From Eubacteriales bacterium (lineage in GTDB: Bacteria; Bacillota; Clostridia; Oscillospirales; CAG-272): DNA of 64,000 nt. Both the position numbers and the translations under genes were made by a program. How positions within the stretch are numbered: the stretch's first letter is position 1; each line of letters opens with the position of its first letter. The notes under the pieces were generated by a model, which ran no database searches, was not told the origin of the DNA, and worked only from the letters and a program-made list of their open reading frames with translations. This document shows, one piece after another, positions 1 through 64,000 of this stretch. The stretch covers positions 2,209 through 66,208 of the forward strand of contig JAZQXP010000067.1 in NCBI GenBank assembly GCA_045632925.1, in the 5' to 3' direction.

Positions 1-114
1 AACAAGGGTCTGCGCTACCGCATTTTCGGCGCAATACAGCGTGGCGAGATCGACGGCTTCAAGCCGATCTCGAAGATGCAGGGAATGAAATCGTATGATG
101 AATCCGAAGAATAA
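1..114 (+). CDS. 3' end of an upstream gene (last 37 codons ...GFKPISKMQGMKSYDESEE*); product not identifiable
   Basis: Frame 1 is open from the window edge to TAA at 112-114. The stop abuts the RBS of the next gene. Confidence 0.4.
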   Translation, partial: NKGLRYRIFGAIQRGEIDGFKPISKMQGMKSYDESEE

Positions 115-127
115 AGGAGTTTTTGAT

Positions 128-1141
128 ATGGAAAGAATCAGAACCGGCGCCGCTTACCACGGCAACCGAATACTGCACCACGTCGCGGACGATATGGCAG
201 AAATGGCTCGTCAGAATATGGACGTTGTCGTTCATATGTTCTCGCACAACGACTGGGACCGCCACCTCGGCGTGATGAACGAGATCTGCAAGATCTCGGA
301 GTATAACGGGCTCGAGGTCTGGATCGACAACTGGGGCATCGGAGGCCCTCCCGGCGACAAATCGCACTTTCTGCAGTACCATCCCGAGGCACATCAGGTC
401 TACTCGGACGGCTCGATCGATCCCGTTTCCGCCTGCTACAACGCACCCGCATTCATAGGTTTCACAAAGAACTGGATCGAGGCTGTCGCATCCTTCGGAG
501 GCAAGAAGATCTTCTGGGACGAGCCCCACTTCAAGCAGAAGGGCGAGCTCTTCTCCTGCTGCTGCCCGACCTGCCGGAAGCTCTTTGAGGAAAAATACGG
601 TCATCCTATGCCTACCGAAATGACCGACGAGATGCGCGAGTTCAGAATTGATTCTCTCCTCCGCTACTTTGACACCGTCTGCTCCTACGCGGCATCTATG
701 GGCATCGAGAACAGCGTTTGCGTTATGCTCCACACCCTCGATTACGCGAAGAAGATCATGACTATCCCTACCCTTAATGACTTCGGAATCGACCCCTACT
801 GGCATCCCAAGAGCGGCAAGCGCGATCCTTACGAGTACGTTTACAAGTCCTCGAAGCAAATCATCGAGGAGACAAGCGCGATCGGAAAACAGAACCACAT
901 CTGGATCCAGAGCTACGACATCCCGCGCGGACGTGAGGACGAGATCATCGTTGCCGCCGACGCTGCTTACGACGCGGGTGCACGCACACTCATTTCCTGG
1001 GCATTCCGCGGAAGCGAGTCGAATACGTACAAGAGCGAATGCTGCGAGCGCGCCTGGGCCGCCACCTGCGAGGCGTTCAGACGAGTACGCTCCAGACATT
1101 TCGATGCGATCCGAGAGGCGAATTTTAAGAAGTTTAATTAA
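128..1141 (+). CDS. hypothetical cytoplasmic protein (possibly sugar-active TIM-barrel-like); function unknown
   Basis: ORF 95..1141. AAAGGAG at 113-119 favours ATG 128 (MERIRTG...). Host-like codon usage and no signal peptide. Confidence 0.6.
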   Translation: MERIRTGAAYHGNRILHHVADDMAEMARQNMDVVVHMFSHNDWDRHLGVMNEICKISEYNGLEVWIDNWGIGGPPGDKSHFLQYHPEAHQVYSDGSIDPVSACYNAPAFIGFTKNWIEAVASFGGKKIFWDEPHFKQKGELFSCCCPTCRKLFEEKYGHPMPTEMTDEMREFRIDSLLRYFDTVCSYAASMGIENSVCVMLHTLDYAKKIMTIPTLNDFGIDPYWHPKSGKRDPYEYVYKSSKQIIEETSAIGKQNHIWIQSYDIPRGREDEIIVAADAAYDAGARTLISWAFRGSESNTYKSECCERAWAATCEAFRRVRSRHFDAIREANFKKFN

Positions 1142-1149
1142 TTTCGGAT

Positions 1150-1383
1150 ATGAAAACGAATAAATGCAAGTGTTGGCAACATGAAACGACCGGCACTGAC
1201 GGCAATACCGAATTATTCGGAGTAAACATTTTTGATTACGCTTGGCATGACACGAGAGAAAAAGCTTTTGTGAATGAAAAAGAAATCACCATTTATTCGG
1301 TAATTATCAATAACGAAAAACGCTTGTTTGCCGCAAAAGAAGTCAGCAATTGCGTTTGGGAGTTTTATATTTACAAATATTAA
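1150..1383 (+). CDS. small hypothetical protein (77 aa), AT-rich
   Basis: Only an ORF. Weak RBS and composition unlike the neighbours. Confidence 0.3.
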   Translation: MKTNKCKCWQHETTGTDGNTELFGVNIFDYAWHDTREKAFVNEKEITIYSVIINNEKRLFAAKEVSNCVWEFYIYKY

Positions 1384-1412
1384 TATCTGTCTTGAGAATC
1401 AATGCACCTTGA

Positions 1413-1908
1413 TCGCACTCACCAAATGAGGTGCAGGGGCGAAGCCCCATAGATGGAAACTTAAGCCTTGCCGTTTTTGCAGTACAGACTCGGTCCTCCT
1501 CATTCACCGCTGCACGCGGTCCCCTTTCCCCGCTGGGGAACGTAAAGGGTACATCGCGTATCTTTAATTTCTACAGCGAATACTATTCAACAATATAATT
1601 TTGCATAGCAAGAAGGAATATTTTATTGAAAAAGTTTGCAAAAACTCCATCACGAGTGCAAATTGATTTAATATAAATATTCCTTATTGCTTTTTATGGG
1701 TTTGATTGAATACGATATTCGTTGAATATCCGAAGAGGTTTGCAGTTACCCTTTTACGTTCCCCAGCGGGGAAAGGGGACCGCGTGCAGCGGTGAATGAG
1801 GAGAGCACCGTCTGTACTGCACGAACGATCAAAGTACCGACAACTATTAAATTCTCTTAAGTTCCCACCAATGGGGCTTCGCCACTGCACCCCGATTAGC
1901 GAGTGCGA
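1413..1908. repeat. 496-bp imperfect palindrome (foldback element); arms about 150 nt, AT-rich centre near 1648
   Basis: 1413-1560 is the reverse complement of 1745-1908, with a near-identical core (about 1498-1551 vs 1747-1802) and one indel block. Inner pairs such as AAGGAATATTT/AAATATTCCTT (1613-1625 / 1672-1684) continue toward the centre. Confidence 0.8.
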
Positions 1909-1951
1909 ACACAGTGTTCTTATAATTAAGATGATTATTTTTTGATTTCTA

Positions 1952-1980
1952 TTGACTTTTTCTCAAAAATATAGTAAAAT
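1952..1980 (+). promoter_or_regulatory. sigma70-like promoter TTGACT-17-TAAAAT
   Basis: -35 at 1952-1957 and -10 at 1975-1980. The predicted TSS near 1987 coincides with the 5' strand of the long stem. Confidence 0.55.
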
Positions 1981-1986
1981 ACAAGA

Positions 1987-2194
1987 GCCAAACTAATTCA
2001 ATAACCAACATTCAGCCCAAGGTATAACTGTACCTTTTTTAGGCATAAAATAACTCAGTTGCGTTTGACAAAACGCAGACTTCTTCCTGAGTTATTTATA
2101 TGCTACGCGCTGTGGGTAATTATTGGATTAGTTTGGCGACTATCGAAGTCTGTGTTTTTGTGCGGCGGCTTCGGTCGTCGCACTTTTGTTTTTT
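1987..2194 (+). ncRNA. candidate structured RNA (leader/riboswitch-like, or an sRNA) ending in an intrinsic terminator
   Basis: An 18-bp closing stem (1987-2004 / 2120-2137, one G-U) encloses hairpins at 2019-2036 and 2049-2096 (inner 2060-2077). A UUCG-capped terminator follows at 2160-2183 with a U-tract to 2194. I recognise no known riboswitch class. Confidence 0.35.
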
Positions 2195-2206
2195 GGAGAA
2201 AATAAT

Positions 2207-2548
2207 ATGAACGGAAAAGCGGCTTCAAATAGTTTTACTTACGGAATATACGCCGACACGCAATACGTACCCATTCCAATGCGCGAGAAGCTCGGCGAAG
2301 AATTCATAAAGGAAGCCTTTGACGTCTCAAAGCTTTACCGGGCGGAGATCAGCGTCGATCGACTCAAATATAAGATCCGCGTCAGCTTTTCTTTCAACTT
2401 TGACACTCCTATGAAAAATGTCAGCTGCCTTTTCGGGATGGCTGACTCAATATCCTTTTCCAAAGGAAACTGCGACTATGACCTCACAGCGAGCCTCGAT
2501 TTCTATACCCACGTCGTTGTAAAAAGAGGTATGTCTATAGCACCATAA
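2207..2548 (+). CDS. hypothetical protein (113 aa)
   Basis: ORF 2186..2548. GGAGAA RBS at 2194-2199 favours ATG 2207. Lies downstream of the structured leader. Confidence 0.5.
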   Translation: MNGKAASNSFTYGIYADTQYVPIPMREKLGEEFIKEAFDVSKLYRAEISVDRLKYKIRVSFSFNFDTPMKNVSCLFGMADSISFSKGNCDYDLTASLDFYTHVVVKRGMSIAP

Positions 2549-2577
2549 AAGGGACTGATTCACTCAGTCCCTTTTAT
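2547..2577. terminator. bidirectional intrinsic terminator
   Basis: AAAGGGACTGA-TTCAC-TCAGTCCCTTT flanked by A/T runs, between convergent genes. Confidence 0.7.
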
Positions 2578-2578
2578 A

Positions 2579-3586
2579 TTAAAGAAGTAAAATTCCGTTA
2601 TTTTTGCAGATCTCAACGTCATCCGCGGGCCAGCAGGATGCCTGGACCTCGCCGATATGCGCCTTGCGAAGGAAGAACATACACATTCTCGACTGACCGA
2701 TACCGCCGCCGATCGTCAGCGGAAGCTTGCCCTCGAGCAGGTCGCGGTGATAAGGAAGCTTTGCGCGGTCGGTAAAGCCCGAGATATCAAGCTGACGGCG
2801 AAGCGACTCGGCGTCAACTCTGATACCCATACTCGAAAGCTCAAGAGCCATATCGAGGACGGGGTAATAAACGATGATGTCGCCGTTGAGCTCCCAATCG
2901 TCGTAGTCGGGTGCGCGGCCGTCGTGCGGCTTGCCCGAGATCGGCATTGCGCCTCCGATCTTCGAGATGAATACGGCACCGTACTCCTTTGCCGCGCGGT
3001 ATTCGCGCTCCTTGGCAGTCAGAGTCGGATATTTAGCCTCAAGCTCGAAGGAGGAAACGAACGTGATCTCCTCGGGGAGCAGATGACCGATGAAGTTATA
3101 GTCGTCGGCTATGTAATTCTCGGTCTGACGGAGAGCGTCGTAGATATAGCGGACGGTGCGCTGAAGGTATTCCTCGGTGCGCTCCGTGGGGCGGATGATC
3201 TTCTCCCAGTCCCACTGATCGACGAAAACGCTGTGGATATTATCGGTCTCCTCGTCGCGTCGGATAGCGTTCATATCGGTATAAAGTCCCTCGCCTGGAG
3301 CAAAGCCGTACTTCTTGAGCGCGACTCTCTTCCACTTTGCAAGCGACTGCACGATCTCAAACTCGCCCGCCGAATATCCCATATCAAATGCTACGGGACG
3401 TTCGCGTCCGCTGAGGTTATCGTTCAGACCCGACGCAGCGTCAACGAAAAGCGGAGCCGAAACACGGCGCAGATTGAGCTGATTTGCAAGATTGGACTGA
3501 AAGAAATCCTTGATCTTCTTGATCGCTATTTGCGTTTGTCTTGCTGTCAGATGCGAGGAATAACCCTCGGGAATCATAATAGGCAT
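2579..3586 (-). CDS. asnA: aspartate--ammonia ligase (asparagine synthetase A)
   Basis: Full-length colinearity with AsnA motifs ([22 protein letters not shown]). GAGGTG RBS favours ATG 3586 over the GTG at 3595. Confidence 0.93.
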
Positions 3587-3652
3587 CAACTGCACCTCAT
3601 TTCACTAAATAATAATCAATTATAGCACAAATACGCGCGCTTGTCAAGATAT

Positions 3653-4435
3653 TTATATATCCGCAAGCATATAGGGCTTGAGCTGACCGTTTGTCTCCGC
3701 GGCAACTGCGCCGAAGACCTTGACGGATTCGCTGAGTTCCTCCATCGTTCCGATGGTCCAGATACCGATATTGCCGTACTTACGGACCTCTTCGCAGAAT
3801 TCGGGATCGGCAAATCTACCCTTGAACCAAGCGGTCGACTTGTTCTGATAGGGAATCCAATACGTAACTCTGCCCTCGGCAACCGCACGGGTGTGCTCGA
3901 GAGCTTCTTTTGTCATAAGACCGTCGTAGTGCATATGTGCCTCGGGGAACTTCCTTGCAAGCCAATCGAAATAAGGAAGGGTCTTGCATGTAAAACCGAT
4001 CTTCGCGCCCATATCGGCGGCTTTTACCGTCTCGCAGAAGATCTCAAACTGCTCCTCGCTGAAGCTTTGGAAGACGTTGTCGAGCTTGACGTCAACGCCC
4101 GTGGGCTTGAGTGCTTCAAGAGTCTCGGCAAGCGTGGGAATTCTAACTCCGCGGAACTGCTCGCCCTTGAAAAGTCCCGCGTCGAGAGCCTTGATCTCGG
4201 CAAGAGTCAGCGCGGTAGACGCGATCTTTTCCTCGAATGATGTGCCGTCATCGCGGCGGCAGGTGCGGTTTATCGTGCCGTCATGCAGCATGATACAGAC
4301 GTTGTCCTTGGTGAACTTGCAGTCCATCTCGACGATCTTGTATCCCTGCTCAACTGCGGCAAGGTATGAAACCAGAGTATTCTCGGGATATGAAACGCTG
4401 TCGCCCCTGTGGGCTTGGAACTTGAATTCGGACAT
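3653..4435 (-). CDS. glycerophosphodiester phosphodiesterase family protein
   Basis: N-terminal FQAHRGDS..PENT and EMDCKFTKD..MLHD motifs. GGAGGT RBS before ATG 4435. The longer ORF up to 4864 has no support. Confidence 0.8.
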   Translation of the reverse strand: MSEFKFQAHRGDSVSYPENTLVSYLAAVEQGYKIVEMDCKFTKDNVCIMLHDGTINRTCRRDDGTSFEEKIASTALTLAEIKALDAGLFKGEQFRGVRIPTLAETLEALKPTGVDVKLDNVFQSFSEEQFEIFCETVKAADMGAKIGFTCKTLPYFDWLARKFPEAHMHYDGLMTKEALEHTRAVAEGRVTYWIPYQNKSTAWFKGRFADPEFCEEVRKYGNIGIWTIGTMEELSESVKVFGAVAAETNGQLKPYMLADI

Positions 4436-4552
4436 GGTAGTACCTCCAAAACAATATATTAAGATTATACAATCATTCGGAGGAAAAGTCAAGATAAAAG
4501 ATTGAAAAGAGTCCGAATATGTGGTATAATAAAACAAAAACGCAGGTGACAT

Positions 4553-5812
4553 ATGAAAAGATATCTTGCATTTATTCTTGCTGTCGCAATGCTCCTTCCC
4601 CTCATCGCCTCTTGCGGACCGAAAAGACTTGATGAGCCCGTGGAGCTTATTATTGCCAACGACATTCATTACATATCCCCCGAGATCAACGGGTATCGTG
4701 TCGAGGACGTCAGCGGCGTTCAATACCATATGCCCTCGGACGGCAAGCTCGTCAACTACATAGTCGAGATCACCGACGCATTCATCGCAGAGGTCATCGA
4801 AAGGAAGCCGAAGGCATTGATCCTCGCAGGCGACCTTACAATGGACGGCGCCGTGGTCAGCCACCGTGAGCTTGTCTCAAAGCTCACTGCCGTCAAGGAT
4901 GCGGGAATCGACCTTCTGATCATTCCCGGGAACCACGATGTGGACGGCACGGCTGTCGATTATTCGGAAGAGGTCATCAAAGCCACCGAGGCGGCTGATT
5001 CTGCAAAATACATCGAGCTTTACGAGCCGCTGATGCCCGAAACCGTCAGCCGTGACAGCGTTTCGATGAGCTATATCTATCAAGCCTCCGAAAAGCTCCG
5101 CATCCTTATGCTCGACACGAACACGTACGGAAAGTGCTACGTCAAGGACGAAACGCTCAAATGGATCGAGGAAGAGCTTAAAGCCGCGCAGGACAAGGGT
5201 ATCAGCGTCTTCGCCGTCAGCCACCAGAACCTCTACGCGCACAACGACCTTCTTTCCTTCCAATACGAGCTCTACAATTCAAAAAAGCTCCTTGATCTTT
5301 ACGAAAAATATTCGGTAAAGTGCAATTTCAGCGCACATATCCATATTCAAAGCATCCTTGACGACAATACCGTTCCCGAGGTCTCAACGTCATCTATGGC
5401 GATCACGGGCTCTCACTACGGGGAGATCGTATATGACGGCAGAGAGATACGCTATGCGGCCAAATCGGTCGACGTCGCATCCTATGCCGAAAGCATCGGA
5501 AGCACAGATGAAAATCTGCTGAATTTTGCAAGCTACGCGACGGCTCATTTTGAAGAAACAGCTCGCAGGCAATGCAAAAATGAAATCACAAATTCAATAT
5601 TTCCCGACGGAGTTATCGATCTTATGGCAGAGACCTACGCCAAGATAAACTCGGTGTATTTCGAGGGAAAGCCCATCGATGTATCGGAATACAGCGAGGG
5701 GCTTGAGCAATGGGAGCTCTATATTGAAGAATCCTTTATCGCAAAATATATTATGTCAATGCTCAAAAAAACCGATGGCGGCGGACTTGAGATCACTATA
5801 AAAATTGACTGA
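4553..5812 (+). CDS. metallophosphoesterase lipoprotein
   Basis: Lipobox LIASC. Calcineurin-like motifs NDIHY, GDLTMDG, GNHD and SHQN. Confidence 0.8.
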   Translation: MKRYLAFILAVAMLLPLIASCGPKRLDEPVELIIANDIHYISPEINGYRVEDVSGVQYHMPSDGKLVNYIVEITDAFIAEVIERKPKALILAGDLTMDGAVVSHRELVSKLTAVKDAGIDLLIIPGNHDVDGTAVDYSEEVIKATEAADSAKYIELYEPLMPETVSRDSVSMSYIYQASEKLRILMLDTNTYGKCYVKDETLKWIEEELKAAQDKGISVFAVSHQNLYAHNDLLSFQYELYNSKKLLDLYEKYSVKCNFSAHIHIQSILDDNTVPEVSTSSMAITGSHYGEIVYDGREIRYAAKSVDVASYAESIGSTDENLLNFASYATAHFEETARRQCKNEITNSIFPDGVIDLMAETYAKINSVYFEGKPIDVSEYSEGLEQWELYIEESFIAKYIMSMLKKTDGGGLEITIKID

Positions 5813-5815
5813 ATA

Positions 5816-5852
5816 AAATATCAGCCGCATCTTGCGATGCGGCTGATATTTT
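5816..5852. terminator. bidirectional intrinsic terminator
   Basis: AAAATATCAGCCGCATC-TTGC-GATGCGGCTGATATTTT. Confidence 0.8.
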
Positions 5853-8691
5853 ATTGATAATCGAAAACAACGGTTATTCCCTCGCTCGATCCGGCAACCT
5901 TGACCGAAGGATCAAAGATATAGAGTGTTTTCGTCTCTTCGTCAAATCGGCATCCCTCGCATTCGTACTCAAGATGATCGTAATAAGGAACCCAATATCC
6001 CTCCTCGATCTCAAGAGTCAGGCATTCCTCCCAGACAATACCGAAGACGACCTCGGCATCGGGCATGATATAAAGCTCGCCGTCAAGCAGAGCTTCGCCC
6101 TCGAGAAGGACCCATCCCGTGCTAGCCTTGCCCGCAACACAGTAAACTCTGTCGCCGAGCGAGAAAACTGAACCGAAATCAAGATAGCTTGTTCCGATCG
6201 TCTCGCCGCTTGCGATATCGATAAAGCTTATGCTGTGCGCATTCGGCACAAAGCTTCCGCGTAGGATAACGTCGCCCTCGGGCATTATGAATTCGCCCGA
6301 CGAAATATCAATATCGTCGCCGTTCCAGCCCGTGAAGGTGTATCCGTTCTTGGTCGGAGTAAGGCTGAGATTGACCTTCTGTCCCGCTCTGACACCGATG
6401 GTGCCGTAGGGCTTGCCGTCGATGATGAAGATGATGCGGTTGTCACCGTCCGAGAACGCGCCGAAAACGTCAACGTCGTGCGCAGGCATATTGAAGTATC
6501 CCGAAAGGATATTTGCGCCCGCAGAGCTCCAGGCGAAGCTGCAGCCATCCATCTCCTCATCGGGACGTAGAATAACCTTCTCGCCGTAACCGTAGGCGTC
6601 GCTATAAAGCAGGATTCCGTCAAGGTAATAATTTACCTTATAGCTGCATCGCTCGAAAGAGCCGATGAAAATAACGTCGTTATCGGGGATAGCGATTATT
6701 CCTCCCGATGCGTCGAGAGCGGTATCCTGAATCCTCCAACCGGTGAATTCGTATCCGGGTCTGACCTCGATACCGCGGACGGTATAGATCTCGCCGAAGA
6801 GAACGCTGTCTGTATAGACGTTCACGCCGTCAAGGATATAGTTTACGGTATGCGGCTTCGGTGTCGATTCCGCGCTGAAACGGATGTCAGCCTCGGGCAT
6901 AATAAAGGAGGAGGACTCCAAGCCCGCGATATCGGTCGTGACCCAACCGCTGACGGTATGTCCATGCTTCTCTGCGGGTGCCGCAAGAGTCACAAGGCTT
7001 CCGACCTCGGCGCGGACCCTTGAGATCACCTCGCCGTCGAGGATATAGATGACCTCTGCGTCTCTGATCTCCGACTTGACGTAAAGATCGTGCGCGGGCA
7101 TGATCTCGGGAAGCCCAAGCCAGCCTGAAAAGATCTTGCCCTTTGCTTCATCGGGTCTTTCGGGAGCCGTCAGAGGGGTGCCCTCATAGTGAGGAACGCT
7201 GAGCCAAAGCTCATCGTTGATATAAAAATAGACGTAATAAACAGGCTTATCTGTGGTATAGACCGCTGTGTAGGATGCGTCCGCGGTAAATGTCGGCGCA
7301 ACCTCTCTGTCCCAGCCGACAAACTTGTACACAACATCGCCGAAGGTAAGCGCGGTGGTCTCGGGAGGCGCGGGCGGCAGAATAGGATCGCCGTAATGAC
7401 CCGTCAGGATCACGTCGGACGATCCGTTCGGGAAAAAGCCGATCTCGGTATCGAAGACGACTGTATAGACCTTCAACGCACCCGGGATATACTCAGCCTT
7501 GAAGGACACGTCCTCGCTGACGGTGTACTCATATCCGCCGTTGTATAGGTGTCCATTATGATCGCGCCAGCCGACGAAATTGTAATATCTGACCTCGTCC
7601 TCGTGTCTCGGCTCGATCGGTAATACGAGCTTTCCATCGGTCGCAACGTGCGACTGAGTCGGAGCGTTTCCGTCGTCGTGGTCAAAGGTAACTGTATATT
7701 TCAGAACCTCGCAATCCCAGATAAGCTCGAGAGCCAATTCTCTGCCCTCGCGGGTCACTCGGATCTCCTTGAATCTGTAGCGCGCGTTGTCAAGATAAAC
7801 ATCTGCGGGTTTATAGCTCGAATACGACTCAAGTACCGCCTCGACCTCGGCTTTTGTACCGCTTATAAGCTTCGATTTTCCTCCGCCGATCAGCTCACCG
7901 TATTCGGTATGGATCAGGAGCGAATATTCGATCATTTCCTTGCCGTAAAGTGCGGTAAACTCCAGAGGCTGCTTTCCGACGGTTATCGGGAATTCAACCA
8001 TATTCGTTCCGTCAAGCGAAAAACCGATCAGCGGATATCTAAAGTCGCTGTCCTCCGCCTTTTCGGGCATTCGAGCCAGAAGCTCCGCGGGATCTATCAG
8101 CTCTCCCGCCTTAAAGTAAAACTCGGTAACAGTACCCTCGCGGAAAGCTCCCTCTCCCGCCCCGAAGGAAACGAGATAGCTGTATTCAACCACGGGATAG
8201 ATATGTAATCCTTCGTCGGTTACGGCAGGCGGATCGGAAACGTCATAAACCTTTCTCTCGCCGTCATTGCCGACGGAATATTCCCATCCCTTGAACTCGA
8301 CCTTAACGGTTTTGCTGTCCGATGGCAGGGAAATCGCTTCAAGCGCAGAGCTTGGCAACGTCTTTCCAACCTCAACGGGATAAGCTATGGATTTTCCGTC
8401 AAGCTCATAAACGTAAACAAGAACCTCCGCGGGCTTTGGTTCAACCGTGGTTTCGGGAGCGGGAGGCTCGGTCGTCTCCTCCTCTGTTATCTCCGAAGTA
8501 GTCTCTTCGGGGATGATTTCGGTTGTCACTTCGGGTGCCGACGTCGTGATCTCGGTAACGGGATCGGTCACGGCGTCTGTCGTCACCTCGCCTTCCCCGC
8601 GGTTACATCCCGCAAAGCAGAGGCAGAAACAAAGCAGGCACAATATGACAAAAACGGGGTATTTACTTCTTCGGGCGACATATCTTTCCAT
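5851..8691 (-). CDS. large surface lipoprotein with InlB B-repeat (Listeria/Bacteroides repeat) domains
   Basis: Lipobox FAGC and a T/E/P-rich linker. At least 8 repeats have the Y.F.GW signature (FKGWEY, FVGWRD, FVGWDR, FSGWLG, VSGWVT, FTGWRI, FTGWNG, STGWVL). AAGGAGGA RBS. Confidence 0.8.
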   Translation of the reverse strand: MERYVARRSKYPVFVILCLLCFCLCFAGCNRGEGEVTTDAVTDPVTEITTSAPEVTTEIIPEETTSEITEEETTEPPAPETTVEPKPAEVLVYVYELDGKSIAYPVEVGKTLPSSALEAISLPSDSKTVKVEFKGWEYSVGNDGERKVYDVSDPPAVTDEGLHIYPVVEYSYLVSFGAGEGAFREGTVTEFYFKAGELIDPAELLARMPEKAEDSDFRYPLIGFSLDGTNMVEFPITVGKQPLEFTALYGKEMIEYSLLIHTEYGELIGGGKSKLISGTKAEVEAVLESYSSYKPADVYLDNARYRFKEIRVTREGRELALELIWDCEVLKYTVTFDHDDGNAPTQSHVATDGKLVLPIEPRHEDEVRYYNFVGWRDHNGHLYNGGYEYTVSEDVSFKAEYIPGALKVYTVVFDTEIGFFPNGSSDVILTGHYGDPILPPAPPETTALTFGDVVYKFVGWDREVAPTFTADASYTAVYTTDKPVYYVYFYINDELWLSVPHYEGTPLTAPERPDEAKGKIFSGWLGLPEIMPAHDLYVKSEIRDAEVIYILDGEVISRVRAEVGSLVTLAAPAEKHGHTVSGWVTTDIAGLESSSFIMPEADIRFSAESTPKPHTVNYILDGVNVYTDSVLFGEIYTVRGIEVRPGYEFTGWRIQDTALDASGGIIAIPDNDVIFIGSFERCSYKVNYYLDGILLYSDAYGYGEKVILRPDEEMDGCSFAWSSAGANILSGYFNMPAHDVDVFGAFSDGDNRIIFIIDGKPYGTIGVRAGQKVNLSLTPTKNGYTFTGWNGDDIDISSGEFIMPEGDVILRGSFVPNAHSISFIDIASGETIGTSYLDFGSVFSLGDRVYCVAGKASTGWVLLEGEALLDGELYIMPDAEVVFGIVWEECLTLEIEEGYWVPYYDHLEYECEGCRFDEETKTLYIFDPSVKVAGSSEGITVVFDYQ

Positions 8692-8837
8692 TGTTCGTCC
8701 TCCTTTGCAGAATATTATTTTTCACATTTAGATGATACACGAAATATGTGAATTACGGGGGGTATAATTATAAATAAATATAGTAAATATTAATAAGATT
8801 CTAATGCCGACGGTCGAAAACCGTCGGCATTGGAATT

Positions 8838-10673
8838 TTACTGTTCTATCGCGTCAGAACCGAAGTAGCTCAGTACGTTTTCCGAGAAAACGTAGATCTG
8901 AAATCCCTTTGCATCATTGGGATTCTCGTAATGTCTCAGATAGTATTCGTCCATCCAGCTCTGCCAGGTCTTGGTAGTGAACACCTTTTTATATTCGGAA
9001 GCCGAAAGGATAATGAAATACTCGTCGACTCCCTCCTGATCGTTGTACCAATTAAGGCTCGACTGATAATGGCGTCCGATAACGCCGTCGCGCTCGTTGA
9101 TATCCATATTGCGGACACGGACCTCGGAGTTTGACAGCACCGTTATCGCCTGCGAATACCAGAAGGTCGCGTAGCCGTATTCAAGTCCCTCAGAAACGAG
9201 GAATTCGGCAAGGCGGTGGTTGGTGTTATCCCTTCCGTAATCGGCGGGAAGCTTATCGATCTCCTTGGCAAAAACGAGCGAAGAAGCAAGCAGTACCGCA
9301 AGTACGAGCGAGCAGACTCTCGAGAGCACGACCGCGCCCGACTTTTTCGCCGAGACCTCGATCTCGGGAAGCTCCTCGGGGAGTATTTCGCCGTCATAAA
9401 GCTCGGCATCAGCCTCCGTAGGCTCTGCGATCTCTTCTTTTTCTTCAACTTTAATTAATCCGAAATCCGAAACAAGCTCGCGAAGTCCGCAAACGCAGAG
9501 CATTATCGAGCTTCCGAGAATGGGGGTAAGTCTCCAATTTGCCGCGCTGAGCTCACCGCAGATGTAACCGAACAGCACGACCGCTGTCAGCACGAAATGC
9601 GCCCAGACCATAACCTTCGTGCCCCTTGATCTGAGCTTGCCGTAGAGGCAGAGGATCACGATCGGCATAACGATCAGAATGATTCCGACAACGATTCGGA
9701 AGAAATATTTCAGCGACTCGACGTCAAAGAGAGGAGCGTTCTTCTCCATATCGACTCCGAGGAGCGAGAAATAGTGGTTTACAAACTTCTGCGCGTTCGA
9801 GAGCCACGCGGAAACCTCCGACCAGCCCGAATATCCTGCGGCATAGCCGGCTTTGATCTCACCGTCGTTTGTAATCTTGACAAGAACCTCGAGTCCGATC
9901 AGCGTGCCCGCAACAGAAAGTGCTGCAGCCGCAAGAGACGGGAGCGATTTTTGGGAGATAATTCCTTCTCCGCCCGCAAAGATCCTCTCTGCGGCAAAGG
10001 CGGCGATGGCGGGAAGCAGGGTCAGAACGAGGACCTGCATACCGTTTGTCGCGCTTCCGATCGAAACGCCGAGCAAAAGCAGTGCCCAGATAACCGTGCT
10101 TATCTTCTTGCCCTTCTCGATCGAATCGGCAACTCGCAATCCGAGTCCAAGCAAGTAAAACAGCAGAACGATTCCAAGGCTGTAATAGATCGTATGACCC
10201 CACATCATCTCGCGGAGCTTATCCGAGCAGGAAAGCACCATAAATACCGCGAAGACCGATGTACTACTCCAAAGATGGCTCAGCTTCGCGCTTCTTGCGA
10301 GGAAATAAATGCTTCCCGCGAAGAGAACGGCAAAGATCGCCATACCGAGATTGTGCGCCGTCATGCCGAAGCCGAAGATCTTTATCAGCGGCTGCATGAT
10401 CCATACCGTGGAAAACGGCAGAAGGGCGGCGTAGTTATACTGATCGTCAAAAATTCCGTTGCCCTCAAGCGCCGCATTTGCCCAATAGAGCGTGTCGGTG
10501 CAATCGGAGTGGAAATATCCCTCTCCGGGGCCATAGATATAATAGAAAGCAAGGTAGAGCGCGGCTATCATCGGCAGGCAGGCAAGAACGGCAAATGCGA
10601 TCCTGAACCAAAGCTTATTCGTGACTCCGCGCAGCTTGTCCCTTCCTTCGGTGAATATTCCCGAATTCATCAT
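8838..10673 (-). CDS. polytopic membrane protein, GT-C-fold glycosyltransferase-like
   Basis: About 12 predicted TM segments. First-loop DTLYWANA motif resembles the PMT/ArnT DExxY motif. Has a C-terminal soluble domain. ATGA overlap with the upstream gene. Confidence 0.6.
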
Positions 10674-12229
10674 TTGTTCTCGCTCTCGGTCTTTTCCTCG
10701 TGATATTCCTTCTCGGTGTTTACAGCCCAGACGGTTGCCTTGTCGCGACTTCCGTTCGAGATAGAACGAACCGCCTCAACCGCGGTGAGCATAGAGTGGT
10801 CCATATTGTTGTATCTGTGCTGACCGTTACGTCCGATGCACCAGAGGTTGTCGATGCCCGAAAGGTAATCCTTGACGGTATCGAACTCGGAATAGGTATC
10901 GAAATATGCGGGGTAAGCCTTCTTGACCTTGATGCGGGTCGAATCCTTGACGTCCTTCGGGTCTATAACGTCGATCTTCGCAAGCTCCGCGATAGCAAAA
11001 TCGATGAATTCCTTGTCGCTCATCTCCCAGAGATCGTCGCCCTCGTTGCAGAAATACTCGAGACCGATCCAAACGGTGTTCTCGGGGTCGGCAACAAGGT
11101 AGGGGGACCAGTTATTGAAGATCTGAAGTCTGCCGAGACGAACCTCGCGCTCCTGAACGTAGATCCAGCAGTCGGGCACGTTGCCTGTAAGGGTCTTTAC
11201 CTTGGTCTTGTTTTCAAGAAGAAGCTTGTCAACCAGGAGACCTACGGTGATGTAGTCGCGGTAAGGAAGTCCGTCGGCGATGCGGTGAACGTCGGCGGGT
11301 ACGGCGTCACCCATACCGTTTACGAGATCGCGAACGGGCATAGTCGAGAAGAACTCGTCGCCCTTGAATTCGCGTCCGTCGGCGGAGATAACGCTTGTGA
11401 CCTTTCCGTCCTCGAGTTTGATATCCTTGACAGAGCAGTTCATAACGATCTCGCCGCCCATCTCCTTGATGTCGTTTGCGAGAGCCTCCCAAAGCTGACC
11501 GGGGCCGAGCTTCGGATAGTAATACTGCTCGATAAGCGAGGTCTCAACCTTGTCCTTCGGGCGGAAGGGCTTGGAAATTACGTTCCAGACCGCCTTCATA
11601 AGAGACAGACCCTTGACTCTCTGCGCGCCCCAATCGGCGGAGATCTGCGAGGGATGGCGTCCCCAGAGATTTTCGGTATAATCCTCAAAGAACATTTCAT
11701 AGAGAGGTCTGCCGAAGCGGTTGATATAGAAATTCTCGAGCGAATCCTCGGGCTTCTTGACTATACAGCTTCCGAGATATCCGAATCCCGACTTCATCGT
11801 GCGGACAAAGCCCATATTCTTGAAGGTCTCGGGCTTGAGCGAGATCGGGTAATCGAAGAATTTGTGGAGGAAGAGGATGCGCGAGATACGGTTACGGAGC
11901 AGGAAAACTCTGTCCTCAGTCTCGGGATCGGGGCCGCCCTCGGCAAGATCCTTCTCTACTCCGAGCTTCTTGTCGTCGTATGCGGGTGCGCCCTGAAGGG
12001 GCATAAGCTCGCGCCAAAGCTCGTTCACTTCCTCGTTCTTCGAGAAGAAACGGTGTCCGCCGAGGTCCATGCGGTTGCCGTTGTAGCGCGCGGTACGCGA
12101 AATACCGCCGATATATTCGCTCTCTTCAAGGATTATCGGCTTGATGTCGGTCTCCTTGAGAAGCTTGTAAGCGGCTGTCAGACCCGCAGGTCCCGCGCCG
12201 ATGATGATTGCTGTTTTCTTTTCGCTCAT
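10670..12229 (-). CDS. NAD(P)/FAD-dependent oxidoreductase (UDP-galactopyranose-mutase/amine-oxidase-like)
   Basis: N-terminal Rossmann [25 protein letters not shown]. Confidence 0.75.
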
Positions 12230-12317
12230 TTTTTATTCTCCTGTGTATTGTACTACATTATATAAGACGGATTTTGTCGCAAAAGGTTTCACGAAATCCG
12301 AAATTTTTTCTGATTTT

Positions 12318-12591
12318 TAGAGTGACAAGAATAATCCGAACTAGCCCGTAAGCCTTACTTTTTGATGCTTTTGGGCTTGTCGTCCTAGCAAGGTTGATAC
12401 CTTGCGTCGTTCTCCGCACCCAAAATCATCTAAAAATTAAGGCTTGCGGGTCGGAGATTTTTTGGCTGACAAATATTTGTCAGCGGCAGGAAAACGCCGA
12501 AGATTGTATATTAATACTATCAAGGTGTTTGACGAACCGATGGCGAATATTTGACGCCATAAAACTAGTTCGTATTATTCTTGTCACTCTA
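12318..12591. mobile_element. 274-bp TIR-bounded non-autonomous element candidate (MITE-like)
   Basis: 27-bp terminal inverted repeats TAGAGTGACAAGAATAAT(C/A)CGAACTAG at 12318-12344 and 12565-12591 (one mismatch). The interior is full of short hairpins and has no ORF. Confidence 0.55.
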
Positions 12592-13278
12592 TTCAAGCGG
12601 CTCGAGACCGTAGTCCGCGAGCTTTTCGGGATAGATCCATTTCTGAGAATCGACCTCAAGCTCGCCCTCTTCATCGGGAAGATAGACGGCGTAGCAATAG
12701 ATGTCGGTCTCGGAGAAATAGCTGAATCGGTTCATCGCGCGAACCTCAAGCCGTCCGTGCTCGGTCCAGCCGTAGATATACTCGTCCTCGCGAAGCTCGT
12801 ACATCGGCGGCTCGTTTGCGTAAGTAGGCTCGTCGATGCGGCTCTCGACCTTATAGCTGACGATGCCCTCGCCGAATATCGGAGCGGTGACGCCCGAAAG
12901 CTTCGATTCAAGCTTGAACTCGCCGTCCTTATTCATATAGAAGAGATACTTCTCTTCCCCGGGCGTGCGGTTTTTCAGGACTGTGAAATCCTCGTCCCCG
13001 TCGCCGTCAAGATCACGGAGGGTAAAGCCGTAATTTTCCTTATCGTCGGAAAGCCAGGGCTCGTTGACGCGGTATTCGGTCTCGATCGAGGTGATCTCTG
13101 CTCCGCTATCACGGTCAATGACGGAGATCCTCGTTATCGCATTCGGCGAGCCGAAAAGCACGTAGGTATAATCCTCTCCCTCAACGCGGCAGAGCTCACT
13201 TCCGCCCGAGCAGGCGGTAACTGCGGCCAAAAGTATAAATAAAAAAATAATTGCTGAAAAAAATTTTTTTGCGGTCAT
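12589..13278 (-). CDS. hypothetical lipoprotein with DLDGDGDED (FG-GAP/VCBS-like) motif
   Basis: Lipobox VTAC. Good codon usage. The TAG stop lies inside the right TIR of the 12318-12591 element. Confidence 0.7.
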   Translation of the reverse strand: MTAKKFFSAIIFLFILLAAVTACSGGSELCRVEGEDYTYVLFGSPNAITRISVIDRDSGAEITSIETEYRVNEPWLSDDKENYGFTLRDLDGDGDEDFTVLKNRTPGEEKYLFYMNKDGEFKLESKLSGVTAPIFGEGIVSYKVESRIDEPTYANEPPMYELREDEYIYGWTEHGRLEVRAMNRFSYFSETDIYCYAVYLPDEEGELEVDSQKWIYPEKLADYGLEPLE

Positions 13279-13460
13279 AATTTGCCTTTCTTTACATAAG
13301 CATAGTTATGTAATATATATTATACACTCAAATCAAGAAAAAGTAAAGAGGTTTTTGTCGATTTTCACATAAAAAGCCCCGAAAATTAACCATGTTTTTG
13401 GTTGAAACAAGAAAAAGCAAAAAAATCTGAAAAAAAATCAAAAAAACTTTCAAAAAAGTG

Positions 13461-13489
13461 TTGACAAATCGATTAACTTGTGGTATAAT
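13461..13489 (+). promoter_or_regulatory. tRNA operon promoter TTGACA-17-TATAAT (extended TG) with upstream A-tracts
   Basis: Consensus hexamers at 13461-13466 and 13484-13489. Poly-A UP-like region at 13400-13458. Confidence 0.8.
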
Positions 13490-13521
13490 AATACCCGTCG
13501 CCGATGAGGCGCAAAAATCAT

Positions 13522-13597
13522 GGGAGCATAGCTCAGCTGGGAGAGCATCTGCCTTACAAGCAGAGGGTCATAGGTTCGAGCCCTATTGTTCCCACCA
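13522..13597 (+). tRNA. tRNA-Val (UAC)
   Basis: Cloverleaf folded by hand. Anticodon loop CUUACAA. Encoded CCA. Confidence 0.9.
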
Positions 13598-13601
13598 TGA
13601 T

Positions 13602-13678
13602 GGCCCGGTAGCTCAGTTGGTTAGAGCGCCAGCCTGTCACGCTGGAGGTCGTGGGTTCGAGCCCCATCCGGGTCGCCA
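13602..13678 (+). tRNA. tRNA-Asp (GUC)
   Basis: Cloverleaf. Anticodon loop CUGUCAC. Encoded CCA. Confidence 0.9.
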
Positions 13679-13704
13679 TCATAAATACAGCGCCCTTGCT
13701 GTAT

Positions 13705-13780
13705 GCCTCTGTAGCTCAGTTGGTAGAGCAGGGGACTGAAAATCCCCGTGTCGTTGGTTCAATTCCGACCGGAGGCACCA
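13705..13780 (+). tRNA. tRNA-Phe (GAA)
   Basis: Cloverleaf. Anticodon loop CUGAAAA. Encoded CCA. Confidence 0.9.
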
Positions 13781-13783
13781 CCT

Positions 13784-13859
13784 GCGGATTTAGCTCATTT
13801 GGTAGAGCGCAACCTTGCCAAGGTTGAGGTGGCGGGTTCGATCCCCGTAATCCGCTCCA
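13784..13859 (+). tRNA. tRNA-Gly (GCC), copy 1
   Basis: Cloverleaf. Anticodon loop UUGCCAA. Encoded CCA. Identical to 15827-15902. Confidence 0.9.
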
Positions 13860-13896
13860 AAAACACGGGTACGTTATAACGTACCCGTTATTATTA

Positions 13897-13970
13897 GGCG
13901 CCATGGCCAAGCGGTAAGGCAAAGGTCTGCAACACCTCTATCCCCGGTCCGATTCCGGGTGGCGCCCCCA
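13897..13970 (+). tRNA. tRNA-Cys (GCA)
   Basis: Cloverleaf. Anticodon loop CUGCAAC. Encoded CCA. A hairpin (13866-13889) separates it from tRNA-Gly. Confidence 0.85.
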
Positions 13971-14006
13971 AAAAATTCCGAAAGCTTTTGCTTTCGGAAT
14001 TTTTTA
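13971..14006 (+). terminator. intrinsic terminator after the tRNA cluster
   Basis: ATTCCGAAAGC-TTTT-GCTTTCGGAAT followed by TTTTT. Confidence 0.8.
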
Positions 14007-14241
14007 TCCAAGCCGACGAAGGAGGCTTGGTATGTAATCAATGCGCTTGCGCATTGTATGTAATTGCGACGGAGTCGCGTATGGCATCACGCGCAAGCAT
14101 GCATATTCGTCGGCTTGATAACATACATTCCTTCGGAATGATTCCATGCAGCCCTTACGGGCTGAGGACATACCGCCTGCGGCGGATTTCATCCACGGCT
14201 ACGCCGTGATTTTGATGCGAAGGACGCGAAAGGAGAACGAA

Positions 14242-14595
14242 ATGGCAAAAAATCTTTTACTTGAATATTCCGAAGCGCTTGCTACAAAGTGTGAGTTGCT
14301 CTGTAAATCCATGAACAGCAATTCCAACACCGTTTTTCAGCTTCGCAAATCCTCGTCAAGCGTGTTCGCAAATATCACTGAGGCGCAGTATCCTCAAAGC
14401 CTTGCCGATATGCTCTCTAAATTCAAGATTGCAAGAAAAGAGTGCACGGAAACAGAGTCTTGGCTCAAATTGCTTTATAATACAAAGGTGATCGACGAAG
14501 CGACCTTCAAAACCTATCGCAACCTCTGTGGCAGAATACAGAGAATGCTCACCTCATCGTGTATCACGATTGAAAAGAAAATTGATAAAAAATAA
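14242..14595 (+). CDS. four-helix-bundle protein (23S rRNA IVS protein / Avd family)
   Basis: 117 aa and all-helical. Family-typical SSSSVFANITEA and ARKECTETESWLKLL segments. AAAGGAGA RBS. Confidence 0.7.
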   Translation: MAKNLLLEYSEALATKCELLCKSMNSNSNTVFQLRKSSSSVFANITEAQYPQSLADMLSKFKIARKECTETESWLKLLYNTKVIDEATFKTYRNLCGRIQRMLTSSCITIEKKIDKK

Positions 14596-14923
14596 TTTTC
14601 AAAAACTTATCTGGACTTATTACTTCCTTTCGGTATAATGGTGTTTACCAAAGACCGAAAGGAAGTTTTTATATGGAATACGAACTCAAACACTATTACC
14701 GAGTAAAATACGCGCTCGTCTGCGCGCGGCAAAGCTTTCTCAAAGAACCGCCGAAGGACGATTTCGAGGAATATGCCAAAAGGTGATCGGTCGCGCATAT
14801 TTCCTCGTTCTTAATAAAATTGATGAACTCAATGGCACGAATGAAAGGCTATTGAAATATTATAAAGAGAATATTGAAAAATACCCTAAAGTGTGATATA
14901 ATACTTTAGAAAGGAGTGATAAT

Positions 14924-15427
14924 ATGGCTATTTGGTATGAAGTTGAACATTCAAAAAAAGGTATTCATAATTTTATGGAGTGCAATTGGCACTTTCATGA
15001 TTTCACGATTGAGCGTGTTAATTATCTATCCGATAGTCACACGGCGGAACTTTTCTTAAAGTATGATGAGTTAGAAGATAGCATTATTCTCCGTTTCATT
15101 GGTGTACACTCCATGAATATAAACATTCAAGTTGATATGGGATATATAAGCGATATTATGGGCAGTGTATTGCTTTTGCTTAAAAATGGACATTTTCTGT
15201 GGATTGACGATGACCAATGGGGAGATCAAAGCATTGACCATATTGATGAACTCAAAAGGGAATCCTCTTGGATACAAGCTGAGCGATTAATTTGGGCAAC
15301 AACTGACAGTAACGGTGATCCTACAGAACTTCCTACACATAAAATAGATCAGACATGGAACGTTTATGGAAAAATTGAACATCACCACTTTGATCTAACA
15401 CCGCTTGACGAAGCTAAATATTTATAG
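14924..15427 (+). CDS. hypothetical protein (167 aa), AT-rich, immunity-protein-like guess
   Basis: Own promoter TTGAAA-17-TATAAT (14874-14902) and AAGGAG RBS. No recognisable motifs. Confidence 0.5.
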   Translation: MAIWYEVEHSKKGIHNFMECNWHFHDFTIERVNYLSDSHTAELFLKYDELEDSIILRFIGVHSMNINIQVDMGYISDIMGSVLLLLKNGHFLWIDDDQWGDQSIDHIDELKRESSWIQAERLIWATTDSNGDPTELPTHKIDQTWNVYGKIEHHHFDLTPLDEAKYL

Positions 15428-15785
15428 GCATCTTTTTTGGAGGCGCCACTCCTTCATCGGATCGGGCTCGGCGTTTCAATCGAAATCGGGCGCACTTCTC
15501 TTCACTTTCTCATCCGATAATATCGGGAATCTCAATGTAGCCGAATCCGGTCCGCATTCGCCTCTCGGAGATCGACAATCTCGCTTGCCAGGCGGAGAGC
15601 GAGCGAATATTCGCGCGACGCGCGAAATTCCGGGAATTTGGCTAAACTATTGCAAACTGCCCCAAAGTGTGTAATAATAACCTCAGGAAGGCGGAAAAAA
15701 ATTAAAACCTTCTTCTCTTATTTGTATTTTTCATCATTATTTCTTGTTGCTCTTGCACAGCTACACACGAATTTTTCTTTTCCTC

Positions 15786-15814
15786 TTGACTTTTCTTCCC
15801 TTTTATGCTATAAT
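15786..15814 (+). promoter_or_regulatory. promoter TTGACT-17-TATAAT for the second tRNA-Gly
   Basis: Hexamers at 15786-15791 and 15809-15814. Confidence 0.75.
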
Positions 15815-15826
15815 ATTAATGTTAAT

Positions 15827-15902
15827 GCGGATTTAGCTCATTTGGTAGAGCGCAACCTTGCCAAGGTTGAGGTGGCGGGTTCGATCCCCGTAATCCGCTC
15901 CA
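15827..15902 (+). tRNA. tRNA-Gly (GCC), copy 2
   Basis: 76/76 identical to 13784-13859. Confidence 0.9.
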
Positions 15903-15903
15903 G

Positions 15904-15939
15904 AAAAAAGCACATCTGCAACGCAGATGTGCTTTTTTT
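15904..15939 (+). terminator. intrinsic terminator
   Basis: AAAAAAGCACATCTGC-AACG-CAGATGTGCTTTTTTT. Confidence 0.85.
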
Positions 15940-15943
15940 CAGC

Positions 15944-16115
15944 TAAATCCGTCCTTGCGGACGGGGTAAATCCCACTATCGTGGGATGAAATCACTTCGT
16001 GATGAAATCCGACTTTGTCGGGAAAAAAGGACGGATTTAATTTCATCTGAGGCGGAACGCCCAAGATTTCATCCGAGCCGTGCGAGGATTTCATCGCGCC
16101 TCTCGCGATTTCATT
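15944..16115. repeat. array of GATTTCATC motifs interleaved with short hairpins
   Basis: Two inverted copies (GATGAAATC at 15985, 16001) then four direct copies (16039, 16065, 16087, 16107), spaced 16-26 nt apart. Small GC hairpins lie between them. Confidence 0.7.
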
Positions 16116-16127
16116 TTCCAAAGCATC

Positions 16128-16156
16128 TTGCAATCCGCCACAAAGTATGCTATAAT
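16128..16156 (+). promoter_or_regulatory. promoter TTGCAA-17-TATAAT
   Basis: Hexamers at 16128-16133 and 16151-16156, 26 nt upstream of ATG 16182. Confidence 0.6.
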
Positions 16157-16181
16157 AAACCCAAGAAAGGCGGTATTCACA

Positions 16182-17270
16182 ATGAGCAATTTCGGAATAA
16201 ACGTATTCGATTTCGGCGCGAAGGGCGACGGTATTACCGACGACACCGCGGCGATCCAATCTGCCATCAACTATGCCTCCGAAAGAGGAGGCGGGCGTAT
16301 TCTCTTCCCTTACACCAAGGGCGGTTACCGTCTAGCATCTCCCGGAATAGAAGAGTATAACGGGCGTAAGGTCCGCGCACAGCTTGTAATCCCTCCCGAA
16401 AACGACGCTAATATTTTCCTCGAGGGAGAAATGCCCTGCAAGATGCTGTATTCCTATCAAGTGCGTCCGCTCAGCGCAACAGAGCATAATTTCACTCCTA
16501 CGACCTTCGGAAGTCAATCGGTAAACAATACCCGTCTGTTTTCGGATTGGGAGGCTCCCGAGATACACGATCCCACGGAACGCCCGTGGTCGATCATATC
16601 CGCTCCCGAGGGCGACAGCTGCAAGGGACGTTTCAGCCTCTCGCACTTTTCGATGGCAAATCTCGAATTCCGTGTCAGAATGGACACGAACAAAATGTAC
16701 CCCACCCAAAGTGCCGCGAACCTGCAGAATATTTCCCGCGTGTGGATCAGCGATTGCCAATTTTGCCTCAACGAAAGCGTCGGCGATACGCTCAAGGAAA
16801 AGGAATTGCAGGAGAATCCCTGCCACACGGTCGGACTTATGACCTCGGGCGATCAGAACGACAACAACGTTCTCCGCAACGTCGCCACTCAGGGCTTCAA
16901 GTACGGCTTTGTACTCGGCGAGCACGTGGTAGCCGATTATCTATATATTCACAACTGCGAAAACGGAATCGCATTCCACGATTGCTCCCACCTCTCCGTC
17001 ATCAATCACATAGTGGCGCAGCACAACCGCCGCATCGTCACCACCGCGCCCGATATGCTCTTCGGACACGCAAAAGGTCCCTGCAACGTCATTATCCAAA
17101 GTCTGAATTTCGAGTGCGGTACGGGGCTGAAGCCTGAAATATCTCAGCTCGAATACGGTGTTTACGATCCCGACTGCCGCCTACGCGGAAGCCTTTGCTG
17201 GCATAAGCCCTGGGGCAAGAAGGAATTTCCCGCGGTTTGCGGAGATAGATTCGCAATATCGAAATTTTAA
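16182..17270 (+). CDS. right-handed beta-helix protein (pectate-lyase-3 / GH55-like superfamily)
   Basis: N-terminal FGAKGDGITDDTAAIQSAINYA signature. No signal peptide. Start chosen by RBS GAAAGG. Confidence 0.7.
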   Translation: MSNFGINVFDFGAKGDGITDDTAAIQSAINYASERGGGRILFPYTKGGYRLASPGIEEYNGRKVRAQLVIPPENDANIFLEGEMPCKMLYSYQVRPLSATEHNFTPTTFGSQSVNNTRLFSDWEAPEIHDPTERPWSIISAPEGDSCKGRFSLSHFSMANLEFRVRMDTNKMYPTQSAANLQNISRVWISDCQFCLNESVGDTLKEKELQENPCHTVGLMTSGDQNDNNVLRNVATQGFKYGFVLGEHVVADYLYIHNCENGIAFHDCSHLSVINHIVAQHNRRIVTTAPDMLFGHAKGPCNVIIQSLNFECGTGLKPEISQLEYGVYDPDCRLRGSLCWHKPWGKKEFPAVCGDRFAISKF

Positions 17271-17305
17271 CCCGACAATAACCTTTGACCACGGAGGGAT
17301 TTACC

Positions 17306-18439
17306 ATGGAAAATCCGTCAGCAAGTTATCCTATAGCAAATCCGAGAAGCAAGCTGAAATATCACTACCGCCCCGAAAAGGGTTGGGTGAACGACCCGAA
17401 CGGTCTCGTTTACTTTGACGGATACTACCACGTTTTCTATCAGCACGCACCCGATTTTGAGATCCCCTGGATGCAGCCGATGCATTGGGGACACGCGCGC
17501 ACGAAGGATTTCCTTAATTGGGAGGAGCTTCCGATCGCGCTTAAGCCCGATAAGGATTACGATTCGGGCGGATGCTGGTCGGGCACCGCAATCGTGAAGG
17601 ACGGTGTACTCTACCTCTTTTACGCCTCGATCCGCACACCCGAGGACTCGAAGAAAAAGATCCAGACCGTCAGCGTGGCTTATTCCACAGACGGAATCAA
17701 TTTTGAAAAATACACGGGCAATCCCGTGATCGACCGCTATCCCGCGGACGGAGGCCCCGATTTCCGCGATCCCGCGGTATGCTTGATCGACGGCCGCTAT
17801 TACTGCGTTATGGCTTCGGGAAATCCCGAAACGAAGACGGGACGTCTCCTTCTCTACCGAAGCGACGATCTTCTCGCGTGGGATTACGTCGGCATTATGT
17901 CGGAATGGGCGAACTGCAAATACGCCGAATGCCCGTCATTTATGGCGGCAGGAGACAGATTTCTGCTCGCAGCATCGGTCTGCCCGCTCGACAAAATCCA
18001 TTATTTTTCCGTGATGTACGGAAAATTCGAAAACGACAGATTCACAGTCGAGCACACCGCCGAGGTTGACAAAGGCCCCGATCAATACGCGGGGCAGGTC
18101 TTCACCGATCATCTCGGCAGAAATCTGCTTATCTCGTGGATACCCGGCTGGAAATACCGAGGATACGCCGAGCGTGACGTCGGTTGTATGTCGGTGCCGC
18201 GCGAGATCAAGCTCGATGGCGGCAAGATCACCGCTTATCCGATAAAGGAACTGCAACATCTGCTCAAGGACGAAGATCCTTCGGTAAAGCGCACCGAAAG
18301 CGGCTTCATCATCGAGCGTAAGGGGCGCGATCCCGTAGTTTATGAAGGCAAGATCGACGACCTCAAGATCCTCCGCGACGAATATATCGTTGAAGTCTTC
18401 GTCAACGGCGGCGAAGAGGTCTATACCGCTCTGCTTTAA
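17306..18439 (+). CDS. glycoside hydrolase family 32 (beta-fructofuranosidase/sucrose-6-P hydrolase-like)
   Basis: WVNDPNG, FRDP and ECP motifs. GGAGGG RBS before ATG 17306. Confidence 0.88.
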   Translation: MENPSASYPIANPRSKLKYHYRPEKGWVNDPNGLVYFDGYYHVFYQHAPDFEIPWMQPMHWGHARTKDFLNWEELPIALKPDKDYDSGGCWSGTAIVKDGVLYLFYASIRTPEDSKKKIQTVSVAYSTDGINFEKYTGNPVIDRYPADGGPDFRDPAVCLIDGRYYCVMASGNPETKTGRLLLYRSDDLLAWDYVGIMSEWANCKYAECPSFMAAGDRFLLAASVCPLDKIHYFSVMYGKFENDRFTVEHTAEVDKGPDQYAGQVFTDHLGRNLLISWIPGWKYRGYAERDVGCMSVPREIKLDGGKITAYPIKELQHLLKDEDPSVKRTESGFIIERKGRDPVVYEGKIDDLKILRDEYIVEVFVNGGEEVYTALL

Positions 18440-18449
18440 GGAGGAAATT

Positions 18450-19520
18450 ATGATACAGCTTACAGAAAGAGAAAGAATTCTCCGCACCTACCGCCGACAG
18501 GAGATCGACCGTATTCCGATGATCGACAGCGCGTGGAGGGGCACTATAAACCGTTGGAAGCGCGAGGGTATGCCGACAAACGTGTCTTGGGAGGATTATT
18601 TCGGCTTTGACCGTGTTATTCGCATCTGCCCCGATAATTCCCCGAGATTTGAAAGAAAGATCCTTGAGGAAAACGAGCGTTACAGGATTGAAACAACCGC
18701 TTGGGGCGGTACGCAGAAGGTGTTCAACATTCTTGATTCGACACCGGAGGTATTGGAATTCTATTATAACACGCCCGATAAATGGGAAGAAGCCAAGGCG
18801 GCTATGTATACCGATTACGAGGACAGAATCCCGTGGAAATATCTTGAGACGAACTATCCAAAGTGGAAAGCAGAAGGACGCTTTCTGCAGCTTGTTATCT
18901 GGTTCGGCTTTGACGTAGCGCACACACGTCTGACGGGCACGGAAAATATGCTCATTTCAATGTACGAGGATCCCGATTGGGTCGAGGATATTTTTGATAC
19001 CTATCTCAACACCTCGCTTGATCTCTGTCAGCGCATTCTCGACGCGGGATACGAGTTCGACGGTATCTTCTGGTATGACGATATGGGATATAAGGGTTCT
19101 CCCTTCTTTTCTCCCGCTGCATACCGTGAGCTCTTGAAGCCCTACCACAAAAAGGCTGTAGATTGGGCTCACGAGCGCGGAATGGTCACCGAGATGCATT
19201 CCTGCGGATACATCGAGCCGCTCCTGCCCGATATTCTCGAAACGGGTGTCGAGATGCTCAATCCTCTCGAGGTCAAGGCGGGAATGGATCCCTTCAAGCT
19301 GAAAAATCTTTACGGCGACCGACTCGCATTCCACGGCGGCATCAACGCACAGCTTTGGGATGACATTGATCTTGTAAAAGCGGAAATGGAGCGCATCATT
19401 CCCGCTATGAAGGAGGGCGGCGGCTATATTTTCGCATCCGACCACTCGATCCCCAATTCGGTCTCCTTTGAAAATATGAAAGAGATCGCAAGACTCGCCC
19501 ACGAGCTTGGAAGATATTGA
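18450..19520 (+). CDS. uroporphyrinogen decarboxylase (URO-D) family protein
   Basis: Family-typical ERILRT..IDRIP, MHSCG, LNPLEVKAGMD and ASDHSIP segments. AAGGAGG RBS. Confidence 0.8.
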   Translation: MIQLTERERILRTYRRQEIDRIPMIDSAWRGTINRWKREGMPTNVSWEDYFGFDRVIRICPDNSPRFERKILEENERYRIETTAWGGTQKVFNILDSTPEVLEFYYNTPDKWEEAKAAMYTDYEDRIPWKYLETNYPKWKAEGRFLQLVIWFGFDVAHTRLTGTENMLISMYEDPDWVEDIFDTYLNTSLDLCQRILDAGYEFDGIFWYDDMGYKGSPFFSPAAYRELLKPYHKKAVDWAHERGMVTEMHSCGYIEPLLPDILETGVEMLNPLEVKAGMDPFKLKNLYGDRLAFHGGINAQLWDDIDLVKAEMERIIPAMKEGGGYIFASDHSIPNSVSFENMKEIARLAHELGRY

Positions 19521-19526
19521 TAGAAT

Positions 19527-19562
19527 AAGGGAAGACAATCATTCGTCTTCCCTTTTCTTTTA
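19527..19562. terminator. bidirectional intrinsic terminator
   Basis: GGGAAGAC-AATCATTC-GTCTTCCC plus a T-tract, between convergent operons. Confidence 0.75.
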
Positions 19563-20321
19563 TTTTGCCACCTTCAGCGCGGCTTTTTTACTTTCTCCGA
19601 TCGCGTGGTAGGGCAAAAGCTCGTGCTTGAGTCCTCGGTCGGTACAATATTTATTGATCCTTTCAAGCTCATCGCCGTCGTTGTAATCGGGAATGACGGG
19701 CGTGCGGATGATGATATCCTTTCCCATCCCGATAAGCTTTTCGAGATTCTCAAGTATCAGCGAGTTATCCGCTCCCGTGCCCTTTTTGTGAAGCTCGGGA
19801 TCGAGAGCCTTGACGTCGTAGAGAAAACACGAGGCATACGGCAATATCTTCTCGAAATTGCTCCAAGGCAGATTACCCGCTGTATCTATGGCAACGGAAA
19901 TACCGCTCACGGCGCATTTTTCGGCAATTTCTGCAAGGAAATCGGGATAGAGCATACATTCTCCGCCCGAAAAAGTCACTCCGCCGCCCGTAGCGCGGTA
20001 GTAGTCGATATCGGCGGAAACGACCTTGTAAAGCTCGTCCGCGGTGTATCTGCGACCGTAAAGCTTTCTCGCTTCCGCGGGGCAATTCTCTACGCATTCT
20101 CCGCAAATAGCACAGGAATCAGGGGTTGGACATACTTCTTTGCAAACGCCGCAACCGATGCATTTTTCGCTCATAAGCGCAAGCTCGGGCTCGGGCGACT
20201 TGCCCTCGGGATTGTGACACCACTTGCAATCGAGGTTGCAGCCCTTGAAAAATACCGCAGTCCGTATTCCCGGTCCGTCCACCGTCGAGGCGCGCTTTAT
20301 ATCAAAAATATAGGGTATCAT
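19560..20321 (-). CDS. glycyl-radical enzyme activating protein (radical SAM)
   Basis: CNLDCKWC cluster plus CIGCGVCKEVC and CAICGECVENC ferredoxin-like clusters. ATGA overlap with the upstream gene fixes the start at 20321. Confidence 0.9.
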   Translation of the reverse strand: MIPYIFDIKRASTVDGPGIRTAVFFKGCNLDCKWCHNPEGKSPEPELALMSEKCIGCGVCKEVCPTPDSCAICGECVENCPAEARKLYGRRYTADELYKVVSADIDYYRATGGGVTFSGGECMLYPDFLAEIAEKCAVSGISVAIDTAGNLPWSNFEKILPYASCFLYDVKALDPELHKKGTGADNSLILENLEKLIGMGKDIIIRTPVIPDYNDGDELERINKYCTDRGLKHELLPYHAIGESKKAALKVAK

Positions 20322-21253
20322 GCGTTTGTTAGGATCGTCATTTCCTCGTCGCTGAGGACAAGCTCGGCACCCGCGCAGTTGGCTCTGAAATGCTTGGGAT
20401 TCGAGGAAGAAAAGAGCGGTACCACTCTCGGAAATCCCTTCATGCGGTAGAGATTGCACATCCAGGCAACTGCAAGCGCGCTGTTAGTGATGCCCTTTTC
20501 CTTTGCCATATTTGCAAGCACGTCAAAGCGTGCGCCGCCAACGTAATTTTCGGGCAGACGGGAGATATCCTCGTATGCGCCGCGGATCAGACTCGAGTAC
20601 GCCACAAGCGGAATATCCTTGTTTTCAAGATATCGCAGACGCTCTCTGCCGACGTTTTCGTTGAAAATATAGTTCGGCTTGATGTCGTGACGGCAATGGA
20701 GATAGGAAAATCTCTGCTGCATAACGGTGTAGGGCGCACAACCATTATCCTTTGCAAGCTGATTGAACTCGGCAAAACGCCAGGTGTCGTAATTGCTTCC
20801 GCCGAGAACGCGAACCTTGCCCTTTTTTATCAGCGAATAGAACGCCTCAAGCGTCTCCTCCATCGGCGTATCGGGATCGTCCGTATGAGCGTAATAGAGG
20901 TCGATATAGTCGGTTCCGAGCTTGCGAAGACTCTCGTCGCACCAATATTCGATCTGCTCCCGCTTCAGACCCGCGCCTTCGCCGTGGCGGTCAAAGCCGA
21001 CCTTTGTGGCGATCACGACCTTATCGCGGCATCCGCGGTCGCGAAGCCATTCGCCGAGAAGCGTTTCGCTTTCGTCACCCGTGCCCGCCCAATGAGCGTA
21101 GTTATTCGAAGTGTCGATGAAATTGCCTCCCATCTCGAGATAGGCATCGAGAATGGCGTAAGCATCCTCCTTCGAAACGGTCGTGCCGAACATCATCGCG
21201 CCGAGACAGATCTCGGAAACCGAAAGCCCGTTATTCAACTTAACATTCTTCAT
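20318..21253 (-). CDS. aldo/keto reductase
   Basis: GAMMFG, FIDTSNNY and VIATKVG motifs. 12-nt gap to the GRE gene. Confidence 0.88.
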   Translation of the reverse strand: MKNVKLNNGLSVSEICLGAMMFGTTVSKEDAYAILDAYLEMGGNFIDTSNNYAHWAGTGDESETLLGEWLRDRGCRDKVVIATKVGFDRHGEGAGLKREQIEYWCDESLRKLGTDYIDLYYAHTDDPDTPMEETLEAFYSLIKKGKVRVLGGSNYDTWRFAEFNQLAKDNGCAPYTVMQQRFSYLHCRHDIKPNYIFNENVGRERLRYLENKDIPLVAYSSLIRGAYEDISRLPENYVGGARFDVLANMAKEKGITNSALAVAWMCNLYRMKGFPRVVPLFSSSNPKHFRANCAGAELVLSDEEMTILTNA

Positions 21254-21265
21254 AGGTACACCTCA

Positions 21266-23488
21266 TTATTTCATTCTTTCGATAATATCATCCTGAAGCG
21301 GCTTTGTGATGTCCACGAAAACACCGCTGTAGCCCGTGATACGCACGCGGAGATCCTTGTGCCTATGCGGATTTACCTGCGCGTCAAGGAGATCCTCGAG
21401 CCCGACGGAGGTCACCTGCGCGTGAAGCCCGCCGCGATTCAGATAGACCGCAAGCAGAGCCGCAAAAAGCACGTGTCCGCTCTCGCCCTCAAATTGCTTC
21501 GGATCAATATCGAGATTCAACGCGCCCGAAAGGAAGCCGTCGCTCGGGATATTCAGCATCGAATTGAACATCGCGGTCATTCCGTTCGTGCAGGAGCCGT
21601 TTGCGGGGCGCGAATTCTGCGAAAAGGGCGTTCCCGCGAGACGTCCGTCGGGAGTCGCGCCGTAGGCAATTCCGTATTTCAGATGCCAGGTATCGCTTTG
21701 GATGCAGGGAACGATCAAAAATCCGTCCGAAGCGAGATATTTTACCGCATATTTCCGCGAAATCCAAGCCATTCCCTCCGCCAAACGCCGCACGTGAGAG
21801 TTTGAAAAAGCATCGTCGCTTCCATACTTCGGAGCTCTGCGGCATCGGGCAAGAATTTTCTCATAACCCTCGAAATTCGCATCAAGAGCATTGAGAAGCT
21901 CACCAAGTGTCAGCACTTTATCGCGGAAGACGAGCGCATCCGTCACGGTAAAGCAATCCGCGACCGTTCCGAACATCTGGAAATTCATTATCGCAAACAA
22001 ATACTCGGCGCAGGCGGTGAAGCACTCTCCGCGCTCGATCGGACGCTCGGTGAAGCAATCGGTAAAAGAGCATACCGCATACGGCTTTCGGCGGCGTATT
22101 CGAAGCTCACGCACACCGCGATCGGTCTTGTTCGAGATAAATTCCTCCATATATGCGAAATATTTATCATAAACCGTGTCGATGGTCGCGTTGCCGTCAT
22201 CGCAAAGGGAGCGCAGAATCTTTATAAACACGTCCTGCCATCCGCGCTCGGGGATGCGGGTAAAGGAATGAAGAAGAGCATCCTTCTCTTCCTTTGATTC
22301 AAATGCGCCGTAATGCTTCGACGAGGGCGAGCCGTTGATCCAGAAGCTGTGCGATCCCGGGGACGGCCAGTTGCAGCCGAAATGATGGTAATTCACAAAA
22401 GCCTCATCGGGAAGACCGAGACTGCGGTACGTGCTTTTGATATCCGCGTCGTTATAGAACATCAGCGAGGAGGACTTAAGTGCCTTTCCCGTCAGCGTAT
22501 GCCAGAGATCGGGATAAGCTTTGTCCATTCCCGGAGCATAATAGAAAACTACGACGGGATTCTTGAATTCGGGGCGGATACACTCGGCAAAGAGGTAAGT
22601 CAGCTCATTTACCGTGTAATTTCCGCCTATATCGGTGCCGCCGAGCAGAAGATACTGCGGCGCATCGAAATTGAATATCCGCGCAAAGGTCGTGGAATTC
22701 GTCTCGTCGCCGACCTGATGCTCTCCGCGGCCCATATTGAGATTGTGCTTGCAATAGTAATCGGTTATCAGCTCAGCCGCTTCATCGCGCGTGAGTCTGC
22801 CGCTTTCAATATCGGCTTTGTAGAAGGGATATAGGATCTTATCGAGTCTGCCGACGGTCAGCGTCGGATTCGGGCTGACGTAGGAGCAATCGATCAGCGT
22901 AATGATCCAACAGAGCTGCAGAGCCGTTCTGAAATCCGACGGCTTTTCAAGCGCGGCTTTCCTCAGAGTTGACGATAATTCCGTCATCCCTCTCTTCTCC
23001 GCCGCCTCTGCGTAACGCAAAATATAGCGCGTTATCGCTTCATAGACCTCGATTATTGAGGCGAGAAATCTCCTTCTGCCTTCATCCTGCTTGCTCTCGA
23101 GAGAGGAGCGGGCTTTACCTATCAATCCCGCAATTCCGTGTTCAACGACCATTTCCCAATCATACGAGCAATGCCCCGAGCTGAAGATACAGCTCTTGTA
23201 TGGCGACCTCTTGTCGCGGCATATCTCGCGGAATTTTTCCTCTTCTTCATCTGTCAGTAATCTTTGCACAGACCGACCCGCGATAAGATCGTAATCCTCG
23301 AGGGGAACGCTCACACGGTCGAGGATCGCGGTGAGAGCCCGCGCAAAACGTACAGGCTGGGACAGATCCGCGTCAAGATCCATAAGATCGTGCGCTATCA
23401 GTATTCTCTCGGCATCTGCGGCAAGCATAGGCTTTTCGGTCAGAGCCGCATCTGCTTCATCAATATTTCGCAATACTCGCTCGGTCAC
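21266..23488 (-). CDS. glycyl radical enzyme, PFL2/dehydratase-like family, substrate unknown
   Basis: C-terminal RVRITGYSGVF glycyl loop. SGHCSYDW, ALQLCW and GRLDKILYPFY motifs. Cys loop FGCNWPS. GGAGGA RBS plus GTG start. Confidence 0.9.
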   Translation of the reverse strand: MTERVLRNIDEADAALTEKPMLAADAERILIAHDLMDLDADLSQPVRFARALTAILDRVSVPLEDYDLIAGRSVQRLLTDEEEEKFREICRDKRSPYKSCIFSSGHCSYDWEMVVEHGIAGLIGKARSSLESKQDEGRRRFLASIIEVYEAITRYILRYAEAAEKRGMTELSSTLRKAALEKPSDFRTALQLCWIITLIDCSYVSPNPTLTVGRLDKILYPFYKADIESGRLTRDEAAELITDYYCKHNLNMGRGEHQVGDETNSTTFARIFNFDAPQYLLLGGTDIGGNYTVNELTYLFAECIRPEFKNPVVVFYYAPGMDKAYPDLWHTLTGKALKSSSLMFYNDADIKSTYRSLGLPDEAFVNYHHFGCNWPSPGSHSFWINGSPSSKHYGAFESKEEKDALLHSFTRIPERGWQDVFIKILRSLCDDGNATIDTVYDKYFAYMEEFISNKTDRGVRELRIRRRKPYAVCSFTDCFTERPIERGECFTACAEYLFAIMNFQMFGTVADCFTVTDALVFRDKVLTLGELLNALDANFEGYEKILARCRRAPKYGSDDAFSNSHVRRLAEGMAWISRKYAVKYLASDGFLIVPCIQSDTWHLKYGIAYGATPDGRLAGTPFSQNSRPANGSCTNGMTAMFNSMLNIPSDGFLSGALNLDIDPKQFEGESGHVLFAALLAVYLNRGGLHAQVTSVGLEDLLDAQVNPHRHKDLRVRITGYSGVFVDITKPLQDDIIERMK

Positions 23489-23517
23489 GGCGATCCTCCA
23501 AATCGTTATTTTACTTA

Positions 23518-23546
23518 ATTATAGCAAAAATCGCGCGGATTGGCAA
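23518..23546 (-). promoter_or_regulatory. promoter TTGCCA-17-TATAAT for the GRE operon
   Basis: Reverse-strand hexamers at 23541-23546 and 23518-23523. Confidence 0.6.
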
Positions 23547-23590
23547 TATATTTCCGAAAAAATTACGCGATCGGCAGGCAAAAATCGGGA

Positions 23591-23619
23591 TTGACTTGGA
23601 TAGGCTTTTATGCTATAAT
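23591..23619 (+). promoter_or_regulatory. promoter TTGACT-17-TATAAT for the MBL hydrolase gene
   Basis: Hexamers at 23591-23596 and 23614-23619. Confidence 0.65.
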
Positions 23620-23704
23620 GAAATCGGAACAATTCCGGCTCCAATATCTCCACCGCCGAAGCAAGGATATATCGGACGGTCCATACTCGAAAGGAACTAT
23701 CAAA

Positions 23705-24550
23705 ATGAAGCTTAAATATTACGGAACGGGCGCGGGCTACGGACTTCCCGAGGTATTTTGCAACTGCCGCATATGCCGTAACGCAAGAGAAAACGGCGGT
23801 AAGGATATCAGAACGCGCTCGATGGCTCTGCTTGACGGCAGACTTGCAATCGACCTCTCTGTTGACACCTTCCATCATTGCGCCTTTGCGGGGCTTGATA
23901 TGACCAAGGTGCGACACGTCATCGTCACGCATAACCACCACGACCACTTCTTCACCACCGATCTTTTCAGCCGCGTGAAAGGTATGGGAGGTCCCGTGTA
24001 TTTCTATATCAGCGAGGGCTCGGGAGCAGCCGTCCGCGCAACCGTTGATAAGCACAAGGCTGATTTCGCATCGGGCAAACGCGATCCCGAGGCGTGGACG
24101 CGCGCGGAGGTACATACCATCGAGTATTTCAAGCCCATCAAAATTCTCGATTACACAATAACTCCCCTCCCCGCACTCCACAAAAGCGCACCCGATCCGA
24201 TGATCTTCGTAATAGAGTCGGAGGGAAAGAGTATCCTATGGGCGCACGACACGGGCAAATTCCTTCCCGATACCGTAGAGTGGATCAAGAATTCGGGCAT
24301 TATCTTCGATTTTGTCTCGATGGATTGCACACTCCGCCGCGGCACGCAGATCACGCAGTCGCATATGGACCTCGATTGGTGCATAGAGATGGCAGACCTC
24401 CTCCGCTCGAACGGAAATGCCGATGATAACACCAAATTCGCCCTCAGCCACATCGGCCACCTCGTCGACCGCACCCACGACGAGCTCACCGCAGAAGCCG
24501 CAGAGGTCGGAATGATCGTGGCGTACGATGGAATGGAGATTGAGGTATAA
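23705..24550 (+). CDS. MBL-fold metallo-hydrolase (PhnP-like, N-terminal CxCxxC)
   Basis: FCNCRIC and THNHHDH motifs. Paralog of 32679-33488. Start at ATG 23705 (MKLKYYGTG). Confidence 0.8.
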   Translation: MKLKYYGTGAGYGLPEVFCNCRICRNARENGGKDIRTRSMALLDGRLAIDLSVDTFHHCAFAGLDMTKVRHVIVTHNHHDHFFTTDLFSRVKGMGGPVYFYISEGSGAAVRATVDKHKADFASGKRDPEAWTRAEVHTIEYFKPIKILDYTITPLPALHKSAPDPMIFVIESEGKSILWAHDTGKFLPDTVEWIKNSGIIFDFVSMDCTLRRGTQITQSHMDLDWCIEMADLLRSNGNADDNTKFALSHIGHLVDRTHDELTAEAAEVGMIVAYDGMEIEV

Positions 24551-24553
24551 GTT

Positions 24554-24910
24554 ATGAAAAAATCATCAAAGGAAGAAATGCATAATCTGAAAGTTTTGCT
24601 TTTTTTAGCCACGCTGATAATAAATGTAAATATGATATTGTTGGCATCATTTCATCCTAATACGCTGAAATCGGCGCTTTCGTTTGCCGGAGGAGTAATC
24701 TTATTAACCATAATAATTTGCGCGGATAAAAGAAAAACGCATGTAACACGCGGGTATGTTTTAACCATAAGTGCCATATATCTCGTATTTTCCGCAGTAC
24801 CCTTTATTCTTTCACGGGATTTTGGGTTTCTTGGGATCTGGGCAGCGGAAATATTGATTTACACTTTGGTTTGTATTCTTTTATTGAAGAAAAAGAAAGG
24901 TGAAAAATAA
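24554..24910 (+). CDS. hypothetical membrane protein (about 4 TM), AT-rich
   Basis: ORF with hydrophobic segments. Starts 3 nt after the MBL stop. Confidence 0.5.
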   Translation: MKKSSKEEMHNLKVLLFLATLIINVNMILLASFHPNTLKSALSFAGGVILLTIIICADKRKTHVTRGYVLTISAIYLVFSAVPFILSRDFGFLGIWAAEILIYTLVCILLLKKKKGEK

Positions 24911-24916
24911 ATCAAT

Positions 24917-25405
24917 ATGGACTTTTACTGGTTGAATATTCTCCTTTCTTTCTTTGGAGTATGCCTATACGGTTCTTTCAGAATCGGCGTTCATTCGTAT
25001 TTGAGGTATAAGAAAAAAAGCAAAACCTTTATCAAGAAAAGCACAAAAGGCTTTCTGAATTACTGGCTTTACCGCAATCTGAAGCAAGAACTTGGTTTTG
25101 CATATTACATGAATCAAATCTTGCTTTTCGGAAGCTTGGGATATACTCTTCTCTCTGTTTCTCTCGCTTGGAACGATGTTTTGCATCTGCCGATAGCTAT
25201 CATATACGCAATCTTCTGCATCATCCAATGTGTAGGAGAAACCTTTGCGGGCATCTACCACAACCTTGAACAATACGGAAATCCTTTCGTTATTTGGAGC
25301 AAAAGCAAATGGAACGGTCGGAAACACAGTTCGCTTCAGGACATTATTGTCATCATTGGCTTGATCGCTCTTGCGATTTTTAATATTTGGTTGGCTGTTG
25401 AGTAA
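24917..25405 (+). CDS. hypothetical membrane protein (about 4 TM), AT-rich
   Basis: ORF with hydrophobic segments. Confidence 0.5.
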   Translation: MDFYWLNILLSFFGVCLYGSFRIGVHSYLRYKKKSKTFIKKSTKGFLNYWLYRNLKQELGFAYYMNQILLFGSLGYTLLSVSLAWNDVLHLPIAIIYAIFCIIQCVGETFAGIYHNLEQYGNPFVIWSKSKWNGRKHSSLQDIIVIIGLIALAIFNIWLAVE

Positions 25406-25508
25406 TATCCCGTATTCAACCAACACTTGACACAAATTCTCATTTTCCGATTTCAAATTAACAAAGAAAAATGATATAATATACTCATATAAAACACGGA
25501 GGAATATT

Positions 25509-25886
25509 ATGGCTTCATTTTCAGACATATTCAAAACTTTACGCAAGGACAAGCAGTTAACACAGGAGCAGGCTGCCGAAATTTTCGGAGTTTCTCCGCA
25601 AGCTATCAGCCGTTGGGAAAATGCCTCATCTTGTCCCGATATTACATTGCTTCCCGCAATAGCATCTTATTTTGAAACAACCGTTGACGAGCTGTTGGGT
25701 TTAAAAAAAACTGTTAAAAAACAAAAAGTTCTGTATTTCCAGTTCTGTTATCAGGAAAGTGCAAATAAGATAAACAAATATCTCGAGGATGGGTGGACAA
25801 TTAAAGAAATGCATACGCACGAACTCGGAAAAGGTCTGCATCCCGAGGGCGTTATAATTCTTGAAAAGACGGTATTCAACACCTAA
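25509..25886 (+). CDS. XRE-family HTH transcriptional regulator with small C-terminal domain
   Basis: LTQEQAAEIFGVSPQAISRWEN HTH. GGAGGA RBS. Confidence 0.8.
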   Translation: MASFSDIFKTLRKDKQLTQEQAAEIFGVSPQAISRWENASSCPDITLLPAIASYFETTVDELLGLKKTVKKQKVLYFQFCYQESANKINKYLEDGWTIKEMHTHELGKGLHPEGVIILEKTVFNT

Positions 25887-25935
25887 TAATAACGAGAAAT
25901 ATGTTTCATTATTGATTAAATTATATTACGAGCCT

Positions 25936-26077
25936 GTAGGGAGCGACGTCCTCGGCGGTCCGAGCCCAATTAAAAATATAGCTGTGTGTTATATCAAGAA
26001 AATAGCGTTCGGTTTTCTGAATATAATCAACGCGATAATTTCGTACTGTCCGGACCGCCGAGGACGTCGGTCCCTAC
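25936..26077. repeat. 27-bp inverted repeat (one mismatch) around an 88-nt AT-rich spacer
   Basis: GTAGGGAGCGACGTCCTCGGCGGTCCG at 25936-25962 vs CGGACCGCCGAGGACGTCGGTCCCTAC at 26051-26077. Confidence 0.85.
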
Positions 26078-26258
26078 GGACTCGTACGATAATTAGGGCA
26101 ATATTATTCGTTTCATTATCGTCCCATCAAAAATACAACAAACAGTTGTGCGATAATCAAGAATCCAACAGTCAGTCGGTGGAATCCCCATCTGTTTTAT
26201 GCTAAAATATAACCATCGGGAATGTGCACAGCTCGAAATAACCATCAAGAGGTAAATA

Positions 26259-26741
26259 ATGAAAACCATCGGCGAAAATATCGCATATTTCAGAAAGAAG
26301 AATAAACTCACCCAAGAGGAACTTGCGGAGAAGCTATCCGTAACCTCGCAGGCTGTATCAAAATGGGAGTGCGACACCTCGTACCCCGATATAACCGGTA
26401 TGCAAGCTTTGGCTAAAACGCTAGGCACCACCGTTGACGAACTGATAAACGGAGAACAAATCCTTCCGCAGATCAACGAGGCCCCGAAGGATCAAATTGA
26501 CCGAAGGATCGTTCTTATCGAGGTTCAGGCAAGTGACACAACCGTGACAGCCCGATTCCCCGTTCCTTTTGTCAATAAAGCGATCGAAAACGGAACCCTC
26601 AAAAAGATGATCGGGGAGGAAGCTTTCCTACACATGGGAGCTCTCAAAGATATGATAGACTCGGGATTGACAGGTCCTATAATCAACATCGACAATCCAA
26701 ATACGATAATCAGTATAAAGGTGATAGATCATGAAAACTGA
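26259..26741 (+). CDS. XRE-family HTH regulator fused to a C-terminal domain of unknown function
   Basis: LTQEELAEKLSVTSQAVSKWE HTH. AAGAGG RBS. Confidence 0.8.
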   Translation: MKTIGENIAYFRKKNKLTQEELAEKLSVTSQAVSKWECDTSYPDITGMQALAKTLGTTVDELINGEQILPQINEAPKDQIDRRIVLIEVQASDTTVTARFPVPFVNKAIENGTLKKMIGEEAFLHMGALKDMIDSGLTGPIINIDNPNTIISIKVIDHEN

Positions 26742-27030
26742 TATCACTTACGGTAAACAACACATAATCATTGACACGTCCGATGAAGTAGATTTCGTCG
26801 GTGTATCCGTCAAACGCAGAAATACCAATTTCTCGCTGGTAACCGGCTGTGAAAACGCCGGAGCAATCCGGAAAGATGTGACTGTCATCCTTGATAATGA
26901 CACAAAAGTGATCTTGCATAATTACAGCTCACCCGAGTTATCCGAAATGGTAAAAGAGCTGTACCCCTTTGCCGGAATGAAATTTTCGGAAATTCGCTTT
27001 GAAAACTTCTATCTGTTTCAGACAATATAA
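26731..27030 (+). CDS. hypothetical protein (99 aa)
   Basis: ORF overlapping the preceding stop by 11 nt. Followed by a terminator. Confidence 0.5.
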   Translation: MKTDITYGKQHIIIDTSDEVDFVGVSVKRRNTNFSLVTGCENAGAIRKDVTVILDNDTKVILHNYSSPELSEMVKELYPFAGMKFSEIRFENFYLFQTI

Positions 27031-27033
27031 ACT

Positions 27034-27072
27034 AATCCCCCGATCTCATCAAAGGTCGGGGGAATTATTTTA
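27034..27072. terminator. bidirectional intrinsic terminator
   Basis: CCCCCGA-N-TCGGGGG stem followed by a T-rich run (ATTATTTT). Confidence 0.7.
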
Positions 27073-27075
27073 GTA

Positions 27076-28689
27076 TTAAAGAATCTTATGCGTAAGTCTG
27101 TTCGGCGTGCACATCTTGCCGTAGCAGTTGTTCGAGCCGTTAGGGACGGTACCCTCGAGGAGCTCGAATGCGAGCTCGGGGATCTCATCGATCTTGCCGC
27201 TTGTGTAGTCGAGCAGACGGCGGCGGCAGGAATCGGTTCTGCGGAGAAGTCCGCCGAGACGGATATCCTGAACGTCAAAGCCCGTGGGCTTGTTCTCGAT
27301 ATTCCACTGCTTCTCAAACGCGAGAGCAAACTTCTCGATCAGCTTGTATACCTCAACGTAATCCTTCTTCGCAAGCTTGCGGAGAATGTCCTTGTCGCCT
27401 GCAAGATAAGCCTGACGGGTGCGGATACCGAGATCGTACTTGACTGCAAGTGCGTCAGCGAGCTTTGCCGCGCTGTCAAAGAGGTATGCCCAGCGGCGGT
27501 ACTTCTTAGCGTAGCCGTGCCATTCCTCGGCAACCGACTCGATATACTCGCGCTGATTCGGGAGGAGACGGATATCGTTGAAGCCGTTGAAATAGTCGTT
27601 AAAGAGAACGAGCTTTGCGGTTGCATCGTTTCTGTTAGCCTTCTTGACGATCTCGTTGAGCTTATCGAGCGACATAAACGCGTCGTACTCCGCGCCGAAG
27701 ATGCGGCGGAAGCCCGCGCGGATCTTTTCCTCGTCGTCGTTACCCTTGAGGTACTGCGCGATGTTATGGAGAGCGGGAAGGATCGCGTAGCGCGAGCACT
27801 CGTGACCGTCGTCGCCCCACATGGTTACGAAAATATTCTTGATTTTGTGCTTGCGGCAAGCGTCGAGAGCATATCTCATCGCCAGGATCGAAAATGCGTT
27901 CATCGGGAGGAAGCCTCTCCAGGTCCAGGCACCGCCCGCAAACCAGGTCTTCTTCGAAAGCTGCTCGTGGTTATAGAGCATTCCGTCGTAAGCCGCCTCG
28001 TTGTCGCGGTAGTAATCCCAGTAAACGGGGATAACGTCCTCGGGAACAGCCTCAATGACTTCCTTAGGCATCTCGCGGCGGGGCTGGAAATAGGAATTGT
28101 TCGGGTCGATGCTGCGGAAGAACATATCCGACCACATCATCGGCTCGAAATCGTACTTGCGGACGATCTCGCATACCTTGGCAAGGTGACGCTTGATGAT
28201 CGAGGTGGGATGCTCGTAGCCGTGCAGATCCATGAATTTTCCGCGTCCGAGAGTCCAAGCCTCGTCCATACCGATATGGAGACGGCTGCTCTTGAAGCAT
28301 TCGCGGCAGGATTTGATCGCATTCTCGATGAACTCATAAGTACGGGGATCGTCAACGAGCATTGCGTCCTCATTGTCGATCGGAACCTTCTTCCACGGAA
28401 CAAAGCCCTGAAGATGCGCGAGGGTCTGGATGCAGGGGATGATCTCGATGCCCATACCCGATGCGTATTCGTCAAGCTCGATGAGCTCTTCCTTCGAGTA
28501 TCTTCCGCGCATGTAGCCGAGATAGGGCTCGCCGTCTACCTCATAGGTATCCTCTGTGTAGAGCATAACGCAGTTATAGCCCATCTTCTTCAGATAACCG
28601 AAATATTTCTTGAGTGCCTCTACGCTCATGACCGCATTTCTGGACATATCCAGCATTACGCCGAGCGTTTCGTAATTGAACTTTTTCAT
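27076..28689 (-). CDS. beta-N-acetylhexosaminidase family protein (GH20), cytoplasmic
   Basis: GVMLDMSRN and HIGMDEA catalytic-region motifs. No signal peptide. Confidence 0.8.
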   Translation of the reverse strand: MKKFNYETLGVMLDMSRNAVMSVEALKKYFGYLKKMGYNCVMLYTEDTYEVDGEPYLGYMRGRYSKEELIELDEYASGMGIEIIPCIQTLAHLQGFVPWKKVPIDNEDAMLVDDPRTYEFIENAIKSCRECFKSSRLHIGMDEAWTLGRGKFMDLHGYEHPTSIIKRHLAKVCEIVRKYDFEPMMWSDMFFRSIDPNNSYFQPRREMPKEVIEAVPEDVIPVYWDYYRDNEAAYDGMLYNHEQLSKKTWFAGGAWTWRGFLPMNAFSILAMRYALDACRKHKIKNIFVTMWGDDGHECSRYAILPALHNIAQYLKGNDDEEKIRAGFRRIFGAEYDAFMSLDKLNEIVKKANRNDATAKLVLFNDYFNGFNDIRLLPNQREYIESVAEEWHGYAKKYRRWAYLFDSAAKLADALAVKYDLGIRTRQAYLAGDKDILRKLAKKDYVEVYKLIEKFALAFEKQWNIENKPTGFDVQDIRLGGLLRRTDSCRRRLLDYTSGKIDEIPELAFELLEGTVPNGSNNCYGKMCTPNRLTHKIL

Positions 28690-28767
28690 TTTGTCCCTCC
28701 ATTGGAGTATTTAGTTGAGACCATTATATCATAAAAAATGAAGATTTGCAATAGGTTGGGGAGAATT

Positions 28768-28800
28768 AAGGTGAAAGGTGAAAGGGAAAAGGGAAAAGGT
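28768..28800. repeat. heptamer tandem repeat AAGG(T/G)(G/A)A x4.7
   Basis: AAGGTGA AAGGTGA AAGGGAA AAGGGAA AAGGT. Confidence 0.85.
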
Positions 28801-28877
28801 ATGGTAAATTTCCGCGCTTCGCCCGAAAATTATTTTAATTAAATTGCTTTTCGAGCAAAGCGAGAAAGGCTTCCTTA

Positions 28878-28905
28878 ACTCTGCACTCTGAACTCTGCAC
28901 TCTGA
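28878..28905. repeat. heptamer tandem repeat ACTCTG(C/A) x4, abutting a promoter
   Basis: ACTCTGC ACTCTGA ACTCTGC ACTCTGA. Same family as 52768-52795. Confidence 0.85.
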
Positions 28906-28913
28906 ACTTTTTC

Positions 28914-28942
28914 TTGACTTCTCTCCTCTTCTATGATATAAT
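28914..28942 (+). promoter_or_regulatory. promoter TTGACT-17-TATAAT (TG-extended)
   Basis: Hexamers at 28914-28919 and 28937-28942. Confidence 0.7.
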
Positions 28943-28968
28943 AAAAATAAATGAAAGAGGTGCAAATT

Positions 28969-29502
28969 ATGCTTGACAACATTCTTTACTACCTAGGTCA
29001 ATTTCTCGGCATCGTTGCCGTGATCCTCGGTTTCGTCTCATTTCAGATGAAGACGCCGAAGAAGATCCTCGCCTGCCAGATCACGGTGGCGTTTCTCTTC
29101 GCGGCGCATTATCTCCTTATCGGCGCGTTCGATGCGGCTCCGCTGAATCTCTTGGCGGCGGTCAGCAATATCCTGTATTACTTCCGCGCAAAGCGAGGCA
29201 GCCAAAGCCTTTTTGAACCGATCTTCTATATTACGATGATCACCGTCATCGGCATTCTGACCTGGGAATCCTGGTACACCCTCATCCTTATGTTCGGTCT
29301 TTACGCAACCGCGATCGGGCTTTCGCTCACAGAGCCGCAAAGCACGCGCAAGGTCATGCTCATTAAAGCTCCCCTCTGCCTCATCTATAACGCCCTCGTT
29401 TTATCGGTCGGCGGCATTATTTACGAATGCGCAGTGCTCGCTTCGGCGATAATAGGGTTGATAAAATACAGAAATAATCTTGACACACCACAAAATTTAT
29501 GA
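28969..29502 (+). CDS. YgjV-family inner membrane protein
   Basis: Family-like N-terminus (..LGIVAVILGFVSFQMK) and 5-6 TM segments. AGAGGTG RBS favours ATG 28969. Confidence 0.7.
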   Translation: MLDNILYYLGQFLGIVAVILGFVSFQMKTPKKILACQITVAFLFAAHYLLIGAFDAAPLNLLAAVSNILYYFRAKRGSQSLFEPIFYITMITVIGILTWESWYTLILMFGLYATAIGLSLTEPQSTRKVMLIKAPLCLIYNALVLSVGGIIYECAVLASAIIGLIKYRNNLDTPQNL

Positions 29503-29542
29503 TATACTAAAATAAAAATTTATAAATCAGGAGGATCTTTCA

Positions 29543-30307
29543 ATGAACCGTTTAGAAGGAAAAGTTGCAATTATCACCGGCGGTAACTCGGGCGTAGGAG
29601 CCGCAACCGCACAGAAATTTGCCGCTGAGGGCGCGAAGGTCGTCATCACGGCACGCAGAGAGGCACAGCTCGAAGAGGTTGCCGCAAAGATCCGCGAAGC
29701 GGGCGGCGAGGTTCTTCCCGTCGTCAGCGATATATCCAAGCCCGAGGACGCCAAGAGAGTTGTTGCCGAGACCATGGCTAAATTCGGCAAGGTCGACATC
29801 CTTATTAACAACGCGGGCGTTCTTGACAACGGACTCAAGGCAATCGACAGCGTTTCCGATGACGATATGAACAAGGTCATCGACATCAACACCAAGGGCA
29901 CAATGTGTATGACCCGTGAGGTTGCGGTCGAGATGGCAAAGACGGGCTACGGCTCTATCGTCAACGTAGCATCGGTTGCGGGCGTTATGGGCTGCGGCGG
30001 CGCAGCATACGTTGCATCCAAGGCTGCCGTTATCGGTCTTACCAGACACACCGCTCTCCGTTTTGCAGGAACTAACGTACGCTGCAACGCCATCTGCCCC
30101 GGCACGATCGTCACCCCCATGGTCGCAGGCATGAATCCCGCTAACATGGATATGAACATCTTCGGTCAGATGATGAAGCACAACGACCTCAAGGTTCAGC
30201 CCTGTATGCCCGAGGACGTAGCAAATATGCTTCTCTTCTTCGCCTCCGATGAATCGAGAGCGATCACGGGACAGACGCTTGTTACGGACTTTGGTTCAAC
30301 TCTTTAA
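29543..30307 (+). CDS. SDR-family oxidoreductase
   Basis: TGGNSGVG, NNAG and YVASK motifs. Confidence 0.88.
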   Translation: MNRLEGKVAIITGGNSGVGAATAQKFAAEGAKVVITARREAQLEEVAAKIREAGGEVLPVVSDISKPEDAKRVVAETMAKFGKVDILINNAGVLDNGLKAIDSVSDDDMNKVIDINTKGTMCMTREVAVEMAKTGYGSIVNVASVAGVMGCGGAAYVASKAAVIGLTRHTALRFAGTNVRCNAICPGTIVTPMVAGMNPANMDMNIFGQMMKHNDLKVQPCMPEDVANMLLFFASDESRAITGQTLVTDFGSTL

Positions 30308-30330
30308 TTCAAAACTAAAGACAACAGCAG

Positions 30331-30734
30331 CGAAAAAGTTTTCGTCCACCTTTTTCAAAAGGTGGCAGATTCTTAAGGCAGCGCCTTAAGTCGCGCTCCG
30401 CAGAGCGCGAAACTATCCCCCTGCGCTTCAAACGGGCGGCGTGTCGCCGCCCGTTTGGAAAGAGTAAAACCTACCCTTTGAGGGTAGGTTTTCGCTCTTT
30501 CATCCTCCGCGTGCCCAAAAGGCGCGCGGATTTTTAATTTTAATTAATATGCTAAACTTAGTTTTGGGGCACAGTATTACAAAATTTAAAAGTAAAGTCT
30601 CAACACCTCCCGCGATGTGAGGTGTTGAGACTTTCAAGCGGTCGGCAGGGACGCCGCCCGCTTGAAGCGAAAAGGAAGTTCCGACCTCTGCGGAGGTCGG
30701 CTTAAGAAACTTTTTTGAAAAAAAGTTTCTTAAG
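30331..30734. repeat. array of at least 10 unrelated GC-rich hairpins (REP/BIME-like mosaic) between convergent genes
   Basis: Hairpins at 30331-44, 30346-65, 30372-90, 30391-410, 30429-57, 30458-501 (nested), 30506-30, 30596-632, 30634-65, 30681-700 and 30701-34. Confidence 0.8.
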
Positions 30735-30760
30735 AAGCTTCAAAAAACTTTCCGCTGGTG

Positions 30761-32521
30761 TTATTTGCTCGTTTCCTCAATAAACTCATCGATCCTATCC
30801 GCAATCACCTGCAGGCTTGTGCGCCAGAATTCGGGTTTGGTCAGGTCGATGCCCGCGATATGAGCGACGTCCTCTACGCTCTCGACGGTCGTTGCCTTGA
30901 GAAGCGCGCGGTATTTGGGCAGGAACGCCTCGCCCTCCTCGAGATACTTCGCATAAAGTCCGCGCGAGAAGAGTCCGCCGAATGCGTAGGGGAAGTTATA
31001 GTAGCTGAGGCCTGCGCGATAGTAGTGGCTCTTGCAGCACCACATATAGGGATGCAGATAATTCGGGTCGAGACCGTCGCCGTAGGCTTCCTTCTGTGCA
31101 TTCAGCATGATCTCTTCAAGCTCGTCCGCGAACATGAACTTGTTCTTTCTGCGGCGGATGACCTCATCCTCAAAGAGGAAGCGCGAATAGATATCGACAA
31201 TGATCTGGTTGCAGTCCTGAATCTGGCTTTCGATAAGGGCGATCTTCTCCGCACCCTCTGCCTTCGAGATCGCGTCGTTTACGATGATGAGCTCGTTGAA
31301 GTTCGATGCAGTCTCGGCAACGGGCATGGTGTAGCCCGTGTTGAGCGGACGGTGGGACTCTATCTGCTGACCGTGGTATGCGTGACCGAGCTCGTGCGCG
31401 AGTGTGACTACAGAGCCGAAGCTGCCCGAGAAGTTGGTGAGAATACGGCTCTGACCGATGAAGGGCAGATTCGAGCAGAACGCGCCTCCGACCTTGCCCG
31501 CACGGGGATAAAAATCGATCCATTCCTCGCGGAATGCGCGGTCGACCATCTCTGCGAGGTCGGGAGCAAAGCTTTCAAAATGCTCGACGAGGTATTTGTG
31601 CGCCTCCTCGACAGTAAAGGTCTGTGTGCTTGCGTCGCCGATCTGCGCGTACATCTCGAACCAGGGCAGACCGTTTTCGTATCCGAGGAGCTTTGCTTTA
31701 TGGCGCATATACTCGCGGAACTTGGGCATGTACTCGCGCATAGCCTCGAGCATAGCGTCGAGGGTCGCCTTCTGCATACGTGAATCCTCGAGGGTCATTG
31801 CCAGCGGATCTGCGTAACCGCGGAGCTCTGCCTCGGTGTTGACCTGACACTTGATGCTGTTGAGCGCGAATGCAATAGAATCACGGATCTTTTGGTAGCA
31901 AGCAAGCTCAGCCTCGTAAGCCTCTTTACGGACGGTAGCATCATCACTCTCGGCAAGTCCGCGGATCGCGGAGAGAGTCGTCTTTTCGCCCTTATAATCG
32001 ACCTCTACGTTTGCAGTAAGATAGGAGAAGAGATCGCCCCAGGCTCTGCCGCCGCTGATCGAAAGCTTAGCAAAGACCTCCTCGGCTTCGTCGGAAAGCA
32101 TATGCGAGACCGATTTCTTTATCTCGTCAAAATAGAATCCGTATTCGCAAAGCACCTCGTCGCCCGCGATGACGGAATCAATATCCTCGATCGTGCCGAC
32201 GAACTTGTTGAACGCGACGTTTACCTTCGCGAGGGATGCCATCATACCCTGGATCTTGGTCATATAGACCGCGCCCGCAGTATCGGAGGAATTTGCCGAG
32301 CGGCGGAGGCTGAAGAAGCCCATAAGACGGCGGGTCAGCAGACCCATCTTTTCCTTGATATCAATAACACGGCGCAGGGATGCCGCGGGAGCAGAATCAT
32401 CGAGCTCCGCCACAGCGGTCTTGTATTCTCCGACGATCTCCTCGATCTTTTTCAGATCGGCTTCGATCGCGGGATCGTCCGCGCCCTTGTAAAATACGTC
32501 AAGTGACCATTCGTTATACAT
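30761..32521 (-). CDS. M3B-family oligoendopeptidase (PepF-like)
   Basis: HELGHAYH zinc motif. Typical length and C-terminal region. Confidence 0.88.
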   Translation of the reverse strand: MYNEWSLDVFYKGADDPAIEADLKKIEEIVGEYKTAVAELDDSAPAASLRRVIDIKEKMGLLTRRLMGFFSLRRSANSSDTAGAVYMTKIQGMMASLAKVNVAFNKFVGTIEDIDSVIAGDEVLCEYGFYFDEIKKSVSHMLSDEAEEVFAKLSISGGRAWGDLFSYLTANVEVDYKGEKTTLSAIRGLAESDDATVRKEAYEAELACYQKIRDSIAFALNSIKCQVNTEAELRGYADPLAMTLEDSRMQKATLDAMLEAMREYMPKFREYMRHKAKLLGYENGLPWFEMYAQIGDASTQTFTVEEAHKYLVEHFESFAPDLAEMVDRAFREEWIDFYPRAGKVGGAFCSNLPFIGQSRILTNFSGSFGSVVTLAHELGHAYHGQQIESHRPLNTGYTMPVAETASNFNELIIVNDAISKAEGAEKIALIESQIQDCNQIIVDIYSRFLFEDEVIRRRKNKFMFADELEEIMLNAQKEAYGDGLDPNYLHPYMWCCKSHYYRAGLSYYNFPYAFGGLFSRGLYAKYLEEGEAFLPKYRALLKATTVESVEDVAHIAGIDLTKPEFWRTSLQVIADRIDEFIEETSK

Positions 32522-32678
32522 TTTATTGTCTCCTTATGTGGTTTTTTCTTCATTATACAATAAAATTGCCTCAATTACAATACAAATCGTCGAAAAAAAG
32601 CGGCTATTTTCATTTTTTTGTTGCCAAAATCAGTCTTGTGTGATATAATTAATTCAATAAACAAAAAGGAGCGAATCT

Positions 32679-33488
32679 ATGAAGCTCAAATATCTCGGAA
32701 CCGCGGCGGCAGAGGGATTTCCCGCGCTCTTCTGCAACTGCAAATACTGCGAGGAGGCAAGGCGGCTCGGTGGAAAGAACATCCGCACGCGCTCGCAGTC
32801 GCTCGTAAATGACGATCTGCTTATCGACTTCCCTGCCGACACCTATCACCATTTTCTGACCCACGGTATCGAGGGCGACCGCATCAAATATCTCATCATA
32901 ACCCACGCGCATTCCGATCATCTCTACCCGACCGATCTCTATAACCGCCACGGCTGCTACGCCCACAATATGCGCGCGCCCGAGCTTGAGGTTTTCTGCT
33001 CGGACTATTCCGCATCTCGCATCGGTGAGCCGAAAAACGTCAAGGTAAATGTGATCAAGCCCTTCGAGACTATTGAATTCGGCTCATATCACGTGACCGC
33101 ACTACCCGCGCGTCATATGCCGGGCGGCGAGCCTCTGTTTTACATAATCGAGAACGAAGGAAAGACCCTTCTCTACGCGCACGACACGGGATACTTCTTC
33201 GACGAGGTCTTTGATTTCATTGAAAAGAATCGTTTCCGCTTTGATCTGGTCAGCCTTGACTGCACGAACGTCGATATCGCGATCCCCGACACGGGATCGC
33301 ATATGGGATTTCCGAACATCAACCGCGTCGTTGAAAAGCTCCGCTCCTTCTCTGCGGTCGATAATGACACCGTGATCTGCATAAATCACTTCTCGCACAA
33401 CGGCAATCCCCTGCACGATCATCTCCTCGGGCGCGCTTCGGAATACGGTTATCTCGTCTCATACGACGGATTCGAGGTGGAATTCTGA
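32679..33488 (+). CDS. MBL-fold metallo-hydrolase (PhnP-like, N-terminal CxCxxC)
   Basis: FCNCKYC and THAHSDH motifs. Paralog of 23705-24550. Confidence 0.8.
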   Translation: MKLKYLGTAAAEGFPALFCNCKYCEEARRLGGKNIRTRSQSLVNDDLLIDFPADTYHHFLTHGIEGDRIKYLIITHAHSDHLYPTDLYNRHGCYAHNMRAPELEVFCSDYSASRIGEPKNVKVNVIKPFETIEFGSYHVTALPARHMPGGEPLFYIIENEGKTLLYAHDTGYFFDEVFDFIEKNRFRFDLVSLDCTNVDIAIPDTGSHMGFPNINRVVEKLRSFSAVDNDTVICINHFSHNGNPLHDHLLGRASEYGYLVSYDGFEVEF

Positions 33489-34204
33489 TGGAATATCTTT
33501 ATCTGATCCTCGTCGGCTTCGGCGCTGCATTCGTACAGAGGGTCAGCGGCTTTGGGCTCGGCATCTTCGCTATGATGTTCCTACCGCACTTTCTGCCCTC
33601 AAATACGGCGGCATCCACGATCTCATGTCTCTTTTCATGTTGTACGACCACCTTCAACTCGATCAAATACCGCAAGAATATCGCTTTCAAGACCGCGCTT
33701 CCGATGCTTGTCGCCGCTATGATCCCGATTATGATCGCGATCTATTGCTCCGCGAAGGTCTCGGCAGATGTATTCAAGATACTCCTCGGAAGCGTACTTG
33801 TGATCCTCAGCATCTACTTCCTTTTCTTCAACAAGAGGATCAAGATCAAGCCCACGCCGCTAAACGGCGTCATTGCGGGCACGATCAGCGGCGTCCTCAA
33901 CGGTCTCTTTTCGACCGGCGGACCTCCCGCAGTGCTTTATCTGACGAGCGCAACGCCCGATAACATCACTTATTTCGCAACCATTCAGTTTTATTTCTGC
34001 CTGACAAACCTTTTTGCAACCGCCAACCGCGCCATAAGCGGGCTTATTACGGTCGATCTGCTCATCTACGCCGCCGTCGGATTCATCGGATGCCTCGCGG
34101 GAGACTTCCTCGGCAGAAAGGTATTCGATAAGCTCGACGCCCAAAAGCTCAAATACGTAATATACATAGGAATGATAATCAGCGGAGTGCTGATGCTCTT
34201 TTAA
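33488..34204 (+). CDS. TauE/SafE-family anion exporter
   Basis: VSGFGLG and TGGPP motifs, about 7 TM segments. Start overlaps the preceding stop. Confidence 0.8.
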   Translation: MEYLYLILVGFGAAFVQRVSGFGLGIFAMMFLPHFLPSNTAASTISCLFSCCTTTFNSIKYRKNIAFKTALPMLVAAMIPIMIAIYCSAKVSADVFKILLGSVLVILSIYFLFFNKRIKIKPTPLNGVIAGTISGVLNGLFSTGGPPAVLYLTSATPDNITYFATIQFYFCLTNLFATANRAISGLITVDLLIYAAVGFIGCLAGDFLGRKVFDKLDAQKLKYVIYIGMIISGVLMLF

Positions 34205-34214
34205 GGAGGACGCT

Positions 34215-34973
34215 ATGAAAGAATTTTTCCATTACTTTTTCGGCCAAGGTACGGAGATCGAGTTTGAAAACTTCACGTTTGCCCATCTTGCTCCGATACT
34301 CGTTGCGGCGGCTTTGATATTCCTCATCTACCGATTCCGCGACAAGATCGCGGGATACAAGAACGAACATCGATTCAGATACGCCATCGCATTCATTATG
34401 ATAATCTCCGAGATGTCATATTACTGGCGTCTTGTCGGAATTCCCGAGCTCGGACCCAACCCCGTGGATCACCTTCCCATATTCGTATGCGGTTGGGCGG
34501 TAATTTTCGGAAGCTATATGATCGTCGGCAAGAATCAGTATCTATTTGATATCTGCTATTTCTGGGCACTCTGCGGCACGATCTTCGCGCTCATCACCCC
34601 GACGGTTCTCTCCTACGCAGGTCCGACCCGATTCCGCTACTATCAGTTCTGGACAGAGCATCTGATCGGATATATCGGCATTTTCTATCTGATCTTCGTA
34701 CATAAAATGCGCCCGAATATTAAATCGATGGTCCGCTCATACGTATGGCTTGCGATCCTCGCGGTCATCGCTTATATTGCCAACACCATCATTGGTCCCG
34801 GCGCAAACTATCTCTTTATGGCGCGCCCCGAGTCCACTCCCTCGGTCCTCGACATTCTTCCCGCGAACTTTGCGCTGAGATTGCTTATTATGGCAGCCGT
34901 TGTGACCGCGCTCTTCTTCGTCGCGTATCTTCCTTGGTATCTCATCGACAGAAAAGCCAAAAAGAACTCATAA
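34215..34973 (+). CDS. TIGR02206/YwaF-family membrane protein
   Basis: LPIFVCGW, YFWALCGT..ALITP and RFRYYQFW..H segments. Confidence 0.7.
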   Translation: MKEFFHYFFGQGTEIEFENFTFAHLAPILVAAALIFLIYRFRDKIAGYKNEHRFRYAIAFIMIISEMSYYWRLVGIPELGPNPVDHLPIFVCGWAVIFGSYMIVGKNQYLFDICYFWALCGTIFALITPTVLSYAGPTRFRYYQFWTEHLIGYIGIFYLIFVHKMRPNIKSMVRSYVWLAILAVIAYIANTIIGPGANYLFMARPESTPSVLDILPANFALRLLIMAAVVTALFFVAYLPWYLIDRKAKKNS

Positions 34974-34998
34974 AAAAACACCCCTCGGGGTGTTTTTT
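34971..34998 (+). terminator. intrinsic terminator
   Basis: AAAAAAACACCCC-TC-GGGGTGTTTTTTT. Confidence 0.85.
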
Positions 34999-35070
34999 TC
35001 TATGGAATCTATTGATATTATTGTTTCATTATGATAAAATAAATATATATTTTATTTAAGGAGACTCAAT

Positions 35071-36930
35071 ATGAAAAGAATCATCTCCATTCTTATTGCG
35101 GCAATTATGCTCGCATCTGCATTTTCGATGCATATTTCCGCGGCAGGCAATGATCGCAAAGGCATCACACTCGACCGCACGGAAATTCACGGCGTTTCGC
35201 ATCCCGTGGGGTACTACGTAACAGAAAAGCGTTTTGAAAAGCTACCCATCACCTTTGAGGCTTGGGTCTACATCCCGAAAAGCGTGTATTCCGAACGCGG
35301 CGGCATCATCATCGGAAACTATCAGAGCTTCTCGAAAGATGATTTCATTAATTTTGAGATCCACACAAACGGCGTTCCGAGACTTCTGATCGACGATCCG
35401 AGCGGAACGATGCACGACTATAAATTCACCAAAGCCGCCGTACGTCCAGATACCTGGACGCACGTTTCCATCGTCTACGGCACGGGCGAGGGCGGAAAGC
35501 AAATCTACTGCTATATCAACGGCTCCTTCAAGCAAGCGTCGAGCGTTGCGAACTGGTACGAGGCGAATCCGGAGGCTATCGACAACGTAGTATGCCTTGC
35601 GGGTGATTACCGTGCGGTCAATGAGCAGGGCTTCCGCGGAATACTCGGCGACGTTGCGGTTTATTCCGATATCAGAACCGAGGACGAGATCCTCGCGGAC
35701 TACAAGGGCTCGCCCGATCTCTCGGACGAAAATCTTATGATGTATTACAAGCTTTCCGAGGCTGAACCCGAGTCCGACGTCCCCGATGCAAGCGGCAACG
35801 GCTACGATATGAAATACTACCGTATGTGGCTTACCGAGGAGGAAATGAACGAGATCCGCAAGGAGGATGAGCACGAGTACTCCTACGTCCTCGCCTTCCT
35901 CCCCGACATTCAATACATGACCGAAAAATATCCGAAGAATCTGACCGCGGTCTTTGATTTTCTCGTCAATGAATCAAAGGTGAGAAATATACGCTACGCG
36001 ATCGGTCTCGGTGACATCACCAACTCGAACGGCATCAAGGAATGGGCTACCGTTGTCCGCCAGACAAACCGCCTCAACGGCTATCTCGATTATTCCCTCG
36101 TCTGCGGCAACCACGATACGCTCAAGAATAATAAGCTCGAGTATTTCGATCAGCATTACGCGCCCAAGACGGGATATTACTATCAGCACGTCGCCTCCAC
36201 GGGCGGATTCTTCAATGAGGATTCTGTTCGCAACACCTATCTTACCTTCTCTGTCGGTAAGGTCAACTATATCATAATCAATCTCGACTTCGGCGCGACA
36301 GACGATATCCTCGGCTGGGCGGGCGACGTCCTCGACGCGCATCCCGATCACAGAGGTATCCTCATCACTCACGGCTATCTCAACGCCGACGGAACCACCC
36401 TCGATACCAACGACTACGCATCCCCCGACACCTACGAATCACAGCTCAACAGCGGCGAGGATATGTGGGAGAAGCTCGTAAGCAAGCACGAGAACGTCGA
36501 TATGATCGTCAGCGGTCATATGCATCACGACTCAGCCGTCGTCTCTCCACGCGAGGGCGACGCGGGCAACACCGTTTATCAGGTGCTGATGGATCCGCAG
36601 TCGACCTGCAACAAGCTCGGCGGCATCGGTGTTGTCGGTCTTATGTACTTCACCGAGGACGGTAACCACGCCAAGATCGAATATTATTCCACGGTTCTCG
36701 ACAAATACTTCAGCGAATCAAACAAGACACTCTCCCTCACCTTCGGCGAGCCCGAGGAGGAGACCACCGCGGAGGAGACCACTCTCGCGCCCGTCACCGA
36801 TGCTCCGACAGAGCCTGTGACCAATGCTCCCGCAGAGAAAAAATCGGGTTGCGGAGGTGCTGTCGCGATCACAGCGGCGGTCATCGTCATCCTCGGCGTA
36901 CCGCTCTGCTTCAAGAGAAAGGAAGATTAA
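35071..36930 (+). CDS. secreted LamG-like / metallophosphoesterase protein with C-terminal membrane anchor
   Basis: Signal peptide. Phosphoesterase motifs LGDITN, CGNHD and SGHMHHD. T/E/P linker then SGCGG + TM + KRKED tail. Confidence 0.75.
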   Translation: MKRIISILIAAIMLASAFSMHISAAGNDRKGITLDRTEIHGVSHPVGYYVTEKRFEKLPITFEAWVYIPKSVYSERGGIIIGNYQSFSKDDFINFEIHTNGVPRLLIDDPSGTMHDYKFTKAAVRPDTWTHVSIVYGTGEGGKQIYCYINGSFKQASSVANWYEANPEAIDNVVCLAGDYRAVNEQGFRGILGDVAVYSDIRTEDEILADYKGSPDLSDENLMMYYKLSEAEPESDVPDASGNGYDMKYYRMWLTEEEMNEIRKEDEHEYSYVLAFLPDIQYMTEKYPKNLTAVFDFLVNESKVRNIRYAIGLGDITNSNGIKEWATVVRQTNRLNGYLDYSLVCGNHDTLKNNKLEYFDQHYAPKTGYYYQHVASTGGFFNEDSVRNTYLTFSVGKVNYIIINLDFGATDDILGWAGDVLDAHPDHRGILITHGYLNADGTTLDTNDYASPDTYESQLNSGEDMWEKLVSKHENVDMIVSGHMHHDSAVVSPREGDAGNTVYQVLMDPQSTCNKLGGIGVVGLMYFTEDGNHAKIEYYSTVLDKYFSESNKTLSLTFGEPEEETTAEETTLAPVTDAPTEPVTNAPAEKKSGCGGAVAITAAVIVILGVPLCFKRKED

Positions 36931-36935
36931 ATTAA

Positions 36936-38588
36936 ATGGATAAGAATACAAAGCTCCGCATCGTTCTTGCGGTCGTTATCGGACTCTTGATCGTTGCTCT
37001 CGCCGCACTGCTCATCTCGGATGCGGCAAAGAATGATTGGAAATTCAGCTTTTCGAGCAGCTCAAAGGCTCTGATCGTGCTCGCGGGTCTCGTTCTCTCG
37101 CTCGTGCGACTCATTGCGGGTATTTCGTCCCCGCGTTCGCTCCGCATCTACGAAAAGGCATACAAGGACGAGATCGGCAACGCCTTTTCGCGCCCGGATA
37201 ACAAAAAATACAAGACAAAGCTCCTGCGTTCTCTCGCACTTTACAATGAAAATCGCTACGGCGACGCGCTCAAGCTCCTCGAGCAGCTTGAGGATAAATG
37301 CAACACCGCGGACGACTTTTGCGCCGTCGCGCTCTTCAAGGCTCTCTGCTACTCTGATTCGGGCGCGGTCGAGAGCGCGATCAAGGAATACGAGACTCTG
37401 CTGAAATATAACGCAAAGCACGGAACGGCGTGGTCAAACCTCGGTCTGCTCTATAAAAAGCAGGGCAAGGCATCCGAGGCTATGCGTTGCTACGACAACG
37501 CGGTCAAGGTGAATCCCGACAGCGCATACGCATGGAACAACCTTGCCCACGCATATCTTACGGCTTGCCAGTGGCAGAAGGTCATCGAGCCCGCGCTTCG
37601 TTCACTTGAATTGAAAGCGAATATGTATCAGGCGGACACCGCGCTCGCCGTCGCATACTACGCCCTCGGAAAGACCGAGGAAAGCAAAAAGCATTTCGAG
37701 CACGCAGTTGCCAACGGCGGAAACGCCGATGCGATAATGTCTGTGCTTGACAGTATCTCGAAGGGCGTCAATCCCTTTGCCGAGCCCGTCGACGTCAGCG
37801 ACGAGGTCAAGCGCGCGATCGGATTTATCAAGCGCGACACGGCGGTTCCGATGGTTGAGGTACGTCTCCCCGCCCCCGAGGACGGAAACAAGACGAGACT
37901 CGGCGGCGCGCCCGTCGACGAAGTCGTTCCTCTCGACAGCGAGGGTAATCCGATGCATCTGCTCGCCGCAATCTGGTGCTCCGAGGTTCGCGGAGTTCCA
38001 GATTTCCCCGAACGCGGCGTTCTCCGCTTCTATATTTCGGGCAACGACTACTACGGTCTCGATCTCGACGAGCCGAACGTACAAAACGATTTCCGCGTTC
38101 TTTACGACGAGGACGAGGACAAATTTGACGGAAGCCTCCGCGATGACCCGAATCTCCCCGCGCATTTCCCGATAATGCGTGCCCTCCCCGTCCGTCTCTC
38201 GCCCGCCATGGGCAGTATGCTTTCGAGTGATTATCGTTTTAACGACGCTATGAATACCGCGCTGAAAAAAGCAGGACTCGAAAACGGAGAATTTGACTTA
38301 AGCGACGAAGAATTCGATCTTATATATGATGAAAACAGCTACGGCGGACACCGCATCGGCGGTTATCCCTGCTTCACTCAGGACGACCCGCGAGACGTAG
38401 GCAACGAGCTTCACAAATACGATACACTCCTTCTCCAGATCGTCAGCCACTCTATGCCCGACGAGAACGGCAAGGAAGAGGATCTCATTATGTTCGGAGA
38501 TGACGGCGGATGCCAATTCTTCATCCCTCGCGAGAAACTCCGTGCCCGCGATTTCTCCGACGTTATGTACAACTGGGATTGTTATTAA
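36936..38588 (+). CDS. membrane-anchored TPR protein with C-terminal DUF1963 (YwqG-like) domain
   Basis: Two N-terminal TM segments. TPR-like repeats (WSNLGLLYKKQGK.., WNNLAHAYL..). RLGGAP...GHRIGGYP...GGCQFFI signature. Confidence 0.7.
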   Translation: MDKNTKLRIVLAVVIGLLIVALAALLISDAAKNDWKFSFSSSSKALIVLAGLVLSLVRLIAGISSPRSLRIYEKAYKDEIGNAFSRPDNKKYKTKLLRSLALYNENRYGDALKLLEQLEDKCNTADDFCAVALFKALCYSDSGAVESAIKEYETLLKYNAKHGTAWSNLGLLYKKQGKASEAMRCYDNAVKVNPDSAYAWNNLAHAYLTACQWQKVIEPALRSLELKANMYQADTALAVAYYALGKTEESKKHFEHAVANGGNADAIMSVLDSISKGVNPFAEPVDVSDEVKRAIGFIKRDTAVPMVEVRLPAPEDGNKTRLGGAPVDEVVPLDSEGNPMHLLAAIWCSEVRGVPDFPERGVLRFYISGNDYYGLDLDEPNVQNDFRVLYDEDEDKFDGSLRDDPNLPAHFPIMRALPVRLSPAMGSMLSSDYRFNDAMNTALKKAGLENGEFDLSDEEFDLIYDENSYGGHRIGGYPCFTQDDPRDVGNELHKYDTLLLQIVSHSMPDENGKEEDLIMFGDDGGCQFFIPREKLRARDFSDVMYNWDCY

Positions 38589-38591
38589 GCC

Positions 38592-39362
38592 ATGGTTAAA
38601 ATTCATTTTCTCGGCACCTGCTCGGGCACAGAACCGATCGCGGGTATGCATCATTGCTCGCTTGTTTTCGAAATCAACGGCGCATATTATTGGTTTGACG
38701 CGGGCGAATCCTGCGCCTACACGGCACACACCTCGGGTATGGATATTATGAAGACCGAGGCTCTCTTCGTCTCGCATCCGCATATCGACCATATCGGCGG
38801 ACTGCCGAATCTCTTTTCCTGTATGAACAAGCTGATCAAGCGGTACGGCAAGAAGCTCCCTAACGACAATTCTCTCGAGGTCTTCTTCCCCGACCCCGAG
38901 ATCCTCGACGCGATCGCTATGATCGCAACGCTCAAGGGACGGATGCACTTCAATCTCAATTCACATTCCGTCCGAGACGGATTGATCTTCGAGGACGGCA
39001 ATATCCGCGTAATTGCGCATCACAACTGCCATATCAGCACAACCGCGCTCAATTCCTTCTCCTTCCTCATCGAAGCCGAGGGCAAGAAGATCGTCTTCTC
39101 AGGCGACGTCAGAAGTCCCTACGAGCTCGACACCCTCATCGGTGCGGGCGTTGACGTGCTGATAATGGAAACGGGGCACCACAAGGTCATCGACGTCTGC
39201 GAATACGCGGCGGCTCGAGGTGTCGAAAAGCTGTATTTCAACCACCACGGCAGGGAGATCATCGATGACCGTCCCGCCGCGGAAAAGCTGACCGCCGAAT
39301 TTGCAGAAAAGTACGGTATGCCCATCGTCATCTGCCGTGACGGAATGACCGAAGAAGTATGA
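38592..39362 (+). CDS. MBL-fold metallo-hydrolase
   Basis: SHPHIDHIGG motif. Confidence 0.8.
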   Translation: MVKIHFLGTCSGTEPIAGMHHCSLVFEINGAYYWFDAGESCAYTAHTSGMDIMKTEALFVSHPHIDHIGGLPNLFSCMNKLIKRYGKKLPNDNSLEVFFPDPEILDAIAMIATLKGRMHFNLNSHSVRDGLIFEDGNIRVIAHHNCHISTTALNSFSFLIEAEGKKIVFSGDVRSPYELDTLIGAGVDVLIMETGHHKVIDVCEYAAARGVEKLYFNHHGREIIDDRPAAEKLTAEFAEKYGMPIVICRDGMTEEV

Positions 39363-40705
39363 AAGGACACAGAACGATGAAGAACCTCAATTCCGCTGTA
39401 GAAAAGCATCGCGCGCTTATCCTTGAGGCCGAGAGATACATTTGGGCGAATCCCGAAACGGGATACAAGGAATATAAAACCGACGCATATATGAAAAAGA
39501 TCTTCAAGGATCTCGGCTATGAGATCGTACCCGCCGAGGGCATCACGGGATTTGTCACCGTCCTTGATACGGGAAGACCCGGACCTGAGGTGCTCATCCT
39601 CGCCGAGCTCGACTCGATCATCTGCCCCGCGCACCCCGAATCCGACAAGGAAACAGGCGCGGTACACTCCTGCGGTCACAACGCGCAATGCGCCGCTCTC
39701 GTCGGCATCGCGGCGGCGCTCAAGGAAGAGGGCGCGCTTGACGGTCTCTCGGGCAGGATCCGCCTCTGCGCAGTTCCCGCTGAGGAGCTTCTCGAGATCG
39801 AATACCGTTCAGACCTACGCGACCGCGGAATCATCAAATATATGGGCGGCAAGAGCGAATTTCTCTCGCGCGGACTCTTTGACGGCGTGGACATTGCATT
39901 TATGATCCACACCTCGGGCGGCTTCCATACCGCGCTCGGCTCGGTCGGTTGTATGGCGAAGAAGATCACGTACAAAGGCAAAGCCGCGCACGCCGGAGGA
40001 TCTCCCTGGGCGGGCAGAAACGCTCTTTACGCCGCAAACTGCGGTCTCAACGCGATAAATGCCATCCGCGAGACCTTCCGCGAATCAGACATCATCCGCG
40101 TCCACCCGATAATCACAAGCGGCGGCGCGATGGTCAACGCCATCCCCGAAACGGCAACGCTCGAAAGCTACGTCCGCGGCAAGAGCTTTGACGCCATCGT
40201 GAAAGCCAATAAGAAGGTCAACCGCGCGCTGATCGGCGGTGCGCTTTCGCTCGGAACGAATATCGACATAACCGATATCCCCGGCTACGCGCCACTCAAC
40301 AACGATAAGGGTATGATCGCGCTGACCCTCGAGGCAGCCGCCGAGGTCATTCCCGAGTATCCGATGACGGAGGGGCACAGCTTCGGCTCGGGAAGCACCG
40401 ATATGGGCGACCTTTCCTGCATAATGCCCGTCATCCATCCTTATGCGGGCGGAGCAGCGGGCACCTCGCACGGTAACGATTACTACATCGTCGACCCCGA
40501 AGCTGCCTGCGTTGCAAGCGCAAAGCTCCAGCTCGGTATGCTCTCGCTCCTGCTTTCGGACGGCGCGGCAAGAGCCAAGAAGATCATCGAGGAATACGAG
40601 CCTCAGTTCGAGAGTGCCAAAGCCTACCTCGACTACGTCGACAGCCTGAACTCTACAGGCGACCGCATTGAGTACACCGAGGACGGGGCGAAGATAAGAT
40701 TATAA
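39359..40705 (+). CDS. M20-family amidohydrolase (AbgB-like)
   Basis: HSCGHN motif and family-wide colinearity. Alternative start at ATG 39377. Confidence 0.8.
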   Translation: MKGHRTMKNLNSAVEKHRALILEAERYIWANPETGYKEYKTDAYMKKIFKDLGYEIVPAEGITGFVTVLDTGRPGPEVLILAELDSIICPAHPESDKETGAVHSCGHNAQCAALVGIAAALKEEGALDGLSGRIRLCAVPAEELLEIEYRSDLRDRGIIKYMGGKSEFLSRGLFDGVDIAFMIHTSGGFHTALGSVGCMAKKITYKGKAAHAGGSPWAGRNALYAANCGLNAINAIRETFRESDIIRVHPIITSGGAMVNAIPETATLESYVRGKSFDAIVKANKKVNRALIGGALSLGTNIDITDIPGYAPLNNDKGMIALTLEAAAEVIPEYPMTEGHSFGSGSTDMGDLSCIMPVIHPYAGGAAGTSHGNDYYIVDPEAACVASAKLQLGMLSLLLSDGAARAKKIIEEYEPQFESAKAYLDYVDSLNSTGDRIEYTEDGAKIRL

Positions 40706-40710
40706 ATCAA

Positions 40711-40745
40711 ACGGCTTGGACATGAAGTCCAAGCCGTATTTTTTA
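40711..40745. terminator. bidirectional intrinsic terminator
   Basis: ACGGCTTGGAC-ATGAA-GTCCAAGCCGT plus a T-tract. Confidence 0.8.
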
Positions 40746-42503
40746 TTTATGCTTCGCAAACTCCGCTCTGATCTCCTCGACGCTTCCGGTTGTGATATAA
40801 TATGAATACTCAAACGCCTTGAAGGCTTGAAGCTTATAGGTTATCAACGGCGCGACGTAGTTTGTCGCGTTGTTATGAGCGTCCTTCGAGCCGTTATACT
40901 GATGTCTACCCGCGAGAAGTATCTCGGCTATCGGGGTATAAACGCCGACACCGTAGCCCGTCGGAGCCACCCACGCGCACCAGGTCTCCTTTGATTTCAT
41001 ATTGAAATAAGCATCCGAATTGCCCGCCCAGAAGGGGAGATCCTTCTTGACGGTCAGCGCATCGTCCTTCCAGCCGTTGCTTCCGTTATAGAAAACGAAA
41101 TCCGAGAGGTAGCTGATCGTATAGAACGCGGGAAGCTCCTGATGGGCGTTTCGGTGCGTATAACCCGAAAAATCGATAAAGCGGTTGTCTACCTTGATGC
41201 ATCCGCCCTCGAGCGTATAGGTATTCTCCATATAGGAGGGCGTGCGCATATTCTTCTGCGCCCAGTCAAGCGGCTGACATTTGACCCAGATGCTCTTGCC
41301 GTCCTCCGCGATCCTGAAATCAACGAGCTTTGAGCGGTTGCCGTACTGATCTCCACCCTGAACGGGGTTGTAGCACCACATATTGTCGCCGTATTTTGCA
41401 GGCTTGTAGGGCGCGGAATCGGTGCCGTAATAGGACTGCTGAATGAGTCTGCCCGTGTCGTGGTCGTTGAGGAGGTTCGAGATAGAATCGTCACCGTCGG
41501 CAAGGTCCTCAAGATAGGAAACACCGCCGCCCCAGGTCAGCTTTACGCCGAGCTTGTATTTGCCGTCGGTGATGTAAACGACGTCCTCGGTGGGAACTTC
41601 ACGAGCCGATACCGCGATATCCTCGAGAATGAAGCTTGCCTCTCCCGATCTGATCGCAGAAATTCTTACCGACGATATCGAATCGCAGGTCTTTCCCTTA
41701 AGTGCGCTGTCGCAAAGAGAGACGAAATCGACCTTCTCGCCCGGCTCAAGGAAAAACTCCTCGGTATACTTTTCATTCTCGTAAAGATACGTGATCTCGC
41801 CCCTCAGATGCGAATCGGTAGAGTAGGTGACCGAATAGGAATTGAATTCCTTGCCAACGGGCGTGTCAAACCAATAAACTATACTTTCCTTGAAGGAATA
41901 GTGATTGTATGCGCCGCTGTCCGCACCCTCGACGCGGTATGAGATACCCGATGCCGTTTTATCTGCCTCAAGCTTGACCGAAGGCTCGGAGATCAGTTCA
42001 AAATCCTCGGGCAGGCTGGGGATCTTATCAACTTTTTCTATCATATCAACGTCCTCGATTCCGAGAGATTCCTTGAAAAACGCCGCAAAAGCAGCCTCAT
42101 ATCCCGCCTCGCTTCCCGCGCAGATATAGAGTCTTTCGCCGCGCAGAGCAATGACGAAAGCATCCGAGACGAGCGAATCGTAATCAACTTGATAATACTC
42201 TTCCCTGTCGGTCTTGCCGAAGACGATCTCTTTTGCAGACTCCGACTTTTCAACCATCGTGTCCTTCTTCATCTTAAGCGTTACGCCCGTAGCTTCGGAA
42301 TAAAGTCTGCTGAAGCGATAGGCGGTATCGTAGCTTGCGTCGTCACCCGCGAAGATGAGAACGTAGTCCTTCGAAATATCCATACGGATCTCGACCTCGG
42401 GAGCCTCAGTGACCTCCTCGGTAGTGATAACTACCTCTTCCGGTTGCTGTACGCATCCCGCTATCATCAAAAGAGCTAAAAGGCAAATATAAAATCTTTT
42501 CAT
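40743..42503 (-). CDS. hypothetical lipoprotein (586 aa)
   Basis: Lipobox IAGC. Host codon usage. No recognisable catalytic motif. Confidence 0.7.
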   Translation of the reverse strand: MKRFYICLLALLMIAGCVQQPEEVVITTEEVTEAPEVEIRMDISKDYVLIFAGDDASYDTAYRFSRLYSEATGVTLKMKKDTMVEKSESAKEIVFGKTDREEYYQVDYDSLVSDAFVIALRGERLYICAGSEAGYEAAFAAFFKESLGIEDVDMIEKVDKIPSLPEDFELISEPSVKLEADKTASGISYRVEGADSGAYNHYSFKESIVYWFDTPVGKEFNSYSVTYSTDSHLRGEITYLYENEKYTEEFFLEPGEKVDFVSLCDSALKGKTCDSISSVRISAIRSGEASFILEDIAVSAREVPTEDVVYITDGKYKLGVKLTWGGGVSYLEDLADGDDSISNLLNDHDTGRLIQQSYYGTDSAPYKPAKYGDNMWCYNPVQGGDQYGNRSKLVDFRIAEDGKSIWVKCQPLDWAQKNMRTPSYMENTYTLEGGCIKVDNRFIDFSGYTHRNAHQELPAFYTISYLSDFVFYNGSNGWKDDALTVKKDLPFWAGNSDAYFNMKSKETWCAWVAPTGYGVGVYTPIAEILLAGRHQYNGSKDAHNNATNYVAPLITYKLQAFKAFEYSYYITTGSVEEIRAEFAKHK

Positions 42504-42550
42504 ATTGTCACCTCGTTGTTTATTACGATAATTATATCACAAATAATGAA

Positions 42551-42586
42551 AAAAATCAACCGTTGGCATGCCAACGGTTGATTTTT
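42551..42586. terminator. bidirectional intrinsic terminator
   Basis: AAAAATCAACCGTTGGCATGCCAACGGTTGATTTTT. Confidence 0.85.
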
Positions 42587-42588
42587 AT

Positions 42589-43065
42589 TCAGTTTTCAAC
42601 GTAATGGATCGCGCTGACGGAGCCGTCGGTGATACCGAACATAAGCTGTGTTTCGCCGTCGGTATAGACGAGGGTGCCCGAGGCGTTCTCGGTGAAATCT
42701 TCACCATAGGTCTCGATAACAGCCTCGCGGCCGTCGCCGATGGTGATACCCTCGGGAGTCGAAACGCTGTCATCGGTCAGAACGAGCTTAACGATCTTAT
42801 TAACGCCGTTTTCGTTGACGGTGTTGAACTTGAATCCCGCGTAGGTATACTCGCGATCGGGCTCTGCACCTCCGCCGCAGGAGGGAGTCTCAACAAGGTT
42901 CTGCGCCTCGCCGAGTGCGGATACCGCCGCATTTGCGTCGCCGCCGACCTTGATCTCAACGTCACCCGATTTAAAAAGATAGTTTTTTGTCTCGCTTCCA
43001 CCGTCACATCCGACAAAGCAGACGAGCATCGCGAGCACAAGTGCCAAAGAGATAAATCTTTTCAT
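42589..43065 (-). CDS. hypothetical lipoprotein (158 aa), last gene of the dlt-like operon
   Basis: Lipobox FVGC. 1-nt stop/start overlap with the upstream gene. Confidence 0.7.
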   Translation of the reverse strand: MKRFISLALVLAMLVCFVGCDGGSETKNYLFKSGDVEIKVGGDANAAVSALGEAQNLVETPSCGGGAEPDREYTYAGFKFNTVNENGVNKIVKLVLTDDSVSTPEGITIGDGREAVIETYGEDFTENASGTLVYTDGETQLMFGITDGSVSAIHYVEN

Positions 43066-44099
43066 TATTTTTCTCCGTTTCTGTCATTATAATAAGAATT
43101 GATGCGTTCTTCCCAGATCGCGGAAAGCTCGCTCTCACCTCTGTGATCGGTAAGTCCGTGGTTTTCCGCAAGGATCTTGCCGAAATAGGAGGTCACCTTC
43201 TCCGCGCCGTAGACATTGAGGTGAAGTCCCTTATCGTAGGTGTCCTGCGACCAATCAAGTCCGATCTCCTCATCCTTTCCGACCATCGAATAATAAGCAA
43301 GTCCGTTCTCTTCCGCGTAATCAACGATCTGCGCGTCCCACTCCGGATACCAATAGTATCTGACCGAGTTTGTCGGTGCCTTGACGAGGATCAGCTCGAT
43401 GCCCTTTTCACTGCAAAGAGCGGTCATCTTGTCGAGATACTCCATCGCACGCACGGGCAGCGAGGTATTCAGAAGATCGTCGGGTTTTCTCGTATCCGAG
43501 GTATCGACGGGATCGATATCCGTCTGCATAAGGTAGCCCTGATGGGTGATATCAACGTGCTTATCGAATGCGTGCTTGAAATCGTCCGAGTCAAGCTCGC
43601 TCCAACGCGCGTGATAGCGCAAAATGGGTAGAAAATACGAGAGGAGCGATTCCTCATCCGTCATCGAAGCCTTGATCGCATCGAGCTTATGCTCCGACCA
43701 TTCCATATCCTCGATCGCCATTCTGCTGATCGCCTCGATCGGAGTTTCGCCGTAATGAAGCGCAAGGACGTTGAAAACCACCACTTTGGGAGTTTCCTTT
43801 TCGAGTGTTTCCTCGAGAATGTGATAGGACTGCCATACCGTCTGCTGAGACGAACCGCGGACGTAGGAGGTGATTCCGTATTCCTCAAAGAGAGTTGCGG
43901 GAACGAAACCCTCGTAGACCTCGCAGTCGCCGATGAAGATGACGTCGTGCGGGTCGGTCGTGTCGTAGTAGCCGCAAAGCAGATGCGCCTCGCGGTTATC
44001 GTGCCTTGCGTCCTGAAGGACTGCGCCGAAATAAAACACAGCACCGAGGACGATAAGAAGCGCACAAATAAAAGAAATAATTCTTATAAATCTCTTCAT
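43065..44099 (-). CDS. membrane-anchored SGNH/DltD-like protein
   Basis: N-terminal TM. Block-I-like VIFIGDCEVYEG. Positioned after the MBOAT gene, as dltD is. Confidence 0.65.
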   Translation of the reverse strand: MKRFIRIISFICALLIVLGAVFYFGAVLQDARHDNREAHLLCGYYDTTDPHDVIFIGDCEVYEGFVPATLFEEYGITSYVRGSSQQTVWQSYHILEETLEKETPKVVVFNVLALHYGETPIEAISRMAIEDMEWSEHKLDAIKASMTDEESLLSYFLPILRYHARWSELDSDDFKHAFDKHVDITHQGYLMQTDIDPVDTSDTRKPDDLLNTSLPVRAMEYLDKMTALCSEKGIELILVKAPTNSVRYYWYPEWDAQIVDYAEENGLAYYSMVGKDEEIGLDWSQDTYDKGLHLNVYGAEKVTSYFGKILAENHGLTDHRGESELSAIWEERINSYYNDRNGEK

Positions 44100-44110
44100 T
44101 TAGTGCCTCC

Positions 44111-53541: not shown

Positions 53542-53753
53542 CTCCGTCCTCCCGAAAGCTTTTGACCGAGATCACGGAGCTGATCGTCGCTGATATTCTC
53601 AAGCGCGCGGCGAACGCTCGAAATGTCACCCTCGGTCACGTTGTAGCTTGAAAGATCGAGCCCGTAATCGCGGGCAAATTTGTTAACGAGAAATTTAAGC
53701 TGAGAGTCGTTCAGCGAAAGTAGGCGTGAAAGCGCGGATCGGTCAAATTCCAT
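53538..53753 (-). CDS. hypothetical protein (71 aa)
   Basis: First gene of a tightly coupled 3-gene unit. GGAGGT RBS. Confidence 0.6.
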   Translation of the reverse strand: MEFDRSALSRLLSLNDSQLKFLVNKFARDYGLDLSSYNVTEGDISSVRRALENISDDQLRDLGQKLSGGRR

Positions 53754-53897
53754 ATCTGTATACCTCCAAAAATCAGTTCACTACAGTATATGCCGGGAAT
53801 TCGCCTTGGTGAATTTTCAAAAACAGGTAGACAAAGCCGCTTTTTCGTGTTATAATATATAATGTATGTTTATGTAAGTTTATAGGAGGTGGTCGGA

Positions 53898-54434
53898 TTG
53901 ACTCGCAAAATACTCATCTTCTCGGATTCGCACGAGGAGGCAAAATATTTGAACAAGGCACTCGCCATGAACTCAGACGCGGACCTGATCGTCCATCTCG
54001 GCGACGGAGCCTACGATCTCACCCGCCCGCTTCCCGAAAATTACGAAAAGCCGATCGTGGCGATCGAAGGCAACGGCGAATACTACGGTTGGATCAAGGT
54101 CGACCGACGTTATCTCCCAAAAAGGACAGAGACCGTCGAGTTCGAGGGCAAGAAGATCTTCATGACACACGGTCATCTTTACGACGTCAAATACGGTCTC
54201 GAGAGGATCGCAGCTCGCGCATACGATGACGGCGCGGACATCGTCCTCTTCGGACACACTCACGTTCCGATAGTAAAATATCTTCCCGAGGGAACAGAGC
54301 TCGAATTCATCGGCAAGACCGAGCGTCCCCTGCTCCTCTTCAATCCCGGAAGCATCGGGATGGGAATCAAGCACAGCTTCGGACTTCTCACCTTCAGCGG
54401 AAACGATGTACTTCCCTCCCACGGAGAAATATAA
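53898..54434 (+). CDS. YfcE/MJ0936-type metallophosphoesterase
   Basis: SDSH, GDGAYD, THGH and GHTH motifs. AGGAGG at 53884-89 favours TTG 53898 over GTG 53889. Confidence 0.8.
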   Translation: MTRKILIFSDSHEEAKYLNKALAMNSDADLIVHLGDGAYDLTRPLPENYEKPIVAIEGNGEYYGWIKVDRRYLPKRTETVEFEGKKIFMTHGHLYDVKYGLERIAARAYDDGADIVLFGHTHVPIVKYLPEGTELEFIGKTERPLLLFNPGSIGMGIKHSFGLLTFSGNDVLPSHGEI

Positions 54435-54459
54435 AAGACACCCCTTTCGGGATGTCTTC
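54435..54459. terminator. intrinsic terminator-like hairpin between convergent genes
   Basis: AAGACACCCC-TTTC-GGGATGTCTT (one mismatch). Confidence 0.5.
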
Positions 54460-54475
54460 CGGATGTAGATCCATA

Positions 54476-54778
54476 TTAAACGGTTACGGGATCTCCCGCT
54501 TCCTCGGCTTCTGCCTCTGCATTTTCAAGTGCCTCGCGGTATGCGTCGAGAACTGCAGTCTCGAGAGCTGCGCGGAAGGGAGCGTTGATGGGGTGAACGA
54601 TATCTCTGAAGGTCTCGTCCGGGTTCTTACGGCTGGGCATTACGATAAAAAGCTTCTCTCTTGCGGAAATGACTTTGATATCGTGAACCGCAAGCTGATT
54701 GTCAAGAGTGACGGAGGCAATCGCTCTCATAGGACCTTCGTCAAAAAGCTTTCTGATTTTTACATCGGTGATTTCCAT
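54476..54778 (-). CDS. spoVG: septation protein SpoVG
   Basis: MEITDVKIRK...MRAIASVT.D..LAVHDIKVI signature. AAGGAG RBS before ATG 54778. Confidence 0.92.
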   Translation of the reverse strand: MEITDVKIRKLFDEGPMRAIASVTLDNQLAVHDIKVISAREKLFIVMPSRKNPDETFRDIVHPINAPFRAALETAVLDAYREALENAEAEAEEAGDPVTV

Positions 54779-54954
54779 TTTTTTACTCCTTGGGTTCAAT
54801 TTTTTAATTAACAATTATAGTATACACTACTTTTGTGACGGTTATTCAAACAAAATAAAATTTTTCTGTGAAAAGTGGCGGAAAATTTAATTGAGACCGT
54901 CCTAATTTCTCATAATTATTATCAGCCGACCCTTTCGGCGGAACGGAGACTCAT

Positions 54955-56349
54955 ATGTCTGTAGAAAATACACATTACGGAGCCGCTCGCATAGCGGAGA
55001 TCCTTTCGGGCGCATCGAGCCTGTATTTCATCGGAATCGGGGGCATAAACATGTCCTCTCTTGCGCATATTTCGCACATCCGCGGATTCCGCGTAGGAGG
55101 ATCGGATCAGATGCAGACCGCTCTGACCGACCGACTCACCGATGCGGGTATCGAGATATTCTATTCGCACGAGGCAAGCCATATCGAGGGCTATGACGCC
55201 ATCGTCTACACCGTAGCTATCGCTCCCGACAACCCCGAGTATACCGCCGCACTCGCACGCGGAATCCCCTGCATCTCGAGAGCGGATTTTCTCGGATATA
55301 TCATGACGGGCTACCGCAATCGCGTTGGTGTTTCGGGTATGCACGGCAAGAGCACCTGCACCTCGATGTGTGCCCTCTCCTTCATGCACGCGGGCGGAGA
55401 TCCCACGGTCCTCTCGGGCGCGACTCTCGCGGAAATGGGCGGTGCATACCGCATCGGATGTGAGGATCACTTCATCTTCGAGGCTTGCGAATATATGGAT
55501 TCATTCCTCGATTTCAACCCGAACATTGCAATAATTCTCAATATCGAGCTCGACCACGTCGACTACTTCAAGAGCATAACCCAAGTCCGCCGCTCCTTCT
55601 CGGATTACGCCGCGATTACGGGCACAAACGGCTACGCTGTTGTCAACGGCGACGACGAAAACGTCCGCCTTGCTATGGCGGGATACGCGGGAACTCTCGT
55701 TACCTTCGGTCTCTCCGAGGGATGCGACTACACCGCATACAATATCGAATATATTTCGGGAATGGCATCCTTCGACGTTTATTTCAGAGGCGAATATGCC
55801 GCGCATATCACCCTCTCGGTTCCCGGACGTCACAACGTATACAACGCTCTCGCCGCATTTGCCGCGGCTATGATCTGCGGACTCGATCCCGATACCGTAG
55901 CCGAAGGTCTTTCGCACTATCTCGGCGCGGGCAGGCGAATGGAATACAAGGGTAAGTGGAACGATGTCGACGTTTACGACGACTATGCACATCATCCGAC
56001 CGAGATCGCCGTCACCCTCGGCGGCTTCCGCGATATGGGCTTCGGCAGACTCTTCTGCATCTATCAGCCGCACACCTACAGCCGTACCGCCGCGCTCTGG
56101 GACGATTTCGTCTCGGCTCTCTCAACCGCGGATCGAGTTCTGATGGTCGACATCTACGCCGCCCGCGAAAAGGACACCCTCGGCGTAAGCTCTTCTCTGC
56201 TTGCTCAGGCGATCGGTGATAAAGCCGATTACTGCGCGTCATTTGACGACGCCATCGCCATCCTCTCGGCGGAGGCAAAGCCGGGCGATGCCATCATCGT
56301 TATGGGCGCGGGTACCGTCTACCGCATCTTCCCCCTTCTCGGACTCTGA
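54955..56349 (+). CDS. murC: UDP-N-acetylmuramate--L-alanine ligase
   Basis: GIGGINMS and GMHGKSTCTSM P-loop. Mur ligase colinearity. Confidence 0.92.
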   Translation: MSVENTHYGAARIAEILSGASSLYFIGIGGINMSSLAHISHIRGFRVGGSDQMQTALTDRLTDAGIEIFYSHEASHIEGYDAIVYTVAIAPDNPEYTAALARGIPCISRADFLGYIMTGYRNRVGVSGMHGKSTCTSMCALSFMHAGGDPTVLSGATLAEMGGAYRIGCEDHFIFEACEYMDSFLDFNPNIAIILNIELDHVDYFKSITQVRRSFSDYAAITGTNGYAVVNGDDENVRLAMAGYAGTLVTFGLSEGCDYTAYNIEYISGMASFDVYFRGEYAAHITLSVPGRHNVYNALAAFAAAMICGLDPDTVAEGLSHYLGAGRRMEYKGKWNDVDVYDDYAHHPTEIAVTLGGFRDMGFGRLFCIYQPHTYSRTAALWDDFVSALSTADRVLMVDIYAAREKDTLGVSSSLLAQAIGDKADYCASFDDAIAILSAEAKPGDAIIVMGAGTVYRIFPLLGL

Positions 56350-57128
56350 TGGATAACGCGAGAGGATACGGCGCGATAGCGCACATTTACGATATGATCA
56401 ACGGCGAGCGGCATTATGAGGCTTGGGCTGACTTTGCCGAGGCTTGCTTTGAGAAATTTTTACCGAACCGCCCCGAGCTCGTTCTCGATCTCGCTTGCGG
56501 TACGGGAACTCTGACCTCGATCCTCGCCGAGAGAGGCTATGATATGACGGGTGTCGATCTTTCGCCCGAGATGCTCTCGGTAGCTCGCGAAAGATGTCCC
56601 GAGAGCGTGCTCCTACTTCTGCAGGATATCACCGCCTTCGAGCTTTACGGCACCGTCGGAGCGGTCACGTGCTCATTTGATTCGCTGAATCATCTGACTC
56701 GCAAGGGTCAGCTCGAGCGCACCTTCGCGCTCGTACATAATTATCTCGACCCGAACGGTCTCTTTATCTTCGATATGAATACTCCCGCGAGATTCGAGAA
56801 AGAATACGGAAAGAATTCATATCAGATCGAAGCCGAAACCGAGGATGGCTGTGCGGTCTTCTGCAACTGGCAGAACGATTATTCGGCTAAGCGCGGCATC
56901 TGCCGCTTCTACCTCAGCGTTTTTACCGAGGAGGAAGCCGGCACGGAGATCTATTCCCGCCGCGACGAGGAATGGAGCGAGAGATGCTACACCCGTGAGG
57001 AGATCGAGGAAAAGCTCAAGACGGCGGGCTTTGAGATCTGCGGAGTCTACGGAAGCACCAAAATGAAGCGCGCTTCAAAAAACGATTCAAAATTCTATTT
57101 CGCCGCAAGGGCAATAAAGGAACAATAA
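56349..57128 (+). CDS. class I SAM-dependent methyltransferase
   Basis: [12 protein letters not shown] motif I. Start overlaps the murC stop. Confidence 0.8.
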
Positions 57129-57129
57129 A

Positions 57130-58038
57130 ATGGAAAACAAGAAATCAAGAATTCTTCGCGCACTTTCGCGCGACGGCTCTGCGCGTATCAGCGTTATCGA
57201 CTCGCGCGATATAGTTAACAAGGCGCACGAATATCATAACACGAGCGCAACAGCAACAGCCGCACTCGGCAGACTTCTGACCGCCGCGTCCCTAATGGGA
57301 ATCATGATGGGCGAGGAACAGGAGTCGCTTACACTGACCCTTGCAGGTGACGGACCTGCGGGCAGAATACTCGCCGTTTCCGACTGGCTCGGATGCGTCC
57401 GCGGTTATATCACGAATCCCGCCGTTGAGCTCCCCTTAAACTCTATCGGCAAACTTGACGTAGGCGGCGCAGTCGGCGCGGGTCTGCTTACCGTAGTCCG
57501 CGACAACGGCGACGGCGAGCCCTACAGCGGATCGATCCCGATCACAACGGGAGAGGTTGCCGAGGATATCGCGCGCTACTATGCCGAAAGCGAGCAGCTC
57601 CCGACACTCTGCGCGCTCGGAGTGCTGGTTGACCGTGACCTTACCTGCCTTGCCGCAGGCGGCGTTATGATCCAGCTTCTTCCCTTTGCGGATGAGGATA
57701 TCATCTCGAAGATCGAGAAGAACGCTCCTGCACTCTCGAACGTCTCACGCCTCTTCGAGCAGGGACTTACGCTTAAGGAGATCACAGATATCGCCTTCGA
57801 GGGCATCGAATACGACGTATTTGACGAAAACGACGTTGAATACCGCTGTACCTGCTCACGCGAGAGAATGCTCCGCGCGGTCGCATCGCTCGGCAAGAAG
57901 GACGTTCTCAAACTCCTGGACGAGCAGGAAGCAGAGGGCAAGCCCCGCGAGCTCGAGGTCAACTGCCGCTTCTGCAACGGCTCCTACGTCTTTGACGAGA
58001 ACACTCTCATCGCCGAGTGCGACCAGATCCATAAATAA
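57130..58038 (+). CDS. hslO: Hsp33 family redox-regulated chaperone
   Basis: C-terminal CTCS...CRFC zinc centre. Hsp33 colinearity. Confidence 0.9.
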
Positions 58039-58076
58039 AAAATTCACCCCGATGAAACATCGGGGTGATTTTTTTA
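58036..58076. terminator. bidirectional intrinsic terminator
   Basis: AAAAAATTCACCCCGATG-AAA-CATCGGGGTGATTTTTTT. Confidence 0.85.
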
Positions 58077-58077
58077 C

Positions 58078-59199
58078 TTATGCTTCTTTGTTTTCCTCTG
58101 CGGGAGTTTCGGCAACGGAAGCTTCCTCTGCGGGAGCTTCAACTGTTGCAGGTTCCTCAACAACTGCGGGTTCCTCAACAACTGCGGGTTCCTCGACAAC
58201 TGCAGGTTCCTCGACAACTGCAGGTTCTTCGACTACCGCAGGTTCTTCGACAACCGCAGGTTCCTCGACTACTGCAGGTTCTTCAACAACCACAGGCTCT
58301 TCGACAACCACGGGTTCCTCAACTACTGTGGGAGCGGGAGCGGGCTTAGGCTCCTCGACGGGTGTGGGAGGAGTGTAAACGGGGATGGGCTCGGGCTCGG
58401 GAGCGACGGGAGGCGTGTAAACCGGCTCGGGCTCAATGGGAGTCTCGGGCTGATGGTCATATCCGCTCGGCTTGCTGAACGCGGACATATAGGTAAGTGC
58501 CGCAACGGGCTCGCCGTAGGTCGGAATTCCATACTCGGGAACGCCGGGAACGGTATTTGCGTGGTTATAGAAATTTGTTCTGGTGAGATCCATATAGGGG
58601 AAGAGCCAGATTCCGAGGAATCCGAGAGTCAGCGGGAGCAGGAGCATCCAGGGTGCGAAGGAAAGTCCCATCAGCACGTAATAATCAAAGCGTCTGCCGC
58701 GCATGATCTCACGGGAGCGTGTGATCGCCTCAAGCGCGCCCATACCGGGATTCTCTGCAATTATCCAGAGAGACTGGGAATAAGAGAACATCTTGACGAT
58801 GCCGGGGATCACGAAAAGCATAGACCAGAGACTTGTGAAAAGACCGACAAGGAAAAGAACCTTGAAAGCCGCCCAGAAACGCTTGAAGCCGCGGAAGATC
58901 TCTCTTGCGCGAACCTTTTCGCTCGGCTGCTTTGCGATCTTCTGGATCATCATTATGTAACCGATATTGAATGCTGGGAATGCGAAGAAGGAATAGAAAA
59001 GCATAATAAGCGATCCTACGCCTGCGATGATAAAGTAGGTCACTACTCCGAGCTGCTTGGGAAGGACGAAGTAAAGGACTGCGGGAAGTGCGAGCAAAGC
59101 GATCATGGCAAGCGAGAACAGCAGGCAGGCAAGGAAGAGTGTTCCTACGTTGCCGCGCAGCTGATGCTTTGCCATAAATTTAAAATGTGCTCTTGTCAT
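58078..59199 (-). CDS. DUF975-family membrane protein with C-terminal (x-V-V-E-E-P)n repeat tail
   Basis: DUF975-like N-terminus and TM topology. Pro-rich linker followed by 10-11 hexapeptide repeats. Confidence 0.75.
   Translation of the reverse strand: MTRAHFKFMAKHQLRGNVGTLFLACLLFSLAMIALLALPAVLYFVLPKQLGVVTYFIIAGVGSLIMLFYSFFAFPAFNIGYIMMIQKIAKQPSEKVRAREIFRGFKRFWAAFKVLFLVGLFTSLWSMLFVIPGIVKMFSYSQSLWIIAENPGMGALEAITRSREIMRGRRFDYYVLMGLSFAPWMLLLPLTLGFLGIWLFPYMDLTRTNFYNHANTVPGVPEYGIPTYGEPVAALTYMSAFSKPSGYDHQPETPIEPEPVYTPPVAPEPEPIPVYTPPTPVEEPKPAPAPTVVEEPVVVEEPVVVEEPAVVEEPAVVEEPAVVEEPAVVEEPAVVEEPAVVEEPAVVEEPATVEAPAEEASVAETPAEENKEA
58133..58330. repeat. 18-bp tandem repeat x10-11 inside the CDS
   Basis: GGTTCCTC(A/G)ACAACTGC(G/A)-type units. 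Copies differ mostly at synonymous positions. Confidence 0.9.
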
Positions 59200-59331
59200 A
59201 ACAAAATCTCCATTTCAATTATTTTGGAATTTAAAGTTAATTAATTATAGCACAGACCAACTCCACATTCCATTGGCAAAAATGCCAAAAAACGCAAAAT
59301 TAATTTGTGTAAAATTAACAAGCGAAAGGAC

Positions 59332-60012
59332 TTATTTGTCGTTAACCGTCCTATGCGTGCAGATTTCCCTGAGCTTTTCGGGACACGCATCGCATCTCGG
59401 CGACTGCGCGCGGCAGATGTCACGTCCGAAATCAACGAGGCGGTGGCAGGTGTCGGTCTGCTTCCCCTTCGGAATGGCATCGGTCAGAATACGCTCGACC
59501 TTCAAGGGATCCTTTAATTCCTCGGGATAAAAGCCGAGTCTTCCGCAGATGCGGATACAATGCGTATCTGCAACGATACCGGGGATACCGAAAACGTCTC
59601 CGAGCAGGAGATTCGCGATCTTCCTTCCGACTCCGGGAAACTCGCAGAGCTTATCTATATCTCTCGGCAGCTCGCCTCCGTATTCGTCGCGAAGCTTGAT
59701 ACAAGCCGCCTTGATCGACGCCGCCTTCGTTCTGTAAAGACCGCAGGGTCGAACGATTGTTTCGATATCCTCGAGCGGTGCATCAGCGAGAGAGGAAAGC
59801 GTCGGATATTTCTCAAAAAGATCACGGCAAACAATATTTACTCTCGCGTCCGTGCATTGAGCAGAAAGTCTGCCCATAACCATCAACCGCCAAGCGTCTC
59901 CCCCTCCCCACTCAAGCGAGCATGCGGAATCGGGATAGAGCTTCTCAAGCTCGGCGGCAACTATTTCGCCTCTCTCGGTATCGGGGGCTTTTTTCTTTGT
60001 TTCTTTTTTCAT
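59332..60012 (-). CDS. nth: endonuclease III
   Basis: HhH-GPD FPGVGRKIANLLL and a C-terminal 4-Cys Fe-S cluster motif. Confidence 0.9.
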   Translation of the reverse strand: MKKETKKKAPDTERGEIVAAELEKLYPDSACSLEWGGGDAWRLMVMGRLSAQCTDARVNIVCRDLFEKYPTLSSLADAPLEDIETIVRPCGLYRTKAASIKAACIKLRDEYGGELPRDIDKLCEFPGVGRKIANLLLGDVFGIPGIVADTHCIRICGRLGFYPEELKDPLKVERILTDAIPKGKQTDTCHRLVDFGRDICRAQSPRCDACPEKLREICTHRTVNDK

Positions 60013-60104
60013 TTTTCTCCTTGCGACAGATTTCTGTCAGTCACGGATCATTCGTTTGGTGTATAATAGTGCCGAGTCGGGAACATATGAAAGGACAAAG
60101 CACT

Positions 60105-60329
60105 ATGACTTGGGAAATACTAACGGGTCTTATGACCCTTTGCGGATCGCTTATAGCGATATTCAAGATCGTGGCAAAGCTCAACAGAACGATCGTTTCG
60201 CTCGAGGACGCCGTTCATAATCTCAACGAAAGCGTACACGCGCAATCGGAAAAGAACCGCGTTTTTTACGAAAAGATCGGAGATCACGAAACTCGCCTGA
60301 GCCTGCTCGAGATCGGAAGGGAGGGATAA
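60105..60329 (+). CDS. BhlA/UviB-like small membrane protein (N-terminal TM plus coiled coil)
   Basis: 74 aa. Architecture and position directly before a holin gene. Alternative start at ATG 60087. Confidence 0.5.
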   Translation: MTWEILTGLMTLCGSLIAIFKIVAKLNRTIVSLEDAVHNLNESVHAQSEKNRVFYEKIGDHETRLSLLEIGREG

Positions 60330-60330
60330 A

Positions 60331-60537
60331 ATGGGAATCAACTGGAAACAGAAGCTCTCCTCACGCAAATTCTGGGCGGCACTTGCCGGATTCGTCGGCG
60401 CGGTCGCTGTAGTCTGCGGCGCGGGAGAATCGCTGATCGCGGAGGTCACTGCCATCATCTCTGCCGCAGGAGTGCTCATCGCCTACATTCTCGGCGAGAG
60501 CATTATCGATAAAGCATCCGCGGAAAAAGAGGACTGA
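60331..60537 (+). CDS. phage-type holin (phi LC3/SPP1-like family)
   Basis: N-terminus M.INWKQKLSSRKFWAAL typical of this holin family, plus a TM pair. Starts 1 nt after the previous stop. Confidence 0.7.
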   Translation: MGINWKQKLSSRKFWAALAGFVGAVAVVCGAGESLIAEVTAIISAAGVLIAYILGESIIDKASAEKED

Positions 60538-60548
60538 TCCTCATAAAG

Positions 60549-60586
60549 CTCAGCCTGTTGCAAATTGCAACAGGCTGAATCTTTTT
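60549..60586. terminator. bidirectional intrinsic terminator
   Basis: TCAGCCTGTTGCAA/TTGCAACAGGCTGA palindrome plus a T-tract. Confidence 0.8.
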
Positions 60587-62066
60587 ACGGAAGCTTCTCG
60601 AAGGATTGGATAGAACGCTCGATAGCCTTTTTTGTCATAGGCGCGTTCGCCTTGATAACTGCAGAGATCGACATACCCGCGGAGATCGCGTCCTGAATAG
60701 CGGTCTTAAAGCCGCCCCAGCTGAGGATCTCGGCATAGTCGGAGGATACGCTTGTCGTAATAATATCAAGCATAGCCGCGGACTCCGCGTCATCAATATA
60801 TCTGCCCTTGAGACAGATATCGTAATACGCGGGTGTAACGGTCTCAACCGACTCGATAGCCATTGCCTCAACAACAAATGAAGAAACGTCAAGCTCCTTG
60901 TCCTTTGTAGTTGTCGGGAAGCATACTACAGTGCAGCAATAACCGGTAGTGTACTGATGATAGTTTTCCTGATCGGCAGTGTACTTGGGCATCGGGATGA
61001 TACCGAAGTTCAGATCGTAGTTCTGACGCATAGTCTGCGCGTGCTGAAGGACCTCAGCCCAGAAGAGGGACTGACCGTTTCCGAAGAGGTCTCTGATATC
61101 CTGGTCAGCACCGAGATAGATGCCGTCGTTGTCGGCAACCTTTTCGGTAAGATATGTAACAACGTCAATGAAGCGCGCGTTATCCGCCGCAACAAGCTCG
61201 GGGATATCGTCCGCATTCTTCTGTGTAAGCATTTCGCCCGAGCCCATCGTCATCATAAAGCCGAAGGTAACCTGTGCGGATGCGCCGAAGGTATCCGCAA
61301 GAGAAACGACACCGTCGCCGTCGTCCTTCTTTGCAGCCTCAACGTACTCGAAGAACTTTTCGTATACCCATTCGTTATCGTTGACAAGATCATAGATCGT
61401 CTTAAGCTGAAGATTCTCGATCATATCCTTGTTGAAGAACATGGTACGGATTGCGCGGTCGTCAACGGTCGTGATCGCACCGGTGGCAAAATACTGTCTG
61501 TTACCGATCGACCAAGCCTTGTTCGAGGACTGTGTCCACCACTGACCTCCAAGATTGATGTTCTGCATATCGGTCATATCCTGAAGATAGCCCGACTGAG
61601 AAGCATATGCGGCATCGGCAAGTCCCATATAGAGGACCTGATAGGAGGTATCTCCCGAGGAGATACGGTTTCCTACGTCGTTGCGGAAGGTGAGGTTTCC
61701 GCTGGCGATCTCATCAAACTGAACGCCGTACTTTTCGGTAATGACCGCGTTTCTGTTATAAATAGCATCGTTGAGAACGGTACCGTCGATATCGTCAACG
61801 AAAAGGTCGCTCTCCCAAGTGCCGTTATAAAGACGGCTGAAGAAGGTTACGGTCTCGCCGTTCAGATCACGGAGACCGAGAATGTTTTCCGCGTTGACGG
61901 CGGTAGTCTCGTCAGCAACTGTTGTGGCGGGAGCTTCAACGGTGGGATCGGTGACTGTGGGAGGCTCGGTCTGCTGATCGGTTGTAGTCTCTGCGCAAGC
62001 AACCGCAGAGACGAGCATCAGAACAAGCAGAAGTGCCGAAACGATCCTGATAAGAGTCTTTTTCAT
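60585..62066 (-). CDS. ABC-transporter-type extracellular solute-binding lipoprotein (carbohydrate class), paralog A
   Basis: Lipobox AVAC and T/E/P linker. About 60% identical by eye to the neighbouring gene. Confidence 0.75.
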   Translation of the reverse strand: MKKTLIRIVSALLLVLMLVSAVACAETTTDQQTEPPTVTDPTVEAPATTVADETTAVNAENILGLRDLNGETVTFFSRLYNGTWESDLFVDDIDGTVLNDAIYNRNAVITEKYGVQFDEIASGNLTFRNDVGNRISSGDTSYQVLYMGLADAAYASQSGYLQDMTDMQNINLGGQWWTQSSNKAWSIGNRQYFATGAITTVDDRAIRTMFFNKDMIENLQLKTIYDLVNDNEWVYEKFFEYVEAAKKDDGDGVVSLADTFGASAQVTFGFMMTMGSGEMLTQKNADDIPELVAADNARFIDVVTYLTEKVADNDGIYLGADQDIRDLFGNGQSLFWAEVLQHAQTMRQNYDLNFGIIPMPKYTADQENYHQYTTGYCCTVVCFPTTTKDKELDVSSFVVEAMAIESVETVTPAYYDICLKGRYIDDAESAAMLDIITTSVSSDYAEILSWGGFKTAIQDAISAGMSISAVIKANAPMTKKAIERSIQSFEKLP

Positions 62067-62078
62067 TTTTATTTTTCT

Positions 62079-64000: not shown

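What the first reader, a model, noticed from the sequence alone, without database searches (positions are those of the whole stretch)
1952..2206. Promoter, multi-stem RNA and terminator unit upstream of a small ORF: riboswitch-like leader or stand-alone sRNA of no class I recognise
A TTGACT-17-TAAAAT promoter (1952-1980) predicts a TSS near 1987. That is exactly where an 18-bp stem begins (GCCAAACTAATTCAATAA 1987-2004, pairing with 2120-2137 through one G-U). The stem closes a junction with at least two further helices: 2019-2036, and a 10-bp stem 2049-2058/2087-2096 capped by the 2060-2077 hairpin. Twenty-two nt later comes a strong UUCG-loop intrinsic terminator (2160-2183 with a U-tract to 2194). 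The GGAG RBS and ATG 2207 of a 113-aa ORF of unknown function follow immediately. This promoter/aptamer-like fold/terminator/RBS layout is the classic arrangement of a transcription-attenuating riboswitch. I cannot match the sequence to T-box, purine, SAM, TPP, FMN, c-di-GMP or other familiar motifs. Alternatively, the 18-bp terminal pairing could be the TIRs of yet another small foldback element.
Basis: seen in the sequence. Interest (0 to 1): 0.55.

Follow-up and report, generated by a model that had tools for sequence, protein, structure and literature searches.

The report
Uncatalogued structured leader RNA family
The flagged stretch is a real folded RNA of about 200 nucleotides with its own promoter and stop signal; it matches no family in Rfam 15, and I found more than 100 relatives in gut Clostridia and a few of their phages, each sitting just upstream of a different accessory gene.

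Summary
Window 1952-2206 carries a sigma-A-type promoter, a strongly folding RNA (MFE -82 kcal/mol, z = -8), a 10-bp UUCG terminator, then the RBS and ATG of a 113-aa ORF.

It is not a chance fold or a MITE. I collected 96 homologues (95 distinct) from MAGs, gut and rumen metagenomes and nine IMG/VR viral contigs, plus one divergent copy. Across them, 90% of pair cells are standard pairs (about 40% in slid controls), and 47 of 69 pairs show compensatory changes.

The apical loop and 3' strand of the long hairpin (2070-2083) pair with the tail just before the terminator (2145-2158). This 14-15-bp long-range helix is 99% paired and covaries. It competes with a local apical hairpin that also covaries.

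No Rfam 15 family matches. Downstream genes are heterogeneous: the window's hypervariable small protein, lipoproteins, LRR surface proteins, methylase-like proteins. In phages the RNA leads a lipoprotein cassette ahead of terS and terL.

Best reading: a new, gene-agnostic, terminator-containing leader RNA class with a bistable fold. A classic metabolite riboswitch is unlikely. The mechanism is inferred, not shown.

The parts
1952..1980 (+). Sigma-A-type promoter: -35 TTGACT at 1952-1957, 17-nt spacer, -10 TAAAAT at 1975-1980. The predicted start is at or near G1987.
   Evidence: The same geometry (TTG -35, 17 nt, often TGn-extended -10, 6-7 nt to GCCAAA) occurs in 89 of 91 distinct homologous upstream regions, although the spacers differ. 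The start site is inferred.
1987..2194 (+). The whole RNA: about 200 nt if terminated in the T tract, or the 5' leader of the ORF mRNA if read through.
   Evidence: MFE -82 kcal/mol, z = -8.0. Covariance model R1 scores 194 bits on the + strand and 32 bits on the - strand. 96 homologues were collected.
1987..2004 (+). P1 5' strand. It pairs with 2120-2137 (18 bp, one G-U) and starts at the predicted 5' end.
   Evidence: In A7 the lower 11 bp are 100% paired, with U-A<->C-G and C-G<->U-A swaps in about half of the sequences. The divergent copy L127 has GUCACAC/GUGUGAC at this position.
2120..2137 (+). P1 3' strand.
2008..2016 (+). P2, the junction-proximal extension of P1: 2008-2009 with 2116-2117 and 2013-2016 with 2109-2112. 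It is weak in the window and longer in many relatives.
   Evidence: The helix varies in sequence and length but shows compensatory changes in all counted pairs; 66-75% of cells are paired (helices 3-4).
2019..2036 (+). P3 hairpin (AAGGUAU / GUACCUU, loop AACU), followed by a U run at 2037-2042.
   Evidence: 76% of cells are paired, and all 7 pairs show compensatory change in A7 (helix 5). A U run of 4-7 follows in 86 of 88 sequences.
2042..2104 (+). P4 long hairpin. Lower stems are 2042-2058 with 2087-2104. The apical hairpin of the window type is 2059-2066 with 2071-2078.
   Evidence: The lower stem is the most variable part in sequence; 90% of cells are paired and 12 of 12 pairs show compensatory change (helix 7).
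2070..2083 (+). Apex strand (AAAACGCAGACUUC). It pairs over a long range with the tail at 2145-2158.
   Evidence: Read from the sequence. Predicted duplex energy is -22.9 kcal/mol. In A7 the 15-bp equivalent is 99.3% paired, with A-U<->G-C in 23 sequences and C-G<->U-A in 19 (helix 9). A-run and U-run lengths covary.
2138..2159 (+). Conserved 3' tail. It holds the P5 mini-hairpin (2138-2141 with 2147-2150) or, alternatively, the 3' strand of the long-range helix (2145-2158). It ends in a U run immediately before the terminator.
2160..2194 (+). Intrinsic terminator: 10-bp stem 2160-2169 with 2174-2183, UUCG loop, U tract to 2194.
   Evidence: It is present in 95 of 96 homologues. 98.8% of cells are paired and 8 of 10 pairs show compensatory change (helix 10).
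2196..2548 (+). RBS (GGAG, 2196-2199) and a 113-aa ORF (ATG 2207, stop ending at 2548). The protein is a hypervariable small protein of unknown function.
   Evidence: The AF2 model has pLDDT 80 and no significant PDB match. No Pfam, PHROGs, PADLOC or NCBIfam hit.
2545..2577 (.). Perfect 14-bp hairpin that closes the cassette. It is a likely bidirectional terminator shared with the convergent asnA.
   Evidence: I5. asnA at 2579-3595(-) matches Pfam AsnA at 9e-103.

Best explanation
Window 1987-2194 is one member of an RNA family absent from Rfam 15. The family is a structured leader RNA of about 200 nt found in gut and rumen Clostridia and a few of their phages.

Architecture. Each copy is a self-contained cassette in this order:
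- A canonical sigma-A promoter.
- An RNA that starts at the first base of a long closing helix (P1/P2).
- A three-way junction carrying a short hairpin with a U run (P3) and a long variable hairpin (P4).
- A conserved tail.
- A strong intrinsic terminator.
- Usually, 16-35 nt further on, the RBS and start codon of an accessory gene.

The fold is bistable. The apical loop and 3' strand of P4 pair with one of two partners. One is their local partner (apical hairpin P4a), which leaves the tail in a 4-bp hairpin, P5. The other is the tail itself, giving a 14-15-bp pseudoknot-type helix that ends 1-2 nt before the terminator stem.

Proposed working (inferred, not shown):
- The promoter is constitutive.
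- Most transcripts stop at the terminator and give a stable RNA with both ends held in helices.
- The downstream gene has no room for a promoter of its own, so it is expressed only by read-through.
- How much read-through occurs depends on which of the two folds is present as RNA polymerase reaches the terminator. A trans-acting factor or a physical signal, rather than a pathway-specific metabolite, probably sets that balance.
- The two U runs could act as NusG-type pause sites that give time for the decision.

In this window the controlled gene is a fast-evolving 113-aa protein of unknown function.

On the confidence figure: I put about 0.95 on this being a real, conserved, structured RNA family that is not in Rfam 15. 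The 0.45 given here is for the whole statement, including regulated read-through controlled by the bistable fold.
For: Shown here:
1. The fold is real and conserved. z = -8. In 17 sequences, 85% of cells are paired against 35-43% in slid controls, and 26 pairs show compensatory change. In 95 distinct sequences the figures are 89.8% against 37-44%, with 47 of 69 pairs compensatory.
2. The long-range helix is supported. It is 99.3% paired over 15 bp, with two positions swapping A-U<->G-C (23 sequences) and C-G<->U-A (19 sequences). Single-sequence compensations occur in L085, L093, L104 and L115. A-run and U-run lengths follow the n / n+1 rule in 76 of 88 sequences, Spearman rho 0.78. Duplex energies of -15.6 to -22.9 kcal/mol compare with -6 to -11.6 for the two local hairpins together. 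This helix was not part of model R1, so the alignment was not fitted to it.
3. The competing local hairpin P4a is also maintained: each of its 7 core pairs is a standard pair in about 92-100% of sequences, and one position shows a G-C<->A-U swap in 11 sequences.
4. A promoter sits at a fixed distance in 89 of 91 distinct upstream regions. The terminator is present in 95 of 96 copies and covaries.
5. A same-strand ORF with an RBS starts within 60 nt of the terminator in 68 of 89 loci, and within 35 nt in 59. That leaves no space for another promoter.
6. Two diverged copies lie on one contig, each before a different gene, in L001 and L106. This fits a cis-acting element better than a single housekeeping RNA.
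7. Downstream genes are heterogeneous accessory genes. In phage contigs the RNA leads a lipoprotein or Zn-ribbon membrane gene placed just ahead of terS, terL and portal.
8. No Rfam 15 family matches at gathering or E-value thresholds.
Against: - There are no expression data. The start site, termination efficiency and read-through are all inferred.
- The conserved alternative helix does not overlap the terminator arms, so I cannot show how it would change termination. The link between fold and read-through is the weakest step.
- 21 of 89 loci have no ORF within 60 nt, and in L089 the next long ORFs downstream are convergent. The terminated RNA may therefore have a function of its own.
- The sequences were found with patterns that fixed parts of P1 and the tail. 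The apparent invariance of GCCAAA...GUUUGGCGACUAUCG is partly ascertainment, and L127 shows that P1 can differ.
- The sequences are related, so the shuffle controls overstate significance.
- The predicted lengths of P1+P2 and P4 do not correlate positively, as a simple side-by-side model would predict (rho = -0.38, MFE-based and noisy).
Confidence: 0.45

Rival explanations
1. It is a stand-alone, abundant, stable small RNA that acts in trans or binds a protein. In this reading the apex (about 15 nt, A-rich plus an anti-SD-like UUCC/CUUC) is the business end and the tail masks it. Downstream genes merely take advantage of leakage through its terminator or of a permissive insertion spot.
For: - It has a strong consensus promoter and a strong conserved terminator.
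- Both ends are buried in helices.
- 21 of 89 loci lack an adjacent ORF, and in L089 the next long ORFs are convergent.
- The conserved nucleotides lie in helices and a loop, as in protein- or RNA-binding sRNAs.
Against: - A same-strand ORF with an RBS starts within 35 nt of the terminator in 59 of 89 loci. That is hard to explain without co-transcription.
- Diverged copies on one contig each precede a gene (L001, L106).
- No trans target is identifiable.
- This rival is not exclusive of the leader model: some riboswitch leaders are known to double as sRNAs (from memory, SreA/SreB in Listeria).
Confidence: 0.22
2. It is a processive-antitermination leader, working like phage HK022 put RNA, Bacillus EAR, or the lambda PR'-6S-tR' / Q unit. 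The folded nascent RNA, alone or with a phage or host factor such as a NusG paralogue or Q-like protein, modifies RNA polymerase. The polymerase then ignores the built-in terminator and later ones.
For: - The layout is a constitutive promoter, then about 200 nt of RNA, then a strong terminator.
- In phage contigs it lies at the head of the packaging and late genes, between a primase-containing module and terS, terL and portal.
- A second terminator follows the lipoprotein gene before terS, which read-through would have to cross.
- The long-range helix is completed just as the polymerase reaches the terminator.
- Independence from downstream gene function suits a polymerase-directed mechanism.
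Against: - It resembles no Rfam family.
- No candidate factor gene is consistently adjacent.
- Most copies are chromosomal with a single short gene downstream, where processivity is hardly needed.
- Only 9 IMG/VR contigs carry it.
- Nothing here tests polymerase modification.
Confidence: 0.15
3. It is a true small-molecule or second-messenger riboswitch of a new class, for example for a global signal such as a cyclic dinucleotide or an alarmone. From memory, c-di-GMP riboswitches in Clostridia also precede surface-protein and phage genes.
For: - It has 5'-leader position, a conserved fold with a pseudoknot, and a terminator.
- Half of the distinct downstream proteins carry an N-terminal hydrophobic segment suggesting secretion or membrane insertion, and six are BspA-type LRR surface proteins.
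- Alternative pairings are evolutionarily maintained.
Against: - No conserved competition between terminator and antiterminator was found.
- The junction nucleotides are variable, whereas helices and a loop are conserved.
- A 19-25-bp closing helix and a 15-bp pseudoknot helix are atypical for aptamers.
- Gene content also includes methylase-like proteins, endonuclease-like proteins and acetyltransferases.
Confidence: 0.1
4. It is a type III toxin-antitoxin-like pair in the window's clade: the RNA is the antitoxin of the 113-146-aa protein, and the terminator sets the RNA-to-protein ratio as in ToxIN.
For: - The order promoter / RNA / terminator / small ORF is the ToxIN layout.
- The ORF is hypervariable and lies in a variable region between conserved genes.
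- Tandem RNA+ORF duplicates occur in L001.
Against: - The RNA has no tandem repeats.
- The protein has no ToxN, CptN, TenpN or PADLOC hit.
- The same RNA precedes dozens of unrelated genes.
- The protein family occurs without the RNA.
Confidence: 0.03
5. It is a MITE or small foldback mobile element whose 18-bp ends are terminal inverted repeats.
For: It has an 18-bp terminal inverted repeat. A large unrelated palindrome lies next door at 1390-1931.
Against: - There is one copy in 64 kb.
- Homologues differ by compensatory changes that keep G-U pairs on one strand only.
- The promoter, terminator and orientation towards the downstream gene are fixed.
Confidence: 0.01

Closest known systems
Transcription-terminating riboswitches and attenuator leaders of Firmicutes. 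By gene context the nearest are the c-di-GMP-I/II riboswitches of Clostridia (resemblance from memory).
   Same: - It is a 5' leader behind its own promoter.
- It has a conserved multi-helix fold with a pseudoknot.
- An intrinsic terminator lies directly before the RBS.
- Alternative pairings are maintained in evolution.
- It occurs before surface-protein genes and in phages.
   Different: - It matches no Rfam model.
- No conserved antiterminator competes with the terminator.
- The conserved positions lie in long helices, not junctions.
- The closing helix is 19-25 bp and the pseudoknot helix 15 bp.
- Downstream genes share no pathway.
- No ligand is known.
Phage leader units that gate late or early genes by antitermination: the lambda PR'-6S RNA-tR' (Q) unit, HK022 put RNA, and the Bacillus EAR element (all from memory).
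   Same: - A constitutive promoter gives a short terminated transcript of about 200 nt.
- The genes beyond it need read-through.
- In phage contigs it lies ahead of terS, terL and portal.
- RNA structure is conserved, as in put and EAR.
   Different: - It shares no sequence or structure similarity with them.
- Most copies are chromosomal and precede one short gene.
- In phages it leads a moron-like lipoprotein cassette that has its own second terminator.
- No Q, N or LoaP-like partner has been identified.
Type III toxin-antitoxin loci (ToxIN, CptIN, TenpIN).
   Same: The order is promoter, non-coding RNA, intrinsic terminator, small protein gene.
   Different: - The RNA is not a tandem repeat array.
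- The protein is not a ToxN-type nuclease.
- RNA and protein occur independently of each other.
6S RNA and retron msr-msd RNA (resemblance of shape only).
   Same: All have a long helix formed by the 5' and 3' ends, enclosing an internal loop or junction and a long variable hairpin, in an RNA of about 200 nt.
   Different: - No Rfam 6S hit.
- More than one diverged copy per contig.
- Tight coupling to downstream ORFs.
- No reverse transcriptase nearby.
- The apex:tail helix has no counterpart in 6S or retron RNAs.

Membership tests
Any Rfam 15 family | A covariance-model score at or above the family's gathering threshold. | tested here: not met
   The window scan at gathering thresholds finds only tRNAs and Gut-1 elsewhere. 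The E<=10 scan of 1100-2700 gives only noise over the element: STnc370 at 21.6 bits against 54, and L20_leader at 16.2 bits against 58.7. An E<=5 scan of 20 homologous loci gives no family recurring at the RNA apart from L20_leader at about 22 bits in two loci.
Transcription-terminating riboswitch | A conserved, covarying aptamer fold in a 5' leader upstream of a same-strand gene. | tested here: met
   (68 of 89 loci have an ORF with an RBS within 60 nt).
Transcription-terminating riboswitch | An expression platform in which an alternative pairing competes with the terminator hairpin. | tested here: not met
   The only conserved alternative pairing (apex:tail against P4a+P5) ends 1-2 nt upstream of the terminator stem. 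The upper part of the terminator stem varies freely and has no conserved partner elsewhere (helix 10).
Transcription-terminating riboswitch | Downstream genes share a pathway or function that points to a ligand. | tested here: not met
   The 66 distinct downstream proteins match 36 different Pfam families. The commonest is BspA-type LRR_5 (6 of 66), and many have no Pfam hit.
Transcription-terminating riboswitch | Specific ligand binding that changes structure or termination. | not testable with these tools
   This needs in-line probing or in vitro transcription.
Type III toxin-antitoxin (ToxIN / CptIN / TenpIN) | The antitoxin RNA is made of tandem direct repeats. | tested here: not met
   TRF finds nothing in 1380-2600 at a minimum score of 30. 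No direct repeats lie within the RNA.
Type III toxin-antitoxin (ToxIN / CptIN / TenpIN) | The toxin belongs to a ToxN / AbiQ-type endoribonuclease family and is always linked to its RNA. | tested here: not met
   No Pfam, PADLOC or NCBIfam hit. The protein family occurs without the RNA, and the RNA occurs before unrelated genes.
MITE / foldback element | Multiple dispersed, near-identical copies bounded by terminal inverted repeats, in either orientation relative to neighbouring genes. | tested here: not met
   There is a single copy in the window. Homologues diverge with compensatory changes. Orientation and distance to the promoter and the ORF are fixed. Target-site duplications were not examined.
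6S RNA | A match to the Rfam 6S models; a single housekeeping copy that mimics an open promoter. | tested here: not met
   No 6S hit even at E<=10. Two diverged copies lie on one contig in L001 and L106. RNA polymerase binding is not testable here.
Retron msr-msd RNA | An adjacent reverse-transcriptase gene. | tested here: not met
   The window region 1-6000 contains no ORF identifiable as an RT, and the called genes of related loci have no RT domain.
Processive antitermination RNAs (put, EAR) and the lambda 6S / Q unit | A cis-acting leader that makes RNA polymerase read through downstream terminators. | not testable with these tools
   Only the layout is compatible. No similarity to any Rfam model was found. 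No partner protein was identified.

The most novel reading that the evidence does not exclude
The family is a gene-agnostic, RNA-based conditional read-through module shared between phages and bacterial chromosomes. A single trans factor or signal, possibly phage-encoded or induced by infection, flips the bistable apex/tail fold. That switches on a dispersed set of horizontally acquired genes at once: surface proteins, lipoproteins, restriction-modification-like genes, the window's hypervariable small protein, and in phages the cassette ahead of the packaging genes. It would be a regulon defined by a portable leader RNA rather than by promoters or protein operators.
Probability: 0.2. Interest if true: 0.85.

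Novelty: new variant of a known kind. Interest (0 to 1): 0.66.

Why it matters
If confirmed, this adds a widespread, well-structured RNA class to gut Firmicutes and their phages. I recovered more than 100 copies with a few narrow sequence patterns, so the true number is likely much larger.

Its logic is unusual. The same promoter-RNA-terminator module is placed before functionally unrelated, fast-turning-over accessory genes. That differs from riboswitches, T-boxes and ribosomal-protein leaders.

It offers a tractable model of a covariation-supported RNA switch: a 15-bp long-range helix against a local hairpin.

It may explain how newly acquired genes and phage morons are expressed or kept silent. 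It is also a practical marker for variable gene slots in metagenomes.

Tried and rejected
- **Rfam.** A gathering-threshold scan of the whole window, and E-value scans of the region and of 20 homologous loci, gave no family. The weak L20_leader and STnc370 hits are noise.
- **tRNA- or tmRNA-like.** ARAGORN found none.
- **Tandem repeats or type III antitoxin.** None found.
- **Identity of the downstream protein.** Pfam, PADLOC, PHROGs, NCBIfam and a PDB sequence profile all returned no hit for the window's protein. Among 54 family members, one had a stray FecR_C hit and one a stray PHROG hit. The AF2 model (pLDDT 80) has no significant PDB fold match: the best is a type III secretion chaperone at E = 0.04 and TM 0.28. 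It has only weak BFVD matches to uncharacterised siphovirus proteins, at E = 3.6e-3 (TM 0.49/0.44) and E = 2.4e-2 (TM 0.55/0.66).
- **Obligate RNA-protein pair.** Rejected. The protein family has 272 representatives and occurs without the RNA.
- **'RNA more conserved than the protein'.** I suspected this at first from over-extended gene calls. It is only partly true. The RNA (73-92% nt identity) evolves at about the genomic background (housekeeping genes 84-86% nt). It is the ORF that is hypervariable (23-81% aa identity against 91-93%).
- **Conserved synteny or a housekeeping locus.** Rejected, because flanking genes differ between taxa.
- **Plasmids.** No match.
- **Isolated phage records.** Only one unverified faecal scaffold matched, and a second query found nothing.
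- **Helix-length test of a side-by-side P1/P4 model.** Inconclusive. The means are similar (24.7 and 22.3 bp) but the correlation is negative.
- **U-run lengths.** The U run after P3 and the 3'-terminal U tract do not covary positively in length with the apex A run, so I found no support for a U-A-U triplex idea.
- **Literature.** Two full-text searches and two papers on bacterial ncRNA discovery did not describe this motif. I could not check the large supplementary candidate lists of PMC8040213, so an unnamed prior listing remains possible.
Full report
**1. The observation**

- A TTGACT-17-TAAAAT promoter lies at 1952-1980.
- An 18-bp helix joins 1987-2004 to 2120-2137 with one G-U pair.
- There is a hairpin at 2019-2036.
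- A long hairpin (2042-2058 with 2087-2104) is capped by 2059-2078.
- A 10-bp terminator with a UUCG loop lies at 2160-2183 and is followed by a T tract.
- GGAG at 2196 and ATG at 2207 open a 113-aa ORF.

The RNA strand of 1985-2200 folds at -82.1 kcal/mol. Dinucleotide shuffles give -49.4 +/- 4.1, so z = -8.0. The 18-mer of the closing helix occurs only at these two places in the 64-kb window.

**2. It is conserved**

The downstream ORF has 13 close homologues. Several of their gene calls are over-extended upstream, and the extensions translate the RNA's 3' part almost identically. This led me to the DNA.

Fetching the contigs showed the whole promoter-RNA-terminator unit upstream of the ORF in L001 (twice, in tandem), L002, L003, L008, L009 and L010. 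L004-L007 carry a remnant: a truncated ORF in a different context that keeps only the 3' part of the terminator and the RBS.

An 18-mer from the tail found nine more copies in Eubacteriales and Clostridia MAGs, a Candidatus Stercoripulliclostridium MAG and an Anaerovoracaceae genome. It also gave five chance hits, about as many as expected for an 18-mer in 596 Gb.

A 17-sequence alignment (A2) supports the fold. 85% of pair cells are standard pairs against 35-43% when partners are slid, and 26 pairs show changes on both sides. I built covariance model R1 from it. In the window R1 scores 194 bits on the + strand and 32 bits on the - strand.

**3. Extending the family**

One metagenome scan fixed only GCCAAAYYAAYT, a gap of 120-150 nt, and GTTTGGCGACTATCG. 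It returned 86 loci. R1 hit every one I searched, most at 94-195 bits. The exceptions were four copies cut off by a contig end (51-80 bits) and L070 (65 bits), which lacks the terminator.

IMG/VR gave nine viral contigs, scoring 110-141 bits. A second pattern, independent of P1, found no further contigs.

An unverified faecal phage scaffold (MT835503.1) carries a more divergent copy at 80.7 bits. Its P1 reads GUCACAC/GUGUGAC instead of GCCAAAC/GUUUGGC. This shows two things. The family reaches beyond my search patterns. The apparent invariance of P1 and of GGCGACUAUCG in my sets is partly ascertainment.

The combined alignment A7 has 96 sequences, 95 of them distinct. 89.8% of cells are paired (37-44% when slid) and 47 of 69 pairs have compensatory changes.

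Two caveats apply. The sequences are related, so the shuffle statistics are not probabilities. A7 was also fitted to R1's nested structure.

**4.

In the metagenome set the tail reads GGAGUUUGCGUUUUU, not the window type's GAAGUCUGYGUUUU. The apex of P4 changes in step, from AAAAYGCAGAYUUC to AAAAAUGCAAAUUCC.

Written as a pseudoknot on A7, this 15-bp helix is 99.3% paired.
- One position swaps A-U to G-C in 23 sequences, and another swaps C-G to U-A in 19 (helix 9).
- Individual sequences add further compensations: L085 (GCAAACUCC), L093 (GCAGAUUC: GAAUCUGC), L104 (GCAAGCUUC: GAAGUUUGC) and L115 (GUGAAUUCC: GGAGUUCGC).
- The length of the apical A run tracks the length of the tail U run. 76 of 88 sequences follow an n / n+1 rule, with Spearman rho 0.78.

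This helix was not in model R1, so the alignment was not fitted to it.

In the window it is 2070-2083 with 2145-2158: 14 bp including one G-U. Its predicted duplex energy is -22.9 kcal/mol, against -11.6 for the two local hairpins it replaces.

The same apical 3' strand can pair locally instead. That gives apical hairpin P4a, with 7 core pairs that are each a standard pair in about 92-100% of sequences and a G-C to A-U swap in 11 sequences. The tail then forms a 4-bp hairpin, P5, which is 98.9% paired.

Both states are therefore maintained in evolution, and the element is bistable. The window type has lost the usual local partner and uses a different apical hairpin (2059-2066 with 2071-2078). 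It also strengthens the long-range helix with a C-G pair in place of U-G.

**5. Context**

- *Promoter.* 89 of 91 distinct upstream regions have a -10 hexamer at a fixed distance from the G that begins P1, usually with TGn, and 79 have a TTG -35. The spacers differ, so the promoter is selected for function.
- *Terminator.* It is present in 95 of 96 copies and covaries.
- *Downstream ORF.* In 68 of 89 loci with enough sequence, a same-strand ORF with an RBS starts within 60 nt of the terminator, and in 59 within 35 nt. That leaves no room for another promoter.
- *Gene content.* It is strikingly heterogeneous.
  - Only the window's clade (15 loci here) carries the small-protein family.
  - Elsewhere there are BspA-type LRR proteins, DUF6591 lipoproteins, hexapeptide acetyltransferases, Zn-ribbon membrane proteins, an AMP-binding enzyme, CHAP and trypsin-like proteins, and an HTH_17 protein. 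Proteins of about 760-785 aa with NPPY-type methylase-like motifs (read from the translations) also occur, and many proteins have no annotation.
  - In L127 the downstream gene is a 382-aa ORF with an NPPF methylase-like motif, followed by a 369-aa ORF ending in an HNH-like motif (both read by eye, not tested).
  - Half of the 66 distinct downstream proteins have an N-terminal hydrophobic segment, and 15 have a lipobox-like motif.
- *Flanking synteny.* It is not conserved between taxa.
- *Copy number.* Two diverged copies can lie on one contig (L001, L106).
- *Phage contigs.* The RNA sits between a primase-containing module and the packaging genes. It leads a lipoprotein or Zn-ribbon membrane gene with its own second terminator, followed by terS, terL and portal.

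**6. The window's own cassette**

The window's genome and those of L001-L003 are congeneric. Housekeeping neighbours (a 337-348-aa protein and AsnA) are 84-86% identical in DNA and 91-93% in protein. Against that background the RNA is 73-92% identical, while the small ORF is only 23-81% identical in protein.

So the ORF, not the RNA, is the outlier. It is hypervariable and is evidently exchanged. L020 has an RNA 95.6% identical to the window's, yet carries the ORF type of L017.

The protein family is larger than it first looked: 272 representatives, typically about 144 aa, whereas the window copy lacks the N-terminal KLIYEAKYP part. The family also occurs without the RNA. It has no Pfam, PHROGs, PADLOC or NCBIfam assignment and no significant fold match in the PDB. 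It has only weak matches to uncharacterised gut siphovirus proteins.

**7. Interpretation**

*Shown.* This is a conserved, strand-specific, structured RNA with its own promoter and terminator. It has a three-way-junction fold and a covarying long-range helix that competes with a local hairpin. It is placed as a 5' leader before unrelated accessory genes in Clostridia and some phages, and it is absent from Rfam 15.

*Inferred.* The promoter is constitutive, and most transcripts end at the terminator to give a stable RNA of about 200 nt. The downstream gene depends on read-through, and the bistable apex/tail sets how much read-through occurs. The U runs after P3 and before the terminator fit the T-rich NusG-dependent pause motif described for Firmicutes (general knowledge; see PMC11602163, listed). 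This is conjecture.

*Weak link.* The alternative helix abuts the terminator stem but does not overlap it. I therefore cannot show how it would alter termination. Steric or coaxial effects at the RNA exit channel, or recognition by a factor, are possible but untested.

*Why I favour a factor or general signal.* Gene content is function-agnostic, and the conserved positions lie in helices. I therefore favour control by a trans factor or general signal over a pathway metabolite. A stand-alone sRNA role for the terminated product remains a serious and non-exclusive rival, because 21 of 89 loci lack an adjacent ORF.

*Rejected readings.* Type III toxin-antitoxin, MITE, 6S and retron readings each fail at least one defining feature.

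**8. Novelty**

The kind of element, a terminator-containing structured leader, is known. This class, its 15-bp apex:tail switch and its gene-agnostic use as a portable cassette shared with phages are not in Rfam 15. I did not find them in the papers I could search. An unnamed entry in large candidate lists cannot be excluded.

Noticed in passing
window 1390-1931: Immediately upstream of the promoter lies a 542-nt imperfect palindrome. The inner arms, 1472-1549 and 1750-1827, are 90% complementary. The outer arms, 1390-1465 and 1856-1931, are 75% complementary. They flank a 200-nt AT-rich centre with a promoter-like site at 1570-1599. As a single strand it folds at -285.6 kcal/mol (z = -23.8), and it drew spurious plant-miRNA Rfam hits. 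A motif like that of the outer right arm (GGGGCTTCGCC.CTGCACCCC...GCGAGTGCGAACACAG) also lies upstream of the RNA in L002, L008, L009 and L010, where no left arm was seen. The window may therefore carry an inverted duplication or an insertion. An invertible-promoter switch was considered but no recombinase gene is nearby.
   Followed up: partly
window 15940-16013 (+): There is a Gut-1 RNA (RF01706) hit at 50.1 bits, just at the gathering score of 50. It lies about 40 nt downstream of a tRNA at 15827-15899.
   Followed up: no
window 15779-15820 (+) and 4458-4499 (-): Two promoter-like stretches (CTCTTGACTTTTC...TATAAT) resemble the RNA's promoter. One lies just upstream of the tRNA at 15827. 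The RNA therefore appears to use the organism's strong housekeeping-type promoter.
   Followed up: no
window 25910-26103: Another foldback: 53-nt arms, 83% complementary, separated by 88 nt, GC-rich inside. It is unrelated in sequence to the finding.
   Followed up: no
window 58110-58332 and 60942-63027: There is an array of ten 18-nt tandem units, probably a coding repeat. Nearby are two stretches (231 and 300 nt) that recur about 1.5 kb downstream at 75-78% identity, which suggests a diverged tandem duplication.
   Followed up: no
L004-L007 (e.g. L004 4950-5261): This is a decayed copy of the cassette in a different context, between Exo_endo_phos and Peptidase_M23 genes. Only the 3' part of the terminator, the RBS and an ORF with a 27-aa internal deletion (86 aa) remain. 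It was seen on at least 24 contigs.
   Followed up: partly
L001 4858-5504 and 5620-6320: Two RNA+ORF cassettes lie in tandem. The RNAs differ in identity to the window's RNA (77% and 86%), and both ORFs are strongly diverged. The second ORF has lost the family's C-terminal YTHVVV...AP motif.
   Followed up: partly
L016 777-3068, L041 4726-7014, L067 3978-6332; L127 575-2829: In several loci the RNA leads proteins with DNA-methylase-like motifs (FYTP, NPPY or NPPF), read by eye from the translations. They have no Pfam or NCBIfam hit. In L127 the next ORF ends in an HNH-like motif. These are possibly defence genes under the same leader.
   Followed up: no
L102 1410-1526 (-); L071 1490-1563 (-): In two metagenome contigs the RNA lies about 335 nt downstream of a tmRNA gene and about 225 nt downstream of a tRNA gene, on the same strand. 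Across loci this is not consistent.
   Followed up: no
window vs L020 2239-2486 and L017: L020's RNA is 95.6% identical to the window's, but its ORF is identical to L017's over the 68 residues compared after the first ~10, although L017's RNA is only about 72% identical. The breakpoint lies near the start codon. This suggests that recombination exchanges cargo behind the conserved leader.
   Followed up: partly

What the first reader, a model, noticed from the sequence alone, without database searches (positions are those of the whole stretch)
19560..23546. Orphan glycyl-radical enzyme operon (GRE, aldo/keto reductase, activase) whose thiyl loop lacks the usual catalytic Glu
21266-23488(-) encodes a 740-aa protein with the full GRE signature set: SGHCSYDW, ALQLCWIITL, TVGRLDKILYPFY and the C-terminal glycyl loop RVRITGYSGVFVDI. 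19560-20321(-) is a matching activase with a CNLDCKWC cluster plus two ferredoxin-like Cys clusters. An aldo/keto reductase (20318-21253) sits between them. It lies 12 nt from the GRE gene and shares an ATGA overlap with the activase. The Cys loop reads NYHHFGCNWPSPG. Characterised eliminating GREs (glycerol and propanediol dehydratases, CutC, HypD, IslA) carry Cys-x-Glu here, and PFL carries Cys-Cys. This protein has Cys-Asn-Trp, so the proposed general base is missing. It is also shorter than most family members. A co-translated reductase implies a carbonyl product that is immediately reduced. No regulator, transporter or microcompartment gene accompanies the operon. It has a plain TTGCCA-17-TATAAT promoter and a GGAGGA/GTG start. 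I cannot infer the substrate from the sequence.
Basis: partly seen in the sequence, partly recalled or inferred. Interest (0 to 1): 0.72.

Follow-up and report, generated by a model that had tools for sequence, protein, structure and literature searches.

The report
Uncharacterised Glu-less glycyl radical enzyme operon
This is a real three-gene operon (glycyl radical enzyme, aldo/keto reductase, activating enzyme) from an uncultured gut Clostridia bacterium, and it belongs to a widespread, unnamed enzyme clade whose catalytic loop always reads Cys-Asn-Trp instead of the Cys-x-Glu found in related characterised enzymes, so its chemistry and substrate are unknown.

Summary

Profile alignment to solved structures puts C372 in register with the thiyl Cys of glycerol dehydratase, with Trp374 at the Glu position. 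This is a family signature. GCNW is invariant in 81 of 81 full-length homologs, which come from gut Clostridia, Lentisphaerae and Verrucomicrobia MAGs and go down to 43% identity.

The AKR sits directly downstream in about 72 of 83 loci, and its catalytic tetrad is invariant. About a third of loci add an EamA-type transporter and an AraC regulator.

No curated model, solved structure or paper assigns a function. Sources call the protein "hypothetical protein" or "formate C-acetyltransferase".

The family sits inside a larger radiation of short GREs that lack CXE. Sampled relatives lie next to monosaccharide-type ABC transporters, glycoside hydrolases or an aldehyde:ferredoxin oxidoreductase.

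Best reading: an active GRE converts a small carbohydrate-derived substrate to a carbonyl, and the AKR reduces it. It uses a base other than the canonical Glu, or none. I class it as a new variant of a known kind. The substrate is unresolved.

The parts
23518..23546 (-). Sigma-70-type promoter: TTGCCA, 17 nt, TATAAT, with an extended -10 TG
   Evidence: It matches 11 of 12 positions. This is a consensus match only and has not been shown to function.
23486..23499 (-). Ribosome-binding site GGAGGA, 5 nt, then the GTG start codon of the GRE
   Evidence: read directly from the sequence.
21266..23488 (-). Glycyl radical enzyme, 740 aa, of the GCNW clade. The thiyl Cys is C372 (loop HFGCNW) and the radical Gly is G719 (RITGYSG). 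H106 is equivalent to GDH H164. The GRGEHQ insertion lies at 253-258.
20318..21253 (-). Aldo/keto reductase, 311 aa. The catalytic tetrad is D47/Y52/K84/H123. It starts 12 nt after the GRE stop.
   Evidence: The tetrad is invariant in 73 of 73 partner AKRs.
19560..20321 (-). GRE-activating radical SAM enzyme, 253 aa. It has CX3CX2C (C28/C32/C35) and two ferredoxin-like Cys motifs. Its start overlaps the AKR stop as ATGA.
   Evidence: TIGR02494 scores 278 bits against a cut-off of 174.
19527..19554 (.). A 10-bp hairpin between the 3' ends of the activase gene and the convergent URO-D-like gene. It is a likely shared terminator.
   Evidence: This is a pattern match only.

Best explanation
The locus is a transcription unit, GRE -> AKR -> activase, of a widespread and so far uncharacterised GRE clade.

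Shown:
- The activase has every feature of a GRE-activating radical SAM enzyme.
- The GRE has the glycyl-radical domain fingerprint, with G719 as the radical Gly.
- It has a finger-loop Cys (C372) in register with the thiyl Cys of solved eliminases.
- It has the GRE barrel fold.
- The family is under strong purifying selection at these sites.
- The AKR partner has an intact catalytic tetrad and is syntenic almost everywhere.

Inferred:
- After activation, the C372 thiyl radical abstracts a hydrogen from a small, neutral, carbohydrate-derived molecule. This could be a monosaccharide, a polyol or an anhydro-sugar, imported in many relatives by an EamA-type permease under AraC control.
- A radical elimination or ring-opening rearrangement then yields an aldehyde or ketone. 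The conserved His106, the counterpart of the GDH acid His164, probably protonates the leaving group.
- The proton-accepting role of the missing CXE glutamate is either unnecessary or taken by another invariant residue. Candidates are E256/H257 of the family-specific GEHQ insertion, D599 and H369.
- Asn373 and Trp374 bind the substrate by hydrogen bonding and stacking.
- The AKR then reduces the carbonyl with NAD(P)H. The pair performs a net reductive deoxygenation and acts as an electron sink, analogous to glycerol -> 3-HPA -> 1,3-propanediol.
For: Domain and fold assignments support it: the model (pLDDT 86.6) and the Foldseek search. The best structural match is GDH 1r8w, with TM 0.80 and E 2e-32.

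Cys register and the Glu-to-Trp replacement are shown. GCNW is invariant in 81 of 81 homologs, and GH(106), NPTL, GEHQ and D599-T600 are also invariant.

The family scores higher against eliminases and isomerases (213-227 bits) than against HPAD (137), BSS (113) or PFL (62).

The AKR lies directly downstream on the same strand in 72 loci, usually within 35 nt. Its tetrad is invariant in 73 of 73. The activase follows in 48 loci, with CX3CX2C invariant. An EamA-type protein occurs in 29 loci and an AraC regulator in 28.

Carbohydrate context is widespread. GH95, GH51, GH172, GH5, GH39 and GH32 are neighbours. A tier-2 relative lies with GH95, a sugar-isomerase-type TIM barrel and an aldehyde:ferredoxin oxidoreductase. 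Tier-3 Glu-less relatives lie with Peripla_BP_1/4 plus BPD_transp_2 sugar-type ABC transporters and LacI or AraC-type regulators.

The 2026 review states that the CXE Glu hydrogen-bonds the substrate hydroxyl in all eliminases and isomerases. Its invariant absence here therefore implies a different way of handling substrate or proton.
Against: There is no biochemical data for any member.

The substrate class is inferred only from neighbours, and these organisms are rich in glycoside hydrolases anyway. Apart from the AKR, activase, EamA-type protein and AraC regulator, no neighbour is conserved.

The order of the GRE and AKR steps is unknown. A few members lack the adjacent AKR (L004, L016, L036).

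I could not verify that E256, D599, H369 or W374 actually line the active site. The GEHQ loop and the Gly loop are low-confidence regions of the model.

Loss of the base could instead mean chemistry that is not an elimination at all.
Confidence: 0.55

Rival explanations
1. It is a canonical 1,2-diol or polyol dehydratase with a relocated general base. The chemistry is the same as glycerol or propanediol dehydratase: C-O elimination to an aldehyde, which the AKR then reduces to an alcohol. Another acidic residue (E256 or D599) would do the job of the CXE Glu. This is a narrower version of the best explanation.
For: GDH is the closest structure and the best profile match. The acid His (H106 = GDH H164) and T209 (= GDH S282) are retained. 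Invariant E256 and D599 exist. A reductase partner mirrors the DhaB1/DhaT logic. A two-enzyme module without further catabolic genes fits an electron-sink role.
Against: Every characterised eliminase keeps CXE, and in CutC and IslA the Glu is catalytically essential. GDH D447 is not conserved here, since its counterpart is the variable position 385. There are no microcompartment genes, although aldehyde-forming PD and CutC systems often have them. I could not check whether E256 or D599 is close to C372.
Confidence: 0.3
2. It is a GRE with a reaction type not yet seen in the superfamily, on a free sugar. Examples would be an RNR-like deoxygenation of a sugar ring, a radical C-C cleavage or a redox-neutral rearrangement. 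A glutamate base would not be needed, and Cys-Asn would be the functional dyad.
For: Asn at Cys+1 is the most conserved feature of the whole Glu-less radiation, which shows C-N-W, C-N-H, C-N-R, C-N-D and C-N-N. The radiation is associated with monosaccharide-type uptake systems. No curated family or paper covers it. From my own recollection, not tested here: class I/II RNRs use an Asn near the thiyl Cys to bind sugar hydroxyls.
Against: Overall similarity is highest to eliminases and isomerases. The conserved carbonyl-handling partners (the AKR, and AFOR in a relative) are exactly what an eliminase or isomerase product would need. There is no direct evidence for different chemistry.
Confidence: 0.3
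3. It is a degenerate or non-catalytic GRE homolog. It might be a pseudoenzyme, a spare radical carrier or a regulatory protein that lost its catalytic Glu.
For: It lacks the residue considered essential in its nearest characterised relatives. It is about 50 aa shorter than they are.
Against: G719, C372, N373, W374, H106 and about 130 other positions are invariant across the aligned family. The family extends to 43% identity and three phyla. A cognate activase is co-encoded in 48 loci and its cluster ligands are intact. The Cys loop and Gly loop motifs are the most conserved segments. This pattern is that of an active enzyme.
Confidence: 0.03
4. It is an alignment artefact. The true thiyl Cys would lie elsewhere, in a canonical GCxE-type loop.
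For: Single-sequence phmmer alignments are weak around residues 360-380.
Against: The family profile aligns GCNW onto GCVE in GDH, PD, PflD and HpzG with high posterior support. C372 is the only Cys that is invariant across the family and sits at the tip of a predicted beta-hairpin. The other frequent cysteines, C107 and C595, are substituted in members. No C-x-E motif is conserved anywhere in the family.
Confidence: 0.02

Closest known systems
B12-independent glycerol dehydratase (GD/DhaB1, PDB 1r8w) and propanediol dehydratase (PD, 5i2a), which are GRE C-O 1,2-eliminases
   Same: They are the best structural and profile matches: Foldseek E 2e-32 with TM 0.80, and a profile score of 227 bits. 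They share the barrel fold, the Cys and Gly finger loops and the His of the GHxS strand (H106 = GDH H164). T209 corresponds to GDH S282. They use a ferredoxin-domain activase, and the aldehyde product is passed to a reductase.
   Different: Identity is only about 21%. TIGR01774 scores 207 bits against a cut-off of 678. CXE is replaced by C-N-W. GDH D447 and Y640 are not conserved, with Q597 at the Y640 position. There is a deletion of about 55 residues after the N-terminal helices and a family-specific GRGEHQ insertion. The partner reductase is an AKR, not an iron- or zinc-dependent alcohol dehydrogenase. There is no microcompartment.
GRE isomerases PflD and YbiW (1,5-anhydromannitol-6-P and 1,5-anhydroglucitol-6-P ring opening; 8id0, 8id7, 8yjo)
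   Same: They are GREs acting on carbohydrates in gut bacteria. The product is a ketone, which is processed further and finally reduced. Profile similarity is comparable (8id0 at 219 bits).
   Different: They retain CXE (Glu433 and Glu443), which deprotonates the C2-OH. They act on phosphorylated substrates delivered by a PTS and are linked to aldolases. Here there is no conserved kinase, PTS or aldolase, and an AKR is the fixed partner.
Choline TMA-lyase CutC, isethionate sulfite-lyase IslA/IseG, HpsG/HpfG, HypD, HpyG/HpzG and HplG
   Same: All belong to the same PFL2-like branch of the superfamily. Similarity levels are alike, at about 190-220 bits and 20-21% identity.
   Different: All keep CXE and have substrate-specific anchors, such as the Arg/Gln/Arg sulfonate triad in the C-S lyases. 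No equivalog cut-off is approached: scores are 155-205 bits against cut-offs of 1000-1150.
Pyruvate formate-lyase and TdcE
   Same: They share the superfamily fold and the glycyl radical domain. IMG's automated name for family members is 'formate C-acetyltransferase'.
   Different: PFL has a Cys-Cys pair, whereas here there is a single Cys followed by Asn. TIGR01255 scores 50 bits against a cut-off of 994. The automated name is almost certainly wrong.
Other unnamed Glu-less GREs found here: tier 2 with GRGEHQ plus C-N-W/H/R/D, and tier 3 with C-N-N or C-N-D
   Same: They are short (about 690-790 aa), have Asn at Cys+1, lack the CXE Glu and sit in carbohydrate-type genomic contexts. Tier 2 shares the GRGEHQ insertion.
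   Different: The residue at Cys+2 differs. The partners differ too: AFOR, GH95 and a paralogous GRE in tier 2, and CUT2-type ABC transporters in tier 3. In the contexts I sampled, only the core family has the fixed AKR. None of them is characterised.

Membership tests
Glycyl radical enzyme superfamily (PFL-like branch) | PFL-like catalytic domain plus a C-terminal glycyl radical domain | tested here: met
   PF02901 scores 195 bits (cut-off 24.3) and PF01228 scores 51.8 bits (cut-off 22.2).
Glycyl radical enzyme superfamily (PFL-like branch) | GRD fingerprint RVxG[FWY]x6-8[FL]x4Qx2[IV]x2R, as given in the review PMC13450708 | tested here: met
   The query reads R-I-T-G-Y, SGVFVD, I, TKPL, Q, DD, I, IE, R. 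It has two conservative deviations: V to I at position 2, and I at the [FL] position. Most family members have RVTGY.
Glycyl radical enzyme superfamily (PFL-like branch) | Conserved catalytic Cys on a finger loop in the barrel centre | tested here: met
   C372 aligns with GDH C433, PD C438 and others. It sits at a hairpin tip in the model and is invariant in 81 of 81.
Glycyl radical enzyme superfamily (PFL-like branch) | 10-stranded beta/alpha barrel fold | tested here: met
   The model has pLDDT 86.6 and pTM 0.90. Foldseek gives TM 0.71-0.80 to more than 40 GRE chains.
Glycyl radical enzyme superfamily (PFL-like branch) | Cognate radical SAM activase | tested here: met
   The activase lies in the same operon. 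TIGR02494 scores 278 bits against a cut-off of 174, and CX3CX2C is invariant.
Glycyl radical enzyme superfamily (PFL-like branch) | Formation of a stable glycyl radical | not testable with these tools
   This needs anaerobic co-expression and EPR.
GRE 1,2-eliminases and GRE isomerases | [quoted passage not shown] | tested here: not met
   The loop is C-N-W in the query and in 81 of 81 family members. Trp aligns to GDH E435. The review states that all eliminases and isomerases retain CXE.
GRE 1,2-eliminases and GRE isomerases | Reaches the curated score of a subfamily or equivalog model | tested here: not met
   TIGR01774 scores 207 against 678, HpsG 205 against 1000, HypD 175 against 1100, CutC 162 against 1050 and PRK09983 155 against 1109.
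GRE 1,2-eliminases and GRE isomerases | Acid His on the first barrel strand (GDH His164) | tested here: met
   H106 in SGHCS aligns to GDH GVGHVS. G-H is invariant in the family.
Formate lyases (PFL, TdcE) | Two adjacent cysteines on the Cys loop | tested here: not met
   The loop reads G-C-N-W. TIGR01255 scores 50 bits against a cut-off of 994.
GRE decarboxylases (HPAD, IAD, PAD) | Cys-x-Glu (HPAD C503/E505), plus an Fe-S small subunit in HPAD | tested here: not met
   There is no Glu at Cys+2. No small Cys-rich ORF is conserved next to the GRE. NF033715 scores 158 against 1150.
X-succinate synthases | Accessory beta and gamma Fe-S subunits and a fumarate-binding catalytic subunit of about 850 aa | tested here: not met
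   No accessory subunit genes are present. The profile match to TutD is weak, at 113 bits over the C-terminal third only. Fumarate-binding residues were not examined.
Aldo/keto reductase superfamily (partner protein) | The (alpha/beta)8 AKR domain with the catalytic tetrad Asp-Tyr-Lys-His | tested here: met
   PF00248 scores 200 bits. D47, Y52, K84 and H123 are invariant in 73 of 73. No equivalog is reached. The best NCBIfam hit is 84 against 415, and the best PDB hit is DepB at 112 bits.

The most novel reading that the evidence does not exclude
The Cys-Asn-type, Glu-less GREs form a new functional class of the superfamily. This includes the GCNW/AKR family and its unnamed C-N-H/R/D/N relatives. 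They would perform radical chemistry directly on free monosaccharides or closely related neutral sugars in gut anaerobes. Examples are ring deoxygenation, dehydration or C-C cleavage, by a mechanism that does not use the glutamate base common to all known eliminases and isomerases. That would amount to a previously unrecognised route of anaerobic carbohydrate metabolism.
Probability: 0.3. Interest if true: 0.85.

Novelty: new variant of a known kind. Interest (0 to 1): 0.62.

Why it matters
GREs carry out anaerobic reactions that are otherwise difficult, and several gut GREs have direct effects on the host (TMA, H2S, p-cresol, skatole). The 2026 field review stresses that whole clades remain without function and that CXE is shared by every eliminase and isomerase.

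This finding defines one such clade precisely:
- an invariant C-N-W loop;
- a GRGEHQ insertion;
- a fixed AKR partner;
- an EamA transporter and AraC regulator in many members.

The clade is abundant in ruminant, hindgut, poultry and human gut MAGs. It is nested in a larger Glu-less radiation tied to sugar uptake genes.

This gives enzymologists a concrete, compact target of three genes, with a built-in NAD(P)H-coupled readout through the AKR. With it they can test whether GRE chemistry can proceed without the canonical base, and can search for an unrecognised carbohydrate-derived substrate or electron-sink pathway in fibre-degrading gut Clostridia.

Tried and rejected
1. Assignment to a known GRE function. 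NCBIfam scans of the GRE and of ten relatives reached no cut-off. PDB sequence and fold searches gave only matches at about 20% identity.

2. Literature. I searched for GRE with aldo-keto reductase, GRE with keto reductase gene clusters, GRE with sugar alcohol, and uncharacterised gut GRE neighbourhoods. I also read the 2026 Drennan review and searched the 2024 AARE paper. None describes this family or a Glu-less eliminase.

3. A second catalytic Cys, as in PFL or RNR. C107 and C595 looked promising in the 35-sequence alignment, but both are substituted in members. I rejected this idea.

4. Substrate from conserved neighbours. Unbiased clustering of 2117 flanking ORFs found nothing conserved beyond the AKR, activase, EamA-type protein and AraC regulator. 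The GH32, URO-D-like and FAD-oxidoreductase neighbours are synteny among close relatives only.

5. The AKR's closest solved relatives (DepB, AKR6D1, aryl-alcohol dehydrogenase-like proteins) are too distant to suggest a substrate.

7. Model coordinates are not exposed. I could not measure distances from C372 to the candidate bases.

8. My first regex suggested four loop exceptions (L038, L054, L060, L074). Alignment showed they all have GCNW and differ only in the preceding residues.

Full report
**Observation**

- The GRE is 21266-23488(-), 740 aa, with a GTG start.
- The AKR is 20318-21253(-), 311 aa.
- The activase is 19560-20321(-), 253 aa from the ATG. The longest ORF would extend to a GTG at 20459, but the ATG gives the ATGA overlap and matches homolog N-termini.

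Pfam gives PFL-like (195 bits) plus Gly_radical (52 bits) for the GRE. It gives Aldo_ket_red (200 bits) for the AKR and Radical_SAM plus 4Fe-4S domains for the activase. NCBIfam TIGR02494, the GRE-activating protein model, scores 278 bits against a cut-off of 174.

The small-scale claims are also correct.
- A 12-nt spacer containing GAGG separates the GRE stop from the AKR start.
- The AKR stop and the activase start overlap as ATGA.
- The promoter-like site is TTGCCA, 17 nt, TATAAT, preceded by TG. It matches 11 of 12 positions.
- GGAGGA lies 5 nt upstream of the GTG start.
- A 10-bp hairpin at 19527-19554 sits between the activase and the convergent downstream gene.

**Is the loop claim real?**

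Single-sequence phmmer alignments are weak around the Cys loop. I therefore built a 35-sequence family profile (A1) and searched it against PDB sequences.

The profile aligns fGCnWps onto iGCvePq of glycerol dehydratase (C433/E435). It aligns onto the same motif in propanediol dehydratase, PflD (8id0) and HpzG (8iof). C372 is therefore in register with the thiyl Cys, Asn373 takes the x position and Trp374 takes the Glu position.

The AlphaFold model (pLDDT 86.6, pTM 0.90) has strands at 368-370 and 374-376, with C372 at the hairpin tip. This is the expected finger loop. Foldseek finds the GRE barrel, with TM 0.71-0.80 to all solved GREs and GDH 1r8w best.

The glycyl-radical-domain fingerprint quoted in the 2026 review is met with two conservative changes.

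**A family, not an orphan**

The homolog search found at least 120 clusters at 90% identity, with 55% identity or more and about 740 aa. All are unnamed or called "hypothetical protein". A scan of GTDB species genomes returned 80 loci. All are MAGs from goat, cattle, sheep, deer, buffalo, rabbit, chicken and human gut. Most are Clostridia (Oscillospiraceae, Acutalibacteraceae, Christensenella-like, Ca. Neoclostridium), with a few Lentisphaerae and Verrucomicrobia. The window's protein is itself in NCBI on a 93-kb contig. Cluster mates are named "hypothetical protein" (PGAP) or "formate C-acetyltransferase" (IMG).

G-C-N-W is invariant in all 81 full-length proteins, in a family that extends down to 43% identity. 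Also invariant are G105-H106, NPTL, G-E-H-Q (255-258), D599-T600 and the RxTGY[ST]G Gly loop. C107 and C595 vary, so a PFL-like second Cys is unlikely.

Mapping through the GDH alignment gives these correspondences:
- H106 corresponds to the GDH acid His164.
- T209 corresponds to GDH S282.
- P277 corresponds to GDH Y339, and Q597 to GDH Y640.
- The counterpart of GDH D447 is variable.
- GRGEHQ is a 5-residue insertion relative to GDH.
- A deletion of about 55 residues after the N-terminal helices accounts for the short length.

**Genomic context**

tblastn and unbiased clustering of 2117 flanking ORFs from 83 loci show the following:
- The AKR lies immediately downstream on the same strand in 72 loci, typically 3-35 nt away. 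Most exceptions are contig ends. Three lineages have the activase directly after the GRE instead.
- The activase follows the AKR in 48 loci. A few loci have a different activase, at about 37% identity, upstream.
- A membrane protein of about 320 aa lies directly upstream on the same strand in 29 loci. Its EamA match is at the Pfam cut-off.
- A divergent AraC-family regulator is present in 28 loci.
- Nothing else recurs in more than 13 loci.

Pfam-labelled contigs confirm the layout AraC <- | EamA -> GRE -> AKR (-> activase). They also show frequent glycoside-hydrolase neighbours.

The AKR tetrad D47/Y52/K84/H123 is invariant in 73 of 73, and the activase CX3CX2C in 49 of 49. The AKR is more conserved (60-70% identity) than the GRE (45-57%) in distant members.

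In the window itself there is no adjacent regulator or transporter. The neighbours are a convergent pectate-lyase-like/GH32/URO-D-like operon and a divergent MBL-fold gene.

**Position in the superfamily**

No NCBIfam model is reached: TIGR01774 scores 207 against 678, and all equivalogs score 205 or less against cut-offs of 1000 or more. Profile scores against PDB are highest for eliminases and isomerases (GD 227, PD 222, HpzG 220, PflD 219, IslA 218, HplG 213, HpsG 213, CutC 201). They are much lower for HPAD (137), BSS (113), MasD (111) and PFL (62).

The exhaustive search of 1.84 billion representatives, followed by hmmalign, shows a gradient.

| Tier | Score (bits) | Residue at Cys+2 |
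|---|---|---|
| Core, 9 representatives | 770 or more | W in 9 of 9 |
| Tier 2, 715-746 aa, keeps GRGEHQ | 430-640 | W in 12, H in 2, R, A and D in 1 each (17 with an aligned Cys) |
| Tier 3 | 300-380 | mostly C-N-N or C-N-D; E in only 3 of 31 |
| Remainder | below about 270 | E in 52 of 74 |

Ten tier representatives also reach no NCBIfam cut-off. The window's protein thus belongs to a broad, unnamed radiation of short GREs whose hallmark is Asn at Cys+1 and no Glu at Cys+2.

Sampled contexts of this radiation are as follows.
- Tier 2 (P0131): a paralogous GRE, an AP_endonuc_2 sugar-isomerase-type TIM barrel, GH95 and an aldehyde:ferredoxin oxidoreductase.
- Tier 3 (P0152): the activase and GRE, with Peripla_BP_1/4 proteins, a sensor kinase, an AraC-type response regulator and an ABC ATPase.
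- Tier 3 (P0158): LacI, Peripla_BP, an ABC ATPase and BPD_transp_2 upstream of the GRE and activase.

These are monosaccharide-type uptake and regulation genes.

**What is known**

The June 2026 review (PMC13450708) lists all characterised classes.
- All 1,2-eliminases retain CXE, with the Glu hydrogen-bonded to the substrate hydroxyl. These are GD, PD, HpfG, HypD, HpyG, HpzG, CutC, IseG/IslA and HpsG.
- All three isomerases (HplG, YbiW, PflD) also retain CXE.
- The Glu is catalytically essential in CutC and IslA.
- HPAD has C503/E505.
- Only PFL and TdcE have Cys-Cys.

The review also says that entire clades lack experimental validation. Searches for GRE with AKR, with keto-reductase clusters, with sugar alcohols, or for uncharacterised gut GRE neighbourhoods found nothing on this family. 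The AARE paper does not mention it either.

**Mechanism**

Shown:
- The activase, GRE and AKR are all competent by sequence criteria.
- Cys and Gly are in place.
- The acid His is retained and the Glu base is absent.
- A carbonyl reductase is an obligate partner.
- The family and its relatives sit in carbohydrate contexts.

Inferred:
- The thiyl radical at C372 abstracts H from a small, neutral, carbohydrate-derived substrate.
- Elimination or ring opening gives a carbonyl, with H106 probably protonating the leaving group.
- Deprotonation of the radical intermediate is done by another invariant residue (E256/H257, D599 or H369), by the substrate or water, or is not needed.
- N373 and W374 bind the substrate.
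- The AKR reduces the carbonyl with NAD(P)H, making the pair a self-contained reductive (electron-sink) module like GD with 1,3-propanediol dehydrogenase.

I put about 0.85 on the claim that this is an active GRE system of an uncharacterised Glu-less clade with an obligate AKR partner. I put about 0.5 on the specific sequence [quoted passage not shown].

Rivals are a plain diol or polyol dehydratase with a relocated base (0.3, which overlaps the best explanation), a genuinely new reaction type on free sugars (0.3), a pseudoenzyme (0.03) and an alignment artefact (0.02).

**Verdict**

It is a new variant of a known kind: a GRE superfamily member outside every characterised class by motif and score. 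It is not categorically new, because the fold, cofactor logic and activase are classical. Interest is moderately high. A specialist would find an invariant C-N-W loop with a fixed AKR partner in an abundant gut clade a very attractive discovery target. The substrate and chemistry remain entirely inferential.

Noticed in passing
Proteins P0129-P0169; loci L088, L091 and L092: A broad set of unnamed short GREs (about 690-790 aa) also lack CXE. They have Asn at Cys+1, giving C-N-H, C-N-R, C-N-D and C-N-N. L088 carries two paralogous GREs with GH95, a sugar-isomerase-type TIM barrel and an aldehyde:ferredoxin oxidoreductase. L091 and L092 place the GRE and activase beside ribose/galactose-type ABC transporter genes and LacI or AraC-type regulators.
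   Followed up: partly
Proteins P0190, P0234, P0249 and P0241: Four of the 150 nearest representatives have Thr (VRVATYS, VRVSTYS, VRVATYT) or Ala (VRVAAYS) at the radical-bearing Gly position. They look like the aminoacyl radical enzymes described in 2024 (PMC11528403).
   Followed up: no
L050, L055, L059 and L081: In these family members the neighbouring activase is a different lineage, at only about 35-38% identity to the window's activase. It lies upstream of the GRE instead of downstream of the AKR. About 35 loci have no activase within 10 kb at all.
   Followed up: no
window 16080-19520 (+): This is a convergent three-gene unit. It encodes a pectate-lyase/rhamnogalacturonase-like protein, a GH32 fructosidase (17285-18439) and a URO-D/MtaA-like protein. 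The likely true start of the last one is MIQLTERE at about 18447, 7 nt after the GH32 stop. The pairing of GH32 with the URO-D-like gene is kept in close relatives (clusters c10 and c25). A URO-D-type methyltransferase-like gene in a fructan operon is unexplained.
   Followed up: partly
window 23591-23619 (+) and 23540-24550 (+): A second near-consensus promoter, TTGACT, 17 nt, TATAAT with TG, points away from the GRE promoter. It faces an MBL-fold, PhnP-like gene (TIGR03307 at 71 bits, below cut-off). The two promoters are back to back within about 75 bp.
   Followed up: no
window 13522-13970 and 15827-15902; 14000-16000 and 24000-26000: There is a cluster of five tRNA genes (Val, Asp, Phe, Gly, Cys), plus a second tRNA-Gly(GCC) 1.9 kb further on. 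Two segments have GC of about 0.42 against about 0.50-0.53 around them. The 24-26 kb segment holds small membrane proteins and XRE-type regulators. These may be inserted DNA.
   Followed up: no
L086 11270-11572 and L087 11239-11541, plus the downstream genes: A conserved unannotated 100-aa ORF follows the AKR in two loci. A 2-keto-3-deoxygalactonate kinase-like gene (DGOK) and cytoplasmic BNR_2 (sialidase-fold) genes lie nearby. BNR_2 genes also recur near the operon in relatives of L012 (cluster c21).
   Followed up: no

What the first reader, a model, noticed from the sequence alone, without database searches (positions are those of the whole stretch)
30331..30734. Four-hundred-bp array of at least ten different GC-rich hairpins between two convergent genes
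Between the SDR stop (30307) and the M3B peptidase stop (30761) almost every base belongs to a short perfect or near-perfect hairpin. Examples follow. CGAAAA/TTTTCG (30331-44). CCACC..GGTGG (30346-65). CTTAAGG..CCTTAAG (30372-90). TCGCGCTC-CGCA-GAGCGCGA (30391-410). A 13-bp stem CAAACGGGCGGCG (30429-57). A nested hairpin (30458-501). 30506-30. A 14-bp stem AGTCTCAACACCTC (30596-632). 30634-65. CCGACCTC-TGCG-GAGGTCGG (30681-700). CTTAAGAAACTTTTTT/AAAAAAGTTTCTTAAG (30701-34). The stems are unrelated in sequence, so this is not a tandem repeat or a CRISPR array. One or two terminators would suffice for convergent genes. The organisation resembles enterobacterial REP/BIME mosaics, but with heterogeneous units. 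Similar hairpin-dense stretches recur at 12268-12560, 14008-14210, 15944-16115, 28800-28880 and 52525-52760. This looks like a genome-wide habit rather than a local accident.
Basis: seen in the sequence. Interest (0 to 1): 0.55.

Follow-up and report, generated by a model that had tools for sequence, protein, structure and literature searches.

The report
Paired modular hairpin repeat between genes
The 450-bp hairpin-packed spacer is two inward-facing, diverged copies of a previously uncatalogued modular hairpin repeat that sits just after stop codons in many gut Clostridia, so it is a REP/BIME-like dispersed element and not a local accident.

Summary
The spacer 30308-30760 holds 8 of the window's 40 perfect hairpins and folds 11-14 SD better than dinucleotide shuffles on both strands.

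The hairpins are not independent. The right half is a reverse-complement, about 80% identical copy of the left half. Each half is a module of about 170-210 nt: P0 AAAGTTTT, hp1 CTTTTTCAAAAG, hp2, hp3 with a CGCA loop, a linker, hp4, hp5 and a terminator-like hairpin. Each module starts 7-26 nt after the stop codon of the gene it follows, in that gene's orientation.

The module head is a dispersed family. Covariance models find paralogues at other loci in related ruminant-gut MAGs and more than 100 copies in metagenome contigs, up to 4 per 9 kb in a human-gut Negativibacillus contig. No Rfam family matches it.

Stems covary, but as discrete alleles that recombine. G-U pairs are rare. Orthologous arrays are more conserved than the flanking genes' synonymous sites, yet the closest relative carries an unrelated palindromic cassette at the same site.

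Best reading: a REP/BIME- or BOX-like mosaic repeat, probably co-transcribed as a 3'UTR. Its function and its means of spread are inferred, not shown.

The parts
29543..30307 (+). Upstream gene of the left module: short-chain dehydrogenase/reductase. Stop codon at 30305-30307.
   Evidence: Pfam adh_short / adh_short_C2, E about 1e-57. ORF list.
30317..30535 (+). Left module (winL), in the sense orientation of the SDR gene. Order: leader AAAGACAACAGCAGCG, P0, hp1, hp2, hp3, linker, hp4, hp5, hp6.
   Evidence: Head scores 101.6 bits with model R2 and the core scores 89.6 bits with R1. Architecture shared with paralogues.
30331..30344 (+). P0: CGAAAA-AG-TTTTCG, containing the family-invariant AAAGTTTT.
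   Evidence: invariant columns.
30346..30365 (+). hp1: CCACC-TTTTTCAAAA-GGTGG. The CTTTTTCAAAAG core is invariant and the outer stem is allelic.
   Evidence: The exact sequence recurs in 10 metagenome loci.
30372..30390 (+). hp2: CTTAAGGC-AGC-GCCTTAAG, the most variable hairpin of the head.
30391..30410 (+). hp3: TCGCGCTC-CGCA-GAGCGCGA, an 8-bp stem with the conserved CGCA loop.
   Evidence: The same allele occurs in L009, L013 and L168.
30427..30460 (+). hp4: TTCAAACGGGCGGCG-TGT-CGCCGCCCGTTTGGA. It follows the linker AACTATCCCCCTGCGC (30411-30426).
30458..30501 (+). hp5: long hairpin of about 19 pairs with one unpaired base, GAAAGAGTAAAACCTACCC-TTTGA-GGGTAGGTTTTCGCTCTTTC.
30506..30541 (+). 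hp6: G+C-rich 10-bp hairpin followed by TTTTTAATTTT. Terminator-like end of the left module.
   Evidence: Terminator scan. Fold.
30542..30593 (.). Central A+T-rich spacer between the two modules. It is the least conserved part.
   Evidence: About 92% identity to L005 here, against 98-100% in the modules.
30594..30760 (-). Right module (winR), in the sense orientation of pepF. On the - strand it reads P0' (AGCGGAAAGTTTTTTG, about 30741-30756), fused hp1/hp2 (30701-30734), hp3' (30681-30700), linker, hp4' (30633-30666), then hp5' (30594-30634) followed by a T-rich run.
   Evidence: 80% identity to the left module in reverse complement. R1 82.8 bits and R2 47.5 bits on the - strand. Fold.
30761..32521 (-). 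Upstream gene of the right module: M3B oligoendopeptidase F (pepF). Stop codon at 30761-30763.
   Evidence: Homologues carry PF08439 + PF01432 and are named M3 family oligoendopeptidase. Translation.

Best explanation
The spacer between the convergent SDR and pepF genes holds two inward-facing, diverged copies of one modular multi-hairpin repeat element. This part is shown. Each copy begins 7-26 nt after the stop codon of the gene it follows and has that gene's orientation. It runs through an ordered series of perfect palindromes: P0 AAAGTTTT, hp1 CTTTTTCAAAAG, hp2, hp3 with a CGCA loop, a linker, hp4 and hp5. It ends near the centre of the spacer in a terminator-like hairpin with a T-run. The element belongs to a dispersed, sometimes very high-copy family in gut Oscillospirales (Clostridia). 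Its conserved 80-nt head is joined to lineage-specific tails. Its hairpins exist as a limited set of alleles that are shuffled between copies. This part is inferred: each module is transcribed as the 3'UTR of its gene. There the stack of stable hairpins would stop transcription and block 3'-to-5' exonucleases, as REP/BIME and ERIC elements do in enterobacteria. The inverted pair would then act as a two-way stop between the convergent genes. Also inferred: the family is maintained and diversified at the DNA level, by gene conversion or module swapping among copies and by replacement of whole cassettes. The enzyme responsible, if any, is unknown.
For: Two-fold inverted symmetry with hairpin-by-hairpin correspondence. 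Paralogues with the same order of hairpins but different stems occur at other loci in related MAGs: L009, L010 and L013 at about 2130-2320, L011 at 20232-20365 and L041 at 9700-9884. A metagenome scan followed by model R2 gave 124 hits in 720 kb. Several contigs carry 3-4 copies in 4-14 kb, and many hits lie at contig ends. One dense carrier is Negativibacillus / Clostridium sp. CAG:169. On the seed alignment 97.4% of cells pair, and 17 of 24 pairs change on both sides. hp1 and hp3 alleles occur in many combinations. At one orthologous site hp1 and hp2 are swapped while hp3 onward is kept (L105/L151 against L143). The element's 5' end lies within 120 nt of a same-strand gene end in 40 cases (about 30 independent loci) and next to an opposite-strand gene in 4. 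Distances cluster at 3-29 nt. Convergent contexts number 23 and divergent contexts 1. G-U exceeds A-C by 44 to 17 in the module's orientation. hp6 is terminator-like. The modules are 98-100% identical between the window and L005, although pepF is 90% identical and its four-fold sites 70%. The same pattern holds at the second locus.
Against: There are no expression data, so transcription, termination and stabilisation are all inferred. Only 8 of 58 family copies have a strict intrinsic terminator within 260 nt downstream. In L009/L010/L013 and in L011 the module lies after a terminator, not before it. Stems are 94% Watson-Crick with only 2.4% G-U, and folding energies are the same on both strands. 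That fits DNA palindromes at least as well as a one-strand RNA. The conserved hp3 loop reads UGCG, a UNCG-type loop, on the opposite strand. Near-100% conservation of every module nucleotide is more than an exonuclease barrier should need. The gene calls behind the context statistics are crude. The metagenome loci were chosen by an exact head pattern.
Confidence: 0.55

Rival explanations
1. A purely selfish DNA element. On this reading it is a MITE- or REPIN-like non-autonomous transposon whose hairpins are single-strand DNA recognition structures for an unidentified transposase, for example an HUH/Y1 enzyme. Position and orientation would reflect only where insertions are tolerated. There would be no RNA-level role.
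For: Stems are perfect Watson-Crick palindromes with no strand asymmetry in folding energy. The inverted pair has TIR-like ends, and L145 3716-4006 has perfect 35-nt P0-hp1 termini. The family is high-copy and breaks contigs. Orthologous sites show presence or replacement: L004, L001 and L010 carry other cassettes, and L001's is inverted relative to L004's. Modules are near-identical between genomes whose synonymous sites are 30% diverged, as expected after recent spread or conversion. The family is enriched in convergent spacers and avoids divergent ones, as REPs are.
Against: No target-site duplication is visible at the window element or at L145. No transposase lies next to any copy examined, and none is among 30 window proteins. 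No 5' GTAG tag is present. The 5' end is anchored within about 30 nt of same-strand stop codons, which simple tolerance of insertions does not predict. G-U exceeds A-C 2.6-fold in one orientation. There are no hits in plasmid or phage record collections.
Confidence: 0.25
2. A DNA-level architectural site, by analogy with BIME elements. The palindromes would bind a topoisomerase or a nucleoid protein, or extrude as cruciforms. That would relieve the positive supercoiling that builds up between convergent genes.
For: The family has a strong preference for convergent spacers, 23 against 1 divergent. The hairpins are perfect palindromes on both strands. The short sequence blocks AAAGTTTT and CTTTTTCAAAAG are invariant and could be protein sites. 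Sequence conservation is very high. That BIMEs bind gyrase and IHF in E. coli is established knowledge, not tested here.
Against: No protein partner is known and nothing here tests binding. Many copies lie between co-directional genes (15 SS cases). Some are short intercistronic copies, such as the one upstream of serS and the one upstream of tuf.
Confidence: 0.08
3. A specific structured RNA. It would be a cis-regulatory 3'UTR element or a source of small RNAs that binds a dedicated protein or target, and not a generic stability element.
For: Ordered hairpins with conserved loops and linkers and covarying stems. Sense orientation next to stop codons. A G-U excess in the sense orientation. Conservation above that of coding sequence. 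Another array type in the same genomes matches the orphan Rfam motif Gut-1.
Against: The flanking genes are functionally unrelated: pepF, SDR, serS, tuf, ftsH and others. Tails differ between lineages. Covariation comes as swapped alleles, with almost no one-sided intermediates. Whole hairpins are gained and lost (L009L against L013L). At the same site the element is replaced by unrelated cassettes.
Confidence: 0.1
4. A local accident. Terminators and quasi-palindromes would have piled up in one long spacer by chance or by template-switch mutation, with no family behind it.
For: The window holds only this one occurrence of the family. Template switching can turn quasi-palindromes into perfect ones (established knowledge).
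Against: The same ordered module occurs at other loci and in more than 100 metagenome copies. z is -11 to -14 against shuffles. The two halves are homologous.
Confidence: 0.02

Closest known systems
REP / BIME elements of enterobacteria (RAYT-associated palindromic units arranged as mosaics)
   Same: Extragenic and G+C-rich. Stems are near-perfect palindromes of 8-16 bp. Units with alternative alleles are combined with conserved linkers into mosaics. They lie mostly after genes and between convergent genes. Inverted pairs occur, as in REPINs. Copy number is high in some genomes.
   Different: No 5' GTAG/GTGG tag on any hairpin. The unit is an ordered series of 5-7 different hairpins (about 200 nt), not one palindromic unit. 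No RAYT gene was seen. The host is a Firmicute. The 5' end is anchored within about 30 nt of a same-strand stop codon.
BOX elements of Streptococcus pneumoniae (modular boxA-boxB-boxC repeats)
   Same: A modular intergenic repeat in a Firmicute, built of sub-elements that vary in number and fold into stable stem-loops. No transposase of its own is known.
   Different: No sequence similarity. Here the modules are individual perfect hairpins with swapped alleles. BOX has no reported stop-codon anchoring. This comparison rests on my own knowledge and was not tested.
ERIC/IRU and Correia-type MITEs
   Same: Length of 100-450 bp, terminal inverted symmetry, inserted in transcribed intergenic DNA. 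Those elements fold as RNA hairpins, with orientation-dependent effects on neighbouring mRNAs.
   Different: Those families have TA target duplications and homogeneous sequence. Here no duplication is seen, and copies differ by whole-hairpin alleles.
Rfam Gut-1 RNA motif (RF01706)
   Same: It is also an array of variable hairpins separated by a conserved spacer (UGAAAU). It is found in the same genomes, also as inverted pairs after genes. In L004 it occupies the very site where L009, L010 and L013 carry a module of the present family.
   Different: The target region does not match the Gut-1 model. The spacers and the order of hairpins differ.
Integron attC sites
   Same: Structure-conserved, sequence-variable imperfect palindromes lying directly 3' of ORFs in the sense orientation.
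   Different: The neighbours here are syntenic housekeeping genes in convergent and mixed orientation, not a co-oriented cassette array. No R''/R' core sites or integrase were seen. The element has several hairpins, not one.

Membership tests
REP/BIME (RAYT-associated) | GTAG or GTGG tetranucleotide 0-2 nt 5' of the hairpin (definition quoted in PMC6006769) | tested here: not met
   No hairpin in 30308-30760 is preceded by GTAG or GTGG. The only GTAG lies inside the hp5 stem (AGGGTAGG).
REP/BIME (RAYT-associated) | Fully paired basal stem of 7-20 nt with a loop of 2-5 nt, in an extragenic position | tested here: met
   Stems are 8-16 bp, mostly with loops of 2-4 nt (hp5' has a 9-nt loop), and all lie between the two stop codons.
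REP/BIME (RAYT-associated) | Many copies per genome | tested here: inconclusive
   Two copies in this 64-kb window. One to three copies per 22-kb locus in close relatives. Up to 4 per 9 kb in other gut Clostridia. The source genome as a whole is not available.
REP/BIME (RAYT-associated) | A RAYT (Y1 HUH transposase) gene flanked by family members | not testable with these tools
   No Y1_Tnp hit among 30 window proteins. The rest of the genome is not held.
MITE | Terminal inverted repeats | tested here: met
   The two modules are 80% identical in reverse complement over about 95 nt. L145 3716-4006 has perfect 35-nt termini.
MITE | Target-site duplication flanking the element | tested here: not met
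   No direct repeat flanks the window pair or the L145 element on inspection. The element boundaries are not known to the base.
MITE | A related autonomous IS with the same termini | tested here: inconclusive
   None was found in the loci held. The 1.9-kb stretch between facing copies in L100 encodes an HTH protein, not a transposase. No collection-wide search was made.
Rfam Gut-1 (RF01706) | Covariance-model score at or above the gathering threshold (50 bits) | tested here: not met
   There is no Gut-1 hit in 30200-30850 even at E <= 10. Other sites do match: window 15940-16013 at 50.1 bits and L004 350-420 at 55.2 bits.
Any Rfam 15 family | Score at or above the family's gathering threshold | tested here: not met
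   The best hit in the region is rnk_pseudo at 27.9 bits, against a threshold of 55. No family covers elements in eight other loci.
Intrinsic (Rho-independent) terminator | G+C-rich hairpin followed directly by a T-run | tested here: met
   Met for hp6 (30506-30530 + TTTTTAATTT), and hp3' is flagged on the - strand. hp5' is followed by ACTTTTAAATTTT. The other eight or more hairpins lack T-runs, so terminators explain at most 2-3 of them.
CRISPR array / tandem repeat | Regularly spaced direct repeats | tested here: not met
   Only short two-copy direct matches were found, with no periodic family.
Integron attC | R''/R' core sites (RYYYAAC / GTTRRRY), a co-oriented cassette array and an integrase nearby | tested here: not met
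   The flanking genes are convergent, syntenic housekeeping genes. No integrase is among the scanned proteins. The core-site consensus is recalled from knowledge and was not formally scanned.

The most novel reading that the evidence does not exclude
Gene 3' ends in this Oscillospirales lineage may be served by interchangeable, mobile 'end cassettes'. Three structurally related but non-homologous types would fill this role: the P0-hp1-hp2-hp3 hairpin family, Gut-1-type hairpin arrays and heptamer-repeat palindromes. A dedicated recombination system, still unknown, would install, invert and swap them right after stop codons, where they would act as RNA-level 3'UTR modules. This would be a new kind of mobile regulatory element. 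It would also give the orphan Gut-1 motif a biological context.
Probability: 0.2. Interest if true: 0.75.

Novelty: new variant of a known kind. Interest (0 to 1): 0.5.

Why it matters
If this reading is right, a large share of genes in abundant but mostly uncultured gut Clostridia, such as Negativibacillus and ruminant-hindgut Oscillospirales, carry a common 80-nt structured head in a 3'UTR of about 200 nt.

- The element is absent from Rfam, and I found no description of it in the literature searched.
- It would affect terminator and operon prediction.
- It would affect MAG assembly, because contigs break at these elements.
- It would confound covariation-based ncRNA discovery, because swapped hairpin alleles imitate compensatory evolution.
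- It ties the orphan Gut-1 motif to a wider landscape of hairpin arrays that replace one another at the same sites.
- It gives a Firmicute counterpart for studying how REP/BIME-like mosaics arise and persist without a visible RAYT.

Tried and rejected
- **Rfam.** Searches at gathering threshold and at permissive E-values gave no family for the region.
- **Exact-protein look-ups.** pepF and SDR from the window are not on record. Homologues were used instead.
- **Model R1 (hp3-hp4 core).** It found only close relatives. The more conserved part proved to be the head (P0 to hp3), modelled as R2.
- **'Every module ends in an intrinsic terminator'.** Rejected as a general rule: only 8 of 58 copies meet it.
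- **Transposase between facing copies.** None was found in L100.
- **RAYT or other transposase in the window.** None among 30 proteins scanned.
- **Plasmid and phage record collections.** No match. IMG/VR viral contigs gave mostly weak or partial head matches: seven at 45-60 bits and the rest at 28-45.
- **Literature.** Searches for Gut-1, for REPIN/RAYT in Firmicutes, for MITEs in Clostridiales and for the motif string itself found no description of this family.
- **Other identities considered and dropped.** CRISPR, tandem repeat, attC, group II intron remnant, riboswitch, IS200/IS605 ends with omega RNA, and a small ORF in the centre. No supporting feature was found for any of them.
- **Covariation as proof of RNA function.** Rejected. 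The seed was picked for perfect stems, alleles are discrete and recombine, and one-sided changes are nearly absent.

Full report
**Observation**

The spacer between the stop codon of a short-chain dehydrogenase (SDR, 29543-30307, +; Pfam adh_short) and the stop codon of an M3B oligoendopeptidase (pepF, 30761-32521, -) is 453 bp long.

Eight of the window's 40 perfect hairpins (stem >=8) fall in it. It is the only place in 64 kb with five chained perfect hairpins. Folded whole, it reaches -224.7 kcal/mol (+) and -223.0 kcal/mol (-), with z = -14.3 and -14.5 against dinucleotide shuffles.

With pairing restricted to 80 nt, z is -11.4 and -12.1 and MFE per nt is -0.44. That is the most extreme of 17 intergenic regions. 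Coding controls range from -2.1 to +1.1.

**Anatomy**

The hairpins are not independent. The inverted-repeat search showed long-range complementarity: 30385-30414 with 30677-30706, and 30424-30442 with 30651-30669. Aligning 30366-30462 (+) with 30630-30740 (-) gives 80% identity.

The pattern CTTAAGNCGNNCTCCGCAGAGNNCGNAAC occurs exactly twice in the window, once on each strand, where none is expected by chance. So the region is two inward-facing copies of one ordered module.

- **Left copy (30317-30535, +).** Leader; P0 CGAAAAAGTTTTCG; hp1 CCACC-TTTTTCAAAA-GGTGG; hp2 CTTAAGGC-AGC-GCCTTAAG; hp3 TCGCGCTC-CGCA-GAGCGCGA; linker; hp4 TTCAAACGGGCGGCG...TTTGGA; a long hp5; then hp6, a G+C-rich hairpin followed by TTTTTAATTTT and flagged as terminator-like.
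- **Right copy (30760-30594, -).** The same order with different stems, for example CCGACCTC-CGCA-GAGGTCGG. It ends in a 16-bp hairpin followed by a T-rich run.

Each copy has the orientation of the gene it follows. The left module head starts 26 nt after the SDR stop codon, and the right one 7 nt after the pepF stop codon.

**Source organism and orthologous sites**

The nearest pepF proteins (92% identity or less in the protein collection, up to 98% in GTDB genomes) come from uncultured Clostridia, Eubacteriales and Oscillospiraceae MAGs. Those with a stated host (the RGIG set) are from goat, cattle, yak, deer and sheep hindgut.

The pepF-SDR spacer differs sharply among these relatives.

| Locus | pepF protein identity to window (tblastn) | What occupies the spacer |
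|---|---|---|
| L005 | 96% | The same array, 98% identical over 454 nt |
| L009, L013 | 91%, 90% | A homologous array with changed stems and gain or loss of whole hairpins: two extra TTC-loop hairpins in L009, a different hp2 in L013 |
| L004 | 98% (closest) | An unrelated cassette: 31-nt inverted arms of (AATGCAA)n abutting both stop codons, around one terminator |
| L001 | 91% | The same heptamer cassette as L004 |
| L010 | 91% | A third cassette, built on (GTTGCTA)n |
| L006-L008, L011, L012 | 92% | Different synteny and no cassette |

The L001 cassette is inverted relative to L004's. The best alignment is on the minus strand, 84.6% over 156 nt.

**Conservation**

Between the window and L005, pepF is 90.0% identical at the nucleotide level and 69.6% at four-fold degenerate sites. 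The two modules are 98-100% identical and the central spacer about 92%. Identity drops to 88-92% in the first 50 nt of both flanking genes.

At a second locus, modules of L009, L010 and L013 are 96-100% identical while their flanks are 84-96%. The modules therefore evolve more slowly than coding DNA, or they are renewed by conversion. I cannot tell which.

**A dispersed family**

BLAST and two covariance models (R1 for hp3-hp4, R2 for P0-hp3) found paralogues at other loci:

- L009, L010 and L013 at about 2130-2320, between a terminator and the next promoter.
- L011 at 20232-20365.
- L041 at 9700-9884.

All have the same order of hairpins but different stems. None of the roughly 70 more distant genome loci has a copy, and the window has only these two.

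In 94 of those loci plus the window and five genome loci, R2 then found 124 hits at E < 1e-3. They include copies that lack the exact pattern, several contigs with 3-4 copies in 4-14 kb, and many hits at contig ends, the signature of a repeat that breaks assemblies.

One dense carrier, L108, is Negativibacillus sp. / Clostridium sp. CAG:169, judged by an identical FtsH. No Rfam family matches the elements. Plasmid and phage record collections gave no match. IMG/VR contigs gave mostly weak or partial head matches, seven of them at 45-60 bits.

**Structure statistics**

On an 18-sequence seed, 97.4% of cells pair. Seventeen of 24 pairs change on both sides (84 cells), against a single one-sided change. 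That seed was chosen for perfect stems, so it is biased.

In the model-derived alignment of 80 hits the counts are Watson-Crick 1720, G-U 44, A-C 17 and other 53. For the window family, G-U pairs make up 2.4% in the sense orientation and 3.4% in antisense, with equal folding energies.

The stems fall into discrete alleles:

- hp1 has CAAGC, CCACC, CAGCC, CGACC and others.
- hp3 has TCGAGCTC, TCGCGCTC, TCGCTCTC, CCGACCTC and others.

These alleles occur in many combinations. At one orthologous site, hp1 and hp2 are exchanged while hp3 onward is unchanged (L105/L151 against L143).

So much of the apparent compensatory evolution is module swapping between copies. Covariation here is not by itself evidence for an RNA function.

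**Genomic context**

I used a strand-symmetric, crude gene caller. The element's 5' end lies within 120 nt downstream of a same-strand gene end in 40 cases, about 30 independent loci after removing orthologues. It lies next to an opposite-strand gene in 4 cases. Distances cluster at 3-29 nt.

Convergent contexts number 23 and divergent contexts 1. Among co-directional contexts, 15 are sense and 7 antisense. Only 8 of 58 copies have a strict intrinsic terminator within 260 nt downstream, so 'ends in a terminator' holds for the window's left copy but not for the family as a whole.

**Interpretation**

Shown:

- The finding is an inverted pair of a modular hairpin repeat.
- The repeat belongs to a dispersed, uncatalogued family of gut Oscillospirales.
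- Members are anchored after stop codons in the sense orientation.
- Hairpin alleles are shuffled between copies.
- The site undergoes wholesale cassette replacement.

Inferred:

- The modules are co-transcribed as 3'UTRs.
- The hairpin stacks act as transcription stops and as barriers to 3' exonucleases for both convergent genes, as REP/BIME and ERIC elements do.
- Spread and maintenance occur at the DNA level by conversion or by an unknown enzyme.

The main rival is a purely selfish MITE- or REPIN-like DNA element. In its favour are perfect palindromes on both strands, TIR-like ends, polymorphism between genomes and recent-looking identity. Against it are the absence of a target-site duplication, of any transposase and of a GTAG tag, plus the stop-codon anchoring.

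Lesser rivals are a DNA architectural or gyrase site of the BIME type and a specific regulatory RNA. A purely local accident is excluded by the paralogues.

**Comparison with known systems**

The element works like REP/BIME mosaics, BOX, or ERIC- and Correia-type MITEs. It fails the REP definition, because no hairpin has a 5' GTAG/GTGG tag (for the definition). It also fails the MITE criterion of a target-site duplication. It matches no Rfam model.

I therefore file it as a new variant of the known kind 'modular palindromic intergenic repeats'. Its distinctive traits are the ordered heterogeneous hairpins, the allele shuffling and the anchoring to gene ends.

**The wider habit**

Other element types in the same genomes share the design of large imperfect palindromes made of small hairpins or short repeats.

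- **Gut-1 arrays.** The window carries an inverted pair, 15940-16013 (+) and 16035-16116 (-). L004 350-420 matches at 55.2 bits. In L004 the Gut-1 array sits exactly where L009, L010 and L013 carry a module of the present family.
- **Heptamer-repeat cassettes.** They occur in the window at 28766-28908 and 52487-52798, and in L001, L004 and L010.

This interchangeability is the most intriguing loose end and the basis of the 'novel case'.

Noticed in passing
window 15940-16013 (+) and 16035-16116 (-); L004 230-420: The window carries an inverted pair of Gut-1 RNA (RF01706) arrays, built of UGAAAU plus variable hairpins. They score 50.1 bits (+) and 21.1 bits (-) and lie after tRNA-Gly and its terminator. 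L004 has a Gut-1 array (55.2 bits) at the site where L009, L010 and L013 carry a module of the P0-hp3 family. Gut-1 was an orphan motif known only from human gut; here it sits in ruminant-gut Oscillospirales MAGs.
   Followed up: partly
window 28766-28908 and 52487-52798; L001 5762-5934; L004 11759-11960; L010 11759-12075: These are cassettes bounded by tandem heptamer repeats: GGTGAAA/GGGAAAA, CTCTGCA/CTCTGAA, AATGCAA and GTTGCTA. Often the repeats form inverted arms that abut stop codons or sit just upstream of a -35 box (TTGACT-17-TATAAT at 28914-28942). The L001 and L004 cassettes are in opposite orientations relative to the flanking genes. L004 has a small hairpin inserted between heptamers.
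   Followed up: partly
window 14008-14210 and 14243-14595: An array of short hairpins is separated by TATGTAAT, and further on by ACATAC and ATTTCAT, as spacers. It lies directly upstream of a gene of the 23S_rRNA_IVP / four-helix-bundle family (PF05635, E 1.5e-18).
   Followed up: no
window 12319-12345 and 12566-12592: Terminal inverted repeats of about 25 nt with one mismatch (GAGTGACAAGAATAATCCGAACTAG against its complement) flank about 220 bp. This looks like a separate MITE-like element in the divergent spacer 12230-12588.
   Followed up: no
L041 9585-9690; L017 about 11810-11840; L019 about 190-240; L145, L157 and L106 upstream of the module heads: GTAG/CTAC-tagged hairpins, such as GGGCGAAC-ACA-GTTCGCCC-CTAC, and a REPIN-like inverted pair occur in related genomes. 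Sometimes they lie directly upstream of the P0 head. Canonical REP-like units therefore coexist with the family studied here.
   Followed up: no
window, e.g. 27088-28734 (+) opposite GH20 27076-28689 (-); 95-1141 (+) and 59-1099 (-): Long 'shadow' ORFs run antisense to real genes over nearly their full length. They can mislead ORF-based annotation of this genome.
   Followed up: no
window 13522-13970 and 15827-15902: There is a tRNA cluster (Val, Asp, Phe, Gly, Cys) and a second tRNA-Gly(GCC). Each is followed by a long perfect terminator hairpin: 13970-14005 and 15904-15938.
   Followed up: no
metagenome loci L149, L154, L166, L167, L198, L202, L085, L094: A separate repeat subfamily shares only the P0-hp1 head (AAAAGTTTTGCGGAGCTTTTTCAAAAGCGACCG), followed by CTTAC/CTTGC-rich short repeats. 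It occurs on contigs (source environment not checked) that carry no hp2-hp3 part. The head motif may therefore be more widespread than the full module.
   Followed up: no
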